From positions 222-64,221 of the forward strand of contig CANGXU010000004.1 of NCBI GenBank assembly GCA_947457885.1: a stretch of 64,000 nucleotides of DNA. Reading direction: 5' to 3'. Positions 1 to 64,000 of the stretch are shown piece after piece (positions within the stretch are counted from its first letter, which is position 1; every line of letters begins with the position of its first letter). The notes below the pieces were generated by a model that searched no databases, was not told the origin of the DNA, and saw only the letters and a list, made by a program, of their open reading frames with translations. This DNA is from Betaproteobacteria bacterium. GTDB lineage: Bacteria > Pseudomonadota > Gammaproteobacteria > Burkholderiales > CAIKXV01. Both the position numbers and the translations under genes were made by a program.

Positions 1-966
1 CCCCAGCTCGTATTCAAGGGCGAAGCTGGCGGCGATGTCTGCTTCCATGATCGTCTTGTGCCATTGCCACGCCTCGCGCATCGGCTCGCCGAGCTCCTGC
101 ACGCCGATGCAGGATCCCAGTGTCTCGACCAGCTCCTCGAAGGCCAGCGTCGTCCCGGCCTCGGCCCGCTCCCACATCGGCGTGCGCACGAAGGCCAGCT
201 TCGGCCGCAACGGGGGCGACTGCTCGAGGATGGTGCGAAACGCCGGCGGCGCGAACGGGTGGGTCGCCGGATCGCCGGCATCGAACCCGGCGAGGGACTC
301 CATGCATAACGCGATGTCGTCGAGGTGGCGGGCAAAGACGCTGACGGTGTCGAGTGCAGGCGAGCGCTTCAGGATGCCGGTACGCGGCACCAGTCCGAAG
401 CTGGGCTTGAAGCCGTAGACACCGCAGAACGCAGCCGCCCGGATCGCCGATCCGTCGGTCTGCGTCCCGATCGCAAGCGGCACCATGCCGGCGGCGACGG
501 CAGCGGCCGAGCCGCTAGAGGAGCCGCCAGGCGTGCGAGCAAGGTCATGGGGGTTGCGTGTCTTGCCCGGCGCGAGGGGAGCGAGTTCGGTCGTGACCGT
601 CTTGCCGGCGATGAGCGCGCCGCTGCGACGAAGCATCGCCACGACCGCAGCGTCGCCATCGGAACGCCGTCCGGCATGCAGGACCGTGCCGTTCTCCGTG
701 GGCAGGTCGACGGTGTCGATGATGTCCGCGATGCCGACGGGTACGCCGTGCAGCGGACCCAGGCTGCGTCCGCTGCGCCGTTCCTCGTCGGCCCGTCGTG
801 CCTGATCGAGCGCATGGTCTCGATCGATGAACGCCCAGGCGCCGACGTCGCCCTCGCGCGATTCGATCTGGGCGAGACAGGCGTTCATCAGATCCTCCGC
901 GCCCAGTTCACCTTCCCGGATCGCCTTCGCTGCGTCGGTCGCGCGTATCCATTGCAGGCCGTCCAT
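1..966 (-). CDS. Amidase signature family protein (3' end runs off the window)
   Basis: Hand translation from ATG 966: MDGLQWIRATDAAKAIREGEL...GPLHGVPVGIADIID...GKTVTTE...RTPGGSSSGSAAAVAAGMVPLAIGTQTDGSAIRAAAFCGVYGFKPSFG. Absent from the ORF track because it has no stop inside the window. Confidence 0.9.
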   Translation of the reverse strand, partial: MDGLQWIRATDAAKAIREGELGAEDLMNACLAQIESREGDVGAWAFIDRDHALDQARRADEERRSGRSLGPLHGVPVGIADIIDTVDLPTENGTVLHAGRRSDGDAAVVAMLRRSGALIAGKTVTTELAPLAPGKTRNPHDLARTPGGSSSGSAAAVAAGMVPLAIGTQTDGSAIRAAAFCGVYGFKPSFGLVPRTGILKRSPALDTVSVFARHLDDIALCMESLAGFDAGDPATHPFAPPAFRTILEQSPPLRPKLAFVRTPMWERAEAGTTLAFEELVETLGSCIGVQELGEPMREAWQWHKTIMEADIAASFALEYELG

Positions 967-1294
967 CGTCTTCGCTTCCTCATCCGTTTGAAACATCGTC
1001 AACAATCGCTATACCAGAAAACGCGGGCGTTCCTGCGAATCCCTGCGACTCCCTGCCAAACACGGCACGGCCAGGCTCCGCAGGCCACTGCCGGCCGCAT
1101 CGTGACGTTCTACAATCCGGGCAGACGCAACTGCGCGCGCGAGCTGGCCAGACTGGCCTGGCACCGCGCCGCCAGGCAGGCAGGTCCAGCGCGCGACGGC
1201 GGCATGGGAGCCATTCCTTGGTATCCGTAGAAGGCCGGAAAGCTCAGTTGAACGATCACCGTCGAGCCGCCGCTTCGGTGGGCCTGCCCTGCGC

Positions 1295-2584
1295 GTGGTG
1301 CCCGTGAGCCCCGCTGCGCCTGCGGACCAGCGCTCGCTGGCGCGGCTGGTTGCGCTGGTCTGCGCCGCACAGGTGCTGGTGCAGATAGGTGCTTTCTTCT
1401 GGCCGGCGCTCCTGCCCGGCATGATGCAGCGCTGGTCGCTCACCAACAGCGAAGCCGGCTGGATCACGGCGGCGTTCTACGGTGCCTACATGCTCGCGGT
1501 ACCGGTGCTGGTGACTCTCACCGACCGCGTCGATCCGAAGCGCGTGTATCTGTTCGGAGTGGGCTGCACCGTTGCCGGGCACCTGCTGTTCGGGCTTTAC
1601 GCCGACGGCTTCTGGTCCGCGCTTGCGCTGCGTGCGCTGACCGGCATAGGCTGGGCCGGCACCTACATGACCGGGCTGAAGCTGCTCGCCGACCGGGTCG
1701 ATCGCCAGCTGATGTCGCGCGCGGTCACAGGTCATGCGGCGTCGATCGGCGTATCGGGCGCCGCCTCGTTCGCCTGTGCCGATCTGCTGGACGGGCTGTT
1801 CGGATGGCGCGCCGCCTTCGGCATCGTCGCCGCCACGGCTGCGCTCGCATGGCTGCTGGTGGCCTGGCGGGTGCCGCCCCAGAAGACACCCGCAGCGCGA
1901 CCGAAGCCCGCGGACGGCGGCGCGCTTTTTGACTTCCGGCCCGTACTGGCGAACCGCTCGGCAATGGCCTATGCGCTCGCCTACTGCGTGCATACGCTCG
2001 AGATGAACGCGATCCGCGGCTGGGGCGTTGCCTTCCTCGGCTACGTCGCGCTGGTCACAGGTGGCGCGCCTGCCGCGCTGGCACCGACCACCGTTCTGAC
2101 GCTGCTGGCGCTCGCCGGCACGATGGCGAGCATCGCCGGCAATGAAGCGTCGATCCGGCTGGGCCGCCGCCGGCTGGTTACGCTGGCGATGGTCGCTTCG
2201 ACCGTGCTGGCAGCCTGCATAGGCTGGCTCGGCAGTGCCAGCTATGGCCTCGCGGTAGGCCTGGTGTTCCTTTGGGGGATGGTGGCCTGGCTCGATTCGT
2301 CATCGCTCACCGCGGGCAGCGCCGGCACTGCGGACCCGGCGCGGCGTGGCGCAACGCTGGCGGTGCATTCGATGCTCGGCTACGCCGGTGGCTTCGTCGG
2401 CCCCCTGCTGGTCGGCTTCATCCTCGACCTGTCCGGCGGCATGTCCGCTCCAGGCTGGAGTGCCGCGTTCGCCTCGATCGCGGTCCTGATGCTCGCTGCG
2501 CTGACGGCTTTCCGGATCATCCGGCCGCGCGAGCTGGAGGGAGACGCCGGCGCACCAGCCGTGCGTCAGGTGCCCCCGGGATGA
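1295..2584 (+). CDS. MFS transporter
   Basis: About 12 hydrophobic segments; MFS motif-A-like 'TLTDRVDPKRV' and 'SIRLGRRR'. Confidence 0.9.
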   Translation: MVPVSPAAPADQRSLARLVALVCAAQVLVQIGAFFWPALLPGMMQRWSLTNSEAGWITAAFYGAYMLAVPVLVTLTDRVDPKRVYLFGVGCTVAGHLLFGLYADGFWSALALRALTGIGWAGTYMTGLKLLADRVDRQLMSRAVTGHAASIGVSGAASFACADLLDGLFGWRAAFGIVAATAALAWLLVAWRVPPQKTPAARPKPADGGALFDFRPVLANRSAMAYALAYCVHTLEMNAIRGWGVAFLGYVALVTGGAPAALAPTTVLTLLALAGTMASIAGNEASIRLGRRRLVTLAMVASTVLAACIGWLGSASYGLAVGLVFLWGMVAWLDSSSLTAGSAGTADPARRGATLAVHSMLGYAGGFVGPLLVGFILDLSGGMSAPGWSAAFASIAVLMLAALTAFRIIRPRELEGDAGAPAVRQVPPG

Positions 2585-2618
2585 CCCACCCTGGCAGGCA
2601 AGGCCACGGCCGCCCCCC

Positions 2619-3548
2619 TCAGACGGGGCGATCGACTACTGGCTCGAACGGCCTCGGACGATAGCCGAAGTCGCGTTGCGCATCGCCATGGTCGAACACC
2701 ATGTCCTTGGCCATCCGACGCGCCATCTCGATGTTGAAGTCACGGTAGCGCGGGACGCACGACAGGCACCAGAGTGCGAGGCCGACGGCAACCACCGGCA
2801 CCGGCAGCCATCGCGGTGGACGGCCTACGGCCTGGAAGATCCTCAGCACCAACTCTCGGTAGGACAGCACCTCGCTGCCGGACAGGTCGTAGGCACGCCC
2901 TTCACTGCCCGGGCTGGCCAGCGCCGACACGCAGGCGGCGGCAAGGTCGTCCGCATGCACCGGCTGCCGCAGACCTGCGCCACCGCCCACCAGCGGGAAC
3001 ACCCCGAAGCGCCGGATCGCCGCCGCGATAACCATCACGTTACGGTCGAGACCGGCACCGTAGATCAGGGTCGGCCGGAACAGCGTCCAGCCGATGCCAG
3101 CCGCCGTGCAGCTGCGCGCAAGCCCGGTCTCGCCGGCCTCGAGATCCGCGACGATGCGCTGCTCCCTCGGATGGGTCGAGCCGGCTTTCGTGAAACGGCT
3201 GGTGGAGCCGAATGCGATCACCCGGCGGAGGGCAGGCGAACGGGCGGACTCAAGCTGCCTTGGCACCAGCCTCAAGGGGCCAAGGTGAATCCACGAGTCG
3301 CACCCTTCAGTCCAGCCAGCATCGAGCGAGTGCTCCAGGTCGGCCTGGATCCAGCGCGCCGCGCCATGCCCCACCCAGCGCTCGCCGAAGGAAGCCACCG
3401 CCTGAGCCTCCGGTCGGCGCGAGACCGCGATCACGCGGAAGCCCGCCGCCGCCAGGCGTGGCAGCAGAAAGAAACCGACCTGGCTCGCGGCGCCCGTGAC
3501 CACGACCGATCCCCGTGGCGAAAGAGCCGGCAGCGCGGGCAGATTCAT
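2619..3548 (-). CDS. NAD-dependent epimerase/dehydratase (extended SDR) family protein
   Basis: N-terminal VVVTGAASQVG Rossmann motif; 'FRPTLIYG'; 'RQPVHADDLA'. Confidence 0.85.
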   Translation of the reverse strand: MNLPALPALSPRGSVVVTGAASQVGFFLLPRLAAAGFRVIAVSRRPEAQAVASFGERWVGHGAARWIQADLEHSLDAGWTEGCDSWIHLGPLRLVPRQLESARSPALRRVIAFGSTSRFTKAGSTHPREQRIVADLEAGETGLARSCTAAGIGWTLFRPTLIYGAGLDRNVMVIAAAIRRFGVFPLVGGGAGLRQPVHADDLAAACVSALASPGSEGRAYDLSGSEVLSYRELVLRIFQAVGRPPRWLPVPVVAVGLALWCLSCVPRYRDFNIEMARRMAKDMVFDHGDAQRDFGYRPRPFEPVVDRPV

Positions 3549-3576
3549 GCCCGAACACCAGCGCGGCGCGGGTGCT

Positions 3577-4389
3577 TCACGGTTTCCTCGCAGACAGCGC
3601 GGCCTCGACGCGCGCCAGCGCCTCGCGCGCGGCGCGCAATTCGTCGAGCAATGGCGCGTCGCCGTCAGCTGCGGCCTCGCGACCCGCGTCGGCCGCCTCG
3701 ATCGCCTTGCTCTCCTCCAGGCTGTTGATGACGACCGCGATGAACAGATTGATCATGACGAACGTGCCGATGATCACGAACGAGATGAAGTAGACCCACG
3801 CCCAGGGCGCCGTCTCCATCGCGGCATACATCACCTCGGCCCACCCCTCCAGCGTCGCAATCTGGAAGAGAGTAAGCAGCGCAGCCCCCAGCGTGCCCCA
3901 GCGCTCCGGATCCGTGCCATGGAACAGATGGTAGCCGGCCACTGCATAGATGTAGAACAGCAGCGCCACCAGCATCAGCACATGCCCCATGCCCGGCAGC
4001 GCATGGACCAGTGTGGCCACCACCAGCCGCAGCTTGGGCACCGCCGAAACCAGCCGCAGCACACGCAGCAGCCGCACCATCCGCGCGATCATCGCGAGTT
4101 CGCCGGAGAATGGCAGAAGGGACAGCGCCACGATGGTGAAGTCGAACAGGTTCCAGCCGTCGCCGAAGTAGCGGCGCCATGCAGGCGCGACGGCAGCGAG
4201 CTTCAAGCCGACCTCGGCGACGAATGCAGCGAGGATCAGGTGGTGCACCCATTCGATCGTGCGGCCGGCGTGTGCGACGACGGTCGTCGAGGTCTCCAGG
4301 CCGACCAGCACTCCGTTGAGCACGATCAGCGCAATGATCAGGCGCTCGAAGCGCCGGTCGCCGACGATGCGGCGGGCCATCAGGTTCAT
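3577..4389 (-). CDS. Single-domain 6-TM voltage-gated cation channel (BacNav/BacCav-like ion transporter)
   Basis: S3 'DGWNLFDF'; S4 'ARMVRLLRVLRL' with 4 Arg; pore 'LFQIATLEGWAE'; S6 'MINLFIAVVINSL'; C-terminal coiled coil. Start set at ATG 4389. Confidence 0.92.
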   Translation of the reverse strand: MNLMARRIVGDRRFERLIIALIVLNGVLVGLETSTTVVAHAGRTIEWVHHLILAAFVAEVGLKLAAVAPAWRRYFGDGWNLFDFTIVALSLLPFSGELAMIARMVRLLRVLRLVSAVPKLRLVVATLVHALPGMGHVLMLVALLFYIYAVAGYHLFHGTDPERWGTLGAALLTLFQIATLEGWAEVMYAAMETAPWAWVYFISFVIIGTFVMINLFIAVVINSLEESKAIEAADAGREAAADGDAPLLDELRAAREALARVEAALSARKP

Positions 4390-4635
4390 CGGGAGGGCAA
4401 CTTCCTTGTCGGGTCGGACTTGCGTGCGCCATGCGCCGCTCGACGACCGCGGTACCGACCGGCTCCGGAACGGACATGCTCCGTCCGGGGAATATACCGG
4501 GTCCGGACGGAGATGAAGGCCGGCACAACCCTTTTGCAGGTGCTTTTGCTTGTCCCTCATAAGCCGGAAAGCGAACCGTACCGAACGTGCTCCTGGCGGA
4601 CGACGATCCCTGAAAATCCGTTGCCGCGCCTTCGA

Positions 4636-7221
<2,586 letters not shown>

Positions 7222-7255
7222 GGGGTTGGGCCCTCCGTTTTCTCGTCTTAGAGCA

Positions 7256-7283
7256 AGATTGGGGTTCGTCGCCCGCTTTCAAG
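7256..7283 (-). promoter_or_regulatory. Sigma32 (RpoH)-type heat-shock promoter of clpB
   Basis: Minus strand reads CTTGAA-N13-CCCCAATCT about 35 nt upstream of the clpB ATG, close to the CTTGAA-N13/14-CCCCATNT consensus. Confidence 0.75.
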
Positions 7284-7335
7284 ACCAGCGGCGCCGCGAA
7301 GGCTGCCTGGCCCGAGGCTCTGCTATCCTGCCGCC

Positions 7336-7584
7336 ATGGAAGATCGTCCTCGTGACACCCCTGCTGCAGCGGCCGACGCTGCCACGCCAGCCCCGAAGCG
7401 GGCCGGACCGCTGGCGGTCGCACGCGCCGTTCTGGGAAGCTTCCTCGGCATCCGCAAGGCGCGCGACCTCGAATCCGATTCGCGCTCGATCACGCCGGTA
7501 CAGGCGATCATCGGCGGCCTGATCGGCGCGGCGGTACTGGTCGCGTCCCTGCTCGGCCTGGTGCTCTTCATCACCCGCGGCTGA
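7336..7584 (+). CDS. Small membrane protein, DUF2970-like
   Basis: '[18 protein letters not shown]...[16 protein letters not shown]' pattern typical of DUF2970. Confidence 0.75.
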
Positions 7585-7623
7585 GCGCACTAGCCGGCAG
7601 GCGCCTCTACTGGCGGCACCCGC

Positions 7624-9126
7624 TCAGGCGTGCAGCACCCCGCGGCCGCGTGCCCCGGCCGTCGGGTAGGGATGCATCATGCTGAGCGCGATGCTGCGGT
7701 TCGCATCCTGCACGATGCGTACATGTTCGCGCCGCAGTTCTCGCGCATGCCTCAGCCCGCACGAATGCGCGATCATGTCGATTTCCTTTGCCATGTTCCG
7801 CGCGTAGTGCGCCACGCGCAGGTATTTTTCCTCGACCACCAGCCCACGCTGCAGGCGGCGGTTATGGGTTGCCACGCCACTCGGGCAGGTATTCGTGTGG
7901 CAGCGCAGTGCCTGGATGCAGCCCAGGGCCAGCATGAAGCCACGGGCGGTATTCACGAAGTCGGCACCGGCGCACAAAGCCCACGCCGCCTTCGCCGAGG
8001 TCACCAGCTTGCCCGAGGCAACTACCCGCACGCGGTCGCGCAGCCCTGCCTCGATCAAGGCATCCACGATACTCGGCAGCGCTTCGGTGATCGGCAGGGC
8101 CATGTGGTCGGCGAGTACCTGCGGCGCTGCGCCGCTGCCACCTTCGCCGCCATCGATCACCAGGAAGTCCGGCGCAGCGTCCAGCCCCCGCCGCAGGACG
8201 GCCTCGCACAGTTCGTTGATGAAGTCCCGGCCACCGACGGCCGTCTTCACGCCGCACGGACGCCCGGTCAGGTCGCGGATCATCATCACCTGGTCGAGCA
8301 GCTGGTCGATATCCGCAATGTCGAGATGGCGGTTCGGGCTGATCGAGTCTTCGTGAGGCGGTATGCCCCGGATGCGCGCGATCTCGTCGGTCACCTTCAT
8401 CGCGGGCAGTACGCCACCCTTGCCGGGCTTGGCGCCCTGGGACAGCTTGATCTCGAAGGCGCCCACCGCGTGGCCGAGTTCCCTCAGCCGGTCCCGGTCA
8501 AGGCTGCCATCGAGGCTGCGAACGCCGTACTTGGCGGTACCGATCTGCATGATCACATCGCAGCCACCTTCGAGGTGGTAGGGCGACAGGCCGCCCTCTC
8601 CGGTGTCCATCCAGCAGCCGGCCTCCTTCGCTCCCATCGACAGTGCCCGCACCGCCGGTGCCGAGATCGCACCGAAACTCATGCCGCTGACATTGACGAC
8701 CGACCGCCCGGGCAGCGGATAACGGCAATGCCCTTCCCCGATGAGCAGCGCTGGCGTGGGTAGCCGGTCGGCCTCGAGCACCGGGAACGGCGCATTGGCG
8801 AACAGGATCGATCCCGGCTGACGCAGGTCGTAGGTGGAACCGAACCCGACGATGCCACCCTCGTTCTTCGCCAGCCGGTAGACCCAGCCGCGCGTGGCGC
8901 GGTTGAACGGCATCTCGTCACGATCCCCGGCGAAGAAGTACTGCCGGAAGTACTCGCCGAGGTTCTCGAAGAAGTAGCGCAGGTGACCGATCACCGGATA
9001 GTTGCGCAGGATCGTGTGCCGCTGCTGGGTGATGTCACGCAGCAGCACGAACACCAGAGCGACCAGGACGACAAACCCGGCGATGGTACCCAGCCCCCAT
9101 GACACGACATGCGTGATGTCCGACAT
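7624..9126 (-). CDS. FMN-binding glutamate synthase family protein
   Basis: 'SGMSFGA', 'DTGEGG', 'EIKLSQGAKPGKGG', 'DGGEGGSGAAP', 'GCIQALRCHTNTCPSGVAT' (3Fe-4S Cys motif); N-terminal TM. Confidence 0.92.
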   Translation of the reverse strand: MSDITHVVSWGLGTIAGFVVLVALVFVLLRDITQQRHTILRNYPVIGHLRYFFENLGEYFRQYFFAGDRDEMPFNRATRGWVYRLAKNEGGIVGFGSTYDLRQPGSILFANAPFPVLEADRLPTPALLIGEGHCRYPLPGRSVVNVSGMSFGAISAPAVRALSMGAKEAGCWMDTGEGGLSPYHLEGGCDVIMQIGTAKYGVRSLDGSLDRDRLRELGHAVGAFEIKLSQGAKPGKGGVLPAMKVTDEIARIRGIPPHEDSISPNRHLDIADIDQLLDQVMMIRDLTGRPCGVKTAVGGRDFINELCEAVLRRGLDAAPDFLVIDGGEGGSGAAPQVLADHMALPITEALPSIVDALIEAGLRDRVRVVASGKLVTSAKAAWALCAGADFVNTARGFMLALGCIQALRCHTNTCPSGVATHNRRLQRGLVVEEKYLRVAHYARNMAKEIDMIAHSCGLRHARELRREHVRIVQDANRSIALSMMHPYPTAGARGRGVLHA

Positions 9127-9264
9127 CGAGGATTCCCCCCCCGCGCGCAGTATCGTCTGCCTTTATCGGCGCGGCCGGCGCACGCTGAAGACGGCCACCG
9201 GGCGATCATAAGTGCAATTGGCTAGAATCGACGCCTGCAGAGTCGTCACCACCCCAGAGAACGC

Positions 9265-10110
9265 ATGAGCTTCCCGCCAGAACTGATCGCCCGCCACGCC
9301 GAAGAGGATGCCCGCCGGGCACTGGACGAAGACGTCGGCAGCGGTGACCTGACCGCCGCGCTGATCGCGGAACAGACCCGCTTGCGTGCTCGGGTGGTTG
9401 CGCGCGAGGCGGCAGTGCTGTGCGGGCGGCCGTGGTTCGATGCGGTCTTCCGGCTGGTCGATCCGTCGGCTTCGGTCGAGTGGCTGGTCGCCGAAGGCGA
9501 GCGCGTGGCCCCCGGGCAGGCACTGTGCCGAGTCGGCGGCGCAGCGCGCTCGCTGCTCACCGCCGAGCGTGCCGCCCTGAATTTCCTGCAGCTGCTTTCG
9601 GGCGTCGCCACGCGCACCCGCCAGTATGTCGACGCGATCGCAGGCGCACCGGCGCGGATCCTCGATACGCGCAAGACGCTGCCCGGCCTGCGCTTCGCGC
9701 AGAAGTACGCGGTGGTCACCGGCGGCGGCGCCAACCACCGCATGGGCCTCTACGACATGGTGCTGGTCAAGGAAAACCATATCGCGGCCGCTGGCGGCAT
9801 CACGGCAGCGATCCGGGCCGCAGCCCGTGTGGCGCCGGGCAAGCCGCTCCAGGTCGAGGTCGAGACCGAGGCGCAACTCGCCGAGGCGCTCGACGCCGGC
9901 GCAACGCTGATCCTGCTTGACAACTTCTCGGTCGAACGGATGCATGCGGCTGTGGCGTTTACCGCTGGCCGCGCACGCCTCGAGGCCTCTGGCGGCATCA
10001 CCCTCGACACGGTGCGCGCGATTGGCGCGACCGGCGTCGACCGTATCTCGGTGGGCAACCTCACCAAGGACGTGCGCGCACTCGACCTGTCGATGCGCTT
10101 CGAGGCTTAG
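9265..10110 (+). CDS. nadC: Nicotinate-nucleotide diphosphorylase (quinolinate phosphoribosyltransferase)
   Basis: 'EDVGSGDLT', 'ERAALNFLQ', '[10 protein letters not shown]', 'NHRMGLYD', 'KENH', 'EASGGI'. Confidence 0.97.
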
Positions 10111-10198
10111 CGCCCCTTCACCGGCGCGCGCGGGCTGCACGTCGCCTGCCGAGCGGCACTTATCCTTATCCATTCCCTCCCTCACAGGCACCTTCACC

Positions 10199-11242
10199 AT
10201 GAATGATCGATTCCGTCCCGGACTCGCTGCCCTGCGCCTGTCGCCCATCGCGGCCATCGCCCTTTCGGCAGCCTTCGCTGCGGCGGCATTCGCGGCGCCG
10301 GTACTCGCCCAGCCCGCCGTGTCCGCACCCGCGGCGCAGGCATGGCCGACGCGACCGGTCCGCCTGGTGGCCACCTTCTCCCCCGGCGGCGGTGCAGACC
10401 TCACCGGACGCATCGTCGGCGCCCGGCTCGGCGAACTGTGGAAGCAGCCGGTCATGGTCGAGAACCGGCCTGGTGCCGGCGGCAGCCTCGGCGCCGAACT
10501 GGTGTTCCGCGCGACACCCGACGGCCATACGCTGCTGGTCGTAGCCACCACCCACACGGTCAACGCGGCCCTGCTGTCGAAGCTGCCGTTCGACCTGGTG
10601 CGCGACTTCAAGCCGGTGGCACTGGCGACCTCGGCGCCGGTGGCACTGGTCGTGCATCCGAGGGTGAAGGCATCCACGCTGCAGGAGTTCACCGGCCTGC
10701 TGCGTGCCCAGCCGGACAAGCTCGATTATGCCAGCTGTGGCATGGCCAGCACCCATCACTTCGCGATGGAGTCGTACAAGTTCGAGACGAAGACCGCAGC
10801 GCTGCACATCCCGACCAGTTGCGCGAATGCGGTCGCCATGGTGATCGGCGGACAACTGGACATCGCCGCCGTTACCCTGGCCACGGCGCTGCCGTTCGTC
10901 CAGCAGGGCAAGCTGCGTGCGATCGCGCTGGCCAGCCAGGCGCGCTCGCCGCTCGCCCCGGAGATCCCGACGTTCCGGGACTCCGGCATGCCGGAGCTCA
11001 AGGGCTATGCGGTCGACAACTACTACGGCTTCCTTGCGCCGCTGGCCACACCCGATCGCATCGTGTCGAAGATCGAAGCCGACGTGCGCACCTCCCTGCA
11101 GGACCCGGATCTGCAGAAGCGCATGGCGGCATCCGGCCTCGATCCGTTCTTCCGCTCGGCTGCCGACACCCGCAAGCTGCTGACCGCCGACATCGAGCGC
11201 AACCGACGCATCGCTGCAGTCGCGAACATCAAGCCTGAGTAG
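10199..11242 (+). CDS. Bug/TctC tripartite tricarboxylate transporter substrate-binding protein
   Basis: Signal peptide; 'WPTRPVRLVATFSPGGGADL', 'ENRPGAGG', 'PDGHTLL'. Start set at ATG 10199. Confidence 0.92.
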   Translation: MNDRFRPGLAALRLSPIAAIALSAAFAAAAFAAPVLAQPAVSAPAAQAWPTRPVRLVATFSPGGGADLTGRIVGARLGELWKQPVMVENRPGAGGSLGAELVFRATPDGHTLLVVATTHTVNAALLSKLPFDLVRDFKPVALATSAPVALVVHPRVKASTLQEFTGLLRAQPDKLDYASCGMASTHHFAMESYKFETKTAALHIPTSCANAVAMVIGGQLDIAAVTLATALPFVQQGKLRAIALASQARSPLAPEIPTFRDSGMPELKGYAVDNYYGFLAPLATPDRIVSKIEADVRTSLQDPDLQKRMAASGLDPFFRSAADTRKLLTADIERNRRIAAVANIKPE

Positions 11243-11280
11243 CCGGCGCATAATCGCGCATCCCTTCACGGAACGACTCC

Positions 11281-12297
11281 ATGCTCTCCCCTCTCCCGCG
11301 TCGTTGCGCACGGCCTCTCCCTGTCGGCCGCCTGAATGCCGCTCTGCTGTGCGCGCTCGTCGCAGTCCTGCCAGCCACCGCCACCGCGCAACAGTCCTTC
11401 CCCACCAAGCCGGTGCGTTTCGTGGCGACATTTCCACCGGGCGGGGGCGCCGATCTGACCGGCCGCATCCTGGGCGCGCGCCTCGGCGAACTGTGGAAGC
11501 AGCCGGTGGTGATCGAGAACCGCACCGGAGCCGGCGGCAGCGTCGGTGCCGAACTCGTGTCGCGAGCGAATCCGGACGGCTACACGCTGCTTCTGGTCGC
11601 CGCCTCGCATGCGGTCAACGCGGCACTGCTACCCAAACTGTCCTTCGACCTGCTGAAAGACTTCAAGCCGGTCGCGCTCGCCACCTCCGCGCCGATCCTG
11701 CTTGCGGTGAACCCCCGGGTGAAGGCGAACAACCTGCAGGAGTTCACCGGCCTGATGCGCGCCCAGCCCGACAAGCTCGACTATGCGAGCTGCGGCATGG
11801 CCACCACGCATCACTTCACGATGGAACTCTACAAGTTCGAAACCCGCACCTCCGCCCTGCACATCCCGCACAGCTGCGCGATCGCTGTCGCCAACGCGGT
11901 CGGCGGCCAGCTCGACGTGATCGCAGTCACCCTCGCGAGCGCACTGCCGTTCGTGCAGCAGGGCAAGCTGCGAGCGCTGGCCCTGAGCAGCCAGGACCGC
12001 TCGCCGCTGGCGCCCGACATTCCGACCTTCCGCGACTCGGGCATGCCCGAGCTGAAGAACTTTGCGGTCGAGAACTACTACGGCCTGCTCGCGCCGTCCG
12101 CGACACCCGATGACGTGGTGAGGAAGGTAGAGGCAGACGTACGCGGCGTGCTGCAGGAGTCCGACCTGCGCAAGAAGCTCGCGGGTGCCGGGCTCGATCC
12201 CTTCTTCCGCTCCGGTGCAGACACGGCGAAGCTGCTGCGCGCCGACGTCGAGCGCTACCGGCGTATTGCCGCCGTCGCCGGCATCAAGCAGGAGTAG
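11281..12297 (+). CDS. Bug/TctC substrate-binding protein (close paralog of the upstream gene)
   Basis: 'FPTKPVRFVATFPPGGGADL', 'ENRTGAGG', 'PDGYTLL'. Confidence 0.92.
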   Translation: MLSPLPRRCARPLPVGRLNAALLCALVAVLPATATAQQSFPTKPVRFVATFPPGGGADLTGRILGARLGELWKQPVVIENRTGAGGSVGAELVSRANPDGYTLLLVAASHAVNAALLPKLSFDLLKDFKPVALATSAPILLAVNPRVKANNLQEFTGLMRAQPDKLDYASCGMATTHHFTMELYKFETRTSALHIPHSCAIAVANAVGGQLDVIAVTLASALPFVQQGKLRALALSSQDRSPLAPDIPTFRDSGMPELKNFAVENYYGLLAPSATPDDVVRKVEADVRGVLQESDLRKKLAGAGLDPFFRSGADTAKLLRADVERYRRIAAVAGIKQE

Positions 12298-12309
12298 GCG
12301 CGCGACCGG

Positions 12310-13215
12310 ATGAAAGCCCCACCGTTCCGTTACCACGCGCCGCGTACGCTCGACGAAGCACTGTCGCTCGCCGCCACCCTGCCCGGCCCGCGCCTGCTGG
12401 CAGGCGGGCAATCCCTGATGCCGATGCTCAACTTCAGGCTGGTAGGCCCAGAGAACCTGATCGACCTGAACCGTGTGGCGGCGCTGTCGGGCATCCGCGA
12501 AGAGGGCGAAGACGTCGTGTTCGGCGCGATGACGCGCCAGCGGGAGATCGAATACTCGCCGCTGGTGAAGGCACGTCTGCCGCTGCTGGCAGAGGCCATC
12601 CAGTGGGTAGGCCATCGGCAGACGCGCAACCGCGGCACGATCGGCGGCAGCCTGTGCCACCTCGATCCGTCGGCAGAACAGCCGACCGTAGCGATGGCCA
12701 TGGACGCGAGCCTCGTGATCGTCAGCCCGGGCAGGCGCCGCGAACTGGCGATGCGCACGTTCGCGGTCGACCTGATGACGCCTGCGCTGGAAGACGGCGA
12801 GATCCTGACGGAAGTGCGCTTCAGGCCGTGGCCACCGGGACACGGCTGGGCCTTCCTCGAGTTCGCCCGGCGCCATGGCGATTACGCGATCGTCGCGGTC
12901 GCTGTACTGCTCGAACTGGACGCATCGGGGCGTGCCAGCCGGGTGTCGATCACACTCGGCGGCGTCGCCTCGACGCCAGTGCGCGTCCCGGACGCCGAAA
13001 CCAGGCTGCTGGGCAGCAGGGTCGGCGCGGATGACATCTCGGCGGCTGCCGCCTGCTGCGGCAGGGTCGAGGCGCTCGGCGACCCGCAGGTACCCGCCTG
13101 GTACCGGCAGAGGCTGGCAAGCACCCTCGCTGCGCGTGCGATCCCGATCGCGCTGTCGCGCAACGCGGCACATGCCGCCGCAGGATCCACCAGCGACTCA
13201 GGATTGACGTCATGA
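12310..13215 (+). CDS. Xanthine dehydrogenase/CoxM-family FAD-binding subunit
   Basis: 'LAGGQSLMPMLNFRL', 'RNRGTIGGSL', 'EFARRHGDYA'. Confidence 0.93.
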   Translation: MKAPPFRYHAPRTLDEALSLAATLPGPRLLAGGQSLMPMLNFRLVGPENLIDLNRVAALSGIREEGEDVVFGAMTRQREIEYSPLVKARLPLLAEAIQWVGHRQTRNRGTIGGSLCHLDPSAEQPTVAMAMDASLVIVSPGRRRELAMRTFAVDLMTPALEDGEILTEVRFRPWPPGHGWAFLEFARRHGDYAIVAVAVLLELDASGRASRVSITLGGVASTPVRVPDAETRLLGSRVGADDISAAAACCGRVEALGDPQVPAWYRQRLASTLAARAIPIALSRNAAHAAAGSTSDSGLTS

Positions 13216-13715
13216 GCAGCGAAGAGCCGGTCCATACCATCGCGGTGACCATCAACGGCAAGGCATACGAGCGCGCCGTTGCCGACCGGAAGAACCTTGC
13301 CGACTTCCTGCGCCAGGACCTGCAGTTGACCGGCACCCATGTCGGCTGCGAACACGGCGTCTGCGGTGCCTGTACGGTGCTCGTCGACGGTGTGTCGGCC
13401 CGCGGCTGCCTGATGCTCGCCGCACAGGCCGATGGCTGCACGATCGAGACGGTCGAATCGCTCGCCGGCGACGCGCCGGGTCCGTCCGGGCTCGGTCCGC
13501 TGCAGCAGGCGTTCCGCGACCGGCATGCGCTGCAATGCGGCTTCTGCACGCCCGGCATCCTGATGTCACTGACCGAACTGCTGCGCGATGATCCCTCACC
13601 CGACGAGGAAGCCGTACGTGTCGTGCTGTCCGGGCACCTGTGCCGCTGCACCGGCTACCAGAACATCGTGGCCGCGGCGCTCCAGGCGGTGTCGAAAGCC
13701 TGCGGAGCGCGCTGA
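13212..13715 (+). CDS. CoxS-family (2Fe-2S)-binding subunit
   Basis: 'GCEHGVCGACTV', 'QCGFCTPG', 'LCRCTGY'. Confidence 0.95.
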   Translation: MSSEEPVHTIAVTINGKAYERAVADRKNLADFLRQDLQLTGTHVGCEHGVCGACTVLVDGVSARGCLMLAAQADGCTIETVESLAGDAPGPSGLGPLQQAFRDRHALQCGFCTPGILMSLTELLRDDPSPDEEAVRVVLSGHLCRCTGYQNIVAAALQAVSKACGAR

Positions 13716-13718
13716 CTA

Positions 13719-16163
13719 ATGGACACGATCGTACCGGCCTGCCAGATCATCGAGCCGGCGACCGCTGCACCCGCCGACGGCTACACGGCGCGCCGCATGT
13801 TCGGCGCGCGCGCGCCGCGCATCGAAGACCCCGCACTGCTACGCGGCGAGGGCCGCTATCTGGATGACATCCGCATGCCGGATCCGCTGCATGCCGCCTT
13901 TCTGCGCAGTCCGCACGCACATGCCAGGGTCACGCGCCTCGACCTGTCGGGCGCCCGTGCACTGCCCGGTGTGGTCGCCGTGTTCGATGCCGACGCGATC
14001 GCGCGCGAACTGACCGGACTGCGCATGCCGCTGGGCTTCCCGTCGGCCACGCTGCAGAAGGACATCACCCCGTGGGTGCTGTCGTGCACCGAGGTGGCCT
14101 TCGTCGGCGAGGCCATGGTGATGGTGGTCGCCGAGTCGCGCGCCATCGCCGAGGACGCGCTGGCCCTGATCGAGGTCGATTTCGAACCGCTTCCGGTCGT
14201 ACACGACTGCCACCAGGCGCTCGACGACGGCTCGCCGGTCGTACGCAGCGACGCGGTGTCGAATATCGCCGAGCAGCTGCAGGTAGGGTTCGGTGAGGTC
14301 GACGCCGCGTTCGACGGCGCCGCCCATGTCTTTGCCGAGTCCCTGTTCGTGCACCGGGGCGCGGCGCATCCGATGGAAGGCCGCGGCGTGCTGGCCCGCC
14401 ACGATCCGGTCGAGGACGCGATCACCGTGTGGACTTCGACGCAGATGGCGCACGAGGTGATGCACTCGATCGCGATGATGCTCGGCATGGACCAGCATAA
14501 CGTCCGTGTGATCGCGCCGGATGTCGGCGGCGGCTTCGGCTGCAAGTACCTTACCTACCCCGAGGAAGTCGCCATCCCCGCCGCGGCGCGCTGCCTCGGC
14601 CGGCCGGTGAAGTGGGTGGAAGACCGCGCGGAGCACTTCGTCAGTGCGATCCACGAGCGCGACCAGTACTGGGACGTCGACATCGCGGTGGACGCGGACG
14701 GCCGGATCCGCGGGGTACGCGGCCGGTTGCTGCACGATCAGGGCGCGTACACGCCGCAGGGCATCAACCTGCCGTACAACGCCGCTACTTCGGTGACCGG
14801 TCCGTATCGTGTCCCGGCCTACCGGATGGATGTGATCATCTGCCAGACCAACAAGACGCCGGTGATCCCGGTGCGCGGGGCCGGCTATCCGCAGGCGGCC
14901 TTCGTGATGGAACGACTGCTCGACCGGGTCGCGCGCGAACTGTCGATCGACCGCGCAGCGTTGCGCCTGCGCAACCTGATCCCGCCGGAGAAGATGCCCT
15001 ACGACAAGGGGCTTACCAACCGGGCAGGCGTGCGTTCGATCGTCGACAGCGGCGACTACCCGGCGACGCAGGCCGCTGCGCTGGCGCGCATCGACTACGA
15101 CGGCTTCCCCGCGCGGCAGCGCGAGGCGCGCGCACGGGGCCGCCACCTCGGCCTCGGGCTGGCCAATGCCGTGAAGGCCACTTCGCGCGGCCCGTTCGAG
15201 TCGGCGGTAATCCGGGTGTCGCCGCAGGGCCGCATCGATCTCTACACCGGTGCGCTCGCGATGGGACAGGGGCTTGCGACCGCGCTGGCACAGATCGCGG
15301 CCGAGCAACTCGACGTGCCACTCGAGATGATACACGTGACCTGCGGCGACACCGGCCGCATCTCCCTCGGCATGGGTGGCTTCGCCAGCCGGCAGACCGT
15401 GATGGCGGGTTCGTCGGTCCACCTGGCGGCCATCGAGGTGCGCAACAAGGCACTGAAGGTCGGCGAACAACTGCTCGGCGTACCGATGGATGCACTGCGA
15501 CTGCGCGACGGACGCGTCGAGGTGGTCGCCACGCCGACCCGCTTCGTGACGCTCGGCGACATCGCGCGCAAGCTCAAGGGTGCGCCAGGCTACTCACTGC
15601 CGCCCGGCATCACGCCCGGCCTCGAGTCTACCGGACTGTTCCAGACCAACAGCCAGGCGCATGCCAATGCCTGCCATGCCTGCGAAGTCGAGGTCGATCC
15701 CGGCACCGGTGCGGTACGCATCCTGCGCTACGTCGCGGTGCACGACAGCGGCCGCCTGGTGAACCCGACCATGGCCGAGGGGCAGATCCACGGCGGCATC
15801 GTGCACGGCATCGGCAACGCGCTGTTCGAGAAGATGGGCTACGACGACGAGGCACAACCGGTCACGGGCACCTTTGCCGACTACCTCCTGCCGACCTCGA
15901 CCGAGATACCGCACATCGAAGTGGTGTTCCTCGAGACGCCCTCCCCGACCAACCCGATCGGCGTCAAGGGCATCGGCGAAGCGGGAACGATCCCGGTGGC
16001 CCCGGCCATCGTGTCCGCGATCGAGGACGCGCTGTCGCCCTGGAACATCCGGCTCGCCGAAGCCCCGGTATCTCCGGTACGCCTGCTCGAACTGATAGAC
16101 GCGTCGGCGAAGCCCCGACCTGCAGCCGCTCCGCTGACGCCGTGCGGTGCCAGCGGGACCTAG
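13719..16163 (+). CDS. CoxL/XdhA-family molybdopterin-binding subunit (not a form I CO dehydrogenase)
   Basis: 'RSPHAHA', 'GGGFGCK', active-site loop 'PVRGAGYPQ', 'MGQG', 'GQIHGG', 'KGIGEAG'. Confidence 0.93.
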   Translation: MDTIVPACQIIEPATAAPADGYTARRMFGARAPRIEDPALLRGEGRYLDDIRMPDPLHAAFLRSPHAHARVTRLDLSGARALPGVVAVFDADAIARELTGLRMPLGFPSATLQKDITPWVLSCTEVAFVGEAMVMVVAESRAIAEDALALIEVDFEPLPVVHDCHQALDDGSPVVRSDAVSNIAEQLQVGFGEVDAAFDGAAHVFAESLFVHRGAAHPMEGRGVLARHDPVEDAITVWTSTQMAHEVMHSIAMMLGMDQHNVRVIAPDVGGGFGCKYLTYPEEVAIPAAARCLGRPVKWVEDRAEHFVSAIHERDQYWDVDIAVDADGRIRGVRGRLLHDQGAYTPQGINLPYNAATSVTGPYRVPAYRMDVIICQTNKTPVIPVRGAGYPQAAFVMERLLDRVARELSIDRAALRLRNLIPPEKMPYDKGLTNRAGVRSIVDSGDYPATQAAALARIDYDGFPARQREARARGRHLGLGLANAVKATSRGPFESAVIRVSPQGRIDLYTGALAMGQGLATALAQIAAEQLDVPLEMIHVTCGDTGRISLGMGGFASRQTVMAGSSVHLAAIEVRNKALKVGEQLLGVPMDALRLRDGRVEVVATPTRFVTLGDIARKLKGAPGYSLPPGITPGLESTGLFQTNSQAHANACHACEVEVDPGTGAVRILRYVAVHDSGRLVNPTMAEGQIHGGIVHGIGNALFEKMGYDDEAQPVTGTFADYLLPTSTEIPHIEVVFLETPSPTNPIGVKGIGEAGTIPVAPAIVSAIEDALSPWNIRLAEAPVSPVRLLELIDASAKPRPAAAPLTPCGASGT

Positions 16164-16945
16164 CGCGCAGTGACCAGCAGGTGCCAGCTGCTTTGCACCG
16201 CCAGCCCGATCGCCATCGCCCACAGGAAGACCTTCAGCAGCTTCTTGTAGGTCTTCGCATCGATGCGGTCCTGGATCCGCCAGCCGAGCCACATCGTCAG
16301 CAGCGCCAGGGCCGTCAGCGGCAACGAAATCAGGATCGCGGTACGGTCGATCTGACCCGCAAGCGCCAGACCGGTCGTCTGCACCATGCGCGCGGTGACG
16401 AAGCACAGGTTCATCACCTGGGTCATCACCAGCATCGGCAGCCCGAGCGCCGAGAAGTAGATCAGCAGTGGCGGCAGCGCGACGTTGACCGAACCGGACA
16501 GGAAGCCACCGAGGAAACCGGCCACTGCGCCAGCGCGCCCGGGGTGCGCGCGCACCGCCGACCAGTCGACCCGGTTCAACGCCTCCTGCCTCAGGTACAC
16601 GAACAGCGCGACTGCGAGGAACAGCTTCAACCAGTCCTGGGGGGCAAAGATCAGGATCTTCGTGCCCAGCAGCGCTCCGGGCAGCGTCCAGAGAGCGACC
16701 GGCCAGTGGCGCCCGAGGCTGCTGCGCCAGTTGCCGCCGCGCAGGATGGCCACAACGCCGGTGACGATGTTCGGAACCACCGTGACGACGATAGCGGTCC
16801 GGATATCCATCAGCATCGCGAGCATCGGTGTGGCGATCACCGGAAAGCCGAAGCCGATCGCCCCCTGCAGCAGCCCGGCGAGCGCGACCACTGCGAACAC
16901 CGCAGCCCACAGTTCCAGCGAGAGTTCGACGCTCAAGGCAGACAT
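16160..16945 (-). CDS. TauE/SafE (sulfite exporter) family membrane protein
   Basis: 'AGLLQGAIGFGF' and the second repeat 'AGFLGGFLSGSVNVALPPL'; about 8 TM. Confidence 0.85.
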   Translation of the reverse strand: MSALSVELSLELWAAVFAVVALAGLLQGAIGFGFPVIATPMLAMLMDIRTAIVVTVVPNIVTGVVAILRGGNWRSSLGRHWPVALWTLPGALLGTKILIFAPQDWLKLFLAVALFVYLRQEALNRVDWSAVRAHPGRAGAVAGFLGGFLSGSVNVALPPLLIYFSALGLPMLVMTQVMNLCFVTARMVQTTGLALAGQIDRTAILISLPLTALALLTMWLGWRIQDRIDAKTYKKLLKVFLWAMAIGLAVQSSWHLLVTAR

Positions 16946-17000
16946 CCCCCGGCGCACGGCGCCGGCGCCCCGGCCATGACGGCCGGTACCTGCCGCGACT

Positions 17001-18506
17001 TCAAGCGGTGCCGCCGACCGTCAGCCCGTCGATGCGCAGCGTGGGCTGGCCGACGCCCACCGGGACACTCTGACCTTCCTTGCCGCACGAGCCAACGCCC
17101 GAATCGAGTTTCATGTCGTTACCGATCATCGTGACCCGGGTCAGTGCATCGGGTCCGTTGCCGATCAGCGTCGCTCCCTTGACCGGATGCACCAGTTTGC
17201 CGTCCTCGACCAGCCATGCCTCGGACGCCGAGAACACGAACTTGCCGCTGACGATGTCCACCTGACCACCGCCGAAGTTGACCGCGTACAGCCCGCGCTT
17301 GACCGAGCGGATGATCTCCTCGGGATCCTTGTCGCCGTTGAGCATGTAGGTGTTGGTCATGCGCGGCATCGGCAGGTGCGCGAACGACTCGCGCCGGCCG
17401 TTGCCAGTCACCGGCATGCTCATGAGGCGCGCGTTGAGCGAATCCTGGATGTAGCCCTGCAGCACGCCGTTCTCGATCAGCACGGTGCGCTGCGTCGGGT
17501 TGCCCTCGTCGTCGACGTTCAGCGAACCGCGCCGCTCGGGCAGTGTTCCGTCGTCGACCACCGTGACCCCGGGCGCGGCGACCCGTTCGCCGATGCGGCC
17601 GGTGAACGCCGAAGTGCCCTTGCGGTTGAAGTCGCCTTCCAGCCCGTGGCCGATCGCCTCGTGCAGCAGCACGCCGGGCCAGCCTGGCCCGAGCACGACC
17701 GTCATCGACCCCGCCGGTGCCGGACGCGCATCGAGGTTGAGCAACGCGGTGTCGACCGCTTCCTTTGCGTAGCGGCCGATCACCTCGTCGGTGAAGTACG
17801 AATAATCGAAGCGTCCGCCACCGCCCGAACTGCCCTGCTCGCGCCGCCCGTCCTGCTCGACGATCACCTGTACCGACATGCGCACCAGCGGGCGCACGTC
17901 GGCGCTCTGCAGGCCGTCGTGGCGGGCGATCATCACGACTTCATATTGCCCGGCCAGCGAAGCCATGACCTGGATCACGCGGGGATCGCACGCGCGCGCC
18001 GCCCGCTCGATACGCTCCAGCAGGTCGACCTTCCGGACTTCGTCCAGGCTGAGCAGCGGATCCTTCGGAGCGTACAGTTCGCGCGCCGCACCGATACGTA
18101 CCAGCGGCGCCGTCCCCTGCTGGCCAGCGCGGGCGATCGCGCGGGTCGCGGTTGCAGCCGCCTCGAGTGCCGGCAGGCTGATGTCGTCCGAATACGCGAA
18201 GGCCGTCTTCTCGCCAGTGACGGCGCGCACGCCGACGCCCTGCTCGATCGAGAAACTGCCCGACTTGACCATCCCCTCCTCGAGGCTCCAGCCCTCGGAA
18301 CGCGTGTACTGGAAATAGAGGTCTGCGTAGTCGACCTGGTGACTCAGTATGCTGCCGAACACCTTGCCCAGCGTACCGCTGTCGAGCGCGTAGGGCGCGA
18401 GCAGGCACTGGTCGGCGGTGTTCATCAACCGGTCTGCGAGGCCGCGCGGCGCGGCGGGGGAAGCGGCGGCAGGCGCCTGAGTGTTGGCGTTCATCGGTTC
18501 CTTCAT
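17001..18506 (-). CDS. tldD: Metalloprotease TldD
   Basis: 'DYADLYFQ', '[23 protein letters not shown]', 'PRMTNTYM', '[16 protein letters not shown]'. Confidence 0.97.
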
Positions 18507-19387
18507 ACGGAATGCAGGGTGCGGTGGGTCAGCGCAGGCAGCATGCTGCGCGCTTCGCGCTGGCTGGCGGGATCGATGTCCGCCAGCACTACGCCGGGTG
18601 CCTTCGCGCGCTGCGCGAGGATGCGGCCCCAGGGGTCTATCACCATCGAATGGCCATGTGTCTCACGGCCGTTCGGATGCACGCCGCCCTGCGCAGGGGC
18701 AACGACGTAGGCGAGGTTCTCGATCGCGCGCGCGCGCAGCAGCGGCTCCCAGTGCGCGGCGCCGGTCGTCTCGGTGAATGCAGAGGGTACGAAGATCAGG
18801 TCGACGTCGCCGAATGCCCGGTACAGTTCCGGGAACCGCAGGTCGTAGCAGATCGACAGGCCGATACGACCGAACGGAGAGTCGAGGGTGACCACCCGCG
18901 AACCATGCGCGATCGTCCGTTCCTCGGAGTACTTCTCGCGCCCGTTGTCGAACCCGAAAAGGTGGATCTTGTCGTAGCGGGCAACTGCATTGCCACGGTC
19001 GTCGTAGACGAGACTTGCGTTCCAGACCTTGTCCGGATCGTCGCACGCGAGCGGCACGGAGCCGCCGATCAGCCAGACCCCGTGGCGCCGTGCGGTATCG
19101 GCGAGGAACTGCTGGATCGGTCCATCCCCGGGAATCTCGCGCGCGGCCACCTTGTCCCGATCGCGCATGCCGATGATCCCGAAGTACTCCGGCAGCCCGA
19201 CCAGCCGTGCACCGCCATCGACCGCCTCGGCGATCAGCGCGGCGCAGTCGGCGAGGTTACGTGCGACATCCGGACCGGATACCGTCTGCACCGCCGCGAC
19301 TCGGAACGGTCCGGACGGCAACTGGCGTGGCGCCGCATCGCGGCTGGCGAGCGGGGCTGGCGGGGATTCGTTCGGCATCGACTGCAT
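18503..19387 (-). CDS. Carbon-nitrogen hydrolase (Nit1/deaminated glutathione amidase-like)
   Basis: Glu-Lys-Cys triad motifs 'LPEYF', 'YDKIHLF', 'ICYDLRFPE'; 'RARAIEN'. Confidence 0.93.
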
Positions 19388-19406
19388 GACTGGCCTTCCG
19401 TTGCGT

Positions 19407-19817
19407 TCAGCGCGCCAGTTCCAGCATCATCGAGCCCCGCGGCAGCCCTTCGATGACGGCAGCCGTGGCGGGCGCAATCTCCAGCCGCCCGGGCTCGACG
19501 GCAAGTGCGACCAGCCAGTGGCGCAGTTCCTCCGCGCGCAATCCGTCATTCTGCCCGCCCGCGTGTCGAATAACCAGTGATCCGCGCGCTGTCCCGGCGA
19601 GCGCCGCGACAGCGGCGCGCACCGCTGGCAGCGTGCGGATCACGTCCGCGCTGCGCGGCCGGTCCCATACCTCATCGCCGATCGTCCACGGCCCGGATGC
19701 GTTCACCGGGATGCCGGCATTGGCTGGCGCTGGAGCGGCTGCCGGCGCGATGGCAGGCGCCAGCACGGCCATCAGGCCTGCCAGCATGACCATGAACCGG
19801 ATCGCATGCATCGACAC
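19407..19817 (-). CDS. Hypothetical exported protein
   Basis: Signal-peptide-like N-terminus; sits 4 bp after the yhdP stop and about 20 bp before nit; 'WDRPRS...IRHAGG...AEELRHWLVALAV'. Confidence 0.7.
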   Translation of the reverse strand: MSMHAIRFMVMLAGLMAVLAPAIAPAAAPAPANAGIPVNASGPWTIGDEVWDRPRSADVIRTLPAVRAAVAALAGTARGSLVIRHAGGQNDGLRAEELRHWLVALAVEPGRLEIAPATAAVIEGLPRGSMMLELAR

Positions 19818-19821
19818 CGCC

Positions 19822-22800
19822 TCAGCCCGGTGCCGGCGCAGTCGCCGGCGGTACGTTACCGGGGGAGCCTTCTGGCGCGCTGGCTGGATCCGGACGCACC
19901 GTCCGGTTGACCGCCGGCTCCGCCCAGGTGCCAGTCACCGCATAGTCGAATGTCGCCAGTTGCGCCAGCGGATCCTTGAGCACGCGCTGCACCAGGAAGC
20001 TCGCAATCCCTGCCACCGGGCCACCGAGCAACGCGCCGGCCAGGGCGAGGCTGTCGCCGAGCACCGGCGTGACCCTTACATGGAGGTTCTGCGTCTCCTT
20101 CGCGAGATTGACCTCCCCGCTCATCAGCACCCGTGCGGCCGGACCCTGGATGCGGAAGCCATCGAGCCTGCCCGCACCCCGATTGATCCGCATCGTGCCG
20201 ACGATCTCGTCGAAGGCGAAGCCCTCGCTGAACACGTCCCGGAAATCCAGTGCGATGCGACGCGGCAGGCTCTGCAGGTTGAACACGCCCAGCAGCCGGC
20301 CGACGCCCGGTTCCAGTGTGAGGAACTGGCCCTTCGACACCTCCACCAGAAGCGTGCCGCCCAGCGTGGCCACGTCCAGGTCCTGCGGACTGCCCGCCCA
20401 CGACAGCGCCCCTTCGATCCTGCCCGCCCCACCGCGCACGCCCTCGGGGTAGCCGAGGCGCGCGAGCAGCCTGCCGCTGTCGACGATGTCCAGCCGCACG
20501 TTGACCTGGGTGCGCGGCTGTGCCGTCCAGCTCTGCCAGAGCCCTTCCATCTGGAACGTCGCGTCCGGATTGAGGATGCGCAGGCGATCGATGCGCCAGT
20601 CGCGGCCCTCGGGCTGCGCCAGCAGTTCGAGCCGGCCGAGCGCCCTGTCGGCGAGCAGGAAACTGTCGACCGCAACGTCGAGGGCGGGCAGTTCGGCATC
20701 GTCGAACTTCGCCTGCTGGAGTACGGCCTGGGTCGCCTGGGCGGGCGGCAGGTTGATCTGCCGCAGTCGGGCGACCAGCCGCCCCCGTCCCTGCGACCTC
20801 CACGCCAGCTCGCCGGATACTTCCTTTGACGCGATGCTGCCGGCCCATCCGCCCGGCTGCGCCGTCGTCTTGACCGCCACATCGTTGAAACGTCGGCCGA
20901 TGACCTCGACCTGCCCGATGCGCAGATCCAGCTCAGCGAGTTCAGGGCCGCCCTTTCCGCCCACGGGCGAAGCGATTGCGGCGATGAGCGGCCGCCACGC
21001 ATCCACGCTCACCTGCCTGAGAGCGCCGCTGACCGATATGCCGCGGCGCTCCGGCACCGGTGCCGGAGCGCCGCCCAGCACCACCGAAGCCCGTTCGACC
21101 GTGGCCTGTCCGGCGTCGATCCGCCGCAGCACCTGCGCCGACAGCGCGCTGCCGAGGCTGACGGCAATCCGGTCCCGATCCGTGCCACTGACCTGCTCGA
21201 TCCGCAGCGGCAGCGTCTCGGCAGACGCCTTGCCGAAAGGGGGCGGCAGTTCGATCGCCATGCCCGCCAGCGAGGATTCGACCACCAGGTCGCCGACCTT
21301 GCGCCGGTAATTCACGGTTGCCCGCCAGTCGGTCGCGCCGCGCAAGGACTGGCCGAACACGGCCGGCAGATCGCGGCGCAGCTGTTCCGCAGTCGCTCTG
21401 CCGCTGACCCCGACGCGGACCGATCCGTCGCGCTGCGACGCGACGTTGATCACGGTGGGGCCGCCCAGCATCTGCGCTGCCGCGCCATTGACCCGAACCG
21501 CCGACTCGGTGAACTCGAGCCGTCCGTTGACCGAATCGAGCACCGGCAGGTCGCGGTCGAGCACCAGACGGTTGCCGACGAACTGGAAACTGCCCGCCAC
21601 CGTGCTGTCCACGAGGTGCCGCAGGGGCAGCACGAGCTTCAGGGAGAGCCGACCGCGTCCCTGCGCTTCCATCGAGCGGGTTGCACCGTCGAGCATCCCG
21701 TCGACCGGGCTCTGCGCGATGAAGCGCAGGAAGTCGGACGTCGCCGACTCCGCCTCGCCGACGATCTCGAGCACTTCATCCCGGTGGACGATATCGGGCA
21801 CGAACGCGCGCACCCGCTGCAGCTTCACGCCGGCGATGGTGGCGCTGCGGGGCAGTATCTCCATGCGGTTGGCCCGGAACACGAGATCGCCATCGATTCC
21901 GGTGATCTTCGGCCATCCCGCCGAATAGTCGAGATCGACGCCCTGCGCCTTCACCGTGACCAGGAACTGTCCGCGGTCGTGCCCGGGATCGCTGAACGGG
22001 AAGTCCTCGAGATTGCCCTTCAGGCGCAGGCGAACGTCTGTCGATCGTCCGGAGACCAGCGACCGCCCGAGCCACCTGCGCGTATCTTCGCCCACCACCA
22101 GAGGCATGTAGCGGGCTACCGCCGTTGCCTGCACCCGGCTGAGGGCACCGGTCAGATCGACCTGGCCCCGCTTGGACGCCCACGGCCGAATCTCGCCGGA
22201 CAGCGTGCCGGCGAGATCCGCGTTCGCGAACGAAACGGCACCGAGATCGATGGCCATGCGCTGCCCCTGCCCGCTCCAGCTCGCCTGCCCCCTGAACGTA
22301 TCGAATGCCACCGGGAGCGGAAACAGCGTCGGCAGCGCAAGGCGCAGGTCGCGCGAGTCGATGCGCAGCACGCCAGCCCGCTCGCTGCCATCGATCGAGC
22401 CAGAGACCCCGTCGATGCCCGGCCAGGTGCCCCAGGGCTCGACCGAAAGCGCGTCGAAACGCGCCCGTATCTGCCAGCCCGCCGGCGCCTGGATCGAGCC
22501 CTCCCATGCGATCGAGACGTCCGACAGGCGACCCCTTGGCGACAGGGTAGCCAGCCATTCGCGCGCCTTCGTGTCGAGCGGCAACTGGCCTGCCAGCGCA
22601 ACCCATGGCGCGATCTCGAGCGCACTGGCGGTGAGTTCGGTGCGCTCGGCGCGTCCGCCGATCGTCGCCGGAGGCATGCCGCCCGACGGCGCCGCGACGG
22701 GCTCGCGCCAGCGCAGGCGGGCAACAGTCGGCGCTGCCGCTGGGCGCCCGGGCTGGGACAGCGCGAGCTGGTTCGCGGAAACCTCGAAGCCGTCCGGGAG

Positions 22801-23781
22801 GTGACGCCAGGACAGCCGGCCGCTCATCGCGTCGAAGACGAGCGCCTCCAGATCCGGCGCCAGCGTGGCGCGGACCGATGTCAGCTCGACGTCGCTGATC
22901 AGCGAGGTCAGGCGCCCTCCCTGCCTTTCGGCCCAGAGCCGTACCGCGCCCATGCCGCGCTGCACGCCGCCAGGCAGGTCGACCCAGGCCTCCCAGCCTG
23001 ACAGGCTGGTCTCGCGCAGTTCGACGAACACCCGTCCCTCCCAGTCGGCGATGCGCGAAAGGTCGCTGCCACGCCACTCTGCGCGCAGGTCGAGCGGCGC
23101 CGCCAGGCCGTCCGGCGGCACCGCGGTCACGCCCAGCCGATGCCGGCGTCCGACCGATTCGAGCCGGAGATTCACCTTCTTCAACCAGAGTTCCGGTGCG
23201 CCGCGCGCTTCGTCGATCCAGACGACCGCCGCATCGCGGATGACGATGCCACGCTGCTCCAGCACCCAGCGCCCGAATCCGCCATCCTCGCTTGCACTCG
23301 ACACCGGCAGGCCCGCGACCGACAGGATACCCGCGGCATCGCGGCGGATGGTCAGGCTGGGTCCGACGATTTCCAACAGGTGCGTACGCGCGCTGCCGAC
23401 CAGCATGGATCGCCAGGACAGCGTCGTCTCCACGCGCTGCAGGTCGAGTGCCGGCCGGCCGGCCGCATCGTGTACCACCACCTCGCGCATGGACAGGTGC
23501 GGGCGGAGACCATTCCAGTTCGCGGCGATACTGCCGATCGTCACCTTCTGGCCGCTCGCCTCGCTGATCAGGCCGGCGATACGATCGCGATGCTGATCGA
23601 TGCCGGGCAGCACGTAATAGCGCAGGGACAGCACGACGGCCGCGGTGCCGAAGCCGGCCAGCAGGACCAGCACCATCAGCAGCCGATAGGTGCCCAGCGA
23701 TATCTGCCCCAGCACGCGCAGCGAGCGCAGGCGCGCGAGGCGCTGGAGCGGCGATGCAGGGCGGGGAGCGGGATCGTTCAA
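19822..23781 (-). CDS. yhdP: YhdP (TIGR02099, AsmA-like) intermembrane phospholipid transport protein
   Basis: 1319 aa; N-terminal TM; C-terminal 'GRLLGVFNLQSLPRRIALDFRDVFSEGFAFD' and 'YAVTGTWAEP'; upstream of nit-tldD. Confidence 0.93.
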   Translation of the reverse strand: MNDPAPRPASPLQRLARLRSLRVLGQISLGTYRLLMVLVLLAGFGTAAVVLSLRYYVLPGIDQHRDRIAGLISEASGQKVTIGSIAANWNGLRPHLSMREVVVHDAAGRPALDLQRVETTLSWRSMLVGSARTHLLEIVGPSLTIRRDAAGILSVAGLPVSSASEDGGFGRWVLEQRGIVIRDAAVVWIDEARGAPELWLKKVNLRLESVGRRHRLGVTAVPPDGLAAPLDLRAEWRGSDLSRIADWEGRVFVELRETSLSGWEAWVDLPGGVQRGMGAVRLWAERQGGRLTSLISDVELTSVRATLAPDLEALVFDAMSGRLSWRHLPDGFEVSANQLALSQPGRPAAAPTVARLRWREPVAAPSGGMPPATIGGRAERTELTASALEIAPWVALAGQLPLDTKAREWLATLSPRGRLSDVSIAWEGSIQAPAGWQIRARFDALSVEPWGTWPGIDGVSGSIDGSERAGVLRIDSRDLRLALPTLFPLPVAFDTFRGQASWSGQGQRMAIDLGAVSFANADLAGTLSGEIRPWASKRGQVDLTGALSRVQATAVARYMPLVVGEDTRRWLGRSLVSGRSTDVRLRLKGNLEDFPFSDPGHDRGQFLVTVKAQGVDLDYSAGWPKITGIDGDLVFRANRMEILPRSATIAGVKLQRVRAFVPDIVHRDEVLEIVGEAESATSDFLRFIAQSPVDGMLDGATRSMEAQGRGRLSLKLVLPLRHLVDSTVAGSFQFVGNRLVLDRDLPVLDSVNGRLEFTESAVRVNGAAAQMLGGPTVINVASQRDGSVRVGVSGRATAEQLRRDLPAVFGQSLRGATDWRATVNYRRKVGDLVVESSLAGMAIELPPPFGKASAETLPLRIEQVSGTDRDRIAVSLGSALSAQVLRRIDAGQATVERASVVLGGAPAPVPERRGISVSGALRQVSVDAWRPLIAAIASPVGGKGGPELAELDLRIGQVEVIGRRFNDVAVKTTAQPGGWAGSIASKEVSGELAWRSQGRGRLVARLRQINLPPAQATQAVLQQAKFDDAELPALDVAVDSFLLADRALGRLELLAQPEGRDWRIDRLRILNPDATFQMEGLWQSWTAQPRTQVNVRLDIVDSGRLLARLGYPEGVRGGAGRIEGALSWAGSPQDLDVATLGGTLLVEVSKGQFLTLEPGVGRLLGVFNLQSLPRRIALDFRDVFSEGFAFDEIVGTMRINRGAGRLDGFRIQGPAARVLMSGEVNLAKETQNLHVRVTPVLGDSLALAGALLGGPVAGIASFLVQRVLKDPLAQLATFDYAVTGTWAEPAVNRTVRPDPASAPEGSPGNVPPATAPAPG

Positions 23782-23972
23782 GGGCGTTGCGCTAGACTGC
23801 CATACCGGTGATGGACATCAGAGCCACCGGAACGGAAATGATCGGGTCCACGCGTGCTCCGGATAAAGAAAGTCGAGTGTACTGCCATCGTCAGCCCGCA
23901 GCCGGGGGCGGCGCCGCTGGCGCGGCGGCTGACACATGCGGCACGGCCATACGGCCGCAGCCGGCCGGTGGC

Positions 23973-26774
23973 ATGGTGATGCCGCCGATCCCGTCGGTCA
24001 CCGACCCGTACGAGGCAGCGCTCGCGCACAGCCGCTACGTGGCGCGCCTTGCCTCGACGGGTCTCACCGACCGTGAATCGTTCAACGCACTCGCCTCGGC
24101 GCCGTTCGTCCGTGACCGGATGCGCGCCGCGCTGCATCCGGTCGCGGACGGCGGCTGCACCGTCGCGCCGCTGCCGGTGCGCTTGCGGACGCTGCGCCGC
24201 GATTGCCTGCTGGCGCTGATCGGCCGCGACCTCGCCGGCCTCGCCAGCCTGCACGAAGTGATGGCGACCATGACTGCGCTGGCCGAGGAGACGATCTCGG
24301 CGGCCTGCGCCATTGCCACGGACGAGCTTCGCCAGGTGTACGGAAACCCGATCGGCGAGGAATCGGGCCGCCAGCAACCGCTGCTGGTGATCGGCATGGG
24401 CAAGCTCGGTGGCGGCGAACTGAACGTCTCCTCCGACATCGACCTCGTCTTCGTCTATCCCGAGGAGGGCGAAACGCGAGGCGGCACGCGCTCGATCAGC
24501 AACCACGAATACTTCGTCCGCTGCGGCCGGCGCATCATCGCGCTGCTCAACGAACCCACCGGCGATGGCTTCGTGTTCAGGGTTGACATGCGCCTGCGCC
24601 CTTACGGCGACAGCGGACCGCTCGCCTGCAGCCTCGCGATGCTCGAGGAGTACTTCATTGCGCAGGGCCGCGAATGGGAGCGCTATGCATGGATCAAGGG
24701 ACGCGTCGTCGCGCGCACGCCGCTGTTGGACACGGACGCAGGCTCGCCGGGCTTCGAGGCCGGGCTGACCGGGACAGTGCAGCCGTTCGTGTTCCGGCGG
24801 CACCTCGACTTCAGTGCGATAGCCTCGATGCGCGAACTGTCCGGGCAGATCCGGCGCGAAGTGCGGCGCCGAGACATGCTGGGCAACATCAAGCTGGGCG
24901 CCGGCGGCATACGGCAGATAGAGTTCGTCGCCCAGGTCTTCCAGCTGATCCGCGGCGGCAGTGACCTTGCACTGCGTGCGCGACCGACGCTCGATGTACT
25001 CGATGCGCTGAAGATGCGGTCGATCCTGGAGGCACCGGTCGTCGAGCGATTGAAGCAAAGCTACGATGTACTGCGCAGGCTGGAGCACCGTCTGCAGTAC
25101 CTCGACGATGCCCAGACGCATGCCCTGCCCGATTCGGACGAAGACCGCCACCGCATCGCGCTGTCGATGGGCCATGCCGACTGGCCGTCGTTCGCGACGT
25201 CGCTCGACACGTTGCGGGAATCGGTTGGCCTGGTCTTCGAGCAGGCCTGCGCATTCTCTCCCGGCGCGCAAGCCGACCACCCGCTCTCCCCGCTCTGGCA
25301 GGACGACCTGGAACCCTCGGAAGCCGCTGCCACCCTGGCCAGCATTGGCTACCGCGCGCCGGAGCGGCTGGCCGAACGCCTGCTCGAACTGCGCGGCAGT
25401 GCACGCGTGAAGCGCATGGCCGCGAGCGGCCAGAGCCGATTGTCGCAACTGATCCCGCGCGCGCTCGAAGTCGCAGCCGCGCTGCAGGACCCGGACGCGG
25501 CGATCGCGCACCTGCTCGACATCATCGTGAGCATCGGACGCAGGGAGTCGTACCTCGCGCTGCTGCTCGAGTACCCTCCGGTGCTGCAGCGGCTCGGCGA
25601 GCTGGCCTCGGCCAGCCCTTGGGCCAGCGACTACCTGGCGCTGCATCCGATCCTGCTCGATGAGCTGATCGATGCCCGCACGCTGCACGCGCCGCCATCC
25701 TGGCCCAGGCTGATCGCGGAACTGCGCGACCACCTCGATTCGAACGCGGACAACGTCGAGCGGCTGCTGGATGTTCTGCGCCACTTCCGGCACGCGCAGG
25801 TGTTCCGCATCGTCGCCCAGGATCTTGCCGGCGACCTGCCGCTCGAACGCGTGTCGGACCGGCTGAGCGAGTTGGCCGAGGTGGTGCTCGCCGAGGCACT
25901 CGATCGCTGCTGGAAGCACCTGAACGCCGGCCAGCCATCGGTTCCGGCGGCACGCTTCGGGATCATCGGATACGGCAAGCTGGGCGGCAAGGAAATGGGT
26001 TATGGCAGCGACCTCGACATCGCGTTCATTTTCGACGATACACCCGGAGTCGACAACGCCGCCGGAAAGGCTGCACGCGCGTGCCCGGATCCGGTGCCAC
26101 CGGAACGTTACGCCCGCCTGGCGCTGCGCCTGAACTCGTGGCTCACCTCCATGACATCGGCGGGCGTGCTCTATGCGACCGACCTGCGCCTGCGGCCGGA
26201 CGGCGAGTCCGGCCTGCTCGCGCCATCGATGACGGCATTCGAGCAGTACCAGCGCGAGAAGGCCTGGGTGTGGGAACACCAGGCGCTGACGCGCGCGCGT
26301 TTCGTGGCCGGCGATCCGGTGCTCGGGGCACGCTTCGAGCGGCTGCGCATCGATATCCTGCGCCAGCCGCGTGACATCGAGCGCCTGCGCGGCGAGATCG
26401 TTGACATGCGGCGCCGCATGCGCGAGTCGAAGCATGGCGACCACCCGGCAGGCACCTTCGACATCAAGCAAGGCGTCGGCGGGCTGGTCGATCTGGAATT
26501 CATCGTCCAGTTCCTGGTGCTGGCGCACGCCGCGCAGGTACCCGAACTCACCGGCAACGTCGGCAACATCGCTCTGCTCCAGGTGGCAGCCTCTTGCAAC
26601 CTGGTCGAACCGACAATGGCGCAGGCCGCCCAGGTGGCCTATCGGACGCTTCGGCGCACCCAGCATGCGATGCAACTCGCTGGGCGCGATCCTGCCCGGG
26701 CACCGATCGACGGGCTCGATCGCCACGCCGCCGCCGTCGACGCGCTCTGGCAGGCGGTGATCGGCGCGCGCTGA
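23973..26774 (+). CDS. glnE: Bifunctional glutamine synthetase adenylyltransferase/deadenylylase
   Basis: Two NT domains: 'GMGKLGGGELNVSSDIDL' and 'GYGKLGGKEMGYGSDLD'; 'RVDMRLRP'; 'WEHQAL'. Start uncertain (23808-23979). Confidence 0.96.
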   Translation: MVMPPIPSVTDPYEAALAHSRYVARLASTGLTDRESFNALASAPFVRDRMRAALHPVADGGCTVAPLPVRLRTLRRDCLLALIGRDLAGLASLHEVMATMTALAEETISAACAIATDELRQVYGNPIGEESGRQQPLLVIGMGKLGGGELNVSSDIDLVFVYPEEGETRGGTRSISNHEYFVRCGRRIIALLNEPTGDGFVFRVDMRLRPYGDSGPLACSLAMLEEYFIAQGREWERYAWIKGRVVARTPLLDTDAGSPGFEAGLTGTVQPFVFRRHLDFSAIASMRELSGQIRREVRRRDMLGNIKLGAGGIRQIEFVAQVFQLIRGGSDLALRARPTLDVLDALKMRSILEAPVVERLKQSYDVLRRLEHRLQYLDDAQTHALPDSDEDRHRIALSMGHADWPSFATSLDTLRESVGLVFEQACAFSPGAQADHPLSPLWQDDLEPSEAAATLASIGYRAPERLAERLLELRGSARVKRMAASGQSRLSQLIPRALEVAAALQDPDAAIAHLLDIIVSIGRRESYLALLLEYPPVLQRLGELASASPWASDYLALHPILLDELIDARTLHAPPSWPRLIAELRDHLDSNADNVERLLDVLRHFRHAQVFRIVAQDLAGDLPLERVSDRLSELAEVVLAEALDRCWKHLNAGQPSVPAARFGIIGYGKLGGKEMGYGSDLDIAFIFDDTPGVDNAAGKAARACPDPVPPERYARLALRLNSWLTSMTSAGVLYATDLRLRPDGESGLLAPSMTAFEQYQREKAWVWEHQALTRARFVAGDPVLGARFERLRIDILRQPRDIERLRGEIVDMRRRMRESKHGDHPAGTFDIKQGVGGLVDLEFIVQFLVLAHAAQVPELTGNVGNIALLQVAASCNLVEPTMAQAAQVAYRTLRRTQHAMQLAGRDPARAPIDGLDRHAAAVDALWQAVIGAR

Positions 26775-26793
26775 GGACGCCGAGCGCCGCCGC

Positions 26794-27309
26794 TCAGCCG
26801 CGTTCGCCGTCGAGCAGGCGCTGCTTGCGTTCGATGCCCCAGCGATAGCCGCCCGCGCCGCCGTCCTCGCGTACCACCCGATGGCACGGCACGAGCAGCG
26901 CGAGCCGGTTGCTCGCGCAGGCCCGGGCGACGGCCCGCGCCGCGCCTGGACGACCGATGCGCTCGGCAACCTGCCGGTAGCTCGCAGTCGCGCCCGGCGG
27001 TATCGCGCGCAGCGCCGTCCATACCGCCTGCTGGAACACCGTGCCGCGGATGTCCAGCGGCAGGTCGACCGCGGTACGCGGCCGCGCGATCGCGTCCGCC
27101 ACCCTGCCGACCCACGTGGCAAGAATCGCGTCCGCCCCGGCAAGGATGGCCTCGGGAAACCGGTGCTTCAACGACGACGCGAGCATCTCCGTGCTGTCGC
27201 CGAGTTCGACCATGCACACCCCCCGGTCGGTTGCAGCCACCAGCACATGGCCCAGCACGCAGGCACGCACCGCATGGCGGATGCATTCGGCGTTCCGCAG
27301 CCGACTCAA
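26794..27309 (-). CDS. Methylated-DNA--protein-cysteine methyltransferase (Ogt / Ada C-terminal type)
   Basis: 'GTVFQQAVWTALRAIPPG', 'ARAVARAC', active site 'VPCHRVV', 'GGYRWG'. Confidence 0.92.
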   Translation of the reverse strand: MSRLRNAECIRHAVRACVLGHVLVAATDRGVCMVELGDSTEMLASSLKHRFPEAILAGADAILATWVGRVADAIARPRTAVDLPLDIRGTVFQQAVWTALRAIPPGATASYRQVAERIGRPGAARAVARACASNRLALLVPCHRVVREDGGAGGYRWGIERKQRLLDGERG

Positions 27310-28586
27310 GCCTGTACCCGCTCAGGACCGGACAGCCGGCCGGCAAGAAAATAGGAGGTGATCTGCCCCTTGCCCTTGGCCGTCGTGAACATCGGCCCCT
27401 CGAAGCGATAACGTCCACGCAGGCGCTTGTAGGTGACCTCGTCCACCGCGACCTGCCCGAACTCCGCACTGGAGGCCAGGCGCGCGGCGACATTGACGGT
27501 GTTGCCCCAGAGATCGTAGGCGAACTTGGTGCGGCCGATAACGCCTGCCCCGACCGGCCCGGTCGCGATGCCGATGTGCAGTCCGAGCGGCGAACCGTTC
27601 GGAGAGTGACGATCGAGCATGAATCGCTGCATCTGCAGCGCAGCCTCACCCAGCGCCGCAGTGTAGTCGGGCGTCGTGGCGTTGAGCCCGCCCGCGGCCA
27701 TGTAGGAGTCGCCGATCGTCTTGATCTTCTCGATCCCGTTGCGCGCGGCGATCTCGTCGAACCCGCTGAACAGTTCGTTCAGCATGAAGATCACATCCCC
27801 GGGCGCGAGTTCCTCCGACAGCCCGGTGAAATTGACGATGTCGGCGAACATCACGGTGACGTCTGCGTACCCGTCGGCCACCGTGTCCTGCCGCTTGAGC
27901 CGCTCGGCCACCCGGGCAGGCAGCACGTTGAGCAGCAGGCGTTCCGACTTTTCCTGTGCGTCGGTCAGCTGGTCGTGCGAGCGCCTCAGCTCGGTCGACA
28001 GTCGCTGGCGCTCGCGCACGAAATAGCTGATCAGCAGGTACACGATGGTCGAGATCGCTGCGAAGTTGAGCACGAAGAACACCGCGATCGTGTGCATCGG
28101 CAGGGCATAGTCGGTGCCGTACGAGATGAAGTAGTCGAAGAAGCCCGACACCGCGGTCAATACGAGGTAGGCGATGAACCAGGGTATCGACTCGCGCGGC
28201 CCGTGCAGGACCATCATCCCGATCGGCGCCAGAAGCGCCCACAGCATGACGGCGGAAGCGGTGACGAAGTTGCCCATGCCCCACTGCATCATGAAGGGCA
28301 CGAACAGATAGAGGCTGGCCTGCGAGAAGCGGAACGCGACGAAGTCGCCGGTCTTCAGATAATGAACCAGCGTGCCGGCTGAAATCAGCTGGAAGCAGAG
28401 CGGCACGAGGATCTCGAAGCGGATGCCGAGCGCGGTGTAGATGACCATCCACAGGCCGGCTGCGAAGATCATCAGGCCGCAGGCGAGAATGGCCAGCGTC
28501 TTCTGGAGCTTCAGCTCTTCGCTGTCGGTCTCGGAAATGACCGCGTCGCCGGCGCGCTGAAGCAGATCTCCGAGTCCCTTCAACAC
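27306..28586 (-). CDS. Membrane-anchored class III adenylate cyclase
   Basis: About 6 TM, then 'SERLLLNVLP', 'VMFADIVNFT', 'EKIKTIGDSYM', 'YDLWGNTVNVAAR'; the Lys/Asp pair indicates ATP specificity. Confidence 0.92.
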   Translation of the reverse strand: MLKGLGDLLQRAGDAVISETDSEELKLQKTLAILACGLMIFAAGLWMVIYTALGIRFEILVPLCFQLISAGTLVHYLKTGDFVAFRFSQASLYLFVPFMMQWGMGNFVTASAVMLWALLAPIGMMVLHGPRESIPWFIAYLVLTAVSGFFDYFISYGTDYALPMHTIAVFFVLNFAAISTIVYLLISYFVRERQRLSTELRRSHDQLTDAQEKSERLLLNVLPARVAERLKRQDTVADGYADVTVMFADIVNFTGLSEELAPGDVIFMLNELFSGFDEIAARNGIEKIKTIGDSYMAAGGLNATTPDYTAALGEAALQMQRFMLDRHSPNGSPLGLHIGIATGPVGAGVIGRTKFAYDLWGNTVNVAARLASSAEFGQVAVDEVTYKRLRGRYRFEGPMFTTAKGKGQITSYFLAGRLSGPERVQA

Positions 28587-28798
28587 ATCTCCCTTGATGC
28601 TGCACCCACAAGGATGGTTGCATCAACCCGAACGGGGGTCAAGCCGCCCCGCCCCGGCCCGGGCGTCGACGGTGCTTCGGGACCGGCAGTTCCGCTACAA
28701 TCCGGAGTCCGGTCCGGCGGGACTCGCAGGGCCGGATGCATGCGAGCAGTTGCCCGGCGCAGTTGCCCCGATATCCGCAAGAATCCGAAGGAATGGCC

Positions 28799-29719
28799 AT
28801 GTCGATGTCCGACCGCGATGGAGTGATCTGGTTCGATGGGAAGCTGGTGCCCTGGCGCGAGGCGAACATCCATGTCCTTACCCACTCCCTGCACTACGGG
28901 CTTGCCGTCTTCGAAGGTATCCGCGCCTACAAGACTGACAAGGGCACGGCGATCTTCCGACTGCGCGAGCACATGGAGCGGCTGGCCAACTCGGCCCATA
29001 TCTACCAGATGCAGCTCCCCTACGACCGGGAGCAGCTCGCCGAGGCTTGCCGCGAGGTCGTGCGCGAGAACAAGCTCGAATCGTGCTACGTGCGTCCGAT
29101 CGCCTTCTACGGCTCCGAGAAGATGGGCGTGTCGCCGAAGGGTGCCAGCGTGCATGTCGCGATCGCCGCCTGGCCTTGGGGCGCTTATCTCGGGCCCGAG
29201 GGCCTCGAGAAAGGTATCCGCGTCAAGACCTCGTCTTTCGCGCGGCACCATGTGAACGTGACGATGGCGCGCGCGAAGTTCGCCGCGACCTACGCGAACT
29301 CCATCCTTGCCAATCTCGAGGCGACGGCAGACGGCTACGACGAGGCCATGCTGCTCGACGTGGATGGCTTCGTCGCCGAAGGCTCGGGCGAGAACGTATT
29401 CATAGTGAAGAACGGCAAGCTGTACGAACCCGAACTCACGTCGGCCCTCATCGGCATCACCCGCGATGCCGTGATCCAGCTCGCAGGCGAACTCGGCATT
29501 CCGGTCATTTCAAAGCGCCTCACCCGCGACGATGTCTACATCGCCGACGAAGCGTTCTTCACCGGCACCGCCGCCGAGGTCACGCCGATCCGCGAGCTCG
29601 ACAACCGGCGCATCGGCAGCGGTTCCCGAGGCCCGATCACCGAGAAGATCCAGTCTCTGTACTTCGACTGCGTGCACGGACGGGTCCCGCGCCGCCTCGA
29701 GTGGCTGACCCCGGTCTGA
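28799..29719 (+). CDS. ilvE: Branched-chain amino acid aminotransferase
   Basis: 'MSMSDRDGVIW', 'HSLHYG', 'FEGIRAY', 'EGSGEN', 'GITR', 'GTAAEVTP'. Confidence 0.97.
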   Translation: MSMSDRDGVIWFDGKLVPWREANIHVLTHSLHYGLAVFEGIRAYKTDKGTAIFRLREHMERLANSAHIYQMQLPYDREQLAEACREVVRENKLESCYVRPIAFYGSEKMGVSPKGASVHVAIAAWPWGAYLGPEGLEKGIRVKTSSFARHHVNVTMARAKFAATYANSILANLEATADGYDEAMLLDVDGFVAEGSGENVFIVKNGKLYEPELTSALIGITRDAVIQLAGELGIPVISKRLTRDDVYIADEAFFTGTAAEVTPIRELDNRRIGSGSRGPITEKIQSLYFDCVHGRVPRRLEWLTPV

Positions 29720-29727
29720 GCAGCGCG

Positions 29728-29955
29728 ATGTCGACCCGTCCTGCTCCCGCCGCCGAGACCGGCTCGGCCAATCGCGAACGGCTGATCGAGGTGACGGCGG
29801 CCGACCTGCCGCTGCATTGCCCGATGCCATCCATGCTGCTGTGGAACGCGCATCCGCGTGTATTCCTTCCGATAGCGGCCAGCGGCGAGGAACTCTGCCC
29901 CTACTGCGGCACACGCTACCGGCTGAAGGGCGGGCCGGTCTCGCACGGGCATTGA
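29728..29955 (+). CDS. zf-CHCC zinc-finger protein
   Basis: 'LPLHCP...WNAHPRVFL...CPYCGT'; conserved position after ilvE. Confidence 0.9.
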   Translation: MSTRPAPAAETGSANRERLIEVTAADLPLHCPMPSMLLWNAHPRVFLPIAASGEELCPYCGTRYRLKGGPVSHGH

Positions 29956-29983
29956 GCGCAGCCGCTCGCGCGCGGCGATCGTC

Positions 29984-31030
29984 ATGAGCCGGAGCGCACT
30001 GGTGGTGGCCCCTGCCTGGGTCGGAGACACGATCCTCGCACAACCGATGCTGCAACTGATCCGCCGCGCAGAGCCGGATCTGTCGATCGACGTGCTGGCT
30101 CCGCCCTGGACTGCCGGACTCGCCGCTCGCCTGCCCGGCGTGCGCGACGTGATCGAAGCGCCGTTCCGGCACGGCCAACTCGGGCTGGGCGCACGGCGCG
30201 CGGTCGGACGCGCCGTCCGAGCACGCGGGTACGCGAAGACGTGGGTATTGCCGAACTCGTTCAAGTCGGCGCTGGTGCCCTGGTTCGCCGGTATCCCCGA
30301 GCGGATCGGATACGTCGGCGAGTGGCGCCACTGGCTGCTGACCGACGCCCGGCTTCTGGACGAGGCCCGGTTGCCCACGATGGCGGAGCGGTTCGCCGCG
30401 CTGGCGCTCGAAGACGGTGCGGCACTGCCTCCGGTCCCGCCGCCAGTCCTCGACATCGATACCGCGTCACGTACGGCAGCGCTGGCACGGCTCGACCTGC
30501 ACACCGCGCGGCCGGTCGCCGCGCTGTGTCCGGGTGCCGAATACGGGCCTGCGAAGCGGTGGCCACCGAGCCAGTTCGCCAGCCTTGCCGACCGCCTGAT
30601 CGCTGACGGTTTCCAGGTCTGGCTGTTCGGTTCGTCGAAGGACCAGTCGATCACGGCCGAGATCCGTTCGATGTGCAGCGCGCGATCGCAGGATCTGCCG
30701 ACGGACCTCGCAGGCAGGACCTCGCTCGCCGAGGCGATCGACCTGATGTCGCTTGCGGCGCTGGTAGTCAGCAACGATTCCGGCCTGATGCATGTCTCAG
30801 CGGCGCTGGACCTCCCGATGGTCGCGCTGTACGGATCGAGCAGCCCGGGTTTCACCCCGCCGCTGTCGCAGCGCGCCGAGATCGCCAGCCTCGGCCTGCC
30901 GTGCAGCCCCTGCTTCGCGCGCGAGTGTCCGCTGGGCCATTTCCACTGCATGCGGCAACTGACACCAGAGCGGGTACTGGATACGATCGGGCGCATGCGC
31001 GCATCTTCCCTCCCCTCGATCCAGCCATGA
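29984..31030 (+). CDS. waaF: Lipopolysaccharide heptosyltransferase II
   Basis: 'PAWVGD', 'LPNSFKSA', 'CPGAEYGPAKRWP', 'NDSGLMH', 'CSPCFARECPLGH'. Confidence 0.95.
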   Translation: MSRSALVVAPAWVGDTILAQPMLQLIRRAEPDLSIDVLAPPWTAGLAARLPGVRDVIEAPFRHGQLGLGARRAVGRAVRARGYAKTWVLPNSFKSALVPWFAGIPERIGYVGEWRHWLLTDARLLDEARLPTMAERFAALALEDGAALPPVPPPVLDIDTASRTAALARLDLHTARPVAALCPGAEYGPAKRWPPSQFASLADRLIADGFQVWLFGSSKDQSITAEIRSMCSARSQDLPTDLAGRTSLAEAIDLMSLAALVVSNDSGLMHVSAALDLPMVALYGSSSPGFTPPLSQRAEIASLGLPCSPCFARECPLGHFHCMRQLTPERVLDTIGRMRASSLPSIQP

Positions 31031-31467
31031 ACACGCTGATCTATGGCAACTCCCGCGACTGTGAAATCGCCTTCTACCGCGCGTTCGAGGCAGCGGACCT
31101 GTCCGCGATGATGGCCGTCTGGGCGGAAGAAGACGACATCGTCTGCGTGCATCCGGGCGGCCCTCGCCTGACCGGCATCGAAGCGGTACGGGAATCCTGG
31201 CGCAGCATCTTCGCGGGTGGGCCGCGCCTGCGGCTGCGGATGACCCAGCCGCTGGTCACATCGACGCTGCAGACGGCCATCCACACCCTGCACGAGACCC
31301 TGTCGGCACCGCACGAAGCGCGCAGCCGGGTCTCCATGATCGCGACCAACATCTACCTGCGTACCCAGCGCGGCTGGCGGCTGCACCTGCACCATGCTTC
31401 GGCGGTTCCCGAGCATCCCCAGGCGGCCGAACCGGCCGAGGCCGGCATGCCGCCGATCCTGCATTGA
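31027..31467 (+). CDS. NTF2/SnoaL-like (YybH) family protein
   Basis: 'FYRAFEAADLSAMMAVW...CVHPGG...ATNIY...GWRLHLHHAS'; ATG overlaps the waaF stop. Confidence 0.88.
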   Translation: MNTLIYGNSRDCEIAFYRAFEAADLSAMMAVWAEEDDIVCVHPGGPRLTGIEAVRESWRSIFAGGPRLRLRMTQPLVTSTLQTAIHTLHETLSAPHEARSRVSMIATNIYLRTQRGWRLHLHHASAVPEHPQAAEPAEAGMPPILH

Positions 31468-32477
31468 GCGGGGCACCGGAGTTCACTCCGCCGCGCTGGC
31501 TGGCCGGTGCGCACGCCCAGACGATCTATGCGTCGAAGTTCTGCCCGCAGCCGCGGGTCGCCTACCGGCGCGAGCGCTGGGACACGCCGGACGGCGACTT
31601 CATCGAGGTCGACTTCATCCCGGCACCCGAGGCTGCCGGAAAGGCGCCTTGGCTGGTGCTGTTCCACGGACTGGAAGGCAGTTCACGCAGCCACTACGCG
31701 CGCACCCTGATGCAGTTGGCCGGTCGCCTGGGTTGGAACGGCGCGGTACCGCATTTCCGTGGCTGCGGCGGGGAAGCGAACCGGCTGGCCCGCGCCTACC
31801 ACTCGGGCGATACGCCGGAAGTGGACTGGATCCTGCGGCGTTTCGCGGCACGCGCCGGCAGCGCGCCAGTCCATGCCGCTGGGATCTCGCTCGGTGGCAA
31901 CGTGCTGATGAAATGGCTGGGGGAACAGGGCGCCGGCGCGGCCGGCGTCATCGACTCGGCAATCAGCGTCTGCGCGCCAGTCGACCTGGCCGCAGCAGGT
32001 GCCGCGCTGGAGCGTGGCTTCTCGCGCCTGTATGCCTTGAGCTTCCTTCAGACGCTCAAGGACAAGGCGCTGGAGAAGCACCGGCGCTTCCCCGGGCTGT
32101 TCGATGCGGGCGCGCTGGCACGGGCACGCACCATGCGCGCGTTCGATGACCTTTTCACCGCTCCGCTGCACGGCTATCGCAACGTCGATGATTACTGGAC
32201 GCGTGCCAGTTGCAAGCCTGTGCTCGGAGCGGTCGCGGTGCGTTCGCTGATGATCAACGCGCTCGACGACCCGTTCCTCCCGCCGTCGGCCTTGCCGAGG
32301 CAGGATGCAGTGTCCGCCAGCATCACGCTGGAGTATCCGTCCGCCGGTGGCCATGTCGGCTTCGTCGGCGGCCGCCCGCCTGGCCATACCGGCTGGCTGG
32401 CGAGCCGCGTCGCGCATTTCCTCGACGTCCCCGCGATGCCAGGGGATACGCGTGTGCCTGATGACCCCACTGTTTGA
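31464..32477 (+). CDS. YheT-family alpha/beta hydrolase
   Basis: 'HAQTI', 'FHGLEGSSRSHY', nucleophile 'GISLGGN', 'DDPF', 'GGHVGF'. Confidence 0.92.
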   Translation: MSGAPEFTPPRWLAGAHAQTIYASKFCPQPRVAYRRERWDTPDGDFIEVDFIPAPEAAGKAPWLVLFHGLEGSSRSHYARTLMQLAGRLGWNGAVPHFRGCGGEANRLARAYHSGDTPEVDWILRRFAARAGSAPVHAAGISLGGNVLMKWLGEQGAGAAGVIDSAISVCAPVDLAAAGAALERGFSRLYALSFLQTLKDKALEKHRRFPGLFDAGALARARTMRAFDDLFTAPLHGYRNVDDYWTRASCKPVLGAVAVRSLMINALDDPFLPPSALPRQDAVSASITLEYPSAGGHVGFVGGRPPGHTGWLASRVAHFLDVPAMPGDTRVPDDPTV

Positions 32478-32557
32478 CACCCCGCCGGACCGGCGGTACT
32501 AATCGCGCCGTCAGCCGGTCAGCTTCGGGCCTCGCCCGCTCCCAAGGACGCTCCAGC

Positions 32558-33961
32558 ATGCCCCCTGTTTCCAACGCAAGCTCCGTGCCGGCCCCCGCCG
32601 CCGAGATCTTCAAGGCGTACGACATCCGCGGCATCGTCGACCGTACCCTCACCGTGACAGCGGTCGAGCAGGTCGGCCGGGCGATCGGTTCCGAGGCGCT
32701 CGCACGCAATGCCCGGACGGTTGCGATCGGCCGCGATGGCCGGCTTTCCGGGCCCGTACTCAGCGATGCGCTCGCCCGCGGCCTGCGGGCGGCGGGCGTA
32801 GATGTGATCGACGTCGGACGGGTCGCGACACCGATGGTCTACTACGCGGCCTGGGAACAGGCTGGCGGCTCCGGGGTGATGGTCACCGGCAGCCACAATC
32901 CGCCCGACTACAACGGCCTGAAGATGCTGCTGGCCGGCACCACGCTCGCGGGGGAAGACATCCAGAAACTGCGCGCGCGCATCGTGTCCGGGGACCTCGC
33001 GAGCGGTGCGGGTAGCTACCGTACGGCCGAGGTCGGCGAGGCCTACATCGCGCGCGTCCTGTCCGACGTGAAGCTTGCGCGGCCGATGAAGATCGTGGTC
33101 GATTGCGGCAATGGCGTCGCCGGTGCCTTCGCACCGGACCTGTACCGGCGCCTCGGCTGCACCGTCGAAGAACTGTTCTGCGAGGTGGACGGCACTTTCC
33201 CGAACCACCATCCCGACCCGTCGCAGCCGAAGAACCTGCAGGACCTGATCGTCGCGCTGAAGCGGGGCGATGCCGAACTGGGGCTGGCCTTCGACGGCGA
33301 CGGCGACCGTCTCGGCGTCGTCACCCGGGACGGCCACATCATCTACCCCGATCGCCAGCTGATGATGTTCGCGGAGGACGTACTGTCGCGTAACCCAGGT
33401 GCCCAGATCATCTACGACGTGAAGTCGACACGCAACCTCGCGCCCTGGATCACCGCCCGCAAGGGCGTGCCCGTAATGTCGAAGACCGGCCACTCGTTCA
33501 TCAAGGCACGGATGAAGGAAACCGGTGCCCTGCTGGCGGGCGAAATGAGCGGTCATGTGTTCTTCAAGGAACGCTGGTACGGTTTCGATGACGGACTGTA
33601 CGCGGGCGCCCGCCTGCTGGAGATCCTGTCGCGCACGGACAACCCGTCGGCGGCACTCGACGACCTGCCGGATGCGGTCAGTACGCCGGAGTTGAACATC
33701 CAGCTGGCAGAGGGCGAGAACCACGCGCTGATCGCAGGCCTGCAGGGCTCGGCGACGTTCGAAGGCGCGCGCGACATCATCACGATCGACGGGCTGAGGG
33801 TCGAGTATTCGGACGGCTTCGGCCTGGCGCGCGCCTCCAACACCACGCCGGTGGTGGTCCTGCGCTTCGAGGCGGACAACGCGGCCGCGCTGGAACGCAT
33901 CCAGGCCGATTTCCGGCGCGTGCTTTCCGCGGCCAGGCCGGGGATCGCGCTCGGATTCTGA
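32558..33961 (+). CDS. algC: Phosphomannomutase/phosphoglucomutase (AlgC-type)
   Basis: 'IFKAYDIRG', 'TGSHNP', 'FDGDGDR', 'GEMSGH', 'RASNT'. Confidence 0.93.
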   Translation: MPPVSNASSVPAPAAEIFKAYDIRGIVDRTLTVTAVEQVGRAIGSEALARNARTVAIGRDGRLSGPVLSDALARGLRAAGVDVIDVGRVATPMVYYAAWEQAGGSGVMVTGSHNPPDYNGLKMLLAGTTLAGEDIQKLRARIVSGDLASGAGSYRTAEVGEAYIARVLSDVKLARPMKIVVDCGNGVAGAFAPDLYRRLGCTVEELFCEVDGTFPNHHPDPSQPKNLQDLIVALKRGDAELGLAFDGDGDRLGVVTRDGHIIYPDRQLMMFAEDVLSRNPGAQIIYDVKSTRNLAPWITARKGVPVMSKTGHSFIKARMKETGALLAGEMSGHVFFKERWYGFDDGLYAGARLLEILSRTDNPSAALDDLPDAVSTPELNIQLAEGENHALIAGLQGSATFEGARDIITIDGLRVEYSDGFGLARASNTTPVVVLRFEADNAAALERIQADFRRVLSAARPGIALGF

Positions 33962-33988
33962 GCCGCGTGATCATCCGCGCCGCAGCAC

Positions 33989-34017
33989 GGGTGAACCGGG
34001 CCGCGGCCCGGCCACCC
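33989..34017. terminator. GC-rich hairpin between convergent PMM/PGM and rutC-like genes; possible terminator
   Basis: GGGTG-AA-CCGGGC-cgcg-GCCCGG-C-CACCC; no clear U-tract. Confidence 0.3.
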
Positions 34018-34047
34018 AGCCCCGCCTTCTTGCGTGATCGTCGGGCT

Positions 34048-34443
34048 TCATTCGGACAGATAGGCGGTGGCCACCACCTCGACCAGGAACGCGGGTTTCA
34101 CCAGGTCGGCGCGAATGCAGTAACGCGCAGGCGGATCGACCGGGAAGTACTCCCGATACACTTCATTGAAGGCCGCGTAGTCCCCCAGGTCCTTCAGGAA
34201 TATCTGGTTCATCGCGATGTCCGCGAGGCTGCCACCCGCCGCCTCGACTACCGCGCGAATCGCCTCGAGCACGCAGCGCGTCTGTGCACGCACGTCGCCC
34301 ACGCCGACAACGGCACCGTCGGCGTCCAGCGCAAGCATGCCTGACACATGCACGACACGGCGTGCGGCATCGACGCGCACGCCCGGCGAATAGGGTGCAA
34401 GCGGGGGGGCGGAATCGGGCGGAATCACTGGCACATGGGCCAT
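34048..34443 (-). CDS. RidA/YjgF family enamine deaminase, RutC-like
   Basis: 'PPLAPYSPG', 'AQTRCVLE', 'PARYCIRADLVKPAFLVE' resembles the RutC C-terminus. Confidence 0.88.
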   Translation of the reverse strand: MAHVPVIPPDSAPPLAPYSPGVRVDAARRVVHVSGMLALDADGAVVGVGDVRAQTRCVLEAIRAVVEAAGGSLADIAMNQIFLKDLGDYAAFNEVYREYFPVDPPARYCIRADLVKPAFLVEVVATAYLSE

Positions 34444-34479
34444 CGGATGGTCTCCTCGTCGATCGTGTGGATCGCAAGT

Positions 34480-36963
34480 CTACTGTCCGCCCACCGCCTC
34501 GGCGCGCGCCGCCGGCGGCGACGCAGGCAGCGGCCCTTCCGGAGGTGCCGACCGCCAGTAGCGTCGGGAACGGGCACGCTCCTGCCGAAGGCGCCACTCG
34601 CCAGCCCCGAGCGTCAGGCGAACCGCACCGGACTGGTCCGTGCGGATCACCTGCGCGTCGCGATCCAGGTATCGCTCGACGACCTCCGGCCGCGGATGGC
34701 CGAACCGGTTGCGATAGCCGATTGCCATCAGTGCGAGCCGCGGCGCGACCGCATCGATGAACGCGGGCGTCGAAGACGTGCGGGAGCCGTGATGCGGCAC
34801 GACCAGCACGTCGGCGCGCAGTGCATCGTCGCCTCGCCCCTGCGCCGACCGGAGCAGGCGCGCCTCGCTAGCGGCGCTGATGTCGCCGGTGACCAGCAGG
34901 CGCTCGGAGCCGGCCTCTATCTGAAGCACGCAGCTGCGATCGTTGTCCGGCAGCGCCATGGCGTGGCTACCCGCCGCCGGATGCAGCATCCGGAAGTGCA
35001 CGCCATCCCAGGTCCATGCCTGTCCCGCTTCGCAGGCCCGATGGACGCGGGCGGCTGCGCGCGCGGGATGTTCCGCCGGCAGCGACGACAGGAAATCCGC
35101 GACAGGCAGCGCGCGCAGCAACGATCGCGCACCGCCGGAGTGGTCGACGTCGTCATGGGATACCACCAGCGCGTCGAGCCGGCGCATGCCCTCCCCCCTC
35201 AGGTAGGGCAACACGATGCGCGAACCGGCGTCTGCCTCGCTGCTCCACGCCGGGCCGGTGTCGTACACCAGCACATGGCTGGCAGTACGCACCACCAGCG
35301 CCAATCCATGGCCCACGTCCAGCAGGGTCGCCTCGGCGGTACCCGTCTGCACCTCGGACGGCCGCGCGAGCAGCACCGGCAGCAGCGTGGCCAGCCCGAG
35401 CCAGCGCGCGGGCCAGCCCGTGGGCATCCGCCACCAGCAGATGCCCGCCAGCGCGAGCAGGCTGGCCCAGGCGGGCGGCGCTGGCTGGGCCCAGACCGAC
35501 CAGGGCAGGTCGGCAAGCCATGCGATCGGCACCATCGTGGTCTCGGTCAGCAGATGCGCTGCCTGGAGGAGTCCGGGCACTGGCAGCAGTGCCGCAACGA
35601 CCGCGATCGGCACCACCACCGACCCGATCAGCGGAATCGCGATCGCGTTGGCGATCGGCGACACCAGCGACACCTGGGAGAACAGCGCCAGGGTCGCCGG
35701 AACCATGCCGATCGTGATCGCCCACTGGACACCTCCCCACTCGGCGATGGACCGACAGGGCCGGCAGCCCGGCGATGCCGGCGAGCGGCCGATGCGGCCG
35801 GCCGAGACCGTCATCAGCACCGCGACCGCACCGAAAGAAAGCCAGAATCCGGTCGCCAGCACCGCCCAGGGATCGAGGACGATCACCAGCAGCAGCGCAC
35901 CGGCGAGCACGTCGGCGGCGGCCGCCCGACGCGCCCGCCACAGTGCGGCGGCGATCACCGCCAGCATGAACACCGTGCGCCGCGTCGGCACCGAGAAACC
36001 GGCGAGCAGTGCATAGCCGCACGCCGCCGCAAGCCCGGCGATGACCGCCGCCTTGCGCGACGGCAGGCGGCGCACGAGCCCACTGCTGCGCCGCCAGACG
36101 GCATCCACCAGCCAGAAGGCGAGCGCGGCAACCATCGTCACATGGAGCCCTGAAATGCTCATCAGGTGGCCGATACCGGTACGAGTGAACAGCTCCCATT
36201 GCGCGGCCGGGATCGCCTGCTGGTCGCCGATCGCGAGCGCCACCAGCACGCCGAGATACGGCGCGCCCGGCAGCGTCCGCTCGAAACGATCACGGATCGC
36301 CTCGCGTGCGCGTTCGATCAGGTAAGCCGGCCGCCGCACGAGCGGGTCGCCCCGCTGCAAGCCCCGCCGCACATACCCGGTCGCGCGCAGATTGCGCTCG
36401 AGCAGCCAGGCCTCGGCGTCGAAGCCGTGCGGGTTCACGCTGGCATGCGGACGGCGCAGCCTGACGACCAGTCGCCAGCGCTCGCCCGCGGCTGGCATCG
36501 GGCTGGCGGCGGCTTCCGCCGGATCCTCGCCGGTGGAAGCCGAGGTCCGGCGGCCCTGACGGTTGCCGTACCAGGACAACAGCACACGATCCGGCACCAC
36601 GGCGCCGTCGGTCACCACCTGCTCGACGTCGAATGCGAAACGGCTTCCCCGCTCGGTGCGCTGGACCAGTTCCGCGATCACGCCGATCACCTCTATGTCG
36701 CGCCGCTCCCAGGCGTGCGGCAGCGCATCGGACAGCCGGTCCGATGCCCAGCCACCCGACCATGCGAATCCGGCCAGTGCAGCCGCCGGCAATGCCAGCC
36801 ATGCCCTCGCGCTCGCGCGGCCGCGCAGGCAGGTGCAGAGCGCCAGGCAGGCCAGCGACAGCGCCGCGGCGAGGCTGATCCAGGCGACTGACGGCAGCTC
36901 CGGCAAACGCTGCAGACAGAGCGTCCCGGCGAGCCAGCCGAGCGCGGCCGGAACCGGGCTCAA
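34480..36963 (-). CDS. comEC: ComEC/Rec2 DNA internalization competence protein
   Basis: OB-like 'NPHGFD'; 'HLMSISGLH'; 'GFWLSF'; metallo-beta-lactamase 'DVGHG', 'SHDDVDHSGG', 'PHHGS', 'NRFGHP'. Start uncertain (36963-37047). Confidence 0.93.
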   Translation of the reverse strand: MSPVPAALGWLAGTLCLQRLPELPSVAWISLAAALSLACLALCTCLRGRASARAWLALPAAALAGFAWSGGWASDRLSDALPHAWERRDIEVIGVIAELVQRTERGSRFAFDVEQVVTDGAVVPDRVLLSWYGNRQGRRTSASTGEDPAEAAASPMPAAGERWRLVVRLRRPHASVNPHGFDAEAWLLERNLRATGYVRRGLQRGDPLVRRPAYLIERAREAIRDRFERTLPGAPYLGVLVALAIGDQQAIPAAQWELFTRTGIGHLMSISGLHVTMVAALAFWLVDAVWRRSSGLVRRLPSRKAAVIAGLAAACGYALLAGFSVPTRRTVFMLAVIAAALWRARRAAAADVLAGALLLVIVLDPWAVLATGFWLSFGAVAVLMTVSAGRIGRSPASPGCRPCRSIAEWGGVQWAITIGMVPATLALFSQVSLVSPIANAIAIPLIGSVVVPIAVVAALLPVPGLLQAAHLLTETTMVPIAWLADLPWSVWAQPAPPAWASLLALAGICWWRMPTGWPARWLGLATLLPVLLARPSEVQTGTAEATLLDVGHGLALVVRTASHVLVYDTGPAWSSEADAGSRIVLPYLRGEGMRRLDALVVSHDDVDHSGGARSLLRALPVADFLSSLPAEHPARAAARVHRACEAGQAWTWDGVHFRMLHPAAGSHAMALPDNDRSCVLQIEAGSERLLVTGDISAASEARLLRSAQGRGDDALRADVLVVPHHGSRTSSTPAFIDAVAPRLALMAIGYRNRFGHPRPEVVERYLDRDAQVIRTDQSGAVRLTLGAGEWRLRQERARSRRYWRSAPPEGPLPASPPAARAEAVGGQ

Positions 36964-37040
36964 GACCTGTGACAAGGTCGCTGGTACGGACCTTGTGGTT
37001 GGGTTAAAGTGCGCGCACTCATGCGTGGCAGGCGTTCGTC

Positions 37041-37595
37041 GTGCCAAAAAAATTCTTCAAGAGATACCTGCCGAGCCACTCGAGCATCATCGAAAACCGC
37101 TTCCTCGCGAAGTTCGGTTCGCTGCTCACCCACCATAATCTGTGGCACCTGCACCGTCGCTCGGTGGCAGGGGGTGTTGCGATCGGATTGTTCACCGGCC
37201 TGATACCGGGCCCGCTGCAGATCCTGACGGGCGCGGCGCTGGCAATCCTGTTCCGGGTGAACCTCCCGTCGATGGTGCTCGGCACCTTCTGGACCAACCC
37301 GCTGACGATCGTGCCGATCTACATCGTCGCCTACAACATCGGCAGCGTGGCGATGGGCCTCGGCACGGCGGCCGATGTACCGCATCCTGAGCCGCTGCAG
37401 AACCAGGGCTGGCTCGACATGCTCCCGGCGCTCTGGGACTGGTTCTCTGGAATGGGCAAGCCGCTCGCGCTCGGGCTGCTGCTGCTTGGCCTCTTCATGG
37501 GGGTGGCGGGCTACTTCGCCGTGCGCGGGGCATGGCGGCTCTACGTGGTGCTCGCCTGGCAGCGGCGCGCCCGTAACCGGCGCGCAGCCGGCTGA
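37041..37595 (+). CDS. DUF2062 membrane protein
   Basis: 'LWHLHRRSVAGGVAIGLF', 'RVNLP', 'TNPLT'; usual neighbour of lolD/comEC. Confidence 0.9.
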   Translation: MPKKFFKRYLPSHSSIIENRFLAKFGSLLTHHNLWHLHRRSVAGGVAIGLFTGLIPGPLQILTGAALAILFRVNLPSMVLGTFWTNPLTIVPIYIVAYNIGSVAMGLGTAADVPHPEPLQNQGWLDMLPALWDWFSGMGKPLALGLLLLGLFMGVAGYFAVRGAWRLYVVLAWQRRARNRRAAG

Positions 37596-37604
37596 GCAGG
37601 CCTG

Positions 37605-38246
37605 GTGACGGCCCCGACCGGACGGCGGCCGCGCTGGTGGCGCACCGCCTGCGCCGAACTGAGCGAGCGCGATCCGCTGCTCGCCACGCTGATCGACCGC
37701 CATCCTCCGATGCTTATCGGCAGCCGCGGCGATGCGTTCCAGACGCTCGCACGATCCATCGTCGGGCAGCAGATTTCGGTGAAGGCGGCACAGTCGGTAT
37801 GGGCGCGCTTCGAGGCAACCCTGGCCTGCGCCGAGGTGGCGCCAGCGGTCGTGCTCGCTGCGGATCCGTCAGTGCTGCGCGACTGCGGGCTGTCCGGGCG
37901 CAAGATCGAGTACCTGCGCGACCTCGCCAGCCACTTCATCGCCCGCCCGGCGGGCGTGGACGGCTGGACCGGCATGGCCGACGCCGAGATCATCGAGGAA
38001 CTCACCGCGGTGCGCGGCATCGGCGTGTGGACGGTGCAGATGTTCCTGATCTTCCATCTCGCACGTCCCGATGTACTGCCGCTGGCTGACCTCGGACTGC
38101 GGCGGGCAATCGAACGCGGTTACAGCAAAGGCCGACCAACGGCACCACGTCAGGTCGACCGGCTGTCCGGGCTCTGGCATCCCTGGCGCACCGCAGCGAC
38201 CTGGTACCTGTGGCGCAGCCTCGATCCTGGCCCCGTGCTGCACTGA
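37605..38246 (+). CDS. DNA-3-methyladenine glycosylase II (AlkA/HhH-GPD) family
   Basis: 'RSIVGQQIS', HhH 'VRGIGVWT', 'LPLADLGL', 'WHPWRT'. Confidence 0.92.
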   Translation: MTAPTGRRPRWWRTACAELSERDPLLATLIDRHPPMLIGSRGDAFQTLARSIVGQQISVKAAQSVWARFEATLACAEVAPAVVLAADPSVLRDCGLSGRKIEYLRDLASHFIARPAGVDGWTGMADAEIIEELTAVRGIGVWTVQMFLIFHLARPDVLPLADLGLRRAIERGYSKGRPTAPRQVDRLSGLWHPWRTAATWYLWRSLDPGPVLH

Positions 38247-38261
38247 CGCGGCCTGCGCGCC

Positions 38262-38633
38262 ATGACCAGAGACGAGACAATCGCAGACGGTAAACCGGGG
38301 CAGGTGACCATGGACCATGCAGGGTATCGCGCGGCCTGGGCGCAGGGCAGCATCCGCGTCGACATCGATCCGAAGGGCGCCTATCGATACCTCGCAGCGC
38401 AGATGCTGCTGCCACTGGTACAACTGGCGGCAATGGGTTCCGGGGTCGGCATCGCGTTGCTGCTGCACTGGTTCCCCGGCGTGCTGGTGATCATCGCCGC
38501 GTTCCTGCTGCCGCGGCTGTCGCGCGCGACCGCGCCGGCGTTCATGCTGAAACGCTCGCTCGAAGACCCTGCCGTATACGACGATCTCGTGCGCCACGGC
38601 ATACTGCGCGTGATAGATCAAAGTGAGCCATGA
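38262..38633 (+). CDS. Hypothetical membrane protein
   Basis: Two hydrophobic segments; 15 bp after the alkA stop; GC3-biased codons. Confidence 0.65.
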   Translation: MTRDETIADGKPGQVTMDHAGYRAAWAQGSIRVDIDPKGAYRYLAAQMLLPLVQLAAMGSGVGIALLLHWFPGVLVIIAAFLLPRLSRATAPAFMLKRSLEDPAVYDDLVRHGILRVIDQSEP

Positions 38634-38697
38634 AGCTTCTGCAGGTTGTTCCAGCCGGGATGGGCACACCCGGTAGCCGGATACTGCGCGCGGCGCG

Positions 38698-39393
38698 TCA
38701 GTGCGACTGCAGCCGCCCGTCCTCGAGGCGCAGCACGCGTTCAGCCTTGGCGGCCAGCCGCTCATCGTGCGTCACCATCACCAGACTGGTACCGCGTACG
38801 CGATTGAGTTCGAGCATCAGCTCGAACATCGCCTCTGCGTTGGTGCGGTCAAGGTTACCCGTCGGTTCATCTGCAAGCACGCATGCCGGCTCCGTCACCA
38901 GCGCCCGGGCGAGCGCAGCGCGCTGGCGCTCGCCGCCGGAGAGTTCGCCCGGCCGGTGCGCGAGCCGATGCCCGAGTCCCACCGCCTGCAGACCTGCCGT
39001 GGCGCGCTGCAGGGCGTGCGCGCTCGGCATACGGCGGATCAGCAGCGGCATTGCCACGTTCTCGAGCGCGGAGAACTCGGGCAGGAGATGGTGGAACTGA
39101 TACAGGAAACCCAGCGCGCGGTTGCGAAGGGCCGCCAGAGCGCCCTGTCCCAGCGTGTCGACCCGCTCTCCGCAAAGGCTGACCCGACCCGCAGTGGGGG
39201 CGTCGAGCCCGCCGAGCAGGTGCAGCAGCGTGCTCTTGCCCGATCCGGAACTGCCGACGATCGCGATGCGCTCGCCGGCATGCACCTGCAGGTCTACACC
39301 GCGCAGCACCGATACCTCGCCCAGCGCGGCACCCTCCCGGTAGATCTTCGAGAGGTCCGTGCATTCGAGCACCAGCGGACGTGCATCACTCAT
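38698..39393 (-). CDS. lolD: Lipoprotein-releasing ABC transporter ATP-binding protein
   Basis: 'GSSGSGKS', LolD motif '[19 protein letters not shown]', 'LSGGERQR'. Confidence 0.96.
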
Positions 39394-40630
39394 AGCGCAG
39401 GGCCTGCGCGGGATTGATACGGGACGCCCGCCAGCTCGGATACAGCGTGGCGAGGAACGACAGCAGCAGCGAGATCGAGGCGACGAAGGTCACGTCGCCA
39501 GGCCGGACTTCCGACGGCAGTTCGCTGATGAAGTAGACGTCCTTGGCCAGGAACTGGACGCCGAACGTACGCTCGATGAACGGCACCACGATGTCGACGT
39601 TGGATGCCAGCAGCACGCCGCCGCCCACGCCGAGCAACGTGCCTAGGATACCGATCAGCGCCCCCTGGATCACGAACACGGCCATGATGCTCGAAGGCGT
39701 CGAGCCGAGCGTACGCAGGATCGCGATATCTGCGCGCTTCTCGGTCACCACCATCACCAGCGTAGACACGATGTTGAACGCGGCGACCGCGACGATCAGC
39801 GAAAGGATGATGAACATCATCCGCTTCTCGATCTCCACCGCCCTGAACCAGCCGGCATTCAGCCTCGACCAGTCGGTCACCATCGCGTCGCTGGTCATCG
39901 TGCGGGCGATCTCGCGCGCGACCCGCGGTGCCTGGAACATGTCGGCAAGCTTCAGGCGCACGCCGGTCACGGCAGTACCCATCCGGTACAACTTCTGCGC
40001 GTCCTCGATATGCACCAGGGCAAGCCCGGAATCGAACTCGAAGTGTCCAGCCTCGAAGATGCCCACCACCGTGAACTGCTTCAGGCGCGGGATCACCCCG
40101 GCTGGCGTGATCTGGCCCTGGGGCGCGATCAGCAGCACCTTGTCCCCGACGCCCACGCCGAGCGCACGGGCCAGCTCGATGCCGAGAACGGTGGCAAAGC
40201 TGTCCGGCGCGAGCGCCTCGATCGAGCCCGCGCGCAGGAAGGTCGCGAAGTCGGCCACGCGCGCCTCGCGCTCCGGCAGGATGCCGCGAATGATCGCGCC
40301 GCGCACCACCTGGTCGTTGCCGAGCAGCCCCTGCGCGAGCACGTACGGCGCGCTGCCGCGCACGGCGGGGTTCGCTTCGGCCGTGGCAGCGACGGATCGC
40401 CAATCGGGGAGTCCACCTTCGAGGCCGGAAATCTGGACATGCGCGAGCACGCCCAGGATGCGGTCGCGCACCTCCTTCTGGAAACCGTTCATCACCGACA
40501 CCACGGTGATCAGGACTGCGATGCCCAGCGCCATGCCGAGCATCGACACGAACGAGATGAAGGAGATGAAATTGTTGCTGCGTTTGGCGCGCGTGTAGCG
40601 CAGCCCGACGAACAGCTCGTAAGGGGACAC
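39386..40630 (-). CDS. lolC: Lipoprotein-releasing ABC transporter permease (LolC/E/F)
   Basis: 'GLRYTRAKR...FISFIS', 'SVMNGF', '[10 protein letters not shown]', 'YPSWRAS...PAQALRYE'; GTG start at 40630. Confidence 0.93.
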
Positions 40631-40802
40631 GTGTCGGTCTGTTTCCGATGCAGCCGGTGGCGGCGCGCGAAGTGTGCCACAAGCCGAACCCCGCCAAGGA
40701 GAACCGGCGCCTGCACCGGACGGGACCGGTGCTAGACTGCGCCCGCCGTGCCGACTGCGGCACTCGGCGCCCATCGCCCACCGCTCACCGCCGGACGCCT
40801 CC

Positions 40803-41894
40803 TTGCACCTGGAACTCCTGATTCCTGACCTGTCCTGGCCAGGCAGTGACGCCGCCCCGACGATGCAAGGGGCGGTCGCACCGACGCTCGCCCGCTGGCT
40901 GTCGCGATCGACGCGCCAGCCGGCCATCGGCGGCTCGGCAGACGACTGGCTCTGGCGGCGATTCACTGCGCCCGCAGCTGACGACGGTCAGGCTGGCTCC
41001 CCGGACGGCCCGGCCGAGCCGAGTGCTCGGCCGATCGCGCCGGTAACGCTCGCCCTCGACGGTCACGCGCCTGGCGAACGCTGGTGGATACGCGCGGATC
41101 CGGTGCACTTCATCGTCGGACGCACAGGCCTGCGCCTGGCGCCGCCCGCATACCTGCAGTTGCGCCCCGAGGAAGCGGAGGCTCTGGCCGGTTCCGTACG
41201 CGCGCACTTCCCGGCACTGACCCCGGATTTCCTGGCACCAGGCCCGGCGCGCTGGTACCTGGGCGCGGACCGCCCGTTCGAGCTGGACACGACCGCGCCG
41301 GCCGATGCCATCGGCGACGACGTCGACCGAAACCTGCCGCGCGGCCCTGGCCGCAAACGGTGGCTCGGCTTCGTAAACGAGGTGCAGATGCTCTGGTTCG
41401 AACATCCGGTGAACCGAGCGCGTGAACAGCGGGGCGAGCCGACAGCCTCCGGACTCTGGCTGCACGGCCCTGGCCGCATGCCGGCTCCGGGTCTGCCGGG
41501 CTGCACCGGGGCGGCTGGCGGTGGCGAACCCCTGGCCGGGCTGGCCGCCCTCGCCGGCTGCCGATGGATCGACACCGGCGCCGGCGTGCAGAATTGGCTC
41601 GAACAGGCCGGCGATGGCCACTGGCTGCTCAGCCTCGATGCGCTGACAGCGCACCGCCAGGCGGGCGACCCCTCCGGATGGCGTACCGCCCTGGACCGGC
41701 TCGACGCAGCGTGGCTGACCCCGATCGATGCGGCTCTCCAGAGTGGTCGCATTGCCGGCATCGACCTGCGCTGGCCGTCCCGGGACGGGCTTTCGGCCGC
41801 GCGCGTCGTGCCGGCGGATCGCCTCCGCTTCTGGCGCCGGCAGCGCCCCCTTGCAGCCTTGCTTGCCGATCCGCACGGCCGATCCAATGCCTGA
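40803..41894 (+). CDS. Conserved hypothetical protein (phosphoglycerate-mutase-like family found upstream of recJ)
   Basis: 'ADPVH', 'NEVQMLWFEHPVNRAREQRG...LWLHG', C-terminal 'RFWRR'; overlaps the recJ start. Confidence 0.75.
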   Translation: MHLELLIPDLSWPGSDAAPTMQGAVAPTLARWLSRSTRQPAIGGSADDWLWRRFTAPAADDGQAGSPDGPAEPSARPIAPVTLALDGHAPGERWWIRADPVHFIVGRTGLRLAPPAYLQLRPEEAEALAGSVRAHFPALTPDFLAPGPARWYLGADRPFELDTTAPADAIGDDVDRNLPRGPGRKRWLGFVNEVQMLWFEHPVNRAREQRGEPTASGLWLHGPGRMPAPGLPGCTGAAGGGEPLAGLAALAGCRWIDTGAGVQNWLEQAGDGHWLLSLDALTAHRQAGDPSGWRTALDRLDAAWLTPIDAALQSGRIAGIDLRWPSRDGLSAARVVPADRLRFWRRQRPLAALLADPHGRSNA

Positions 41895-43602
41895 ACTGCT
41901 CACCCGCCCCGTGCCGGCCGGCGCCCGTGCCGCGCTGGAACAGGCCGGCATCGCGCCAGTCCTTGCGCGGGTGTTCGCCGCGCGCGGGCTGCGTGGGCCA
42001 GACGAATTGTCCGATGACTTTGCTCGCCTGCTGACCCCCGAGCGTCTGTCGTGCTGCGACGCCGCCGCGTCAGCGCTGGCCGATGCGATCGCGCGCAACG
42101 AACGCCTGCTGATCGTAGCGGACTACGACTGCGACGGCGCCACCGCCTGCGCGGTCGGGATCCGTGCGCTGCGTGCGTTCGGCGCCCGGATCGACTTTCT
42201 CGTTCCGAACCGCTTCGAATACGGCTACGGCCTGACGCCCGAAATCGTCGACCTCGCGTACCAGCGCCGTCCGGACTGGCTCATCACCGTGGACAACGGC
42301 ATAGCCAGCGTCGAGGGCGTGCACCGCGCGCGCGCGCTCGGCATGCGCGTACTCGTGACCGACCACCACCTGCCGGGCAGCCAGTTGCCGGCCGCGGAGG
42401 TGATCGTCAACCCCAACCAGCCTGGCTGCGGCTTCCCGAGCAAGAACCTCGCCGGCGTCGGCGTCATGTTCTACGTGATGCTGGCGCTGCGCGCCGAGTT
42501 GCGCCGGCGCGGCCGGCTGCCCGGCGGCAACGGGCCCAACCTGGCGCAGTGGCTCGACCTGGTAGCGCTGGGGACGGTCGCCGACGTGGTGCGGCTCGAT
42601 GCGAACAATCGCATCCTGGTGGCGCAGGGGCTGAAGCGGATCCGGGCCGGGCGCACGGTGCCCGGCGTCGCGGCGCTGTTGCGGGTCGCCGGCCGCGCGA
42701 TCGAGCGCTGTACGACGTACGACCTCGGGTTCGTCGCGGGTCCGCGCCTGAACGCCGCAGGCCGTCTGCAGGACATGTCGCTCGGCATCGAATGCCTGGT
42801 GACCGACGATGTCGCCCGTGCCGGCGCGATCGCCGGCCAGCTGGACCAGTTGAACCGCCAGCGGCGCGAGATCGAAGCCACCATGCGCGAGCAGGCACTG
42901 GCGGCCATCGACATCGACTCGGCCGGCGACGGATGGTCCGTCTCGCTGTTCGATCCGGCCTGGCACCAGGGCGTGATCGGAATCGTCGCGGCGCGCCTGA
43001 AAGACCGGCTGCACCGCCCGGCGTTCTGCTTCGCACGCGCCGACGGCGGCATGCTCAAGGGCTCGGGACGTTCGATCACCGCGTTGCACCTGCGCGATGC
43101 GCTCGACCTCGTTGCCAAGCGCGAACCCGGCCTGCTGGTGGCCTTCGGCGGCCATGCGGCGGCGGCCGGCCTGAGCCTGCGCGAACCGGACCTGCCCCGG
43201 TTCACCGAAACACTGGAAGCCGTCGTGCGCTCGCTGCTCACGCCCGCCGACCTTTCGCGCGTGATCGAGACCGACGGCAGCCTCGATGGCGAGACCCTCG
43301 ACCTCGACCTCGCCCGCTCGATGGACGAAGCCGTCTGGGGCCAGGGCTTTCCGCGTCCCGAATTCATGGATCGCTTCCAGGTCACCGCGCAGAAGGTCGT
43401 GGGCGAGGCGCATTCGAAGCTGGAACTGCGCGGCAGCGGCGGGCGCTTCGCGGCCATCCGGTTCAATTCGATCGAACCGATGCCATCGCAGATCGAGGCG
43501 GTGTACCGGGTGGACATGAACAGCTGGCAGGGACTGCAGAGCGTGCAGCTCACGATCGAGCACTGGCGCGACGCCGGCGATGCGTCCTCGGCCTGGCGCT
43601 GA
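41887..43602 (+). CDS. recJ: Single-stranded-DNA-specific exonuclease RecJ
   Basis: 'DYDCDG', 'TVDNG', 'TDHH', 'GTVADVV', 'GPRLNAAGR', 'GGHAAAAG'. Confidence 0.97.
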   Translation: MPELLTRPVPAGARAALEQAGIAPVLARVFAARGLRGPDELSDDFARLLTPERLSCCDAAASALADAIARNERLLIVADYDCDGATACAVGIRALRAFGARIDFLVPNRFEYGYGLTPEIVDLAYQRRPDWLITVDNGIASVEGVHRARALGMRVLVTDHHLPGSQLPAAEVIVNPNQPGCGFPSKNLAGVGVMFYVMLALRAELRRRGRLPGGNGPNLAQWLDLVALGTVADVVRLDANNRILVAQGLKRIRAGRTVPGVAALLRVAGRAIERCTTYDLGFVAGPRLNAAGRLQDMSLGIECLVTDDVARAGAIAGQLDQLNRQRREIEATMREQALAAIDIDSAGDGWSVSLFDPAWHQGVIGIVAARLKDRLHRPAFCFARADGGMLKGSGRSITALHLRDALDLVAKREPGLLVAFGGHAAAAGLSLREPDLPRFTETLEAVVRSLLTPADLSRVIETDGSLDGETLDLDLARSMDEAVWGQGFPRPEFMDRFQVTAQKVVGEAHSKLELRGSGGRFAAIRFNSIEPMPSQIEAVYRVDMNSWQGLQSVQLTIEHWRDAGDASSAWR

Positions 43603-43650
43603 TGCCGCCGGGCTTTTCGCGCCGGCACGGTCTGCGCTGCCGCGGGCCGC

Positions 43651-43656
43651 TATAAT
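43651..43656 (+). promoter_or_regulatory. Sigma70 -10 element upstream of prfB
   Basis: Perfect TATAAT 25 nt before the prfB ATG in a GC-rich context. Confidence 0.5.
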
Positions 43657-43680
43657 CGACGGTTTATCGCGGGAATATCC

Positions 43681-44785
43681 ATGGAAGCCGAACGCCTGAA
43701 TTCGCTCTCCGACAGCCTGGCCGGTTTCGGCCGGCGCACGGACGAGCTGCGGAGGTATCTTTGACTTCGATACCAAGCTCACACGCCTGAAGGAGGTCAG
43801 CCGCGACCTGGAAGACCCTGCCGTCTGGGCCGACACCAAGCGCGCACAGGAACTGGGGCGCGAGCGCAAGCAGCTCGAGGATATCGTCACCCGCATGCAA
43901 GCCGCCGAACAGATGATCGCGGACACGCAGGAGCTGTTCGAGATGGCGCGCGGCGAGGACGACACCGGCACGCTCGAACAGCTCGCCGGAGACATCGAAC
44001 AGCTCGAGAAGGCCATCGCCCGGATGGAGTTCGAGCGGATGTTCAACGATCCGCTGGACCCCGCCAACTGCTTCATCGACATCCAGGCCGGCACCGGCGG
44101 CACCGAGGCGCAGGACTGGGCGCAGATGCTCGAGCGCATGTACTTGCGCTTCTGCGAGCGGCGCGACTTCAAGGTCGAACTGCTGGAAGAGTCCAGCGGT
44201 GACGTCGCCGGCATCAAGAGCGCGTCGATCAAGGTCAGCGGCCCGTACGCCTACGGCACGCTGCGCACCGAGGCCGGCGTGCACCGCCTGGTGCGCAAGT
44301 CGCCGTTCGATTCGAACGCACGCCGGCATACGTCCTTCGCGAGCGTGTTCATCTATCCCGAGGTCGACGACTCGATCGAGGTGACGATCAATCCCGCCGA
44401 CCTGCGCATCGATACATTCCGCGCGTCGGGCGCGGGTGGCCAGCACATCAACAAGACCGACTCCGCGATCCGCATCACCCACCTGCCGACGAACATCGTC
44501 GTGCAGTGCCAGAGCGACCGCTCGCAGCACCGTAACCGGGCCGAGGCGATGGCGATGCTCAAGTCGCGCCTGTACGAGCTCGAACTGCGCAAGCGGAACG
44601 AGGAGAAGCAGGCGATGGAAGAGTCGAAGACCGACATCGCCTGGGGCCACCAGATCCGCTCCTACGTGCTCGACCAGTCGCGTATCAAGGACCTGCGCAC
44701 CAACCACGAGGTCGGCGACACGCAGCGCGTGCTGGACGGCGACCTCGACGACTTCATCAACGCCAGCCTCAAGCAGGGTGTGTAA
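43681..44785 (+). CDS. prfB: Peptide chain release factor 2 (programmed +1 frameshift)
   Basis: ATG 43681 MEAERLN...LRRYL, then CTT TGA C at 43759-43765; the +1 frame continues DFD...'SPF', 'GGQ'. Confidence 0.97.
43751..43765 (+). promoter_or_regulatory. prfB autoregulatory +1 ribosomal frameshift site
   Basis: GGAGG-TAT-CTT-TGA-C: internal SD plus slippery CTTT plus UGA. Confidence 0.95.
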
Positions 44786-46300
44786 ATGACCGACGCTTCC
44801 AGCACCCCTCCGGCCGCTCAGGTCGACACCGACCATATCGTCGCCGAGCGGCGCGCCAAGCTGGCTGCGCTGCGCGCCGCCGGCATCGCCTATCCGAACG
44901 ATTTCGAACGCTTGCACCTTGCCGGTGACCTGCAGGCCACCCACGCCGGCCACGACAAGGCCGCGCTCGATGCGAACCCGGTCGAGGTGACGCTGGCCGG
45001 CCGCATCCTGCTCAAGCGGGTGATGGGCAAGGCGAGCTTTGCCAGCGTGCGCGACGGGTCGGGCATGATCCAGCTCTACGTGTCCGACGATGGCACCGGC
45101 ACCGAGGCGCACGAGGCATTCAAGCACTATGACCTGGGCGACATCGTCGGTGCGACCGGCGTGCTGTTTCGCACCAAGACCGGCGAACTCACGGTACGCG
45201 TATCGTCGATCCGGCTACTGACCAAGTCGCTGCGGCCGCTGCCGGAGAAATTCCACGGCCTGACCGATCAGGAGCAGCGCTACCGGCAGCGCTACCTCGA
45301 CCTGATGGTGAACGAAGACTCGCGCAGGACCTTCCTCGCGCGCTCGCGCACCGTGCAGGCAGTGCGGCAGTTCCTGCTCGACCGGGGCTACCTGGAAGTC
45401 GAGACGCCGATGATGCACCCGATACCGGGAGGCGCGAACGCGCGGCCGTTCGCGACCCACCACAATGCCCTCGACATGGAGCTGTTCCTGCGCATCGCGC
45501 CCGAGCTGTATCTGAAGCGACTGGTGGTGGGCGGCTTCGAACGGGTGTTCGAGATCAACCGCAATTTCCGCAACGAGGGCATCTCGACGCGGCACAATCC
45601 CGAGTTCACGATGCTCGAGTTCTACTCGGCCTACACTCGCTACCGCGAGCTGATGGCGCTGACCGAGCAGATGTTCGCGGAGGTCGCGCGCACCGTCACC
45701 GGCAGCGAGAAGATCACCTACCAGGGCCGCGAGCTCGACTTCGGCAAGCCGTTCGCGAAGCTCACGATCCTCGAGGCGATCGCGAAGTACGCGCCGCAGT
45801 ACACCCCGGCACAACTGTCCGACCGAAGCTGGCTGATGGGCGAACTCGTGCGGCTGGGCGAGACCGTGCACCCCGACGACGGACTGGGCGGCATGCAGTT
45901 GTCATTGTTCGATGCGACGGTCGAGACGCAGCTGTTCGAACCGACCTTCATCATCGACTACCCGACCGAAGTGTCGCCGCTCGCCCGGCGCAACGATGCC
46001 GATCCGTCCATCACCGAGCGCTTCGAGCTGTTCATCGCCGGACGCGAGATCGCCAACGGTTTCTCCGAGCTGAACGATCCCGACGAGCAGGCCTCGGTGT
46101 TCCGGCAACAAGCGAACCGGAAGGAGTCGGGCGATGCAGAGGCGATGCACTACGACGCTGACTACGTGCGCGCGCTAGAGTACGGCCTGCCGCCGTGCGG
46201 CGGGGAAGGCATCGGTATCGACCGGCTGGTGATGCTGCTGACCGACAGCAGCACGATTCGCGACGTGATCCTGTTCCCGCAGATGCGGCGCGAGGACTGA
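44786..46300 (+). CDS. lysS: Lysine--tRNA ligase (class II)
   Basis: 'MGKASF', '[12 protein letters not shown]', 'RNEG...HNPEFT', 'GIGIDRL'. Confidence 0.98.
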
Positions 46301-46315
46301 CGCGCCACCTGGCAG

Positions 46316-46852
46316 CTACGCCGCCACGACCGTATCGAAGCTGAGGTCCCAGCGGTACGGGCGATCCGAGCCCTCGACATCGGTGGCACCCGCGCGGCGC
46401 ACGCGCCCGAGCAGGCGCTCGCCAGCCCTCGCCTCACCCGCCAGTTCGATGCCGCCGTCCTTCACCCAGTCCCGGCTCTGGCGGTTGAAGGCCACCGGCG
46501 ATCCGCCCATGTTCGCGAACAGCACCGAGTAGCGCACGAGGCTGTCGAACCCTGCCTTGCCTGGCCCCTTCAGGCGCAGCTCCAGGACCAGATGTGGCGT
46601 CGTGCGCGCAACCATCGCCTGCGTGACCGACCGCAGGCGCCTGATCTCGTCGAGGATCGCTGACGGCAAAGGTTCCGGGAAGAACCCGACCGTCGCCAGG
46701 GTACCGTCTGCAGACCCCAGCGCGATGCCCGATCCGAATGCGAAATCGTTGCCCAGCCAGTGCGCGGTGGCTTCGAGCCTGTCGCCACGGCTGCAACCGG
46801 GCAACGCCAGCACGCCCACCGCAGCAAGCAGCGCGCGCCGCCGGGTATTCAA
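46316..46852 (-). CDS. Hypothetical lipoprotein
   Basis: TTG start overlapping the upstream stop; 'MNTRRRALLAAVGVLALPGC' (twin-Arg-like N-region with lipobox-like LPGC). Confidence 0.65.
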   Translation of the reverse strand: MNTRRRALLAAVGVLALPGCSRGDRLEATAHWLGNDFAFGSGIALGSADGTLATVGFFPEPLPSAILDEIRRLRSVTQAMVARTTPHLVLELRLKGPGKAGFDSLVRYSVLFANMGGSPVAFNRQSRDWVKDGGIELAGEARAGERLLGRVRRAGATDVEGSDRPYRWDLSFDTVVAA

Positions 46853-47595
46853 GGGGCAACGCCCGCGAGGCGCTCGAGCAGTGCCGGCAGATGCGACACG
46901 TCTTCGATCAGGTGTGCGCCGCCTTCGCGAGCCAGCTTGTCGCGGCTGTGTGCGCCGCTGCATACCGCGACATTCACGCCGCAACCGGCGTTGCGGCCCG
47001 ACTGGATGTCGAGCACCGTGTCGCCGATGTTCAGCACCTCGGCCACCGATGTGATCCCGGTACGTTCCATCGCGCGGAAGATCATGTATGGCGCGGGACG
47101 GCCCTGCGCCACGTCGTCGCCGCAGACGAGGGCATCGGCCACACCCTTGCGTCTGCCATTGCCTTCGCCCTGGTCCCAGCCCACGGCGGACAGCACCAGC
47201 GCCTGGGTATCGCGATCGAAACCCGTGTTGAGCACGATCGCCACCCCGCGCCGGCGCAGCCACTCGAACACCTCGACGGCCCCCGCGACCGGTCGCGCGC
47301 CACCGGCACGGAACCGGCGGTCGAGCTCACCCCGGAATGCGTCATAGGCGGCCTCGGCATGGCGGTCCAGGTCGACATCGCCGCGGCGCGCCTGCACGAG
47401 TTGGCGGATCGCATCGCGCTTGCCGGCACCGCGAATCGCGTCGAGTTCTTCAGCGGTGGCCGACAACCCCTGCGACGCAAGCGCGGCGTCGAAGGCAAGT
47501 GGCACCACCCCGGTATCCTGGATGGTAGTGCCCGCCATGTCGAATACGGCGAGGCGTATGGGCAGCCCCAGTGTTGCCTGCGGGAACTCAGTCAT
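46849..47595 (-). CDS. HAD hydrolase, phosphonatase-like (PhnX-like) subfamily
   Basis: Motif I 'FDMAGTT', 'LNTGF', 'GRPAPYMI', 'IGDTVLDIQSG'. Confidence 0.88.
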   Translation of the reverse strand: MTEFPQATLGLPIRLAVFDMAGTTIQDTGVVPLAFDAALASQGLSATAEELDAIRGAGKRDAIRQLVQARRGDVDLDRHAEAAYDAFRGELDRRFRAGGARPVAGAVEVFEWLRRRGVAIVLNTGFDRDTQALVLSAVGWDQGEGNGRRKGVADALVCGDDVAQGRPAPYMIFRAMERTGITSVAEVLNIGDTVLDIQSGRNAGCGVNVAVCSGAHSRDKLAREGGAHLIEDVSHLPALLERLAGVAP

Positions 47596-47661
47596 CGTCG
47601 GTCACTCCTGCGCGAATCCTTGCCGTTTTCAGCGCGCGGCGACGCAGCGTATCCGGTCGGC

Positions 47662-48054
47662 TCAATCGTCGATTGCGTGCGCCATGAGTTGCGCGAGCGT
47701 GACCACGGACAATGCCGCCTGATGGGTCGCGGCAAGTACCACGCGCGGCGCCATCCCGGCATCGAGCGCCTCCTTCCAGCGCGTGACGCACAGGCACCAC
47801 CGGTCACCGGGATTCAGCCCGTCGAACCCGTAGGCCGGCATCGGTGTGCTGAGATCGTTACCGCGCGCCTTCGAGAAGGCGAGGAATTCGGCCGTCACCC
47901 GGGCACACACGGTGTGGCTGCCGAAGTCGTCGGCCGCAGTCTCGCAGCAGCCAGTGCGGAAATAGCCGGTCAGCGGCTGTAACGAGCAGGTCGCCAGCGG
48001 CGAGCCGAGGACGTTGAGCTGGGAAGACCCGCCACCGCCGTGTGATCCGTCCAT
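47662..48054 (-). CDS. DUF2237 family protein
   Basis: 'NVLG..L..CS..PLTGYFRTGCC...HTVCA...GNDLSTP...GDRWCLC'. Confidence 0.92.
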   Translation of the reverse strand: MDGSHGGGGSSQLNVLGSPLATCSLQPLTGYFRTGCCETAADDFGSHTVCARVTAEFLAFSKARGNDLSTPMPAYGFDGLNPGDRWCLCVTRWKEALDAGMAPRVVLAATHQAALSVVTLAQLMAHAIDD

Positions 48055-48065
48055 GGACGCCTCCG

Positions 48066-48875
48066 TCAACCCGCGTTGCGCAGCACGATCGGGGTTTCGG
48101 GTACCGGGAAGCCGGCCTCTCCGAACGACTCGCGTATGGTGCGGTTCGTATCGAAGTACACCTGCCAGTAGTGGTCGTTGTTGCAGTACGGCCGCACGGC
48201 CAGCACCGGCCCGCTCGGCGTGAAGTCGAGGATCTCGACGTCGGGCGCAGGCGCCTCCAGCACGTTCGGAATCTTCGCGATGCGGTCGCGCAGCAACGCG
48301 ATCGCCGCAGCATGGTCGGCACTCTGCGCGAGCTGGGCCTTGAGGTCGACCCTTCGATAGGCGTTCGCGGAATAGTTCTGGATGCTGTCGCCGAAGATCC
48401 GATTGTTGCCGACGATGGTCAGCACGTTGTCAGGCGTATTGATCGCGGTGCCGAACAGGCCGATCTCCTTCACAGTGCCGGTGACGCTGCCGGCGGTGAC
48501 GAAATCGCCCACCTTGAACGGCCGCAGCACGACCAGGAAAGCGCCGGCCGCGAAATTGGCGAGCAACCCGCCCCAGGCCGCGCCGATGGCGACGCCGACG
48601 CCGGCGACCAGTGCCGCGAAGGTGGTCGTCTCCACGCCGAAGTAACCGAGGATCGCGACGACCAGCGCGATCTTCAGCACCACGGCGACGAACGAACCGA
48701 TGTAGCGCAGGATGGTCGGTTCGACCTTCTGCCGCTCGAGCGCCGCGCTGAGCACGCGCACGGCAAGGTTGATCAGCCAGGTGCCCACGACCCAGAACGC
48801 GATCGCGGCGGCGACCTGGAACGCACCATGGATCAGGATCGGCTGCGCCGTAGTCCAGAATTCAGCGATGTTCAT
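48066..48875 (-). CDS. mscS: Small-conductance mechanosensitive channel (MscS family)
   Basis: 3 TM; 'LANFAAG', 'RPFKVGD', 'GTVKEIGLFGT'. Confidence 0.92.
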   Translation of the reverse strand: MNIAEFWTTAQPILIHGAFQVAAAIAFWVVGTWLINLAVRVLSAALERQKVEPTILRYIGSFVAVVLKIALVVAILGYFGVETTTFAALVAGVGVAIGAAWGGLLANFAAGAFLVVLRPFKVGDFVTAGSVTGTVKEIGLFGTAINTPDNVLTIVGNNRIFGDSIQNYSANAYRRVDLKAQLAQSADHAAAIALLRDRIAKIPNVLEAPAPDVEILDFTPSGPVLAVRPYCNNDHYWQVYFDTNRTIRESFGEAGFPVPETPIVLRNAG

Positions 48876-49053
48876 TCTTCGAGGCCCCCGTGCACGTTGT
48901 CGAGTCGCGGATGGTGCAGGATAGGAACGTACAACTCAAGGACCGCACCTCGGCCTGGCCGCACGCGCGGACGCTCCGGAACCGCGGTAGCATCGCGGCC
49001 CCGGTCCGGGCGAACCCGGCCGGCCTCCGGAACCCGTGCCTGGAAACCCGTTC

Positions 49054-50457
49054 ATGAGCCAGAACAGCCCTGCCCCCGCCCTGCCAGACGTGTCGGTCGC
49101 CGAACGCCTCGTGGACCTCGCGCTGGCGATCGACCCGAAGACGCTGCCTGCGGCCGTACGCACTCAGGCCGAGTCGCTTCTGCTCGACGTCGCCGGCCTG
49201 TGCGTGGCGGCACGAGACACCGACTATATCCGGGCGCTCGTGGCCTCGGTCGACAGCGGCGGGCCGGCGACGGCGATCGGCCATGCCGCACGCTTCAGTG
49301 CCGAGGATGCCGCGCTGATCAACGGCACGGCCGCGCACGGCGAGGATTTCGACGACACATACGAAGGCGGCCCAGTACACAGCGCCACGGTGATCGTGCC
49401 CGCCGTGCTCGCGGCCTGCGAACGTTTCGGGCGCGACGGGCAGTCTGCGCTCGCCGGTATCGTCGCCGGCACCGAAGCCCTGTGCCGGATGAGCCGCGTC
49501 GTGCCGAAGGCGATCCACCGCTCGGGTTTCCATCCCACCGCCATCCTCGGCACCATGGCCGCCACGCTGGCGGTATCGGTCGCGCTCGGCCTGACGCGCC
49601 GGCAGGCCGTCGATGCGCTGGGCACGGCCGGCAGCATGGCCAGCGGCATCATCGAGTACCTCGCAGAAGGTTCGTGGACCAAGCGCCTGCATGCCGGATG
49701 GGCGGCGCAGTGCGGCGTTCGCGCCGCGCGCATCGGGCAGCAGGGGTTCTTCTCGCCGCGCACCGTGTTCGAAGGAACGCATGGTCTGTACAACGGCTTC
49801 GCACACAGCGCCGAGGGCGACTATGCCGCGCTGCTGGACGGCTTCGGCACCGAGTGGACGATGCTGTCGATCACCTTCAAGCCGTATGCCACCGGCACGA
49901 TGAACCAGCCGTACATCGACTGTGCCCTGCGCCTGGCGCGCCGGGCACAGGCCGAGGGATTCAGGGCCGAGGACGTGGTCGACGTGCTGTGCGAGACCGC
50001 CGAGGGCTACGTGCATCGCCTCTGGGAGCCGCTCGCCTCCAAGCACCGGCCGGCGACCGAATACGGCGCGAAGTTCAGCGCCCCGTTCAACATCGCGGTC
50101 GGCTTCATCACGGGCGCAGCGGGTCTGGACGCCTTCACCCCGGTCACGGTACGCGACGAGCGCATCCTCGCCCTCGCTTCCAAGGTGCGCTACGTCGTCG
50201 ACCCGGCGAATCCGTATCCGCGCGCCTACACCGGGCATGTCCGGTTCACGCTGACCGACGGGCGCGTGGTCGAGGAGCGCCAGCCGTTCATCCGCGGTGG
50301 CGTGCACGCCCCGCTGTCGCGCGAAGAACTCGAGTCCAAGTTCTGCGGCAATACCGCCTACGGACGGTGGAGCGACAACGCATCTGCGCGCCTGCTGGCG
50401 GCGACGCGGTCGCTCTACGACGGGCCGGTGGAACTGTCCGCCTTCCGCCCTGACTGA
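49054..50457 (+). CDS. MmgE/PrpD family protein
   Basis: 'NGTAAHGEDFDD', 'GFHPT', 'KRLHAG', 'FKPY', 'AKFSAP'. Confidence 0.92.
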   Translation: MSQNSPAPALPDVSVAERLVDLALAIDPKTLPAAVRTQAESLLLDVAGLCVAARDTDYIRALVASVDSGGPATAIGHAARFSAEDAALINGTAAHGEDFDDTYEGGPVHSATVIVPAVLAACERFGRDGQSALAGIVAGTEALCRMSRVVPKAIHRSGFHPTAILGTMAATLAVSVALGLTRRQAVDALGTAGSMASGIIEYLAEGSWTKRLHAGWAAQCGVRAARIGQQGFFSPRTVFEGTHGLYNGFAHSAEGDYAALLDGFGTEWTMLSITFKPYATGTMNQPYIDCALRLARRAQAEGFRAEDVVDVLCETAEGYVHRLWEPLASKHRPATEYGAKFSAPFNIAVGFITGAAGLDAFTPVTVRDERILALASKVRYVVDPANPYPRAYTGHVRFTLTDGRVVEERQPFIRGGVHAPLSREELESKFCGNTAYGRWSDNASARLLAATRSLYDGPVELSAFRPD

Positions 50458-50470
50458 GGGACACCAGGGC

Positions 50471-51619
50471 TCAGTAGTACACCTTTCCGTCGAACAGCCG
50501 GCGCGCGGTTCGATAGAACGAACCGCGCAGCGCGGACCACCGCCCAGCCTGGCACTCCACCTCGGCACCCACGGTGAGTACACCGGAGGGCATTGCGATA
50601 CGCAGTGCCCCGCCGGCAGCACCGTGGCCGCCATCGGTTCGCCGTGCGCGCCAGGCAACCGTACCCTCGATGGACGCCGCGACCGCGATGCACAGCGACG
50701 CGGTCAGCGGCAGCGCACGGTGCGGCTGTCCGTTGGACAGCATGCGCGCCGTCAGGTCGACCGCGTCGGCCACGATCGACTCGCCCGACAGCGTATGCGC
50801 TGCCTTCGGCGGCGACACGAAGCCGACGAAAGGCACCACCGTGCGGCTGCGCGCCTCGTCGATCGTACGGGCGAGGCCCATCGCGACCGATGCCTGCAGC
50901 CGGATCGCCGACAGGCGCTCCATCGCCACCGCATCGGCCTCGAGGTCACCGGGCATCTCGAGCCCGGACAGCCCCAGCGACGAGGCCGCGACCAGCACGC
51001 AGGCATTGGCCGCATCGACCATCGACACCTCGACCGGCCCCAGCCCAGGCACGTCGATTCGATCCACCACGTTTCCGGTCGGCAACAGGCGGCCGGTGCT
51101 GGCGCCGCCGGGCGAAAGAAAGTCGAGGCGGATCGGGGCACCGGTCCCGGCGACGCCGGGAATCGACAGTTCGCCCGTCTCCACCGCCTGGCCGCCATGC
51201 ACCGGGAACGTGGCATGGATGATCTTGTCGGTGTTCGTGTTGTAGATGCGCACCGTCGCCTGCCCATCGGCCGCCTCGACCAGTCCTTCGTCCACCGCGA
51301 ACGGCCCGACTGCCGATGACATGTTGCCGCAGTTGCCGCTGTAGTCGACATGCGCATCCTTCACCATCACCTGGGCGAAGGTGTAGTCGATGTCGGCATC
51401 GGCGCGCGCCGAGCGCGAGAGCACGCACACCTTCGACACCGACGACAGGCCGCCACCCATTCCGTCGAGCTGGCGGCCGTTGGGATCAGGCGATCCCATC
51501 GCGCGCAGGAATATCGCATTCCAGCCGCCCTGTTCGGAGGGCAGGTCCTGCCGGTGCAGCATCAGGGCCTTGCTGGTGCCGCCTCTCATGAATACGGCGG
51601 GTAGTCGATGACGATTCAT
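50471..51619 (-). CDS. PrpF family isomerase/tautomerase
   Basis: 'MRGGTSK', 'GSPDPNGRQLDGMGGG', 'NCGNMSSAVGPFA', 'RTARRLFDG'. Confidence 0.92.
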   Translation of the reverse strand: MNRHRLPAVFMRGGTSKALMLHRQDLPSEQGGWNAIFLRAMGSPDPNGRQLDGMGGGLSSVSKVCVLSRSARADADIDYTFAQVMVKDAHVDYSGNCGNMSSAVGPFAVDEGLVEAADGQATVRIYNTNTDKIIHATFPVHGGQAVETGELSIPGVAGTGAPIRLDFLSPGGASTGRLLPTGNVVDRIDVPGLGPVEVSMVDAANACVLVAASSLGLSGLEMPGDLEADAVAMERLSAIRLQASVAMGLARTIDEARSRTVVPFVGFVSPPKAAHTLSGESIVADAVDLTARMLSNGQPHRALPLTASLCIAVAASIEGTVAWRARRTDGGHGAAGGALRIAMPSGVLTVGAEVECQAGRWSALRGSFYRTARRLFDGKVYY

Positions 51620-51646
51620 CTCGGGGTCTCCACGGATCGGGGGGGG

Positions 51647-52801
51647 CTACAACAGCGGCAGCGGGCCTGGGGCACGCTGCACGCTCCATGTGCTGTCGTC
51701 CATGTGCTGGCAGGAACCGAAGCGGTAGGACGGCGCGACGCCGGGCCATGCAAACCGGGCGTCGTAGAACCACGCACAGACCTGGCGCACGTCGACACGA
51801 TACTCGACATGGCTTAGCACGGTGTAGACGCTGAACCGGCGGAATCCGGCGAACTCCGGCCGGCTCCAGGCCGTGCGCGCGAACTCGGCCCGGCCACCCT
51901 CGTCGCCAAAGCGGAATACCTGGATCCAACGGGCCTGAGCGGGCTCGGCGTACGCCGCGCTCAGCCTGGCCAGCGCCGAGCGGACGGACAGCGGCTCGAC
52001 GACGCTCGGACCGCCCGGTATCGCCGCGACACTCGTCGATGCGTCGGGAGCGCCGTCGCGCGGCTCGTCCGCGGCTGCCCCGACGGGGACCGACGGCCAT
52101 GTGCCGACCTTCAACCAGGCGAGGTCGAAGGCATCGCCGTGAGCCACCAGAACCTGCCAGTTGCGCGGCGAGAACGGCTGCGGAAATGCATGGACATGAG
52201 CGTCGCCGGATGGATAGTGCGACGCGATCGCTGCGCCGGCGTCCAGCGCCTCCGCTCGCCACTGCCAGAGCAGTACAAGATAGCCCGTGGTGGCCGCGAA
52301 GGCCGCGATGGCAACCCACCGCCCGAGCATCGGCCGTCGCCACGCGACGATCACGGCAGCCGCCACGACGACAGTGATCCACAGGTCCAGCGGAAACAGC
52401 AGAGGAACCGCGTAAAGGCTTTCGGCGACCGGATACCAGGGTCGGATGCCGGACGCCGTGACCAGGTCAGCGCCGAGGTGGACCAGCAGCGCGGGCCCGG
52501 TGACGAACAGCAAGACCGGCCACTGCCTGGGGCGCCGGGCGATCCATGCGAACAGCGCGGCGAGCGCCAGCGCCAGCACCGGCAGCACCAGCAGGGAATG
52601 CGTCCACAAGCCTGCGGACGCGAGGACGGCCAGGGGATCCCCGGCGCGGGGCAGGTGCGCGAGGTCTGGCAACACGCCGGCCACCGCGCCAGCAGACAGC
52701 CACGACGCACGGCCGACGGTACCTGCCCTGGCGCGTATCGGTTCGACCGCCAGCGCGACCAGCAGGCCGGCCAGCAGATGCGTCAGCGGATCCAGGGGCA
52801 C
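51647..52801 (-). CDS. Membrane-bound metal-dependent hydrolase (YdjM/DUF457-like)
   Basis: 'DPLTH', 'LPDL', 'THSL', 'HLGADLVTASG'. Confidence 0.82.
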   Translation of the reverse strand: MPLDPLTHLLAGLLVALAVEPIRARAGTVGRASWLSAGAVAGVLPDLAHLPRAGDPLAVLASAGLWTHSLLVLPVLALALAALFAWIARRPRQWPVLLFVTGPALLVHLGADLVTASGIRPWYPVAESLYAVPLLFPLDLWITVVVAAAVIVAWRRPMLGRWVAIAAFAATTGYLVLLWQWRAEALDAGAAIASHYPSGDAHVHAFPQPFSPRNWQVLVAHGDAFDLAWLKVGTWPSVPVGAAADEPRDGAPDASTSVAAIPGGPSVVEPLSVRSALARLSAAYAEPAQARWIQVFRFGDEGGRAEFARTAWSRPEFAGFRRFSVYTVLSHVEYRVDVRQVCAWFYDARFAWPGVAPSYRFGSCQHMDDSTWSVQRAPGPLPLL

Positions 52802-52823
52802 TCGCCCCAAGCGGTCAGGGCGT

Positions 52824-53684
52824 TCACCGCAGTTCCTCCACCCGCACCTGCACCCGTCGCTCTTCCGCGGAGGAAGACGTGGTGCGGCCCAGCAGCACCG
52901 ACTGACGGTCGCCAGAGGTCCGCACCGTCCCGCCGAGGTCTATCCATTCGCCCAGGCGGCCACGTGCGGTCGTGGAGAGTTGCTGCGTATCGACCGTCCC
53001 GTGCCCGGCTCCCTGGGCGATCGACTGCCGCTGCGGCAGGATATCGAGCATCACCTCATCGCCGGACAGGCGCACGACGACCTGGAAACCGGTTGATGCC
53101 TCACGATACTCGATGGTGTCGATCGCCTGCAGGCCGGATGGGCCCCTTACGATCTGCCGTACCGGCACCGGGATCGACCGACCAGCCTGGATCATGGCCG
53201 GCTGTCCTTCGAGTGCCTGCACCTGCTGTATCGCCCGGTCGGTTCCGCTGCGTGCGGTTGAATAGGCCCGTACGCCCGCAGCCGCACCCGGCGGCAGACT
53301 GCCCACTGCAATGTCCGTCTGCCCCACGCCGGCCCGTACGCCGGCGACGACGCCATCGGCACCGGACGCCTGGTCGACATCCTGACGAACGCTGATCAAC
53401 AGGCGGCGCGGCATCGTGTCGATGCGCTCGAGTACCGCGCGGATCTCGGCCAGGTTCTGCGGCGTGGTGTGCACGATCAGCTGGTTCTGGATGCCGCTCA
53501 CCGTGCCGGGCGCAGGCACCAGCGGGCGGATCAGCGGCACCATCTGGTCTGCCGTGCGGTAACGCAGCGGCAGGATGCCCATGACCAGCGACTGGGCCAG
53601 CGCCAGCGGTTGCATGACCAGCAGCAGCATCGCCAGGATGGCGCACCGGCTGGGAACGAGATGACCGTACCTTAGCTTTCTCAT
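52824..53684 (-). CDS. Short secretin-like protein (N3 domain plus reduced secretin domain)
   Basis: Signal peptide; 'LRYRTADQMVPLI...NQLIVHTTPQNLAEIRAVLERID.MPRRLLISV' (N3); 'ALEGQPAMIQAG', 'YREASTGF', 'GEWIDLGG'. Confidence 0.75.
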   Translation of the reverse strand: MRKLRYGHLVPSRCAILAMLLLVMQPLALAQSLVMGILPLRYRTADQMVPLIRPLVPAPGTVSGIQNQLIVHTTPQNLAEIRAVLERIDTMPRRLLISVRQDVDQASGADGVVAGVRAGVGQTDIAVGSLPPGAAAGVRAYSTARSGTDRAIQQVQALEGQPAMIQAGRSIPVPVRQIVRGPSGLQAIDTIEYREASTGFQVVVRLSGDEVMLDILPQRQSIAQGAGHGTVDTQQLSTTARGRLGEWIDLGGTVRTSGDRQSVLLGRTTSSSAEERRVQVRVEELR

Positions 53685-53915
53685 CGCATCCTTCCTGCCG
53701 TGCTGTATCGGGCACGGCCTGAACAGAAGGCCCGGTTCATCGGGGCTGGAATTGCCATCGACGACAGGCTGTGGCATCCTGCGCCGCGTTCGGAAAGGCA
53801 CAGATGGCCGAACGGCAGGTAAGGGATGTCCCGGGGGTGCAAGTTCAATCCGATAGTGCCGCAAAAATCAGACTTCTGCTTGGTAATCAAGCATCTCTGA
53901 AAGGATCTTCAGAAC

Positions 53916-54542
53916 ATGCATCTTCTCCCCGCCCGATCCGCCGGGTCTGTTGCAGGATTGTCGATCGCCCTTGCTGCATCCCGATCGCTCGTACGCCGTA
54001 GCGTCCCGGTGCTTGCCATTGTCGCGGCCGGCGGCCTGCTGTCTCTGCAGGGCATCGACAGTGCCCGCGCGCAGGAAGTACGCCCTGACACGATCGTCTC
54101 GGGCGGAACCGAACCGGTCACCCCGGCGCCATCGGCCGTGCAGAGTCTCGCCGACCGAGCGCTGAACTCGGCGCAGGAAATGGCAATGCAGGCGATGGGC
54201 ATGATCGGCATCCGCTACACCTTCGGGGGCCGCAACCCGGATACCGGGTTCGATTGCAGCGGTCTCGTCCGCTACGTGTTCGACCGGGTGACCGGGCGAT
54301 CGCTGCCGCATAATTCGTACGAGATGGCCCGGATGGGCACCAGCGTCGGCAAGGGGGAACTGGAACCGGGCGATCTCGTGTTCTTCAATACCCGCGGCAA
54401 GCGGTACTCTCACGTCGGGATCTATGTCGGCGACGGACGATTCATCCACGCGCCCAGCCGTGGTGGCCGCGTACATATCGTGAACATGGGCGAGCGGTAC
54501 TGGGTCAGCCGGTTCAACGGAGCGCGTCGCCTGGCGGGCTGA
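53916..54542 (+). CDS. NlpC/P60 (C40) peptidoglycan endopeptidase
   Basis: 'YTFGG...GFDCSGLV', 'PGDLVFF', 'SHVGIY', 'FIHAPS'. Confidence 0.95.
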   Translation: MHLLPARSAGSVAGLSIALAASRSLVRRSVPVLAIVAAGGLLSLQGIDSARAQEVRPDTIVSGGTEPVTPAPSAVQSLADRALNSAQEMAMQAMGMIGIRYTFGGRNPDTGFDCSGLVRYVFDRVTGRSLPHNSYEMARMGTSVGKGELEPGDLVFFNTRGKRYSHVGIYVGDGRFIHAPSRGGRVHIVNMGERYWVSRFNGARRLAG

Positions 54543-55515
54543 GTCGCCGGGTCGCAGCCTCGATCCGGCGCCGGATCTCCGGCAGGGCGGAACGGGCTGC
54601 ACGCTGCCCCTGCTCGATCGCCAGTTGCCGGCTTTCGAAATCGGTAGCGGCGATCTGCCCGATCGCGGGACGGATCACCACGTCGGCCTCGGCCAGTTCG
54701 GAAGCCCCCAGCGCACGCCCCATGATCGTGAAGGCCTGCAGCAGGATGTCGATCGAACCGGCGATCCGTGAGTACTGCGGCTGGCTGGATATGTCGACCG
54801 CAATCACCAGTTCCGCGCCGAGCGCACGCGCAGCCCTGACCGGGATGGGATGGGTAAGGCCACCGTCCACCATCTGCCGGTCGCCGATCAGCACCGGACG
54901 AAACACGCCGGGCACCGCGCTAGATGCCCGTACCGACAGGCCGGTGTCGCCCCGGCGGTAGACGATGCCCTCGCCGGACTGCAGGTCGGTGGCCACTGCG
55001 GCGAAGGGAATGTTCAGTTTCTCGATCGGCCGGTCCTGCACCGCCCGATTGATGAACGACTGGAGACGCTCGCCGCGCACGAAGCCGCGGTCGGGCAGCG
55101 CAAGATCGCGTACGTCCGACTCCGCCAGTTGCCTGGCGATGCGTAGCAGGTCGGCCGATCGATAGCCGGCCGCATAGATCGCGCCGACGACCGCGCCGGC
55201 GCTGGTGCCCGTCACGTAGTCGGGCAGGATGCCGGCCTGTTCGAGCGCCATGATCACGCCGACATGAGCGAAGCCGCGCGCAGCCCCGCCACCGAGCGCG
55301 AGCCCGATCCGCGGCGCGGTAGCGACCGGTTCGGACCGAGGCTGCTGCGGCAATCCGCCCGACGGGCGCATGGCCGGCACCGCCGGCGGGCCGGATACCG
55401 CAGCGTCCTGGCCCGGCGAAGGCGGACGATGTGCACATCCGGCAGCCAGCAGACAGAGCGCCATGAAGCAGGCCGAAAACCGCCTAGACAGTCCTTCAAT
55501 GCGAATCTTTATCAT
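54514..55515 (-). CDS. Patatin-like phospholipase, probable lipoprotein
   Basis: 'GGGAARG', 'GTSAG', 'DGG'; lipobox 'LAAGC'. Start uncertain (55515 or 55464). Confidence 0.92.
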   Translation of the reverse strand: MIKIRIEGLSRRFSACFMALCLLAAGCAHRPPSPGQDAAVSGPPAVPAMRPSGGLPQQPRSEPVATAPRIGLALGGGAARGFAHVGVIMALEQAGILPDYVTGTSAGAVVGAIYAAGYRSADLLRIARQLAESDVRDLALPDRGFVRGERLQSFINRAVQDRPIEKLNIPFAAVATDLQSGEGIVYRRGDTGLSVRASSAVPGVFRPVLIGDRQMVDGGLTHPIPVRAARALGAELVIAVDISSQPQYSRIAGSIDILLQAFTIMGRALGASELAEADVVIRPAIGQIAATDFESRQLAIEQGQRAARSALPEIRRRIEAATRRLSPPGDALR

Positions 55516-55539
55516 TTACAAACGAGAATTCTTCTTGTT
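55498..55539. promoter_or_regulatory. Two tandem Fur-box-like operators upstream of the Fe3+-binding protein gene
   Basis: AATGCGAATCTTTATCATT (55498-55516) and AACGAGAATTCTTCTTGTT (55521-55539); AT-rich 19-mers resembling AATGAGAATnATTnTCATT. Confidence 0.75.
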
Positions 55540-55619
55540 AAGATCCTGTGACCCAGGCATCTGACCGACGCAGTTCCGCCTCCGCGTGGACCTGTCCACA
55601 GCCCGAGATCGAAAACGCC

Positions 55620-56678
55620 ATGCACTACAACCCACTGTACCGCCTGCTGACGATGCCGCTGGCGGGTGCCCTCTGCGCCGCGGCTGCCGTCCTGGCCACC
55701 GCGCCCGCCGCAGCCCAGACCGACAAGGTCCTGAACCTGTACACGGCGCGCCATTATCAGACAGACGAGGCGCTCTACACGGGCTTCACGCGCAAGACCG
55801 GCATCAAGGTCAACCGTATCGAGGCGGGCGAGGATGCGCTGCTCGAGCGCGTACGCAGCGAGGGCCGCAACAGCCCGGCGGACATATTCATCACGGTGGA
55901 CGCCGGCCGTCTCTGGCGCGCCGAACAGCTCGACCTGTTCCAGCCGCTGGACTCTCCGGTACTCAATGCGCGGATCCCGGCCCAGCTGCGCACGCCAGCA
56001 GGGACCTGGTTCGGATTTTCCACCCGTGCGCGTGTGATCGCATACAACCGCAAGACAGTGCGGCCGGAGGAAGTCGCGACCTACGAGGACCTCGCGCATC
56101 CCCGGCTCAAGGGCCGGCTCTGCATCCGTGCCAGCAACCACGTCTACAACCTTTCGCTGATGGCCTCCATGATCGAGCGCCTGGGCGAGGCGAAGGCCGA
56201 GGAATGGGCCCGCGGCGTGGTCGCCAACCTCGCCCGCTCGCCGCGCGGCGGGGATACCGACCAGCTGCTCGGTGTCGGTGCCGGGGAATGCGATGTCGCG
56301 GTCGTCAACACGTACTACTATGTGCGGCTGATGAAGTCGGTACGCCCACAGGATCGGCAACTGATTGAACGGGTGGCGGTGTCGTTCCCCAACCAGGCAT
56401 CTTCCGGTACACATGTAAATGTGTCGGGCGCAGGAATGCTTCGCGCCGCGCCGAACCCGGTGGCCGCCCGGCTTTTCCTCGAATACCTCGCCAGCGATGA
56501 AGCGCAGATCCATTTCGCAGACGGCAACAATGAGTGGCCGGTGGTCTCTTCCGCCGTCGCCCGGAATCCGGAGCTTGCCTCGCTCGGCAAGTTCAAGGCA
56601 GAGGCGTTCAACATCGGCGTGCTCGGCCGCAATCAGGCCCTCGCGCAGAAGATCCTCGACCGGGTCGGCTGGAAGTAG
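55620..56678 (+). CDS. Fe3+ ABC transporter substrate-binding protein (FutA/FbpA-like)
   Basis: 'NLYTARHY', 'SPADIFITVDAGRL', 'YNLSL', 'NTYYYVR' (Tyr iron ligands), 'HVNVSG'. Confidence 0.93.
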   Translation: MHYNPLYRLLTMPLAGALCAAAAVLATAPAAAQTDKVLNLYTARHYQTDEALYTGFTRKTGIKVNRIEAGEDALLERVRSEGRNSPADIFITVDAGRLWRAEQLDLFQPLDSPVLNARIPAQLRTPAGTWFGFSTRARVIAYNRKTVRPEEVATYEDLAHPRLKGRLCIRASNHVYNLSLMASMIERLGEAKAEEWARGVVANLARSPRGGDTDQLLGVGAGECDVAVVNTYYYVRLMKSVRPQDRQLIERVAVSFPNQASSGTHVNVSGAGMLRAAPNPVAARLFLEYLASDEAQIHFADGNNEWPVVSSAVARNPELASLGKFKAEAFNIGVLGRNQALAQKILDRVGWK

Positions 56679-56696
56679 CGTCCCTGGCAGGCGGCA

Positions 56697-57458
56697 GTGA
56701 CCCGGGCCTGCGCGATCCGGCCATGGCGCAGCGCCCTGCTCTTTGCCATCGGCATCGTCCTGCCTGCCTGTACCGCGATGGCCGCCCCGATCGCCGCGCC
56801 GGCGAGGTCGGCGGCAGCACCGGCGCCAGCGGCTGCCACGATGACGACCAGCCAGTCCGGCGCCCCGGCGCGCGCGCCGGAAATGATGGGGCTGGCGCTC
56901 GGCATGCCGATCGAGGCCGCGATCCGTGTGGTCCTGGCGATGGCGCCGCCGGGTAGCGTCACGCTGCCGGCTGTCCGGCGGGAGCCGGTCAGCATCGTGC
57001 GGATAGAGGCGCCTGCGGCATTCGCAGCCCCCGCGGCTGAAGCCACGAAAGACTCGAGCTTCTATGTGATGCTGAACAGCGCGCCGCGTATCCTGATGAC
57101 CCAGTCTTCCCGCTCCAGCCATGTGCCGTTCGTGACACTGGTGGCCGGCGACCGCGACCGCAGGCTGATACGAATCGTGTTCGAGCCAGCCTTCGTCCAC
57201 TGGCCCGATGGCTACGATGCGGGCCGACGCACCGCGTGGAGCCTGGCCGAACTGCTGCGCGAACGCTACGGTGTGGACGTCGAACTGACGCCGAGCGACG
57301 CGGGGCGCCGTACGCCCGCGGGAACCGGCAGCATGGGCCAGGACAACAGCGCGCGCTCAGGCTGGGTTTTGCGGGTAAGCGCCGCCCGCAAGTCGATCGT
57401 ACTGTCCGACGTCAGGCTGCTGCCGGACGCGTTTGCGACCCGGCTGCAACTGGACTGA
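56697..57458 (+). CDS. Hypothetical exported protein
   Basis: Signal-peptide-like N-terminus and Ala/Pro linker; 18 bp after the futA-like stop; no recognisable motif. Confidence 0.55.
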   Translation: MTRACAIRPWRSALLFAIGIVLPACTAMAAPIAAPARSAAAPAPAAATMTTSQSGAPARAPEMMGLALGMPIEAAIRVVLAMAPPGSVTLPAVRREPVSIVRIEAPAAFAAPAAEATKDSSFYVMLNSAPRILMTQSSRSSHVPFVTLVAGDRDRRLIRIVFEPAFVHWPDGYDAGRRTAWSLAELLRERYGVDVELTPSDAGRRTPAGTGSMGQDNSARSGWVLRVSAARKSIVLSDVRLLPDAFATRLQLD

Positions 57459-59094
57459 CTGGAGCGACACGGATGCGCATCGTGCGGGTCAGCAGCATCA
57501 CCGGCAGCATGCCGACCGCCACGATGACCAGCGAGGCGACCGCCGCCTGCCCCAGCCTTTCATCCGAGGCGAAGGTGTAGGCCTGGGTAGCGAGCGTGTC
57601 GAAGTTGAACGGGCGGATCACCAGCGTCGCCGGCAGTTCCTTCATCACATCGACGAACACCAGCAACGCGGCGGTAAGCAGGCTGGTCCACATCAGCGGC
57701 CGGTGCACGCGCCAGAGCGTCGCCCCGGCGCCGAGCCCGAGCGACCGGGCGGCATCGTCCATCGACCGCGTGATCTTGCCGAGCCCGGTATCGATCGCCT
57801 CCTGTGCCACGCCGAGGAAGCGCACGAGGTACGCATAGATCAGTGCCGCGACGGTCCCGGTGAACAGCAGGCCGGTGGCGATGCCGAAACGGTCGCGCAT
57901 CAGGGCGTCGACCCAGTTGTCGAGCGTCGCGAGCGGGATCAGGATGCCGACCGCGATCACCGCACCGGGTACCGCATACCCGAGCCCGACCACGCGGTTC
58001 GCAGCCAGCGTGAGCCCGCTGCGATGCAGGCGCAGCGCGTACGCAAGGCTGGTTGCAATCGTGACGGCCAGCACGGCTGTGATCCCGGCAAGGGAGAAAC
58101 TGTTGACCGCGAGTTGCGCGTAAACATCGAACGAGTGGTCGGCGCGTGCGTCGATCGCCAGGTGCAGCAGGATCGCTGCCGGCAGCAGGAAACCGACCGT
58201 CACCGGTACCAGGCAGGCCGCGATGGCAAGCGCTGCCGCGCCGCCGGACAGGCGCAATGCCACCACCGGCCGGCTTCGGCCACCGACGGTCGCGTAGCTC
58301 GCGCGGCCCCGTGTCGACCGCTCGAACAGCAGCACGACCAGCACGAACGACAGCAGCGCACACGCCAGCTGCGCCGCCGCCAGACGGTCGCCGAGCGACA
58401 ACCAGGCGCGGTAGATGCCGGTCGTGAACGTCTGGACCGAGAAGTAGGACACGGTCCCGTAATCGGCCAGCGTCTCCATCGCCGTGAGGGCGACACCGCC
58501 GGCGATCGCCGGTCGCGCCAGCGGCAGCGACAGCCGGAAGAACGTGGCCCAGGGCCCGAAGCCGAGGCTGCGGCTCACCTCGAGCATGCTGCCCGAGCGT
58601 TCGGCGAACGCGGTGCGCGCGAGCAGGTACACATAGGGATAGAGGACGAACACGAACATCGCAGCGGCACCACCCAGCGAACGGATCTCGGGAAACCAGT
58701 AATCGTGCCGATCCCATCCGAAGGTCTCGCGCAGCAGGCTCTGAACGGGCCCGGTGAACTGGAGCAGGTCCGTGTACGCGTAGGCCATCACATAGGCCGG
58801 CATCGCGAGGGGAAGGACCAGCAGCCATTCGAACGTGCGGCGGCCCGGAAAATCGAGCATGGTCACCAGCCAGGCTGCGCCCACCCCGATCGCCGCGACG
58901 CCAATGCCGACCGCAACCATCAGCGCGAGCGTGTTCGCGACATAGTCGCCGAGCACCGTGTTGATCAGGTGGCGCCACACGCCGGCGGTACCGCCGGCGG
59001 ACAGGCTGGATACGACCGACAGGACGGGTATCGATGCAACCAGCGCAAGCAGCAGGGCAAGCAGGACCAGCGGTGACTTCAGCGCGCGGGGCAT
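57412..59094 (-). CDS. Fe3+ ABC transporter permease (FutB/FbpB-like)
   Basis: Duplicated permease: 'PLAMPAYV', 'EVSRSLG', 'LADYG', 'DAARSLG', 'MKELPATL..RPFNFDTLA'. Confidence 0.94.
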   Translation of the reverse strand: MPRALKSPLVLLALLLALVASIPVLSVVSSLSAGGTAGVWRHLINTVLGDYVANTLALMVAVGIGVAAIGVGAAWLVTMLDFPGRRTFEWLLVLPLAMPAYVMAYAYTDLLQFTGPVQSLLRETFGWDRHDYWFPEIRSLGGAAAMFVFVLYPYVYLLARTAFAERSGSMLEVSRSLGFGPWATFFRLSLPLARPAIAGGVALTAMETLADYGTVSYFSVQTFTTGIYRAWLSLGDRLAAAQLACALLSFVLVVLLFERSTRGRASYATVGGRSRPVVALRLSGGAAALAIAACLVPVTVGFLLPAAILLHLAIDARADHSFDVYAQLAVNSFSLAGITAVLAVTIATSLAYALRLHRSGLTLAANRVVGLGYAVPGAVIAVGILIPLATLDNWVDALMRDRFGIATGLLFTGTVAALIYAYLVRFLGVAQEAIDTGLGKITRSMDDAARSLGLGAGATLWRVHRPLMWTSLLTAALLVFVDVMKELPATLVIRPFNFDTLATQAYTFASDERLGQAAVASLVIVAVGMLPVMLLTRTMRIRVAPVSPVAAGSQTRPAAA

Positions 59095-59177
59095 CGGTGC
59101 GGCGCTCCGCCGGGTGCAGTGGGCTGCGCGGCGAGGCGGCGAGTGGGTACTGGACGCGGATTCTGCCCCAGCTCCGC

Positions 59178-59204
59178 TATAATGAAAAGCGAATCGTTCT
59201 CATT
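59178..59204 (+). promoter_or_regulatory. -10 element plus Fur-box-like operator in the divergent permease/ATPase intergenic region
   Basis: TATAAT (59178-59183) followed by AAAGCGAATCGTTCTCATT (59186-59204). Confidence 0.75.
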
Positions 59205-59226
59205 TGAGCCCTATGAACCCCGCCTG

Positions 59227-60396
59227 ATGGATCCCGTCCTCCGCTTCGACAAGGTCAGCCATGCCTACGGCGCCGTCGGCGTGTTCGACGATCTGTCGTT
59301 CTCACTCGCGCGCGGCCAGATCGGCTGCCTGCTGGGTGCCAGCGGCTGCGGCAAGACCACGGTCCTGCGCTGCATCGCGGGGTTCGAGCCTGTAGCAGCC
59401 GGGCGGATCCTGATCAACGGCACCGAGGTGGCCGGGCCGGGACTGCAGGTACCCCCCGAAAAGCGGCAGGTCGGCATGGTGTTCCAGGACTATGCCCTGT
59501 TCCCGCACCTGTCGGTCGCCGGCAACATCGGCTTCGGACTGCGCGCGATGACGGCCGCGCAGCGCGCTGCACGCGTGGCGGAACTGCTCGAGGTGATCGG
59601 CCTGATCGACTCTGGCGGGCGCTTTCCGCACGAATTGTCGGGTGGCCAGCAGCAGCGGGTCGCGCTCGCCCGGGCCCTCGCCCCCCGGCCGGAACTGCTG
59701 CTCCTCGATGAACCGTTCTCCAACCTCGATGTCGAGATGCGCGAGCGACTCGGACAGGAAGTTCGCGAGATCCTCAAGCAGCAGGGAACGACCGCGATCC
59801 TGGTCACCCATGACCAGTCTGAAGCCTTTGCGGTGGCCGACGAGATCGGCATCCTGCACCGCGGCCGGCTCGCGCAGTGGGACACCCCGTACAACCTTTA
59901 CCACCGCCCGGCCAACCACGTAGTGGCAGATTTCATCGGCAAGGGCGTGTTCCTGCCCGGCACGGTGCTCGAAGATCACCGGATAGATATCGGCATCGGC
60001 AAGCTGGCCGGCGACCTGCCCGCTGAATGCGGCAAGGGCTGCGCGGGCTGCGCGAACGACTGCGATGTCGAAGTGCTGCTGCGGCCGGACGACATCGTGC
60101 ACGACGATGCCAGCCCGCTGAAGGCACGCGTCGTGCACAAGGCGTTCAGGGGCGCAGACATCCTTTATACGCTGGCCCTGCCGGACGGGCGCGAGGCGCT
60201 GTCGGTCGTGCCCAGCCACCACAACCATGCGATCGGCGAGCAGATCGGCATCCGGGTGGAGGCCGATCACGTGATCGTGTTCCGGCGCGAGGCGCGCGAC
60301 CTCTCATCGCCGCCCCCTCGCACCAAAGCTTCGAGCGGGCCAGGCCCGGCCCGGGCGATCCATGCCGGGGCCAGCAGCACAGCTGCACCCCAGTAG
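59227..60396 (+). CDS. Fe3+ ABC transporter ATP-binding protein (FutC/FbpC-like)
   Basis: 'GASGCGKT', 'VFQDYALFPHL', 'LSGGQQQR', 'LLDEPF', 'VTHDQ', TOBE 'FRGA...PSHHNH'. Confidence 0.94.
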   Translation: MDPVLRFDKVSHAYGAVGVFDDLSFSLARGQIGCLLGASGCGKTTVLRCIAGFEPVAAGRILINGTEVAGPGLQVPPEKRQVGMVFQDYALFPHLSVAGNIGFGLRAMTAAQRAARVAELLEVIGLIDSGGRFPHELSGGQQQRVALARALAPRPELLLLDEPFSNLDVEMRERLGQEVREILKQQGTTAILVTHDQSEAFAVADEIGILHRGRLAQWDTPYNLYHRPANHVVADFIGKGVFLPGTVLEDHRIDIGIGKLAGDLPAECGKGCAGCANDCDVEVLLRPDDIVHDDASPLKARVVHKAFRGADILYTLALPDGREALSVVPSHHNHAIGEQIGIRVEADHVIVFRREARDLSSPPPRTKASSGPGPARAIHAGASSTAAPQ

Positions 60397-61472
60397 GCGA
60401 TCCCGAAGGCGAACAGCCCGAGCGAACCGAAGGCCGGGCCAAGCGCACCGGCAGGCCCCGCAAACAGCGCAGTACAGGCCAGCGTGTGGGCTACGTAGAA
60501 CGACATGGTCATGCGACCGAGAGGCGCGAAGGTCGCCAGGCGGTGCGCCCTCCCCGCGTGCCACGCGCGCGCCAGCGCGCATACGGCACCCGCAGCGAGC
60601 AGCGGCCCGGTGAACTGGGTCACGAAGTCGATGACCGACGTTTCGCCGTCGGGATACAGGGCAACCCGCCAGGCGGCCAGTGCGACGTTGAGCACGAGCC
60701 CCGCGGGCAGCAGCACGGCAGCGCCGATCGACCACAGGCGCGCACCGTAGCGCGCGCGCTCCAGCACGCGCAGCCGGCCGGCAATCGTGCCGGCGATGCC
60801 GAGCGAGATCATCATCGGCAGTTGCCATGGCAGCTGGTAGAAGTACGACGCATAACCGATCCGGTTGAGCTCGAACACCTCGGGCCAGCTGCCCGCGTGA
60901 GTCAGCCAGTGCACGGTGACCGGCGATTGCGCGGGGGCGGGGAATGCCAGCATCACGGCCAGCGTCGTGCCACCCACCGCCAGCCAGAGCCCCCCCCATG
61001 CTGCGCCAAGCAGGCACAACCGCCGCAGCCGGCGCCGCGGCGCGGCCAGCAGCAGCAGTCCGAGCACGGCCAGCCAGGACAGGATGTCTCCGTAGTAGAT
61101 GAACAGGCCGTGCAGGACGCCGATCACGCCCTGGCGCATCATCTGGCTGCGCCTGGAAGCGACAACGTCGGCGTCCAGCCTGCGCCCTTGGCGCCGCGTG
61201 CGCATCGCCCAGCCATAACCGACGAGGAACATCAGGAGCGGGTAGCTCTTGGCCTGGAACAGCGCAACGCAGATGGCCTGGATCAGCAGCGCAAGCGTCG
61301 AATCCGCCGGGTCGACCACGCCGACGGGCGAACTGAACACGTGCGGGAACGACATCGTGTTCACGACCAGTACGCCGCACAGCGCCAGGCCTCGGATACC
61401 GTCGATCAGCGCATTGCGTCGGGCCGAGCCTGTCACCGGCAGTGGACTGGCAGGACCCGCCAGCGAGGGCAT
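60267..61472 (-). CDS. DUF418 (YeiB-like) membrane protein
   Basis: 'IDGIRGLALCGVLVVN', 'KSYPLLMFLVGYG', 'GDIL', 'GRMTMSFYVAH', 'GPLEAL'. Confidence 0.88.
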   Translation of the reverse strand: MPSLAGPASPLPVTGSARRNALIDGIRGLALCGVLVVNTMSFPHVFSSPVGVVDPADSTLALLIQAICVALFQAKSYPLLMFLVGYGWAMRTRRQGRRLDADVVASRRSQMMRQGVIGVLHGLFIYYGDILSWLAVLGLLLLAAPRRRLRRLCLLGAAWGGLWLAVGGTTLAVMLAFPAPAQSPVTVHWLTHAGSWPEVFELNRIGYASYFYQLPWQLPMMISLGIAGTIAGRLRVLERARYGARLWSIGAAVLLPAGLVLNVALAAWRVALYPDGETSVIDFVTQFTGPLLAAGAVCALARAWHAGRAHRLATFAPLGRMTMSFYVAHTLACTALFAGPAGALGPAFGSLGLFAFGIAYWGAAVLLAPAWIARAGPGPLEALVRGGGDERSRASRRNTIT

Positions 61473-62473
61473 CAGGGTGCCGCGGTCGAACCAGGCCGCG
61501 CCGCGCGGATCTCGCGCGCGAGTTCGAACACCGCCATCGCGTAGTGGATCGCGCGGTTGTAGCGGGTGATCACGAAGAAGTTGTCGAACCCGAGCCAGTA
61601 CTCGGTGCCCTCCTTCACCACCAGCGGGAACACCATCGCGGGCAGCGCTGCGTCGACCTCGGATACCGGCACGAAACCCATGTCGCGCAATGCGCCCACC
61701 GTGGTGTGCGGCCGGATGCCGAGCTTCGCCTGAGCCTCGGCCAGATCGACGGGTGCGGAAACGCGCACGGCGACCGGACCACCGGTGACCCAGCCGAACA
61801 CCCGGTAATAGTTCGCGACGCTGCCGATCGCATCCGGCGCGCTGCGAAAGAGGTCGATGCGGCCATCGCCGTCGAAGTCCACCGCATACTTGCGGTAACT
61901 CGTCGGCATGAACTGCGGAATACCCATCGCCCCGGCAAACGATCCGCGGGGCTGCGCCGGATCGACCGCCAGTTCGCGGCTGAGCAGCAGGAACTGCTCG
62001 AGTTCGCCGCGGAAGAAAGCGGCGCGCTTGGGGAAGTCGAAGGCCAGGGTCGCGAGCGTGTCGAGCACCGGATGCGAGCCCATCATCTTTCCGAACAACG
62101 TCTCTGCCGCGATCGTCGCGACCACGAGTTCGGGCGGCACACCGAACTGCGCGCGCGCGCGCTCCAGCACTGCCGCGTTGTCCTGCCAGAAGCGGACTCC
62201 GCCGGCGATCCGCGGGCGGTTGACGAACGACGGGCGGTACTCGAACCAGGGGCGCGGCGTGTACTGCGACTGCATGGCTCCGAGCACCTGGTTCTGCACG
62301 CGCACCTGGGCGAACAGTGCGCGCAGTGCGTCGCGGTCGAACTGGTGGCGCGCGACCATCTCGTCGACGAATGCCTCGGCGTCGGCCGACAGCGCACGCG
62401 GCGCCGGTTGGGCCGCCAGTTTCCCCACCATCGCCGTCGAGGCGACCGCTGCAATCAACGTTCGGCGATTCAT
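61472..62473 (-). CDS. mltB: Lytic murein transglycosylase B (Slt35/MltB family)
   Basis: Catalytic 'AETLFG', 'GSFAGAMGIPQFMPTSY', EF-hand 'DFDGDGRIDL', 'ITRYN'. Confidence 0.93.
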   Translation of the reverse strand: MNRRTLIAAVASTAMVGKLAAQPAPRALSADAEAFVDEMVARHQFDRDALRALFAQVRVQNQVLGAMQSQYTPRPWFEYRPSFVNRPRIAGGVRFWQDNAAVLERARAQFGVPPELVVATIAAETLFGKMMGSHPVLDTLATLAFDFPKRAAFFRGELEQFLLLSRELAVDPAQPRGSFAGAMGIPQFMPTSYRKYAVDFDGDGRIDLFRSAPDAIGSVANYYRVFGWVTGGPVAVRVSAPVDLAEAQAKLGIRPHTTVGALRDMGFVPVSEVDAALPAMVFPLVVKEGTEYWLGFDNFFVITRYNRAIHYAMAVFELAREIRAARPGSTAAP

Positions 62474-63135
62474 CCGTACCTGCGTATCAGCCCCTTGACC
62501 ACCCCGCGGATCGTAACCTGCGCAGGGTCGAATACCAATGGCTGCATCGATGAATTTGCCGGATGCAGGACGACGCGGCCAGGCCGCTGCTCGATCCGCT
62601 TCAGGGTCGCTGCCTCGCCATCGATGAGCGCCACCACGATCTCGCCATTGCGTGCCGAGGAACGGTGCTCGATCACCACCACGTCGCCATCTAGGATGCC
62701 TTCGTCGATCATCGAATCGCCACGCACCGTGAGCGCATAGTGGTCGACGCGGCCGGCCCAGCCCGCGCCCACTTCGATCTCGGCATCTTCGTCGAGCGCA
62801 TCGATCGGCTGGCCGGCCGCAACCCGACCGAGCAGCGGCAGCGTCCGCCCTTGTGCGCGCTCAGGAGACGCCGATCCGGCGCGACGGGACGTCTGTCGCG
62901 GAGGCGACAACACGATGCCGCGCTGCCTGCCGTTCATCGGCTCGACCAGCCCTGCCTCGACCAGCGCCTGTACATGCTTGTGCAGCGATCCGCGCGAACT
63001 CAGGCCGAGCGCCGCGCAGACCTCGTCGAGCGTCGGCGGATGATCCAGGGCCGGAAGCGTGTCGCGCAGCCATGCCAGGATCTGTGCCTGCCGGCGTGTC
63101 AGTGAAGGCGGCGCTTTGGGCATCGGGGCCTGCAT
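62470..63135 (-). CDS. lexA: LexA repressor (S24 autopeptidase)
   Basis: wHTH 'LTRRQAQIL...PPTLDEVCAALGLSSRGSLHKHVQALVEAG'; cleavage site 'VAAG'; Ser in 'GDSM'; Lys in 'TLKR'. Start at 63135 or 63123. Confidence 0.93.
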   Translation of the reverse strand: MQAPMPKAPPSLTRRQAQILAWLRDTLPALDHPPTLDEVCAALGLSSRGSLHKHVQALVEAGLVEPMNGRQRGIVLSPPRQTSRRAGSASPERAQGRTLPLLGRVAAGQPIDALDEDAEIEVGAGWAGRVDHYALTVRGDSMIDEGILDGDVVVIEHRSSARNGEIVVALIDGEAATLKRIEQRPGRVVLHPANSSMQPLVFDPAQVTIRGVVKGLIRRYG

Positions 63136-63178
63136 GCTCGTTGATCGGTCGGGGCGCGGCTGGAGGTCAGGGCGGAGG

Positions 63179-63231
63179 TGGACGTCGACCGCGCATATCC
63201 CATAGTATCGCAGGGAGAACGAATGGAGAAC
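63179..63231. promoter_or_regulatory. Overlapping divergent promoters with a GAAC-N7-GAAC putative LexA operator
   Basis: Plus strand: TGGACG-N18-TAGTAT (63179-63208). Minus strand: TTCTCC-N17-TACTAT. Direct repeat GAGAAC-gaatg-GAGAAC at 63215-63231. Confidence 0.7.
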
Positions 63232-63243
63232 AGCGTGCCCGAC

Positions 63244-64000
63244 ATGACGATTCCCGCCCGGGCGCACGGCCCCGACACCCCGGGGTCGGTGCGCGCGCTA
63301 CGCCGCCGCTCGAAGGCGGACCACCGAACCGAGGCGGCGCCGCCCGCCCTGGCACTCGAGCCGCTGCTGGCCCGGCTCGAGCGCCGCTATGGCGACCGCA
63401 TCACCGCGCACCGGGTCGCGCCAGCCCGGGCGGCGAAGTTCGCACCGTTCCCGGACGACCTCGACCCGGCACTGCGCCGGGCCCTGGGCGTACGCGGCAT
63501 CGAATCGCTGTACACGCACCAGCGTGCGGCCTGGGACAGCGTTCGCGCCGGCGCCCACACGGTGGTCGTCACCCCGACGGCATCGGGCAAGACGCTCTGC
63601 TACAACCTGCCGGTGCTGCAGGCCGTGCGGGAAACCGGCGCGAAAGCCCTCTACCTGTTCCCGACCAAGGCGCTGGCCCAGGACCAGGTGGCAGAGTTGC
63701 TGGCCCTCAACGAAGCGGGCGAACTGGGCGTACGCGCATTCACCTTCGATGGCGACACACCCGGCGATGCTCGCCAGGCGATCCGCACCCGCGGCGACAT
63801 CGTGGTGTCGAACCCCGACATGCTGCACCAGGCCATCCTGCCGCACCACACGAAGTGGGCACAGCTGTTCGAGAACCTGAAGTACGTGGTGATCGACGAG
63901 ATGCACAGCTACCGCGGCGTGTTCGGCTCGCATGTCGCGAACGTGATGCGCAGGCTTCGGCGCATCTGCCGGTTCCACGGATCCGACCCGGTGTTCATCC
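63244..64000 (+). CDS. DEAD/DEAH-box helicase, MrfA/YprA (Hrq1/SftH-like) family; truncated by the window end
   Basis: Hand translation from ATG 63244: 'GIESLYTHQ', Walker A 'TPTASGKTLCYNLPV', 'YLFPTKALAQDQ', 'FDGDTP', 'NPDMLHQAILPHHTKW', 'VIDEMHSYRGVFGSHVANVMRRL'. Confidence 0.92.
   Translation, partial: MTIPARAHGPDTPGSVRALRRRSKADHRTEAAPPALALEPLLARLERRYGDRITAHRVAPARAAKFAPFPDDLDPALRRALGVRGIESLYTHQRAAWDSVRAGAHTVVVTPTASGKTLCYNLPVLQAVRETGAKALYLFPTKALAQDQVAELLALNEAGELGVRAFTFDGDTPGDARQAIRTRGDIVVSNPDMLHQAILPHHTKWAQLFENLKYVVIDEMHSYRGVFGSHVANVMRRLRRICRFHGSDPVFI

Follow-up and report, generated by a model that had tools for sequence, protein, structure and literature searches.

What controls a lexA gene that faces a helicase gene across a short spacer with no canonical SOS box? 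The question arises at the right-hand end of the window, by which we mean the whole 64,000-nucleotide stretch of DNA that was analysed. A first-pass annotation had proposed a LexA variant with direct-repeat specificity, controlling both itself and a helicase-nuclease cassette. The comparative evidence supports this idea: the repeat is invariant in the genus, it recurs with the clade of this LexA, here called LexA2, and the neighbouring genes encode MrfA and MrfB. Judging from sequence, we consider it probable that mrfAB and lexA2-mltB form a dedicated LexA2 regulon, run from one direct-repeat operator beside canonical LexA.

The divergent lexA2 and mrfAB genes

The lexA2 gene (62470..63135, minus strand) encodes a non-canonical paralogue of LexA, 221 aa long or, with an alternative start at 63123, 217 aa. 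The protein contains a LexA_DNA_bind domain (PF01726, 51 bits against a cut-off of 23.7) and a Peptidase_S24 domain (PF00717, 98.1 bits), and it passes the lexA equivalog model TIGR00498 with 161.2 bits, the cut-off being 110.95. The Ala-Gly cleavage site (A106-A107-G108) and the Ser/Lys catalytic dyad, formed by S141 in GDSM and K179 in TLKR, are present in LexA2 and invariant in a 15-sequence alignment. Directly downstream of lexA2 in 13/13 genus loci lies an mltB-like lytic murein transglycosylase gene, here at 61472..62473 on the minus strand (SLT_2 E 8.9e-93; TIGR02282 MltB 351.9 bits, cut-off 281.4). Its ATG overlaps the lexA2 stop codon (ATGA), and thus the two genes are probably co-transcribed.

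On the plus strand, the window holds the 5' part of mrfA, a YprA-type SF2 helicase gene of the DEAD/DEAH kind (63223..64000), which likely starts at GTG 63235 or else at ATG 63223; the [AGT]TG at codon 5 is kept in the nine closest genus loci. The size of the gap to lexA2 depends on the start codon chosen, being 87 nt (63136 to 63222), or 109 nt with the helicase ATG at 63245, so that the 108 bp given previously was roughly right. In window-equivalent coordinates mrfA extends past the window to 65820 and is followed by mrfB at 65817-67163, whose GTG overlaps the mrfA stop.

The helicase had been annotated as MrfA/YprA-like, with the suggestion that the sequence beyond 64000 be read for a C-terminal DUF1998 domain and a YprB/MrfB RNase-H-like gene; both are there, and the protein is an MrfA orthologue. 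MrfA shows the MrfA/YprA DUF1998 helicase architecture, with DEAD (PF00270), Helicase_C (PF00271), WHD_HRQ1 (PF22982) and MZB (PF09369, the MZB/DUF1998 domain) all above cut-off, together with a DEMH motif and a four-cysteine CACMHGCPAC cluster. The MrfB/YprB exonuclease encoded directly after it has an RNase_H_2 domain (PF13482, 100.6 bits) and matches PDB 8un9, 'Exonuclease MrfB', with E 4.8e-24; a TPR part is suggested by a TPR_16 match of 20.5 bits, below the cut-off of 32.7.

The pair could instead serve in defence against phage, as a module of the YprA-like helicase class under a LexA-type repressor, rather than in repair. Indeed, the helicase core matches the PADLOC defence models BrxHI (E 1.8e-46) and SngC (E 1e-42), as well as DruE, DrmA and DpdF, and one paper describes YprA-like helicases as defence-associated (PMC13192584). 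However, these matches are confined to the core, approximately residues 79-443, whereas the match to B. subtilis MrfA/YprA (PDB 6znp) spans residues 60-710 with 758 bits and E 9.4e-227. MrfB, which matches the solved exonuclease, has no PADLOC match, and the mrfAB pair is conserved as a chromosomal neighbour across the genus, with helicases 77-97% identical. A defence function therefore seems to us very improbable.

A direct repeat in the spacer

The spacer contains the direct repeat that had been reported between the two genes, at 63215..63231 on the plus strand: two GAGAAC copies (63215-63220 and 63226-63231) separated by 5 nt, equivalent to GAAC-N7-GAAC at 63217-63231, which we take as the putative LexA2 operator. 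The reported lack of a CTGT-N8-ACAG box in the spacer also stands, since there is none on the whole contig. By itself, the repeat is within chance expectation for the window. GAAC-N7-GAAC occurs there twice against 0.98 expected, a count reached by 29 of 100 shuffles, and GAGAAC-N5-GAGAAC with up to one mismatch occurs once against 0.19 expected, which 16 of 100 shuffles reach. What makes the repeat significant is thus where it lies and how well relatives conserve it, not its rarity.

As for position, the repeat lies just after the overlapping -10 hexamers noted in the first-pass annotation, which we find in the sequence as described: the plus strand of ATAGTAT (63202..63208) contains TAGTAT at 63203-63208 and its minus strand contains TACTAT at 63202-63207, each of which would serve as a -10-like element. 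Of 13 genus loci, 11 retain TAGTAT, one has TACTAT and one has TAGGAT. Upstream, with an 18-nt spacer, is a -35-like TGGACG (63179..63184, plus strand) that may belong to the mrfA promoter. This hexamer is found in eight of the nine closest genus loci and as TAGACG in the ninth, and the other four loci have TTG-type hexamers in the same place. A consensus scan of 62900-63500 for promoters and terminators called nothing, so the proposed promoter positions derive solely from conservation; TGGACG escaped the scan because only 8 of 12 positions match. The repeat starts 6 nt past the -10 TAGTAT and therefore overlies the likely mrfA transcription start.

As for conservation, every one of the 12 repeat bases is unchanged in all 13 genus genomes that carry lexA2. 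Loss of the repeat upstream of orthologous lexA/helicase pairs had been named beforehand as an observation that would speak against a LexA operator, and instead the repeat is kept. The two genus genomes without a repeat site are also the two without a lexA2 match. The distance from lexA2 to the repeat, by comparison, varies from ~80 to >500 nt across the genus and the intervening sequence is not alignable. The repeat is retained even where it is non-coding: L010 has lost the internal ATG, and the helicases of L010, L011 and L013 begin further downstream.

Part of this within-genus conservation could be translational, since the mrfA Shine-Dalgarno sequence falls on the second half-site and an ATG lies in the repeat spacer. 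We considered whether the repeat might be kept for a reason other than LexA2, as an mrfA translation or 5'-UTR signal with tandem GGAG, or as the site of another regulator. The second GAGAAC copy contains GGAG and lies 6 nt ahead of the conserved [AGT]TG codon, and ATG 63223 could be served by the first copy. Against this, the AAC bases that lie outside GGAG are invariant in the genus. In many loci, moreover, the motif stands antisense and upstream of the lexA -10, as GTTCTC-N5-GTTCT followed by TATAAT-like hexamers, and in that placement it cannot be a ribosome-binding site. The motif also tracks the LexA2 clade rather than the helicase, as loci in Methylococcaceae and on a Methylobacter plasmid have it without mrfA. 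Together these points make a purely non-LexA2 origin of the conservation very unlikely, and we continue to read the repeat as a LexA2 operator.

To compare groups, we looked in the 300 nt upstream of lexA for GTTC-N7-GTTC, counting it on either strand. The box was found at 11 of 13 LexA2 loci of the genus, at 21 of 25 LexA2 loci of other Gamma- and Betaproteobacteria, at all four loci of a small sister clade and at all three alphaproteobacterial loci; it was found at none of 17 canonical lexA loci and none of 15 Patescibacteria-like ones. The four non-genus LexA2 loci without the exact motif are L035, L040, L049 and L119, with degenerate forms in L035 and L040. Many gammaproteobacterial loci have two inverted copies, each after the -10 of one divergent gene (TAGAATAGAGAAC-N5-GAGAAC). 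The motif is also found before classical SOS genes: on the plasmid of Methylobacter sp. YRD-M1 it precedes umuD-umuC beside a LexA2-type repressor, and in G042, a genome whose only LexA match is of the LexA2 type, a form with one mismatch precedes recA.

Beyond this locus the motif is scarce. Searching the genus with AGAAC-N6-AGAAC gave few matches besides lexA2-mrfA (1-6 per genome, with 0-6 in controls), and those examined look coding or unconserved and were rejected as regulon sites. The motif thus marks essentially one locus per genus genome, a point that weakens the case for a regulon. An intergenic site, AGAACGGATCAAGAAC, is shared by G006, G003 and G002 but has no counterpart in the present assembly. 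When four genomes from other classes that carry LexA2 were searched, one of the sites lay inside a coding region; for the extra sites in G042, see below.

LexA2 and canonical LexA

In a LexA tree, LexA2 falls in a clade of 39 rows (SH-aLRT 99) and outside the canonical clade of 18 rows (support 100). With no CTGT-N8-ACAG at its locus either, LexA2 is not a canonical LexA; for comparison, 16 loci were examined, made up of 15 rows of the canonical clade (from the same order or from G043) and the divergent L030. Nine of the 16 have the exact box, and L030 has GAAC-N4-GTTC in its place. The first-pass annotation had judged the recognition helix closer to alphaproteobacterial than to E. coli LexA. 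This holds for the pattern of the helix, LGLxSRGSLHK, which is invariant across the LexA2 clade and fits the pattern S-[RK]-x-x-x-H-[KR]. It does not hold for the DNA-binding domain as a whole, which is 31% identical to the alphaproteobacterial rows but 37-41% identical to canonical rows, nor for the tree, in which the three alphaproteobacterial rows branch elsewhere, with deep nodes weakly supported (75-87). The C-terminal domain is 46-47% identical to the alphaproteobacterial rows. Given the separate clade and the identities, we rejected membership of LexA2 in the alphaproteobacterial lineage.

Does LexA2 act beside another LexA? A check for a second lexA, as had been suggested, shows that in 10 of 14 genus relatives LexA2 is accompanied by a canonical LexA1 of 202 aa, and this fits the earlier idea of a dedicated second regulon. 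The present assembly has one lexA, which is lexA2. This would also be expected if LexA2 were the sole, primary SOS repressor, canonical LexA having been lost and LexA2 running the whole SOS response. The near-consensus site before recA in G042, where the LexA2-type protein is the only LexA match, speaks for this reading. However, recA is absent from the present assembly as well as lexA1, and lexA1 adjoins recA in the relatives G006 and G014, so that the joint absence of the two genes here points to one unassembled locus, and the assembly (4.03 Mb in 289 contigs) is 89.9% complete. In addition, a LexA1-type palindromic box still precedes imuA in the present assembly, while exact GAGAAC-N5-GAGAAC occurs in it only once. 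We infer that the canonical lexA1 of the source organism is unassembled rather than lost, and consider a sole-repressor role for LexA2 here unlikely. Outside G042, the recA upstream regions of G041, G043 and G044 contain no such box. The genes next to the extra motif sites in G042 are small unknown ORFs, one MotA/ExbB-like gene and one with a fasciclin domain. No classical SOS gene is among them, and these sites were rejected as SOS targets.

A proposed circuit and its relation to known systems

In the circuit that we propose, a LexA2 dimer would occupy the repeat at 63215-63231, whose half-sites lie 11 bp, or one helical turn, apart. On the plus strand the operator would blanket the transcription start and ribosome-binding site of the mrfA-mrfB operon, and on the minus strand it would lie over the -35/spacer region of the lexA2-mltB operon, upstream of the overlapping -10 TACTAT. 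Given this placement relative to both promoters, one bound repressor would shut both; autoregulation of lexA2 through the single operator is suggested by this geometry. Upon DNA damage, RecA filaments would trigger self-cleavage of LexA2, the Ala-Gly site and Ser/Lys dyad of which are intact, with the MrfA helicase and the 3'-5' exonuclease MrfB, a presumed excision pathway for bulky adducts, released as a result. The general SOS genes (lexA1-recA, imuA) would stay under canonical LexA1 and its box. The identities of the genes, the conserved motif with its link to the LexA2 clade and the two LexA paralogues of the genus are observed, while operator binding by LexA2, the placing of the promoters, control of lexA2 by its own product, cleavage and induction by damage are inferred from sequence.

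[quoted passage not shown] 2006, which PMC3323433 and PMC7739468 cite). LexA2 resembles these proteins in the GAAC-N7-GAAC core, spacing and direct-repeat geometry of its site, and shares with alphaproteobacterial LexA the self-cleaving type, cleavage being predicted for LexA2, and the helix pattern S-[KR]-x-x-x-H-[KR]. It differs in that its clade is not nested in the alphaproteobacterial rows, its half-sites are longer (GAGAAC) and its hosts are Beta- and Gammaproteobacteria. Alphaproteobacterial LexA is furthermore the master SOS regulator, whereas LexA2 is an additional LexA, linked to mrfAB.

In Pseudomonas putida and Xanthomonas, LexA2 proteins are second paralogues, each with a box of its own and a small private regulon. 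The locus described here is similar in having an extra lexA with a diverged motif that, as we propose, controls itself and one adjacent cassette. However, the cassette is mrfA-mrfB (with mltB) instead of imuA-imuB-dnaE2, the motif is a direct repeat, and imuA in the present genus carries a LexA1-type box. The general principle behind such second paralogues is stated in PMC8565304.

Three LexA/operator types occur in one order, that of the present genus: the canonical palindrome (as a CCGT variant, CCGT-N8-ACGG, in the present genus), GAAC-N4-GTTC and the direct repeat. For the second type, Sideroxydans and Gallionella are said to have a non-canonical betaproteobacterial LexA that recognizes GAAC-N4-GTTC (attributed to Sanchez-Alberola et al. 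2015). Like LexA2, that protein is non-standard within Betaproteobacteria, with GAAC-type half-sites and signs of lateral spread; unlike in LexA2, its motif is palindromic and it is the sole SOS regulator. A site of the GAAC-N4-GTTC type, GAACGTACGTTC, lies upstream of a very divergent lexA in a genome of the same order (L030), and the encoded LexA falls outside the LexA2 clade.

The helicase MrfA (YprA) and the exonuclease MrfB (YprB) of Bacillus subtilis are a mitomycin C repair pair. The proteins described here share with them the DEAD, Helicase_C, winged-helix and MZB zinc domains of MrfA, the DEDDh-type RNase_H_2 core and C-terminal helical repeat region of MrfB, and the gene order mrfA then mrfB. 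The differences are the proteobacterial host and the physical link of mrfAB to a dedicated LexA and a candidate operator. The terms 'LexA' and 'SOS' do not occur in the MrfA/MrfB structure papers PMC7797055 and PMC11194089. In the literature accessible to our search we found no description of the LexA2 clade, of the motif in Beta- or Gammaproteobacteria or of a LexA-mrfAB link.

LexA is a textbook master regulator whose DNA motif has often changed, and stages of such change are rarely caught. With two LexA types side by side in one genus and directed at separate targets, the present system could be used to study paralogue insulation and regulon handover. We tentatively suggest, as a possibility somewhat short of an even chance, that LexA2, its operator and an adjacent cassette of repair genes make up a portable, self-regulating damage-response unit, which lateral transfer has spread among Gamma- and Betaproteobacteria, with mrfAB in many lineages and umuDC on the Methylobacter plasmid. 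In some hosts it may be a private circuit beside canonical LexA, and in others it may have taken the place of canonical LexA and started to bring core SOS genes, recA among them, back under its control. If so, these genomes would be a living series of intermediates in the replacement of a master regulator, and would give the first evidence that MrfAB is damage-inducible via LexA. The link of MrfAB to a dedicated damage-sensing repressor predicts that the pair is inducible in proteobacteria. Cultured carriers of LexA2-type proteins exist, namely Methylotuvimicrobium sp. KM1 and Methylobacter sp. YRD-M1, and thus these predictions are testable.

The lexA2-mrfAB locus and its direct repeat

The 221-residue product of the gene at 62470-63135 (-) combines a LexA DNA-binding domain with an S24 peptidase domain and passes the NCBI lexA equivalog model (161.2 bits, cut-off 110.95). 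The gene is divergent from a plus-strand DEAD/DEAH helicase gene, mrfA, whose 5' part starts at 63223 or 63235 and runs past the window end. The contig extends 5 kb further, and there we found both the DUF1998 tail and the YprB/MrfB partner that the first-pass annotation had predicted. MrfA is 865 residues long, with DEAD, Helicase_C, HRQ1-type winged helix and MrfA zinc-binding (MZB, formerly DUF1998) domains, and it matches the B. subtilis YprA/MrfA structure 6znp with an E value of 9.4e-227. The mrfB gene starts with a GTG that overlaps the mrfA stop, and its product contains an RNase_H_2 exonuclease domain and a weak C-terminal TPR signal; the sole PDB sequence match is 8un9, 'Exonuclease MrfB' (E 4.8e-24). 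The helicase core of MrfA also matches PADLOC models, however it is very improbable that the cassette is a defence system, as these matches are restricted to the core whereas MrfA and MrfB match along their full length (residues 60-710 for MrfA against 6znp). On the other side of the locus, the ATG of mltB (61472-62473, -), encoding an MltB lytic transglycosylase (TIGR02282, above cut-off), overlaps the lexA2 stop as ATGA. This arrangement is preserved in 13/13 loci of the genus, and mltB is predicted to be translationally coupled to lexA2. A cell-wall enzyme inside a LexA-type operon was unexpected.

The features that the first-pass annotation had read in the gap between lexA2 and mrfA, namely a direct repeat, overlapping -10 hexamers and no canonical CTGT-N8-ACAG box, are all borne out. 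Two plus-strand copies of GAGAAC stand at 63215-63220 and 63226-63231, ATAGTAT at 63202-63208 provides a -10-like hexamer on each strand, and CTGT-N8-ACAG is absent from the whole contig. A consensus promoter scan of 62900-63500 called no promoter. The exact GAGAAC-N5-GAGAAC occurs once in the 4.03-Mb assembly, but the repeat by itself is not beyond chance: with up to one mismatch the window holds 1 copy versus 0.19 expected, a count that 16/100 shuffles reach, and GAAC-N7-GAAC occurs twice versus ~1 expected. Apart from the lexA2-mrfA gap, the window has GAAC-N7-GAAC at one place, 41400-41414 (GAACATCCGGTGAAC). Elsewhere in the assembly, contig C12 carries about six tandem AGAAC pentamers, one of them AGAAT, in GC-rich surroundings (~28917-28950).

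Conservation in the genus and across LexA clades

The divergent lexA2-helicase pair is found in 12 of 13 genus loci, and the thirteenth is truncated by a contig end. A lack of conservation upstream of such orthologous pairs had been named as a refutation of the operator; in a motif-anchored alignment, all 13 loci have the same twelve GAGAAC...GAGAAC bases. A -10-like hexamer lies 6-8 nt 5' of the repeat (TAGTAT in 11/13 loci, TACTAT and TAGGAT in one each), with a -35-like TGGACG or TTG-type hexamer 17-18 nt further upstream, and the remaining spacer is variable in sequence and ~80 to >500 nt long. The repeat is retained in locus L010, where the ATG within the spacer is gone, and in L010, L011 and L013, where the helicase starts further downstream, which argues for a DNA-level element rather than a coding constraint. 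The nine closest loci share a start-capable codon ([AGT]TG) that lies 6 nt 3' of the second GGAGAAC. In the window this codon is the GTG at 63235, which is probably the true mrfA start, and the second half-site may also serve as its ribosome-binding site. A genus-wide pattern search found the lexA2-mrfA site in 13 of 15 genomes, and the two genomes that lack it also lack lexA2. Three genus genomes share an intergenic AGAACGGATCAAGAAC site (G006, L180:1501; G003, L173:1501; G002, L162:1501); one of the three has no lexA2 match, and no counterpart was found in the source assembly.

A protein search returned more than 100 LexA proteins at 56-91% identity to LexA2, some labelled by their sources as Rhodocyclaceae, Betaproteobacteria, Gammaproteobacteria or Sedimenticola MAGs, and the recognition helix LGLxSRGSLHK is invariant among the LexA2-like proteins. 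A one-genome-per-species scan yielded 80 LexA loci. In a LexA tree of 114 rows, from which HSPs shorter than 150 aa and six identical duplicates had been removed, LexA2 forms a clade of 39 rows (SH-aLRT 99), 13 from the genus and 26 from Sedimenticola, Thiodiazotropha, Ectothiorhodospiraceae, Thiogranum, Methylococcaceae, Rhodanobacteraceae/Lysobacterales and one Betaproteobacteria MAG. The other groups are a canonical clade that includes the 202-residue LexA1 of the genus (18 rows, 100), an alphaproteobacterial group (3 rows, 95), an Acidobacteria-like group (34 rows, 85), a Patescibacteria-like group (15 rows, 99) and a small sister group (4 rows, 96). No claim hangs on row L029 alone, which comes from a genome flagged unpublished (G039). 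The deep nodes are weak (75-87), so a sister relation between LexA2 and Alphaproteobacteria is not shown.

The motif follows these clades. When both strands of the 300 nt upstream of lexA are searched, GTTC-N7-GTTC is present in 11/13 LexA2 loci of the genus (the other two carry it further upstream), 21/25 other LexA2 loci, 4/4 of the small sister group and 3/3 alphaproteobacterial rows, and in 0/17 canonical and 0/15 Patescibacteria-like loci. Among the LexA2 loci outside the genus, four lack an exact motif: L035 and L040, whose copies are degenerate, and L049 and L119, which have no copy. The exact CTGT-N8-ACAG is present in 9 of 16 loci; the 16 are the divergent L030 and 15 rows of the canonical clade, which belong to the same order or to genome G043. 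The LexA of L030 (G040:C39, same order) is highly divergent (end branch 3.97), and its gene has GAACGTACGTTC upstream, which matches the GAAC-N4-GTTC type of Sideroxydans-like Betaproteobacteria. It is unlikely that the repeat serves translation or signals something else, since antisense copies of the motif are found upstream of lexA promoters and some loci have it without mrfA.

Published studies establish GTTC-N7-GTTC as the direct-repeat LexA box of Alphaproteobacteria (PMC8565304, PMC3323433), cite by title a lateral acquisition of direct-repeat LexA in Acidobacterium (PMC3323433, PMC7739468), note independent origins of such motifs (PMC7739468) and treat additional lexA copies with diverged motifs as a known theme (PMC8565304). 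A full-text literature search found no description of the LexA2 clade, no GAGAAC-N5-GAGAAC LexA box in Beta- or Gammaproteobacteria and no LexA-MrfAB link, and a term search found 'LexA' and 'SOS' absent from the MrfA and MrfB structure papers (PMC7797055, PMC11194089).

Two LexA paralogues with different boxes

The first-pass annotation had raised a possible second lexA. This stands for the genus, where 10 of 14 other genomes encode both types, but not for the source assembly (89.9% complete, 289 contigs), in which neither tblastn nor a Pfam search for the LexA domain found any besides lexA2. Genus lexA2 orthologues are 57-88% identical to the window LexA and the 202-residue type ~38-41%; two genomes have the lexA2 type alone, and two, 84% and 67% complete, only the 202-residue type. 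In two near-complete genus genomes lexA1 lies ~155 nt upstream of recA on the same strand (G006:C2:59908-61426, G014:C24:8588-10106). Because recA is likewise not found in the source assembly, the joint absence points to one unassembled lexA1-recA locus, probably not to gene loss.

In each of the four lexA1 loci read, the gene is preceded by a palindrome that ends at the ATG; its core is CCGT-N8-ACGG in L025, L148 and L149, and in L028 the right half has two changes (CGGG). Judging from these sites, LexA1 of the genus seems to use CCGT-N8-ACGG (TACCGTATAAA..TACGGTA) in place of CTGT-N8-ACAG. Its helix is SPASAED, and order relatives with SANAAE-type helices retain CTGT-N8-ACAG. The sole box of this type in the source assembly (C1:100781-100800; L185:181-200) stands at a contig end directly before imuA (NF033429, 185.6 bits, cut-off 150). 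Both the absence of recA and this box at imuA make it unlikely that LexA2 is the only LexA of the source organism. Together the box and the missing locus suggest that a canonical LexA1 regulon exists alongside, and the window gene is best named lexA2.

A putative LexA2 circuit and its variants

We infer that LexA2 would bind the direct repeat, whose half-sites, 11 bp apart, would lie on the same helix face. The bound site would cover the mrfA transcription start and ribosome-binding site and, on the opposite strand, the -35/spacer region of a promoter using TACTAT, so that a single operator could repress mrfA-mrfB and, by autoregulation, lexA2-mltB jointly. Damage would then trigger RecA-stimulated self-cleavage of LexA2, releasing and inducing both operons. 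In this system two LexA paralogues reside together, each with its own box, and the putatively damage-inducible MrfAB circuit lends itself to testing.

Beyond the genus, mrfA-mrfB is divergent beside lexA2 in 10/24 loci of the species scan and ~1.4 kb away in one more; it is not beside lexA2 in Methylococcaceae and most Sedimenticola loci. Many gammaproteobacterial loci have two inverted repeat copies in the lexA-mrfA spacer, each just after the TAGAAT-like -10 of one divergent gene. The 61.8-kb plasmid of Methylobacter sp. YRD-M1 (NZ_CP091426.1) carries a LexA2-type gene (52% identity) divergent from umuD-umuC, with a GTTCTC-N5-GTTCT box between them (L184:6917-6932), and the locus adjoins a Tn3-family transposase. 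In Thiodiazotropha genome G044 a LexA gene of the LexA2 clade coexists with one of the small sister clade, both with paired GTTCTC-N5-GTTCT boxes (G044:C60:8746-8990; L113/L131/L134), and no canonical LexA match was found in it. In genome G042 the LexA2 type is the only LexA match and TAGAAAAC-N6-AGAAC precedes both recA copies; no such site was found upstream of recA in G041, G043 or G044. G042 also has a second inverted GTTCT-N6-GTTCT pair 16 kb from lexA (L138:1501-1552; G042:C13:116304-116355), between an 80-residue ORF and a 55-residue putative membrane ORF followed by a MotA/ExbB-like gene, and these flanking ORFs may be further LexA2 targets.
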